Below, in pieces: positions 1-14,452 of a stretch of 14,452 nucleotides of DNA (positions are counted from its first letter, which is position 1; every line of letters begins with the position of its first letter). The position numbers were made by a program, and so were the translations under genes. Location of the stretch: the NCBI GenBank assembly GCA_037440825.1, contig JBBITJ010000012.1, forward strand, positions 1,170 to 15,621, in the 5' to 3' direction. The notes below the pieces were generated by a model, which was given only the letters and a program-made list of their open reading frames with translations, was not told the origin of the DNA and ran no database searches. This stretch comes from Candidatus Micrarchaeota archaeon (lineage in GTDB: Archaea; Micrarchaeota; Micrarchaeia; Anstonellales; Bilamarchaeaceae).

Positions 1-1
1 C

Positions 2-76
2 AAGCTGTGCGGCGACGGGGCTTGCGACAGCGTGGAACTGGCGAATCCGGACCTCTGCCCCAGTGATTGCGGATGA
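2..76 (+). CDS. 3' end of a truncated gene encoding a Cys-rich CGDGxC...CPxDC repeat, probably a surface or secreted protein
   Basis: Manual translation of frame 2 gives KLCGDGACDSVELANPDLCPSDCG*. The TGA at 74-76 overlaps the ATG of the next gene (ATGA). Confidence 0.7.
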   Translation, partial: KLCGDGACDSVELANPDLCPSDCG

Positions 77-606
77 AAATATCCATACTCAGGCTGGGCC
101 ATCGCCTGCCCCGCGACGAACGGATGACCACGCACGTGGCGCTGGTGGCGCGCGCATTCGGCGCAGATGAGATAATCTACGCGGGCCAGCACGATTCCTC
201 GTTCGAGGAGAGCGTGAGGAAGATAAGCGCGGCGTGGGGAGGCAGTTTCCCGGTCTCCTATTCGAAGAATCCCCTCAAGGCAGCGGCGGAATACAAGAAA
301 AACGGCTATTCCATAGTCCACCTCACCATGTACGGCATACCTCTTCCGGAGAAGGTCGAGGAGATGCGGAAGTGCGAGATGATGCTGGTGATCGTGGGGG
401 CTGAGCAGGTCCCGAATGAGTTCTACGGCATTTCAGATTTCAACATTTCAGTGACAAGCCAGCCCCACAGCGAGGTCGCGGCCCTGGCAATAACTCTGGA
501 CCGCCTCATGGGCGGCAGGGAGCTGGAACGGGCTTTCTCGGAAAGATTCAAAGGAACGATATCGATAGAGCCGAGCGAGAGGGGCAAGAAGACTAGAAAG
601 AGCTGA
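73..606 (+). CDS. trm56: tRNA (cytidine(56)-2'-O)-methyltransferase aTrm56 (SPOUT family)
   Basis: Motifs LRLGHR..RD.R.TTHVALVARAFGAD, VHLTMYG, VGAEQVP and NISVTSQPHSEVAALAI. The ATG at 73 is preferred over the TTG at 67 because of the ATGA overlap. Confidence 0.95.
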   Translation: MKISILRLGHRLPRDERMTTHVALVARAFGADEIIYAGQHDSSFEESVRKISAAWGGSFPVSYSKNPLKAAAEYKKNGYSIVHLTMYGIPLPEKVEEMRKCEMMLVIVGAEQVPNEFYGISDFNISVTSQPHSEVAALAITLDRLMGGRELERAFSERFKGTISIEPSERGKKTRKS

Positions 607-1168
607 GCCCGAAGAGCCCCTTGGTCCATCCAACTATTCCGAGCTTCTCCACTCTCTCTCCGGCCAGGAGCATGAAGAGGGGAACGAGCAGCGAGAGTGC
701 CACGGTGAACGCCGGGATGATGCCCAGATCGGCAGCAGTGAGGTAGGGATGCACGCCCAACACATAATCTGCGAAATCGTTGAGCAGGAACCACCCTGCC
801 GCGATGGCGAGATGTTTCTTCTCGAACCGCTTCGCGAAGAACGCGAACTGCGCGGCCATGCCCACATGCTCTACGAGCAGCACCGGCCCGATCCAGTCGA
901 CCATGAAATCCGAAGAATAGTACAGGAGAACGAATATCGTCCATATCCCGTACTTGAGCAGCCCGCTCGCGATTGCGGTGCGGAGCAGCTCTCCTTTCAC
1001 CAATTTCAGGTAGCAGAGCGTCGCGAGGAATATGTAGAGCGGGCAGTCCGGTATGAATATCCAGAGCAGGGGGTTCGCGGCCTTGATCTGCATATAGTAG
1101 AATATCAGGCCCAGCCCGGTTCCGAACAGGTTCGCCGCGGCGAGGACGAAAAGCAGGACGTTTATCAT
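593..1168 (-). CDS. DUF1405 (YpjA-like) integral membrane protein
   Basis: Multi-TM protein with AANLFGT..G..YY..Q, WIFIPDCPLY, KYGIWT and WFLLNDFADY..GVHP motifs. The start at ATG 1168 overlaps the upstream stop (ATGA). The longer ORF to 1594 is a shadow extension. Confidence 0.8.
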   Translation of the reverse strand: MINVLLFVLAAANLFGTGLGLIFYYMQIKAANPLLWIFIPDCPLYIFLATLCYLKLVKGELLRTAIASGLLKYGIWTIFVLLYYSSDFMVDWIGPVLLVEHVGMAAQFAFFAKRFEKKHLAIAAGWFLLNDFADYVLGVHPYLTAADLGIIPAFTVALSLLVPLFMLLAGERVEKLGIVGWTKGLFGLSSF

Positions 1169-1635
1169 CTTATCCGTCTCGCAGGCACGCCCCCGTAGAA
1201 CGCCTTGGGCGGCACATCCCTGTTCACCAGGCTCATCGCGCCCACGCTGGCCCCTTCGCCGATCGAGGTTCCGGGCAGCACCACGCTCCTGGTCCCCACG
1301 AGCGAGTTCGCGCCTATCTTCACCGGCCCGAAACGCAGTTCGCCCTGCACCATCTCGTGCGCGGTTATCACGCACCCGTATCCTATTATCGCGTTCTCCC
1401 CTATTTCTATGAGCTCGGGGTAGAATATGTCCAGCGCTGTTCCAAGAGCTATGAACGCGTTCCTGCCCACCTTCATGCCCGTGAGCCTCAGCACGAAATT
1501 CTTCACCATCGGGTTGGGGCACACCATCGCGAACGAACACGCGACCGTGTTGAGCGCGACCTTTAAGGGGTTCCTGTGCCGAAGCCAGAACCACCAGTCC
1601 CCGTTCCTGAACCTTATGCTTCCGAGCTTCCTCAT
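1165..1635 (-). CDS. Left-handed beta-helix (hexapeptide) O-acetyltransferase, YvoF-like
   Basis: Hexapeptide repeats IEIGENAIIGYG, VKIGANSLVGTRSVVLPG and IGEGASVGAMSLV, with C-terminal DVPP.AFYGGVPAR. The MRK start, KN..LR..GMKVG and D...PE.I.IG....IGY....AHE segments resemble B. subtilis YvoF as I recall it. Confidence 0.85.
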   Translation of the reverse strand: MRKLGSIRFRNGDWWFWLRHRNPLKVALNTVACSFAMVCPNPMVKNFVLRLTGMKVGRNAFIALGTALDIFYPELIEIGENAIIGYGCVITAHEMVQGELRFGPVKIGANSLVGTRSVVLPGTSIGEGASVGAMSLVNRDVPPKAFYGGVPARRIR

Positions 1636-3425
1636 CTCTTCCTACCTCTGTAAACCGGAGCGTTTATGCTCCGTATCTCGCCCACGAGGTGCACGTATGG
1701 CGGCCTGAACCCTGCCCGCTTCCTCTCGTATCGGTATATCTCCTTCCTGAACATTATCTTCTTCACGGTCATCGCGAGATTCCACACGAAAAGCACGGAT
1801 ATCGCCAGCGGAACGATGAAGAACATGCCGAACACGCTGGGCAGCTTGAGCAGCGTCACGGCGAGCGGTATTATCACCGCTATTGCGAACATGAAGAACA
1901 CTATCGCGCTGTCCCTCATCGCGAGGTCGTCCAGGGCGAGGTTATCGCCCATGGCCTTGTGGAACGCGCCTGCCGAGGTGTCCATGAACTTCTTGACCGC
2001 GTAGGCTATGTGCACAAGGGGTATGAGCTCGAGCACGACCGCTATGCCCACCACGTAATCCGCGTAGGCGGGGAACACGCTCCTCATTATGTTGTACGAA
2101 AGCACCGCGGAGACCGCTATGAGCACCACGAACACCATGCTCAGTATGCTCTTGGAGCCCACCTTCATGAACGTCGAATAGACCGAGCCGCTGGGCTCGA
2201 ACTCCCTGAGCACCTCGTCCAGGTAGAGCGACACCCTCTTCGCGGAATCCTTGAGCTTCTGGGGCACGAGCATGCTTATGGCGCCGTCCACCTCCTTCTC
2301 ATAACTCATCAGTATGCCGCCGCCCAGCGCGGTGAGGAACACGAGCGCGGACGTCACGCTCACTATGTCAAACGGCGCGACTATGTTGCGCGTCTGCATC
2401 GCGATGAGCAGCGAAAATTCCCCCACCGCGAGCATGAGCAGCCCCGCGCGCGTGGCGGAATTGCTCCTGTACCCCAGCAGGTACGAGGAGACGTACACCG
2501 CGCCGAACGTGCCCCCTCCGACTATCGCGACCATGATGAGTATCACTCTTAGGTTCTGCACCATGCCATCGATGCTGACAAGCATCCCTATGGACAGGAA
2601 GAAGAAAGCGGAGAACAGCATGCCGAATTTCGAGAGCGTGTCCTGCGTCTTCTTGAAGCCCTTCACCCCGGAGAGCATGTTGCCCGCGAGGAAGGCGCCT
2701 ATGCTCGCCGCGAGCCCTATCGTGGTGGCGAAGAAGCTCATCATTATCGCGAAGCTGAGCGAGAGGAATATCATTATCTCATCGGACTTGTATTCAGCTA
2801 GGTGGTCGAACAGGAACCTTATCACCTTATCCAGCACGAGGTAAGCGATCGTTATCACGAGCATCGCCCTCAGGATGGAGAGCATTATGGAGGTGAAATC
2901 CGAGGCCCCCCCGCCGCTCGCCATCCCGGAATATATCGCCAGCAGGAATACTGCGAGCAGGTCCTCAATGATGAGTACCACGAATATCATGTTCGCCTCC
3001 GCGCTTCCCGAGATGTTCTTCTCGCCCACGAGCTTGATGAAGAATGTGGTCGAGGACACCGCGAGCGCGGACGCGAGCACCACTGCGGTCAGCTCGCCGA
3101 GGCCGAGCAGGAGCGAGAACTCGTACACCAGTACGAATATGAGCGCGTCCTTCACCAGCCACACGACAAGGGACCGTAGTCCGGTCTTGGCCATCTTGCT
3201 TATGCTGAATTCTATTCCGACGAAGAACAGGAGTAGTATCGCGCCTATCTCGGCGAAGATGTTTATGTACTCGTTCCTGGACACGAGCCCGAGCATGTTC
3301 GGGCCCACTATCGCGCCTGCGAGCAGCAGTCCCACCACAGGGGGCAGCCGCAGCCTGAGCGCGAACAGCATGAAGACCACGGACGCGAGGAAAATCAGCC
3401 CGAGCTGAGTCATCATGTCTGCCAT
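1632..3425 (-). CDS. Monovalent cation:proton antiporter, CPA2 (Kef-like) family, with a hydrophobic C-terminal extension
   Basis: Motifs LPPVVGLLLAGAIVGP, AEIGAILLLFFVGIEFS, AVSST, LIIEDLLAV, IGAFLAG, FFFLSIGM and GEFSLLIA. Confidence 0.92.
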   Translation of the reverse strand: MADMMTQLGLIFLASVVFMLFALRLRLPPVVGLLLAGAIVGPNMLGLVSRNEYINIFAEIGAILLLFFVGIEFSISKMAKTGLRSLVVWLVKDALIFVLVYEFSLLLGLGELTAVVLASALAVSSTTFFIKLVGEKNISGSAEANMIFVVLIIEDLLAVFLLAIYSGMASGGGASDFTSIMLSILRAMLVITIAYLVLDKVIRFLFDHLAEYKSDEIMIFLSLSFAIMMSFFATTIGLAASIGAFLAGNMLSGVKGFKKTQDTLSKFGMLFSAFFFLSIGMLVSIDGMVQNLRVILIMVAIVGGGTFGAVYVSSYLLGYRSNSATRAGLLMLAVGEFSLLIAMQTRNIVAPFDIVSVTSALVFLTALGGGILMSYEKEVDGAISMLVPQKLKDSAKRVSLYLDEVLREFEPSGSVYSTFMKVGSKSILSMVFVVLIAVSAVLSYNIMRSVFPAYADYVVGIAVVLELIPLVHIAYAVKKFMDTSAGAFHKAMGDNLALDDLAMRDSAIVFFMFAIAVIIPLAVTLLKLPSVFGMFFIVPLAISVLFVWNLAMTVKKIMFRKEIYRYERKRAGFRPPYVHLVGEIRSINAPVYRGRKR

Positions 3426-3446
3426 GGTTGATTAATCCATCCTATC

Positions 3447-3591
3447 TTTATATTCATTTATGGTTTCGGGTTCAGGGTTTGGGGGTTCGGACCCGCCCCC
3501 ATCCGCTATTTTTCCTCAAACCACCATTTACCCCTAAAAAACACGCTAAAATGGCCATTTCTCCGTCTCGGAGCACCAATAGCCTTAAATA
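3447..3591. promoter_or_regulatory. Divergent archaeal promoter region between the antiporter operon and tfe
   Basis: AT-rich TTTATAT at 3447-3453, about 22 nt before the antiporter ATG. CTTAAATA at about 3584-3591, about 30 nt before the tfe ATG. Confidence 0.5.
3462..3494. repeat. 33-bp G/T-rich heptamer-unit element, copy 1 (intergenic)
   Basis: GGTTTCG GGTTCAG GGTTTGG GGGTTCG GACCC, identical to 8255-8287. Confidence 0.95.
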
Positions 3592-3621
3592 TGAAAAATG
3601 CGCAATAATGGTGTGATTCTC

Positions 3622-4353
3622 ATGTCCAAACGCACAAAGAAATCCAGCATCCGCGCCGCGAAAAAACCGGCCTCCAAATCCTCCGGCAAGCCCGCCAAGG
3701 CGAAGATCGCGAAGAAGAAGGCGGCAATCGCGATGAAAACGAGATCCAAACTCCTGATCAAGAAGTCTGCTGCCAAAAAAGCGCCGAATATCCGGAAATC
3801 CGCGAAGAAGGCGGACATAAAAATCCCGACGCCTCCTGCGCCCCCGGTGAAGAGGGAGATGTCCAAGGAATTGCAGGCGACCCTTTCCAGTGCGCAGGCC
3901 AGGCACTGGCTCATAGAGCTGGGCGGGGAGAACAGCCTCGACGTGATAAGGAACCTCCACGCGATCCCGAACGACGAGGATCTCGCCAAGAAGCTCAAGA
4001 TAAAGGTCTCCGACGTCCGCGCGTCCCTCAACAAGCTGCACAACGAGGGCCTCGTCGCGTACGTGAGGGACAAGAACAATGAGACTGGCTGGTATTCGTA
4101 TTCGTGGGTCCTCAACGAGGACCGCATAAGGAGATGGGTGGGCGACAAGGAGGCGTACCACCACTCTGCATACAAGCCCCAGGAAGGGGTGGACATCTAT
4201 TTCTGCAAGGACTGCGGAGTGGAGCAGAGCGCAATGAAATTTGAGCTGGCTTTCGAGAATTCGTTCAAGTGCCCGAGCTGCGAGTCCGCGCTGGACCTGC
4301 TCGACGAGGCGAAATTCGAGCAGTTCAGAAAGGCCAAGGAAGCCGAGAGATGA
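3622..4353 (+). CDS. tfe: Transcription factor E alpha (TFE/TFIIE-alpha) with a Lys/Ala-rich N-terminal extension
   Basis: Winged-helix segment DEDLAKKL.IKVSDVRASLNKL...GLV.Y.R.K...TGWY.Y.W and zinc ribbon FCKDC...F..AFE..FKCPSC...L. A GGTGTGA SD-like sequence lies before ATG 3622. Confidence 0.9.
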   Translation: MSKRTKKSSIRAAKKPASKSSGKPAKAKIAKKKAAIAMKTRSKLLIKKSAAKKAPNIRKSAKKADIKIPTPPAPPVKREMSKELQATLSSAQARHWLIELGGENSLDVIRNLHAIPNDEDLAKKLKIKVSDVRASLNKLHNEGLVAYVRDKNNETGWYSYSWVLNEDRIRRWVGDKEAYHHSAYKPQEGVDIYFCKDCGVEQSAMKFELAFENSFKCPSCESALDLLDEAKFEQFRKAKEAER

Positions 4354-4357
4354 GCGG

Positions 4358-4762
4358 ATGGCAATCACCGCCTTCGAGCCGGAGCTAAACACCTATCTCG
4401 TCCCATTCTTCCAGGGAAAAATCCTGGTCTTGAAAAGGAAGAACGGTTTCTGGGAGTTCCCGGGCGGCAGCGTGGAGTTCGGGGAGCACCCGGAAAAGGC
4501 GGCCGTGCGCGAGACCAAGGAGGAGACCGGACTTGACGCCAGGAATCTCACCCTCCTTGGCATAACCTCCGCGGTCTATCCGAAAGACGGCACGGAGAAG
4601 CACTCTGTCTATGTCGTCTATAAAGGGGAGGTCGAAAAGCCGGATTTCATAATAAGCGGGGAACACGAGGAAGGCAGGTGGATAACCTTCACCGAGCTCG
4701 GATTCCTCAAGCTCGCGCTCAACGCGCAGGAAGTCGTGGACTTCTTGAAGGCAAAGGAATAG
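4358..4762 (+). CDS. NUDIX hydrolase
   Basis: Nudix box WEFPGGSVEFGEHPEKAAVRETKEETGL. The likely start ATG 4358 lies just after the tfe stop. Confidence 0.92.
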   Translation: MAITAFEPELNTYLVPFFQGKILVLKRKNGFWEFPGGSVEFGEHPEKAAVRETKEETGLDARNLTLLGITSAVYPKDGTEKHSVYVVYKGEVEKPDFIISGEHEEGRWITFTELGFLKLALNAQEVVDFLKAKE

Positions 4763-4808
4763 AGCAAATCAAACAGAATCAAAACAACGATAAAAGAATA
4801 AGAGAAAA
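4763..4808 (-). terminator. Putative oligo-T terminator tract for the minus-strand genes
   Basis: The spacer between convergent genes is A-rich on + and therefore T-rich on -. Confidence 0.4.
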
Positions 4809-5942
4809 TCAACTCCCCTTGGCGCTCACCGAGGCGCAGTACTCTTTCTTGCTGTCATTGATCACGTTTGCGCATAACGAACCGTCGCCTTTCCTTGCGG
4901 CCATCTCCACCCAGCAGTCGTCCTTCAGCCCCGCGTCATCCACCTTCGCGCAGAGGTCGTCCCTGAGCTGCTGCGGCGCAAGTATGAGTATGCACCTGTC
5001 CTTCTGCGTCCCAGCGAGTAGGCACATGTCCGGCTCGTTGTTCTCCGTGGCGAACGTGCGCACGCACATGTCCCTCGTGGCCGCGTTCCTGGCGCACGCG
5101 AGCACGCTCTTCTCCGCGCTCAGCGCGTCGAGGAACAGGGCTTCGGTGGCGTTCGCGTCGACGAGCGCGGGCACCGCGAATTCCCCTGCGTCCGCGATTC
5201 CCCACTTCGCTTCAGCAAGCTTGGTCACGGTGTGCTTCGGCTCGCCCATGAACGAGTAATCCAGCTTTATCGAGAGCACGTCGCTCTCCCCGCTTATGCA
5301 ATATTCGAACCCGTAATTCTTGGAATAGAAGAGCACAGGGTCGTTCGGGCTCATGCCCAGGTTGTTGAGGTCCGCCAGGTTGAGGACAGAATAGTCCAGC
5401 GTGTACTTCACCACGTCGCATTCCTTGCCGCCTTCGCTTCCCTCCTCCACGGTCCCGAACTTTATAGCGCCCTTGTCCACCAGGAGCTTGAACCTCTCAG
5501 CGTCCTTCTCCGCGTGCTGGTCGAAAAGCAGTCCCTCGGACTTGAGGAAACTTGGTTCCAGCGTGGAGTTCACCTCCACCTCGGAGCATGACGTCTGCCT
5601 GCCGAACGATATGCACAGCGCGCGGAGGCTCGAGTTCAGGTAAATCGTCTTCTTGTATATGCTGTTCCGCGTCTCGACTATCGCGAACTCCGGGGAATGC
5701 ACCAACCTCGTGGTCACAGGATAGCCGTCCAAGTCGTCCGTATATTCGTAAGTGTAATTCCCGGTCCCGTATTTCGCCTCCTTCTCCAGGGCCGCCAGAA
5801 CTATCGCGGATGCGTTCTTCCCTTCCGCGCCATGGCTTCCCATCAACCCTGAACCGAGCACGTACACTCCGAACACGAAAACTATTGTCGCGACGATCGC
5901 GAGCGCAGGCATCAAGTAATCCTTCAGTTGCATGCAATTCAC
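4809..5942 (-). CDS. Hypothetical membrane-anchored or exported protein with a C-terminal Cys-repeat domain
   Basis: N-terminal hydrophobic helix (ALAIVATIVFVFGVYVLG), N-x-S/T sequons, and 8 regularly spaced Cys in roughly the last 97 aa. Confidence 0.8.
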   Translation of the reverse strand: MNCMQLKDYLMPALAIVATIVFVFGVYVLGSGLMGSHGAEGKNASAIVLAALEKEAKYGTGNYTYEYTDDLDGYPVTTRLVHSPEFAIVETRNSIYKKTIYLNSSLRALCISFGRQTSCSEVEVNSTLEPSFLKSEGLLFDQHAEKDAERFKLLVDKGAIKFGTVEEGSEGGKECDVVKYTLDYSVLNLADLNNLGMSPNDPVLFYSKNYGFEYCISGESDVLSIKLDYSFMGEPKHTVTKLAEAKWGIADAGEFAVPALVDANATEALFLDALSAEKSVLACARNAATRDMCVRTFATENNEPDMCLLAGTQKDRCILILAPQQLRDDLCAKVDDAGLKDDCWVEMAARKGDGSLCANVINDSKKEYCASVSAKGS

Positions 5943-5957
5943 CTGAAAATCTGTCCG

Positions 5958-7109
5958 CTAACCAGACACTATCTTGATAACATCTCCGTCGTTAAGAATA
6001 TAATCCTTGCCGACCCGCAGGTTCTTCCTCGCGTCCACGGCGGAGATGAAGTTCTTCGCGAGGTCCGTGTGAACCCGCTCGGCGAGCTCCAAGGGGGTGG
6101 AACCCTTGGGTAGCAGGAACACGTTCGGAAGCACAGCCCCCTTCCTGTCGCTCCACTTGTGCTCGTCCTCCACCGGATACGCGGCTATCATGCCCATCAT
6201 GCCGCCCACGACCTTCTCCAGCGCCTCCTGGACCCCGGCGCTCCCCCTCGTCTTGAGGTATTCGGCCATCCTGTCCAGTGCCTTCTTCTGGTCATCGCTC
6301 GCGTTGAGCACCCTGAACTCCGTGGCGCCCGGAACGTAGTCTATCACTCCGGCCTTCGCCGCCTTCCTGAGCGCGAGCTCGTAAGCCGCGGAGCAGAACA
6401 CTATCCTTCCGGCGAACCTCTCGGAAAGCGCCTTCACTGCGGCCGGGTCCGCGCTGTCCACCTTGTTCGCGGCTATGAATATGGGCTTTAGCCTCCTCAT
6501 CTCGTCTGCGAACGCGAACCTCTGCTTCTCGTCCCAGCTCAGGATCTCCGGGAGCCCGAGCTTCTTGACCGCCGCCTCGACCTGCGCCTGCGTCATCTTC
6601 ATCGAAGCGAACACGTCGTAGAGCGCGGACACGGGCTTCCTGTGCACCTTGCCCCAGTTCCTTTCGATTATCCCGTATATCCAATGCGTTATCTCCTTCT
6701 CCAGGAACTCCACTTCCTTGGCCGGGTCGCAGCCTTCGCACGCGTTCCCTTCCAAATCGCTCCTGCCGCTCGCGTCTATCACCTGTATCAGCGCGTCGGC
6801 CTGCCTTATGTCGTCGAGGAACTGCAATCCGAGCCCCTTGCCCAGGTGGGCTTCGGGCACGAGCCCGGCCACATCCGTTATCTGTATCGGAATGAACCTC
6901 ACGCCGTCTATGCACGAGGAATCGCGCGGCTCGCATTTCTTACCCAGCTCAACGTGCGGGCACGGCTTCCTCACGTACGCCATCGCCCGGTTCGGCTCTA
7001 TGGTGGTGAACGGGAACGGGGCGATCTTCGCATCCGCCATGGTGAGCGCTGAGAAGAACGTGCTTTTGCCAGCGTTGGGCTTCCCCACTACTCCAATCAA
7101 AATCGGCAT
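5958..7109 (-). CDS. ychF: Obg-family YchF/Ygr210-like GTPase with a C-terminal TGS domain
   Basis: G1 GKPNAGKST, G2 FPFTTIEPN, G3 DVAGLV, G4 ANKVD, the archaeal CPH...C.P....C insert, and a TGS domain (LAERVHTDL...YILNDGDVIKI). Confidence 0.9.
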   Translation of the reverse strand: MPILIGVVGKPNAGKSTFFSALTMADAKIAPFPFTTIEPNRAMAYVRKPCPHVELGKKCEPRDSSCIDGVRFIPIQITDVAGLVPEAHLGKGLGLQFLDDIRQADALIQVIDASGRSDLEGNACEGCDPAKEVEFLEKEITHWIYGIIERNWGKVHRKPVSALYDVFASMKMTQAQVEAAVKKLGLPEILSWDEKQRFAFADEMRRLKPIFIAANKVDSADPAAVKALSERFAGRIVFCSAAYELALRKAAKAGVIDYVPGATEFRVLNASDDQKKALDRMAEYLKTRGSAGVQEALEKVVGGMMGMIAAYPVEDEHKWSDRKGAVLPNVFLLPKGSTPLELAERVHTDLAKNFISAVDARKNLRVGKDYILNDGDVIKIVSG

Positions 7110-7134
7110 GGAAATCCCTTCCTGCGGGATTAGA

Positions 7135-7190
7135 TTTAAAAAGTCTCATTCAAAAATATGATGCGACGGGTTTAAAATTCGTGTTGAGGT
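7135..7190. promoter_or_regulatory. Divergent promoter region between ychF and pdaD, with TATA-like boxes
   Basis: TTTAAA at 7135-7140 and 7171-7176, and a GAGGT SD-like sequence at 7186-7190. Confidence 0.5.
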
Positions 7191-7193
7191 TTC

Positions 7194-7742
7194 ATGAGTC
7201 TCGTACCAAAAAAAGTCTTCTTCACCAAGGGAGTCGGAAAGAGCAGGGACTACCTTTCATCTTTCGAGAGCGCGCTGCGGGACGCCGGAATAGCGCAGTT
7301 CAACATAGTGAGCGTGTCCAGCATATTCCCTCCCGGGTGCAAGATAATCACGAAGTCCGAGGGGCTCAAGCTGCTCAAGCCCGGGCAGGTGCTCTTCTGC
7401 GTGATGTCCCGCATAGCTTCTGACGAGCCGAACAGGCTGATCGCGGCGAGTGTGGGTTGCGCGATACCCAAGGACAAGAAGAAATACGGCTACCTGAGCG
7501 AGCACCACGCGTTCGGCCAGACCGACGAGAAGGCAGGAGAGTACGCGGAGGACCTCGCAGCCTCCATGCTCGCGACCACCGTGGGATTGCCGTTCAACCC
7601 GGAGCAGGCGTGGAACGAGCGCGAGAAATACTTCAAGATGAGCAAGGAGATAGTCAAGACCACAAACATAACCCAGTCCGCGATCTGCGACAAGAACAAG
7701 ATGTGGACCACCGTGATCGCGGCAGCGGTCTTCATTCTCTGA
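7194..7742 (+). CDS. pdaD: Pyruvoyl-dependent arginine decarboxylase
   Basis: [37 protein letters not shown] (Ser-Ser self-cleavage site), [20 protein letters not shown] and WTTV.AAAV. Confidence 0.95.
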
Positions 7743-7818
7743 TTTAAAAAACCGGGCTTCGCATCAGCTCAAAACACGAAACCTGCAATCGCCATATGTT
7801 TTCTGCAGGCCGCCTTAG

Positions 7819-8322
7819 CTATTTCTTATGATGGCTGCCTATGTGCACCGCTGCGGCTCCGACGTTGAAATGCTTCTCGTAATCCATGACGGCCTTCGGA
7901 TGGTTGTGGTTGCCGTGCGAATGATGAGCATGGGCGTGAGCAGGGTGCAGTTGCAGCGGCTGCACCATATTCTTCTGGAACGTTTCGATGAGCTGCTTGG
8001 CCTTCTCCGCGACCGGCTTAGCGCTTACCTGCACGAACTGCCTGGACCTCTGGACTAGGTTCCAGATGTGACTTTCTATGTCGAAGCGCTTCTTCCTGTG
8101 CTTCATGGTCTTGTACCACTTGCTCTTGTATCCTGAAAAGTCTGTCTTCAGGTAGAATTTGTATCCCTTCAGTTTCGATTCCTCTAGCTCCACGGGAGCC
8201 GCGCTAGGCCGGGCATCAGCATGCTTGGGCTCGAAGCCGTGCCAGCCCCTGAACGGTTTCGGGTTCAGGGTTTGGGGGTTCGGACCCAACTCACGAGCAG
8301 TGAAACTGAGCTTTTGAACCAT
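7819..8322 (-). CDS. Hypothetical protein (about 167 aa) with a basic/aromatic core and His-rich C-terminus
   Basis: The ORF fills the gap between pdaD and the DHH gene. ATG 8322 lies about 23 nt downstream of a TTTAAA box (8345-8350). I recognise no family. Confidence 0.6.
   Translation of the reverse strand: MVQKLSFTARELGPNPQTLNPKPFRGWHGFEPKHADARPSAAPVELEESKLKGYKFYLKTDFSGYKSKWYKTMKHRKKRFDIESHIWNLVQRSRQFVQVSAKPVAEKAKQLIETFQKNMVQPLQLHPAHAHAHHSHGNHNHPKAVMDYEKHFNVGAAAVHIGSHHKK
8255..8287. repeat. 33-bp G/T-rich heptamer-unit element, copy 2 (inside the orphan ORF, encoding GPNPQTLNPKP)
   Basis: Exact match to 3462-3494 in the same orientation. Confidence 0.95.
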
Positions 8323-8360
8323 GGGGATCTTATTGAAAAATGCCTTTAAATACGTTTCTG

Positions 8361-8390
8361 TGGCCAGTTCGGCAAATGGCGAACTAGCCA
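8361..8390 (-). terminator. Stem-loop overlapping the stop codon of the DHH/GAN gene
   Basis: Minus strand TGGCTAGTTCG-CCATTTGC-CGAACTGGCCA forms an 11-bp stem with one U-G pair. Confidence 0.4.
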
Positions 8391-9700
8391 ATTTGCATCT
8401 CGATGTTTTCCTTGGCCGCGAGGAGGAATTCATTCAATTTCTCCTTCGGTACGCTCGCTCCGGCAGCGACCGCATGCCCCCCGCCTATTCCGCCAGCCTT
8501 ACCCGCGGCGTACGCGACCATCTGCCCCAGGTTTATGCCGCTACGTCTCCCTGCGCGCGAGGATACTTTAAGGTCTCCGGCCTCCCCGTACGAGACCCCG
8601 ATTATGGGCTTCTGGCTTCCCTGGAGCACTATTCCACACACTATCCCGATTATGCCCTCGTCTATGGCGCCCCTCGCGTCCAGGAAAAGGAAAGCGCCCA
8701 GATCCGTCACGTGCGCCTTGGCGTATTCCACCCCGTCCCGTATCATCCTCTTGTGCAACGCGATGAACGAGGACGCCTCTAGGTACGCAGCCTCGTCTCC
8801 CATGCACACAGCTATGCCCAGCTCAGGCTTTCCGTGCCTTCCGCACGCGTTGAGCACCGTGGAGAATTCGTTGGCGTCGTAGAGCGCGCTTCTCCTCGGC
8901 CTCTTCGGGAGGTCGTACACCTCCCCTATGATATCGTACCTCTTTCCGTGCGAAGACAGGATCTCGGCTATCCTAGAGACCAGCTTCCGCTTCTCCTCCG
9001 AATCGAGGTCTGCATACACCCTCCACTCCTCCCCTTTCCTGAGGCCTATTCCAAGGTCCTCGAGGAGCTTCTGCGCATGCTCCTCCTTGTATGAAATGCC
9101 GGGTATGAAAGGCTCGTCGCTGTACGCGAGGAACTGCACCAGGGGGCGCGAGTACCGCCCGTAAAATCTCATATCCAGGCTCTTGCGTATCTCCCCTGCC
9201 GCGATCCCTTCCTCCAGCATCTTCCTGTTCGCGCCTACGAGCGGGTATTGCATGTCCCCCAGCGCCCCAACGAGCCCCAAGTCCGCGTTCTTCCTGAACG
9301 TGAAATACGCGGTCCCCGCGGCGCTCAGCTCGCTTCCGCCATCAACTCCATGCATGAGGGGATTGATTTGCGGCTTTTCGGTTTTCAGTTTCCCGTTTTC
9401 CATTTTGCACTGGTGGTGGTCTATTATCAGCACATCCTTCAATTCCGAGACGCGCTCGTAGTTGCCCAAATCAACGAAAATAATCTCCTTTTCGTCCCTC
9501 ACCTTTTCGATTGCCGCATCATCCAGCTTCTTTATCGCGAGCATCCTGTGCGCCCTGCATTCGGAAGCGAACGCGCTTTTCACTATCGCCCCGGAACTCA
9601 GCCCGTCCGCGTCGTAGTGGTGCACTATGAGCGGATCCTTGAAGCTGAATGCTATCCTCTTCGCCTCAGCGGCGGCAGCGATGAATTCCTCGAAACCCAT
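8384..9700 (-). CDS. DHH-family RecJ-like nuclease (GAN / archaeal Cdc45 homologue)
   Basis: Motifs HHYDADGLSSG, FVDLG, IIDHH, GALGDMQ, EFSTVLNACGR and the DHHA1 motif GGIGGGHAVAAGA. It has the long archaeal/Cdc45-type insertion (RFYGRYSRPL...PFIPGI). Confidence 0.88.
   Translation of the reverse strand: MGFEEFIAAAAEAKRIAFSFKDPLIVHHYDADGLSSGAIVKSAFASECRAHRMLAIKKLDDAAIEKVRDEKEIIFVDLGNYERVSELKDVLIIDHHQCKMENGKLKTEKPQINPLMHGVDGGSELSAAGTAYFTFRKNADLGLVGALGDMQYPLVGANRKMLEEGIAAGEIRKSLDMRFYGRYSRPLVQFLAYSDEPFIPGISYKEEHAQKLLEDLGIGLRKGEEWRVYADLDSEEKRKLVSRIAEILSSHGKRYDIIGEVYDLPKRPRRSALYDANEFSTVLNACGRHGKPELGIAVCMGDEAAYLEASSFIALHKRMIRDGVEYAKAHVTDLGAFLFLDARGAIDEGIIGIVCGIVLQGSQKPIIGVSYGEAGDLKVSSRAGRRSGINLGQMVAYAAGKAGGIGGGHAVAAGASVPKEKLNEFLLAAKENIEMQIG
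9374..9408. repeat. Five degenerate heptamers inside the DHH gene
   Basis: CTTTTCG GTTTTCA GTTTCCC GTTTTCC ATTTTGC, encoding KMENGKLKTEK just after the DHH motif. Confidence 0.6.
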
Positions 9701-9717
9701 AACCGGGAACCCGAAAC
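9701..9717. repeat. Short inverted copy of the heptamer element filling the marC-DHH spacer
   Basis: The reverse complement GTTTCGGGTTCCCGGTT matches GTTTCGGGTTCAGGGTT of the 33-mer at 15 of 17 positions. Confidence 0.7.
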
Positions 9718-10295
9718 TATATCCTCAGCCCTGCCTTCATGTAAGACACGCCTATCGCAACCAGGAAAATTCCAGCCACTTTGGTAAGGGTCGAGATGGT
9801 CTGCGAGCCTGCGATTTCCCCTATCCTCCCTGCGTTGTCGAGCACGAGCCAGGACACGAACAGCGCGGCGGCAGTCGCGATCATCGGCACCCCGTAGCCG
9901 TCCTCCACGGACATGACTATGAGTGTGGTTATCAGTCCCGGGCCGGTGAGCATCGGAGTTGCGATAAGGGCCGTGACCGCATCCTTCTCCTCCTTTCCGT
10001 TCTTGGCCAGCTGGATGCCCAGCACGGTCTCTATGCCCAGCAGCGCGAGTATCATCCCGCCCGCTATCCTGAAAGAGTTTATGTCTATCCTGAGCATGTT
10101 CAGTATGCTGCCCCCTGCGAAAAGGAACGCGAACGCCGTGGCTCCTGCGATCAGCACCGCATCACGGGCGGCGTGCCTCGCTTCGCTCTCCTTGAATTTC
10201 TTCGTGAGCGTGAGGAATAGCGGCAGGCTGGCGAACGGGTCTATTATCACGAATATGTAGAAGAACGCTGAAACGAACGCCTCGAAATCTCCCAT
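9717..10295 (-). CDS. MarC family integral membrane protein
   Basis: Motifs FVIIDPFASLPLFLTLT, SFRIAGG.IL...G, IATPMLTGPG.IT and LTKVAGIFLVAIGV. Confidence 0.93.
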   Translation of the reverse strand: MGDFEAFVSAFFYIFVIIDPFASLPLFLTLTKKFKESEARHAARDAVLIAGATAFAFLFAGGSILNMLRIDINSFRIAGGMILALLGIETVLGIQLAKNGKEEKDAVTALIATPMLTGPGLITTLIVMSVEDGYGVPMIATAAALFVSWLVLDNAGRIGEIAGSQTISTLTKVAGIFLVAIGVSYMKAGLRI

Positions 10296-10338
10296 GCCTC
10301 CATTAGCCAGGCAAATTATTTAAACTCGAACTCGCCGC

Positions 10339-10950
10339 TCAGAATTTGAATTCCCCTGCGCCATTCCTCAATATCTTCTTCTCGACCAAGTCAACAACCG
10401 TGGACGCTTCCCCGAGCGCGGTTTTCCCTCCGTCTATCGCCAGCGCGACTTTTTTCAGCAGCGCCTTCTCCACCTCTCCGAACGAGGACGCATCGCCCCT
10501 GCCGCTGATGTTCGCGCTGGTCGCGGCTATAGGAGCGCCGAACGAGAGCACGAGCTTCCTGAGGAAGAAATGGTTGGGCACCCGCACCCCTATCCTGCCT
10601 GTTCCCGGTTCCGGGTTCCGCGTTCCGGTTATGCCAGCGAGTGTCTTGCCTTCCCTCAGCCTGACTATGAACGTGTACGGGCCTGGAAGGTGCTGCATGA
10701 TCACATCCGCCTGCTCGTGGTCAAGATCGCACCATTCGTCTATCATGCGGAAGCCGCTCATTATGACCGCGAGGGGCTTGCCGCGCTCGCGCCCCTTCAT
10801 CTTGTATATTTTTTCAATTACTTCGATCTTCCGTGCGTCCCCTCCCAGCCCATAGACAGTATCGGTCGGGAAAACCAGCACTCCGCCCTTCTTCAGTGCG
10901 GCGAGCCCCCTGCTGAGCGCCTTCTCGTATTCCTCCAAGCGGACTATCAT
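10339..10950 (-). CDS. tsaC: L-threonylcarbamoyladenylate synthase, single YrdC domain (TsaC/Sua5 family)
   Basis: Motifs GGVLVFPTDTVYGLG, IYKMKGR...KPL, PGPYTFI, IGVRVP, TSANISG and STVVD. There is no C-terminal SUA5 domain. Confidence 0.92.
   Translation of the reverse strand: MIVRLEEYEKALSRGLAALKKGGVLVFPTDTVYGLGGDARKIEVIEKIYKMKGRERGKPLAVIMSGFRMIDEWCDLDHEQADVIMQHLPGPYTFIVRLREGKTLAGITGTRNPEPGTGRIGVRVPNHFFLRKLVLSFGAPIAATSANISGRGDASSFGEVEKALLKKVALAIDGGKTALGEASTVVDLVEKKILRNGAGEFKF
10601..10628. repeat. Four tandem heptamers inside tsaC
   Basis: GTTCCCG GTTCCGG GTTCCGC GTTCCGG, encoding TGTRNPEPGT before IGVRVP. Confidence 0.85.
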
Positions 10951-10960
10951 CCTACCGCCT

Positions 10961-11389
10961 TCAGACCAGCTCCTGGCCCCTGAAGACTCTCTCGCAGTAC
11001 GCGCACCTGTACTGCGTCCCTTCCTTGAGGAATTCTTCGTGCCCGTGCTCGGAATTGGTTATGCAGTTCGGGTTCGGGCACTTGCCTATGCCCAGCCTTT
11101 CCGGAAGCTCGGCCGTAAACTTCCTGTCCACGCGCTCGTTCCTGATTATGTTGACCGTGGCGTGCGGCGCCACCAAAGCTATGAGGTTGGCCTTGCCCTT
11201 GTCAACTATTATGCCCTCTATCTTGACTATGTCTTTCTTGCCCATCTTCTTGCTCGGCACGTTTATCATGAGCGCGACGCGGTAAGCATAGCTGTCGTCC
11301 ACCCCAAGCAGGCTGAGCACCTTCTTGCCCATGCCGTTGGGTATGTGGTCTATCACCGTCCCGTTCAATATCTTCTCCACCGTGATCAT
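10961..11389 (-). CDS. pyrI: Aspartate carbamoyltransferase regulatory chain
   Basis: V.KI.NGTVIDHI, NVPSKKMGKKDIVKIEG, and zinc ligands CPNPNCIT...RCAYCE. Confidence 0.96.
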   Translation of the reverse strand: MITVEKILNGTVIDHIPNGMGKKVLSLLGVDDSYAYRVALMINVPSKKMGKKDIVKIEGIIVDKGKANLIALVAPHATVNIIRNERVDRKFTAELPERLGIGKCPNPNCITNSEHGHEEFLKEGTQYRCAYCERVFRGQELV

Positions 11390-11390
11390 G

Positions 11391-11720
11391 TCATCTCCTC
11401 CCGCCTTCGTTCGGAGAGTGTATGGGCGTGCTGACCAGCACGTGCATCTCCTTCTTCCCGAAGAGCGGCTTGCGTTCCCCGAATATCAGCGATCTGTTCC
11501 CGTTCAGCGGGATCATGTAGAGCGTGTCGCTTCCGGGCTTGAACATCCTGAAGAACTTCCTCTCTTCCGTCTGCGAGTCCATGTGGTTCACTATTTTGTG
11601 CCCGTTGAGCTGGAACTCGATCTTCCTTCCGTTCGCCTTGTATCCGAAGACCCTGTTTCCGCTGGCCTCCAGCTTCTGCAGAACCACCACTTCGAAGCCC
11701 AGCAGCCGCTGCGCCATCAT
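11391..11720 (-). CDS. Hypothetical protein (109 aa) between pyrB and pyrI
   Basis: ATGA overlap with the pyrB stop and a 1-nt gap to the pyrI start. Its 3' end carries GGAGGAG ahead of pyrI. Confidence 0.7.
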   Translation of the reverse strand: MMAQRLLGFEVVVLQKLEASGNRVFGYKANGRKIEFQLNGHKIVNHMDSQTEERKFFRMFKPGSDTLYMIPLNGNRSLIFGERKPLFGKKEMHVLVSTPIHSPNEGGRR

Positions 11721-12604
11721 TTTACACCCAGGCAGTGCTCTATGATCGCCATCCGCACCGGGACCGCGTTCGCGGCCTGCTGGAAGTACCTCGCGTGCGG
11801 ACTACTGTCCACGTCCGCCGCTATCTCGTCCAGCTTGGGGAGCGGGTGGAGCACTATCACGCTCTTCTTCGCGTCGTCCAGGTCCGCGAGCTCGAGCCTG
11901 AACTCCTCCTTCACCTTCTTCGCCTCGTACTTGTCCGCGAATCTCTCCTCCTGGACCCGCACCACGTATATCACGTCCGCGTCCATGAAGTTCGGCTCGC
12001 TCTTCCTGATGATCCTGGTCTTGAACTTCTCTTCAATTTCGTTCACGGTCTCGTCGTTCAGCTCCAGCCCTTTGGGAGCTATGAGCGTTACGTTCGCACC
12101 GAACATCGCGAGCCCGTAGAGCACCGAATGTATCGCGCGGGCGTGCTTGAGGTCGCCGAACAGGACCACTTTCAACCCGGCTATCTTCCCCTTCTCATTC
12201 CTGATCGTGTATAAATCTATTAGCGCCTGCGTGGGGTGCTCGTTCGAGCCGTCGCCCGCGTTTATCACAGGCTTCTGCGCCAGCTTCGCCGCCAGCCGCG
12301 CGCTCCCTTCCTTGGGGTGCCTCACTGCTATCACGTCCACGTAGTTGTCCAGCATCCTCACGGTGTCCGAGAACGTCTCGCCCTTGGCCAGCGAGCTGGT
12401 CTCCGGGTTGAAGTCCACTACCTTCATGCCGAGGCGCACCGCGGCGCTCTGGAACGACAGCTTGGTGCGGGTGCTCGGCTCGAAGAACGCGGTTCCTAAT
12501 ATGCCCTTCCTTTCCTTGAAATCGCCCTTCTCTATCTTCTCCGCTTTCTCAAAGATAGCCTCTATGGTCTTCTTATCCAATTCTCTCATTGAGATTATAT
12601 CCAT
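11717..12604 (-). CDS. pyrB: Aspartate carbamoyltransferase catalytic chain
   Basis: Motifs FFEPSTRT, SSLAKGET, INAGDG..EHPTQ, GDLKHAR, RVQEER and HPLP. The start is MDIISM at 12604, because the longer ORF runs through the tRNA. Confidence 0.97.
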   Translation of the reverse strand: MDIISMRELDKKTIEAIFEKAEKIEKGDFKERKGILGTAFFEPSTRTKLSFQSAAVRLGMKVVDFNPETSSLAKGETFSDTVRMLDNYVDVIAVRHPKEGSARLAAKLAQKPVINAGDGSNEHPTQALIDLYTIRNEKGKIAGLKVVLFGDLKHARAIHSVLYGLAMFGANVTLIAPKGLELNDETVNEIEEKFKTRIIRKSEPNFMDADVIYVVRVQEERFADKYEAKKVKEEFRLELADLDDAKKSVIVLHPLPKLDEIAADVDSSPHARYFQQAANAVPVRMAIIEHCLGVK

Positions 12605-12609
12605 GGTTA

Positions 12610-12639
12610 CCCTAACTTTTAGGGCTGGCCGAGTTAAAA
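12610..12639 (-). promoter_or_regulatory. pyrB promoter: TATA-like TTTTAA plus a downstream palindrome CCCTAA-N3-TTAGGG
   Basis: TTAAAA on + at 12634-12639, about 30 nt before the ATG, and a perfect 6-bp inverted repeat at 12610-12624. Confidence 0.45.
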
Positions 12640-12726
12640 TAGATTTGCTTTTGCCCTCCGCGCCCCTCGTGCTGATGTGCCCGTAGTCCAGAACGCGAAA
12701 CTGAAAAGCAGGGATGAATAAGGTTT

Positions 12727-12799
12727 TGGGCTCACACGGATTCGAACCGTGGATTTTCTGCGTGTAAGGCAGACGTCTTAACCGCTCGACTATGAGCCC
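12727..12799 (-). tRNA. tRNA-Val(TAC), intronless, CCA not encoded
   Basis: Reverse complement GGGCTCA TA GTCGAGCGGTTAAGAC G TCTGC CTTACAC GCAGA AAATC CACGG TTCGAAT CCGTG TGAGCCC A folds into a full cloverleaf with anticodon TAC. Confidence 0.97.
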
Positions 12800-12808
12800 T
12801 CCCATATC

Positions 12809-12944
12809 CAGTCTTCGACATTTCGAAGACTGTCTCCCGAAAACCGTCTGTTTTCAGGATCCTTTTCTTTTAGAAAAAGAAAATATGTCGTCTAATTGAC
12901 GACAATTCTTCGCGATACGCGAAGAAGGTCTGAGGGTTTCACCC
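12809..12944. repeat. Array of six consecutive inverted repeats (hairpins)
   Basis: Stems at 12809-12832 (10 bp), 12835-12859 (10 bp with G-U on the minus strand), 12863-12883 (9 bp), 12886-12904 (7 bp), 12906-12926 (9 bp) and 12934-12944 (4 bp). Confidence 0.9.
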
Positions 12945-12988
12945 AAAAAGAAAACTAATTTAGAATAAGGAACGGAGAGAATAAAAAT

Positions 12989-13546
12989 CTAGAATCCGCT
13001 TCCGCGCACCGAGAACGGCTGGAGGAAAAGGTAGTGCTTCTCCTTGCCCTCGAGCTCGTTTAGTATCCTGTGCACGAACAGTATCGCCGGATCGGGAATC
13101 GAGTGGATCCTCGTCTTGAGGTCCGCGAAATTCTCGAATGGCTTCTTCTCCCTCTCCGCGAGCAGGAATTCGAGGTGCTTCTTGCCCACTCCGGGAAGGA
13201 GCTCGAGCTGGTGCACCCTCATGGATATGGGCGCGGCCTTGTTCATGAACGCGATGAAATCCTGCTCCCTTTCCAGCACCAACGACTTGAGCACCATGGG
13301 CAGATTGTCCTTCGCGCTCTGGGTGAGCTGGCTGAATGCGAGCTTGCCCTTTATCCGCTCTATTTCGTTGCGCTGCTCCTTGCCTATGTAGACCTTCTGG
13401 CCTATGGAAACCTGCGCGGTGGGCTTGAGGCTGGCTTCCAGAAGCGTGAAGAACTGGTGACCCACCATCTGGACCAAAGGTTCCCTCCGCGAATCCGTAG
13501 CCTTGCCTCTCGGCAGGTACTCTATTATCCAGGCATGTTCCTCCAT
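12989..13546 (-). CDS. DUF655 family putative nucleic-acid-binding protein (HhH)
   Basis: Motifs EEHAWIIEYLPRG, FTLLE, VYIGK..R..I, F.N.A.PIS.R.HQLELLPGVGKK, KPFENF.DL..R and RI..EL....K..LF. It lies downstream of rpo4, the usual archaeal context. Confidence 0.92.
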   Translation of the reverse strand: MEEHAWIIEYLPRGKATDSRREPLVQMVGHQFFTLLEASLKPTAQVSIGQKVYIGKEQRNEIERIKGKLAFSQLTQSAKDNLPMVLKSLVLEREQDFIAFMNKAAPISMRVHQLELLPGVGKKHLEFLLAEREKKPFENFADLKTRIHSIPDPAILFVHRILNELEGKEKHYLFLQPFSVRGSGF

Positions 13547-13564
13547 CTTCCCACCAGAAAAAGT

Positions 13565-13882
13565 TTATCCGAAAAGTTTTATTATATCTTCCGCTTCCGC
13601 GTCGGTGAGGTCCACTTTGTCCTTCAGCGCAATCGTCTTCACCGTGGCTGCGCTCTTGGGAGCTATGTTCACGATTGTCACAGCAGTCTCGCGGGTGATC
13701 CTCTTGTTCTCCATGATCTTCTCCACGAGCTTCGCGGCTGTCTTGGCGTCCTGCTTGGCGAACTTCTCGCAGTAATCGAAAGCCTGCTTCTGCTCGTAGC
13801 CGAGCTCGCCTTCCTTCTCCCTCGCCTTGAGTATGTCCTTCACGCTCGCGAGCGTGAGGGGGCTGGATGAATTGACCTTCAT
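13565..13882 (-). CDS. rpo4: DNA-directed RNA polymerase subunit Rpo4 (RpoF)
   Basis: TLASVKDILKARE.EGELGYEQKQA.DY.EKFAK, A..IVNI.P, and the rpl21e-rpo4-DUF655 gene order. Confidence 0.93.
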   Translation of the reverse strand: MKVNSSSPLTLASVKDILKAREKEGELGYEQKQAFDYCEKFAKQDAKTAAKLVEKIMENKRITRETAVTIVNIAPKSAATVKTIALKDKVDLTDAEAEDIIKLFG

Positions 13883-13892
13883 GATGCCACCT

Positions 13893-14189
13893 CTATGCCG
13901 CCTTCTTGACCATCGCAGCCTTGGTTATGTGCACAGGGTTGACTATGAGCTCCTTGGCCTTGCCGCCGTCCATTATCTTCACGACGTATGCGTCGCCCTG
14001 CTTGCCCATCACTTCGCCGATCTTGCCGTTGTAGCGGGGGTGCGGAACTCCCTTGAAATAGGGCTTTATCGCGACCACTACGCACTCCCCCTTCTTGAAC
14101 GGCTTGACGAACTCGTTCACGGTGAGCTTCTTCTGCATCTTCGTCGCTTTCGTTCCTTTAGAGAAGAATCCCTTTGACCTTTTCACCAT
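13893..14189 (-). CDS. rpl21e: 50S ribosomal protein L21e
   Basis: MVKRSKG, FKKGECV.V.I.P..KGVPHPRYNGKIG.V.GKQG.AY.V.I.DGGK.K.LIVNPVHI. Confidence 0.97.
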   Translation of the reverse strand: MVKRSKGFFSKGTKATKMQKKLTVNEFVKPFKKGECVVVAIKPYFKGVPHPRYNGKIGEVMGKQGDAYVVKIMDGGKAKELIVNPVHITKAAMVKKAA

Positions 14190-14235
14190 AAGTATCTACC
14201 TCTGACCATTGATTTTGCATTTAATGAGGTATTCT

Positions 14236-14286
14236 ATTTTAATGGCAGGGCTTTATAAACATTACCTTGTTTAATTGTTTTTAAAT
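14236..14286. promoter_or_regulatory. Divergent promoter region between rpl21e and tbp
   Basis: AT-rich spacer with palindromic TTTATAAA at about 14252-14259 and TTTTAAAT at about 14279-14286. Confidence 0.5.
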
Positions 14287-14327
14287 GTGCAGCGCACCCA
14301 GTTCTCAAGGCGCCCTGCGGTGATTGC

Positions 14328-14452
14328 GTGGAGAAAGACATCGATTTCAAGATCACGAACATCGTCTCCTCAGCTAATCTGGGGCTGGAGCTCGACCTCT
14401 TCTACATAGCGCAGAGGATAAAGGAGATAGAGTACGAGCCTGAGCAATTCCC
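14328..14452 (+). CDS. tbp: TATA-box-binding protein, N-terminal part (runs off the window)
   Basis: Manual translation from GTG 14328 gives MEKDIDFKITNIVSSANLGLELDLFYIAQRIKEIEYEPEQFP, with TBP motifs NIV.S..L...LDL and EYEPEQFP. A GGTGA SD lies at 14319-14323. Confidence 0.93.
   Translation, partial: MEKDIDFKITNIVSSANLGLELDLFYIAQRIKEIEYEPEQF

Follow-up and report, generated by a model that had tools for sequence, protein, structure and literature searches.

The window, the 14,452-nt stretch of DNA analysed here, encodes L21e, Rpb4/RpoF, DUF655, pyrB, and pyrI. On the minus strand the order is L21e, RpoF, DUF655, an array of hairpins, tRNA-Val, and pyrB. DUF655 (12989-13546, minus strand; Pfam PF04919, E 2.5e-56) is the last gene in the L21e-Rpb4/RpoF-DUF655 row and the upstream neighbor of tRNA-Val on the tRNA strand. 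The tRNA-Val(TAC) gene itself (12727-12799, minus strand) was called by ARAGORN and by Rfam (RF00005, 72.2 bits) and is intact, with the array abutting its 5′ side. The genome containing the window (G000 below) is a metagenome bin with N gaps, 875 kb in 45 contigs and 95.6% complete. It is archaeal, with an archaeal SSU rRNA match and a three-unit splicing endonuclease, the EndA match falling within a 396-aa open frame in the region G000:C1:49102-49371. There is also a candidate RNase P RNA, which covers the full model but, at 67.9 bits (E 3.5e-19), falls short of the gathering score, 84.

Six hairpins had been described in front of tRNA-Val in an earlier note made from the letters alone, and all were found there as inverted repeats. 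H1 (12809-12818/12823-12832, 10 bp), H3 (12863-12871/12875-12883, 9 bp), and H5 (12906-12914/12918-12926, 9 bp) are 100% complementary. H2 (12835-12844/12850-12859) has 10-nt arms that are 90% complementary, its single mismatch being C·A on the plus strand and G·U on the minus strand, as the note had it. H4 (12886-12892/12898-12904) has 7 bp, and H6 (12934-12944), read directly from the letters, is GGGT-ttc-ACCC. The spacing also agrees with the note, with gaps of 1–3 nt between successive hairpins from H1 to H5 and 9 nt between the edge of H1 and the tRNA-Val 5′ end; H5 and H6 are 7 nt apart. As had likewise been noticed, the 60 nt in front of the tRNA, being made up of H1 and H2, contain no TATA-like box.

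The array folds far better than dinucleotide-shuffled sequence. For the 191 nt from 12800 to 12990, the minus-strand fold is −66.3 kcal/mol, vs. −43.2 ± 4.1 in shuffles (z = −5.66), and the plus-strand z is −5.41; on either strand, none of 200 shuffles did equally well. Near-equal values on both strands are the pattern expected of DNA palindromes. An assembly or amplification artifact might be suspected in a 45-contig bin with N gaps, particularly since repeats often break assemblies. Against this, Logan contigs from run X1 (probably the source sample, but assembled with a program other than that used for the genome) tile the array (12725-12897, 12873-12931, and 12902-13150) with no differences, and related composites are found in other genomes. 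The chance of an artifact is practically negligible.

A search of the array against its own genome with short-word BLAST (blastn-short) showed that it is composed of three nested modules. Module A is a ~58-nt repeat built from H3 and H6, reading CATAT-CC(C)TTTTCTTTT-loop-AAAAGAAAAGG-NCTGAGNGGTTCACCCC-AAAAGAAAAC. The earlier note had suggested looking for further copies of the hairpins, and G000 does contain them: module A is present seven times, five of these uninterrupted (C6:1007, C9:11478, C2:20473, C28:2269, and C28:6585). In the window, its left end CCCATATC (12801-12808, plus strand) is severed from the remainder by an insert of H1 and H2. H3, which together with three preceding letters reads TCC-TTTTCTTTT-aga-AAAAGAAAA (12860-12883), aligns with the six other G000 copies, and the right part (12927-12955) consists of GGTCTGAG, H6, and AAAAAGAAAAC. 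Module B (12884-12926, 43 nt) is made up of H4 (12886-12904) and H5 (12906-12926) and separates AAAAGAAAA from GGTCTGAG in module A, at a point where all five uninterrupted copies have AAAAGAAAAGG-NCTGAG. Module C (12808-12862, ~55 nt, with ends ambiguous by 1–3 nt) is made up of H1 (12809-12832) and H2 (12835-12859). It splits module A between CATATC and TCCTTTTC, where the uninterrupted copies have CATAT-CC(C)TTTTCTTTT, and it has the frame CCAGTC-NN-CGA-N4-TCG-NN-GACTG-TCTCC-stem-loop-stem-AGGATCC.

The nested arrangement is not confined to the window. A composite of modules A and B recurs at G000:C17:10052-10146, 95% identical over 96 nt and with unrelated flanks, and the Logan contigs show both sets of flanks (those of the window, on C12, and those on C17). 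An already-invaded module A has therefore been copied as a unit. In two congeners' copies of module A (G007:C5 and G002:C150), an H1+H2-type insert occupies the CATATC^TCC site that is used in the window, and H4+H5 is missing. With one H1+H2 site used in three module A copies, and H4+H5 found in two, either site-specific insertion or recombination between copies is indicated. H4+H5 was seen solely within module A, which gives no sign that this unit moves by itself, and both inserted units are low-copy, at one or two per genome. The insertions in the window show no visible target-site duplication.

The same locus could be compared in relatives. From the DUF655 stop to tRNA-Val there are 189 nt in G000, including the hairpins. 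The array hairpins are absent from all four congeners with this locus assembled; the spacer is ~44–62 nt in three of them (G004, G001, and G005) and ~130 nt, of different sequence, in the fourth (G006). In a contig from a sister sample (X3) that also lacks them, the positions matching 12801 and 13004 are joined through 32 other letters in place of 202, with no differences in the tRNA and nine in DUF655. The empty site in the congeners and in X3 indicates that the array is a recent gain in this lineage; its repeated loss in the relatives is a less likely alternative.

What remains of the ancestral spacer in the window (12956-12988, minus strand) includes ATTTTTATT (12980-12988, minus strand), likely a TATA-like box or T-rich signal of tRNA-Val, and a second, unconserved A/T-rich box, TTCTAAATTAG (12956-12966, minus strand). 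ATTTTTATT is found 0–3 nt after the DUF655 stop in G000, G004, G001, and G005, and ~35–55 nt from tRNA-Val in the relatives. It stands out as the likeliest TATA box of tRNA-Val, and if it still serves as a promoter the array would form a leader of ~160 nt.

The position of the array just 3′ of the DUF655 stop raises the possibility of a terminator or insulator, stopping read-through from L21e-RpoF-DUF655 into tRNA-Val or shielding the tRNA. The TTTTCTTTT tracts of module A, present on both strands, would fit this, and on the minus strand H4 with the TATTTTCTTT after it has a terminator-like score. However, there are just two terminator-like sites, vs. 1.1 ± 1.1 in shuffles; a spacer of 32–130 nt with the conserved ATTTTTATT suffices in the relatives; and the same modules are found inside tRNAs and ORFs, which a stop to transcription would damage. 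In archaea, moreover, it is oligo-T that termination requires, rather than hairpins. Such a role is very unlikely.

Hairpins of this kind are numerous in G000, where 184 perfect ones of at least 8 bp were found (raw count) vs. 52 in a block shuffle. The tRNA genes and the 150 nt on either side of them make up 1.8% of the genome, and hold 21 of 159 non-overlapping hairpins of at least 8 bp and 13 of 59 of at least 9 bp. Hairpins are thus enriched near tRNA genes, yet also found elsewhere. Their stems are perfect and largely unrelated in sequence, with free loops. Gene calls in the scripts were crude, with some arrays mislabeled as coding; four 7-bp "arrays" in coding DNA (C4, C24, C26, and C31:2367) look like chance and were set aside.

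Some of the window's hairpins have identifiable relatives. The H1-type pattern AGTCNNCGA-N4-TCGNNGACT has 11 sites in five of the eight genus genomes; controls gave no hits, and neither did 53 genomes from 22 other genera. At 10 of the 11 sites the two N-N pairs are both complementary (TT/AA, GC/GC, or GT/AC). There are eight different loops, and the hairpin that follows one of the H1 type is wholly different between copies. The full module C frame is found at four sites in three genus genomes (G000, G007, and two in G004). In a five-row alignment of this module 95% of cells are paired, vs. 86% in shuffles (none of 500 reaching 95%), with both sides changed in seven of 20 pairs; slid controls gave 26–51%. 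The inner stem of H2, for example, is GAAAAC/GTTTTC in G000 and G007 and CAGGAC/GTCCTG in G004. Covariation in relatives, which the earlier note had put forward as informative, does exist, and in copies set in other contexts. The C·A/G·U position of H2 is also kept in four of the five aligned copies, again in other contexts, and is therefore best seen as an inherited trait of the module. That note had taken the wobble as favoring the tRNA strand, an idea that does not generalize: nine one-mismatch hairpins near tRNAs include two with the wobble in the tRNA sense, four antisense, and three with other mismatches.

Module A is more widespread than the inserted units. In a family-wide search it turned up in 17 of 61 genomes, representing seven of 23 genera, and a single genome had as many as 18 matches. 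Copies from different genera are up to 97% identical, a level that may reflect constraint or recent spread. The window stretch, used as a query against 16 genomes from other families of the order, gave no match to module A; three of these genomes have exact matches of 21–25 nt to H3 alone. Among the 21 distinct sites displayed, 10 are directly after a tRNA T-loop (GTTCAAA or GTTCGAT), two in the anticodon-loop region, one abutting a tRNA 3′ end, two abutting a tRNA 5′ end in antisense orientation, and six otherwise intergenic. The copies in the window and at G000:C2, by a tRNA-Ala(GGC), are also antisense against a tRNA 5′ end. Abutment to tRNA ends is exact, at 0–9 nt in four cases, which may reflect a degree of target preference. 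Direct repeats of 20–30 nt flank two of the intergenic copies (L030 and L051).

The T-loop copies resemble introns. At 13 sites the insert was cut out in silico and ARAGORN was asked for a tRNA across the joint. A clean tRNA was obtained at five: Leu-TAG in G002, Leu-GAG in G001, a gene on C28 of G000, Ile-TAT in G007, and Cys in G020 (sites L032, L036, G000 C28, L012, and L047). Three sites were ambiguous and five gave no tRNA, possibly owing to further introns. By eye, G000:C28:6461-6675 is a tRNA-Leu(CAA) gene containing two introns, of which module A, at position 59/60, is the second; the gene has no Rfam match and is missing from the ARAGORN list. All four T-loop copies compared share a fold consisting of the T-stem, a 2-nt bulge, a 3-bp TTC/GAA helix, another 2-nt bulge, and an inner helix, CCCATAT/ATATGG(T)GG. 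As modeled, this junction is a relaxed bulge-helix-bulge, not the 3-4-3 form. Occupancy differs between species: Leu(GAG) has the insert in G001 and none in G000, within the same Leu-Gly tandem, and Leu(TAG) and Ala(CGC) both have it in G002 and lack it in G000. The window's copy is outside an intact tRNA-Val and is not an intron.

Such sites suggest that mini-palindromes could be a living source of archaeal tRNA introns. A mobile module landing in a tRNA gene would form, or bring with it, a relaxed bulge-helix-bulge cut by a broad-specificity endonuclease, and the copies at tRNA ends would be harmless by-catch. This idea is tentative, with somewhat less than an even chance of being right. The kept pairing and the tight link to exact tRNA positions could also point to a role in tRNA biology. 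Two other roles for module A were considered. A C/D-box reading fails by eye, with CUGA present and RUGAUGA absent. H3 as a portable TATA box for abutting tRNAs is a weak alternative: it is unlike the TTTAAAWA boxes before other G000 tRNAs, and its A/T-rich palindrome would center at about −24 to −26 in uninterrupted copies and at about −62 to −84 in the window.

Protein genes also contain hairpins related to those of the window, as distinct from the window copy itself. The TruD gene of G000 (Pfam E 1.7e-108) has a 93–96-nt in-frame insert of four hairpins, one of them H1-like with the same loop, which is absent from all seven congeners. A DUF63 membrane-protein gene in G000 has two hairpins flanked by a 12–13-nt direct repeat. 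In G004, two identical copies of module C are in frame in different ORFs, both encoding PGSSGRSPGETVAETSATG; by eye, one ORF encodes a small Cys-rich protein and the other a helix-hairpin-helix glycosylase-like protein.

These placements bear on whether the array does something as RNA. A functional structured 5′ leader, or a new small RNA serving tRNA-Val through stability, processing control, or protein binding, would fit the very strong fold, the G·U of H2 on the tRNA strand, the conserved pairing among relatives of H1 and H2, and the likely promoter upstream, from which the array may be transcribed. But the array is missing from this locus in all four congeners and the X3 contig, the fold is equally good on either strand, wobbles show no bias toward the tRNA strand, and homologous modules occur in other orientations and in coding DNA. 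Rfam searches likewise point to no known family: at gathering thresholds over the window stretch only the tRNA was found, and at E ≤ 0.01 over 19 loci with arrays or module A, only tRNAs and one SSU rRNA. A role of this kind is highly improbable. Among the readings offered in the earlier note, that of a novel ncRNA fares poorly, given the Rfam result, the unconserved locus, and an orientation of module A that is antisense here but sense in the tRNA introns. A structured pre-tRNA leader could exist in the literal sense, as a by-product, because the likely promoter is upstream of the array. The palindrome-cluster (REP/MITE-like) insertion is supported by the absence of the array in relatives, the recurrence of its modules in this and related genomes, and their in-frame relatives in protein genes.

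Genes that might move the modules were also looked for. For G000, a first look gave no candidates for Y1 (PF01797), which is present in two of the eight genus genomes, and no match to TnpB (PF07282), present in four of the eight. In G003 the Y1 gene adjoins a tRNA, and the hairpins reported around it are unlike the modules. Viral contigs had no matches to the module A pattern. The hairpins have no unpaired GTAG or CGTC tag in common, the (A/C)GTC of the H1 type being part of a paired stem; an apical YCGR motif occurs in only 19 of the 159 G000 hairpins of at least 8 bp, and a given hairpin sequence has 1–4 copies. Neither module-level TIRs nor a partner IS, as looked for in a MITE, was found; there are direct repeats of 12–13 nt in the DUF63 gene and of 20–30 nt at L030 and L051. 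Copying could depend on a trans-acting enzyme absent from the assembly, or on recombination or template-switch copying.

It could be argued that no transposition is involved at all: foldback or template-switch repair would create the hairpins where they now stand, intrastrand correction would keep them perfect, and shared pieces would arise by ordinary duplication and recombination. Stems that are largely unrelated and perfect, with free loops, fit well with this, as do the complete difference between hairpins following the H1 type, the lack of any transposase found in G000, and the lack of a visible target-site duplication in the window. Formation in place does not account for the near-identical composites on C12 and C17, which are unlinked and have unrelated flanks, for the pair of identical module C copies in different genes of G004, for module A in dozens of copies across seven genera, or for the direct repeats at some inserts. 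It is a rather unlikely account of the array.

Taken together, the array is best explained as a lineage-specific nest of small non-coding palindromic modules that came in as DNA, on the stretch separating the promoter region from the tRNA-Val 5′ end, and that are REP/RPE-like, selfish-looking, and without a function of their own (probability roughly 0.7). A plausible history begins with the insertion of the ~58-nt module A, likely first, in antisense orientation against the tRNA-Val 5′ end. The H4+H5 unit would then have been placed inside it and the H1+H2 unit at its left end, at the site also used in the two congeners' copies. The modules would belong to a family-wide population of 20–25-nt hairpin units, whose stems stay complementary as their sequence drifts and which would survive where they are removed or tolerated: in the leaders and trailers of tRNAs, in their introns (at T-loop 59/60 or in the anticodon loop), in DNA between genes, and in frame in protein loops. 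This pattern of survival would fit insertion followed by purifying selection. In the window, the array is probably co-transcribed on the minus strand as a hairpin-studded leader of 60–160 nt, which RNase P would cut off tRNA-Val. Nothing suggests that the host benefits from it.

Striking as the structure in the window is, it is a false lead as a regulatory RNA. It does show that tiny symbiotic archaea, with <1 Mb of DNA, still carry diverse nested mini-palindromes, and that these enter the flanks and introns of tRNA genes and even sequence coding for enzymes. Module A, one of these repeats, doubles as a T-loop intron whose occupancy differs between sister species. The arrival of archaeal tRNA introns is called an open matter in the available part of a 2026 preprint on Asgard tRNA genes (10.64898/2026.10.13.758758), and the module A family offers a concrete, testable case. 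There are practical consequences as well: inserts can hide genes from tRNA finders, as with the tRNA-Leu(CAA) on C28, and can break assemblies.

Several known systems are similar in part, judging from the available portions of the papers cited. No description of modules like these in Micrarchaeota or DPANN was found in the literature searched, which was mostly outside subscription journals. Bacterial REP/BIME sequences are stem-loops of 20–40 bp that occur singly, as dimers, or in clusters, associated with RAYT and falling into GTAG- and CGTC-tagged families, the CGTC type being reported without a dedicated transposase (PMC3733652, in part). The modules here share with them the short stem-loops, clustering, compensatory stems, and some copies within genes. 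They differ in having no unpaired GTAG or CGTC tag, in being low-copy as hairpin sequences with many unrelated stems coexisting, in their archaeal host, in the absence of a Y1/RAYT gene from G000, and in their strong ties to precise places in tRNAs, intron sites among them.

Palindromic elements with coding potential, the RPE of Rickettsia and those of Methanocaldococcus jannaschii, are covered in a review (PMC2229807, in part, citing Ogata 2000/2002 and Suyama 2005). The likeness to RPE is one of behavior, with no sequence relationship expected: in-frame insertion into conserved protein genes (here TruD and the two G004 proteins), insertion into RNA genes (here module A in tRNA T-loops and the anticodon-loop region), and an apparently selfish, tolerated existence. 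RPE are single long stem-loops of 105–146 bp, unlike the 20–25-nt hairpins in nested 43–58-nt modules described here. Selfish palindromes of organelles, such as those of Volvox (PMC2670323, in part), are also short and have spread in non-coding DNA, but host and scale differ.

For tRNA introns, the closest parallels in the sections available are the transposing introns of the Thermoproteales, related copies of which are found in different tRNA genes (PMC4033280, citing Fujishima 2010), and the relaxed-motif introns at 59/60 of ARMAN-2 (Micrarchaeum), with an endonuclease that cuts them (PMC3239211, in whose main text the words hairpin and repeat each occur zero times). Module A resembles these systems in the similar intervening sequences in different tRNAs, the T-loop position 59/60, the relaxed bulge-helix-bulge junctions, here predicted, and the presence of a broad-specificity splicing endonuclease. 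Unlike them, it also has copies elsewhere than in tRNAs, both in intergenic DNA and against tRNA ends, as in the window, and is palindromic, with nested inserts. Small palindromes that nest, cluster, and enter genes are thus already known from REP/BIME and RPE, as are related introns across Thermoproteales tRNAs, to go by these sources; new here are the resolution of one array into three nested units and the link between module A and polymorphic 59/60 tRNA introns.

The leader upstream of the tRNA-Leu(TAA) gene (contig C18 of the genome holding the window, 15692-15760) and that upstream of the tRNA-Leu(CAA) gene (C28:6400-6460) are homologous, with a common layout of GGGGAAATCAAGGAAAAACCGC followed by a hairpin and then by A(T/A)GAGGTTTGTC. 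The hairpin stems differ by compensatory changes, AGGGGGAC/GTCCCCCT versus AGGGGGC/GCCCCCT. Hairpins of the AGGGGGA type occur elsewhere in one tRNA intron (C13:19-167) and in trailers on C35 and C15. The tRNA-Leu(CAA) gene itself (C28:6461-6675) was identified by eye and has two introns recognized in the same way, the first in the anticodon loop, with many GGAAC repeats, and the other, in the T-loop, consisting of module A, the roughly 58-nt palindromic repeat. This region had no match in Rfam at E ≤ 0.01 and was not among the ARAGORN tRNA calls; with the T-loop insert cut out in silico, ARAGORN returned a tRNA-shaped call, labelled Val-CAC with an intron.

Hairpin insertion is also seen in a protein-coding gene. 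TruD (tRNA pseudouridine synthase D; C2:28076-29473) carries an in-frame insert of four hairpins, 93-96 nt long, near C2:28340-28435, which is missing from all seven congeners (7/7); at the same spot, TruD of congener G007 has another insert, of GGAAC type. In the tRNA-Val orthologue of congener G005 (on its contig C7), the D-loop region is interrupted after position 15 by an insert of 46 nt, and BLAST aligns the gene in two pieces (tRNA positions 1-15 and 17-73); this insert is probably a non-canonical intron.

As to the genome bin, parts of C1 recur, little changed and with identical flanks, on C39, C40, and C41, which are probably strain variants retained in the bin. Three further contigs deviate in G+C (C42, 0.587; C43, 0.353; C44, 0.665; versus about 0.54) and may be contamination. 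Within the window, a 109-aa ORF on the minus strand between pyrB and pyrI (11391-11720) had no match in Pfam.

Short strand-polar repeats occur next to tRNAs genome-wide. Those in the window (12688-12708, plus strand) lie in the 3' trailer of tRNA-Val, which is on the minus strand. Of 42 tRNA calls, 11 had two or more copies of G[GA]AAC in the 80-nt upstream flank and 11 had two or more of GTT[TC]C in the 80-nt downstream flank, compared with 1.9 and 2.1%, respectively, of random 80-nt windows; the reversed motif reached two or more occurrences at only one of the 42 calls on each side. Repeats of these types also fill several tRNA introns and flank the in-frame hairpin inserts. At tRNAs, a role for the strand-polar repeats in leader-trailer pairing or as a signal is possible.
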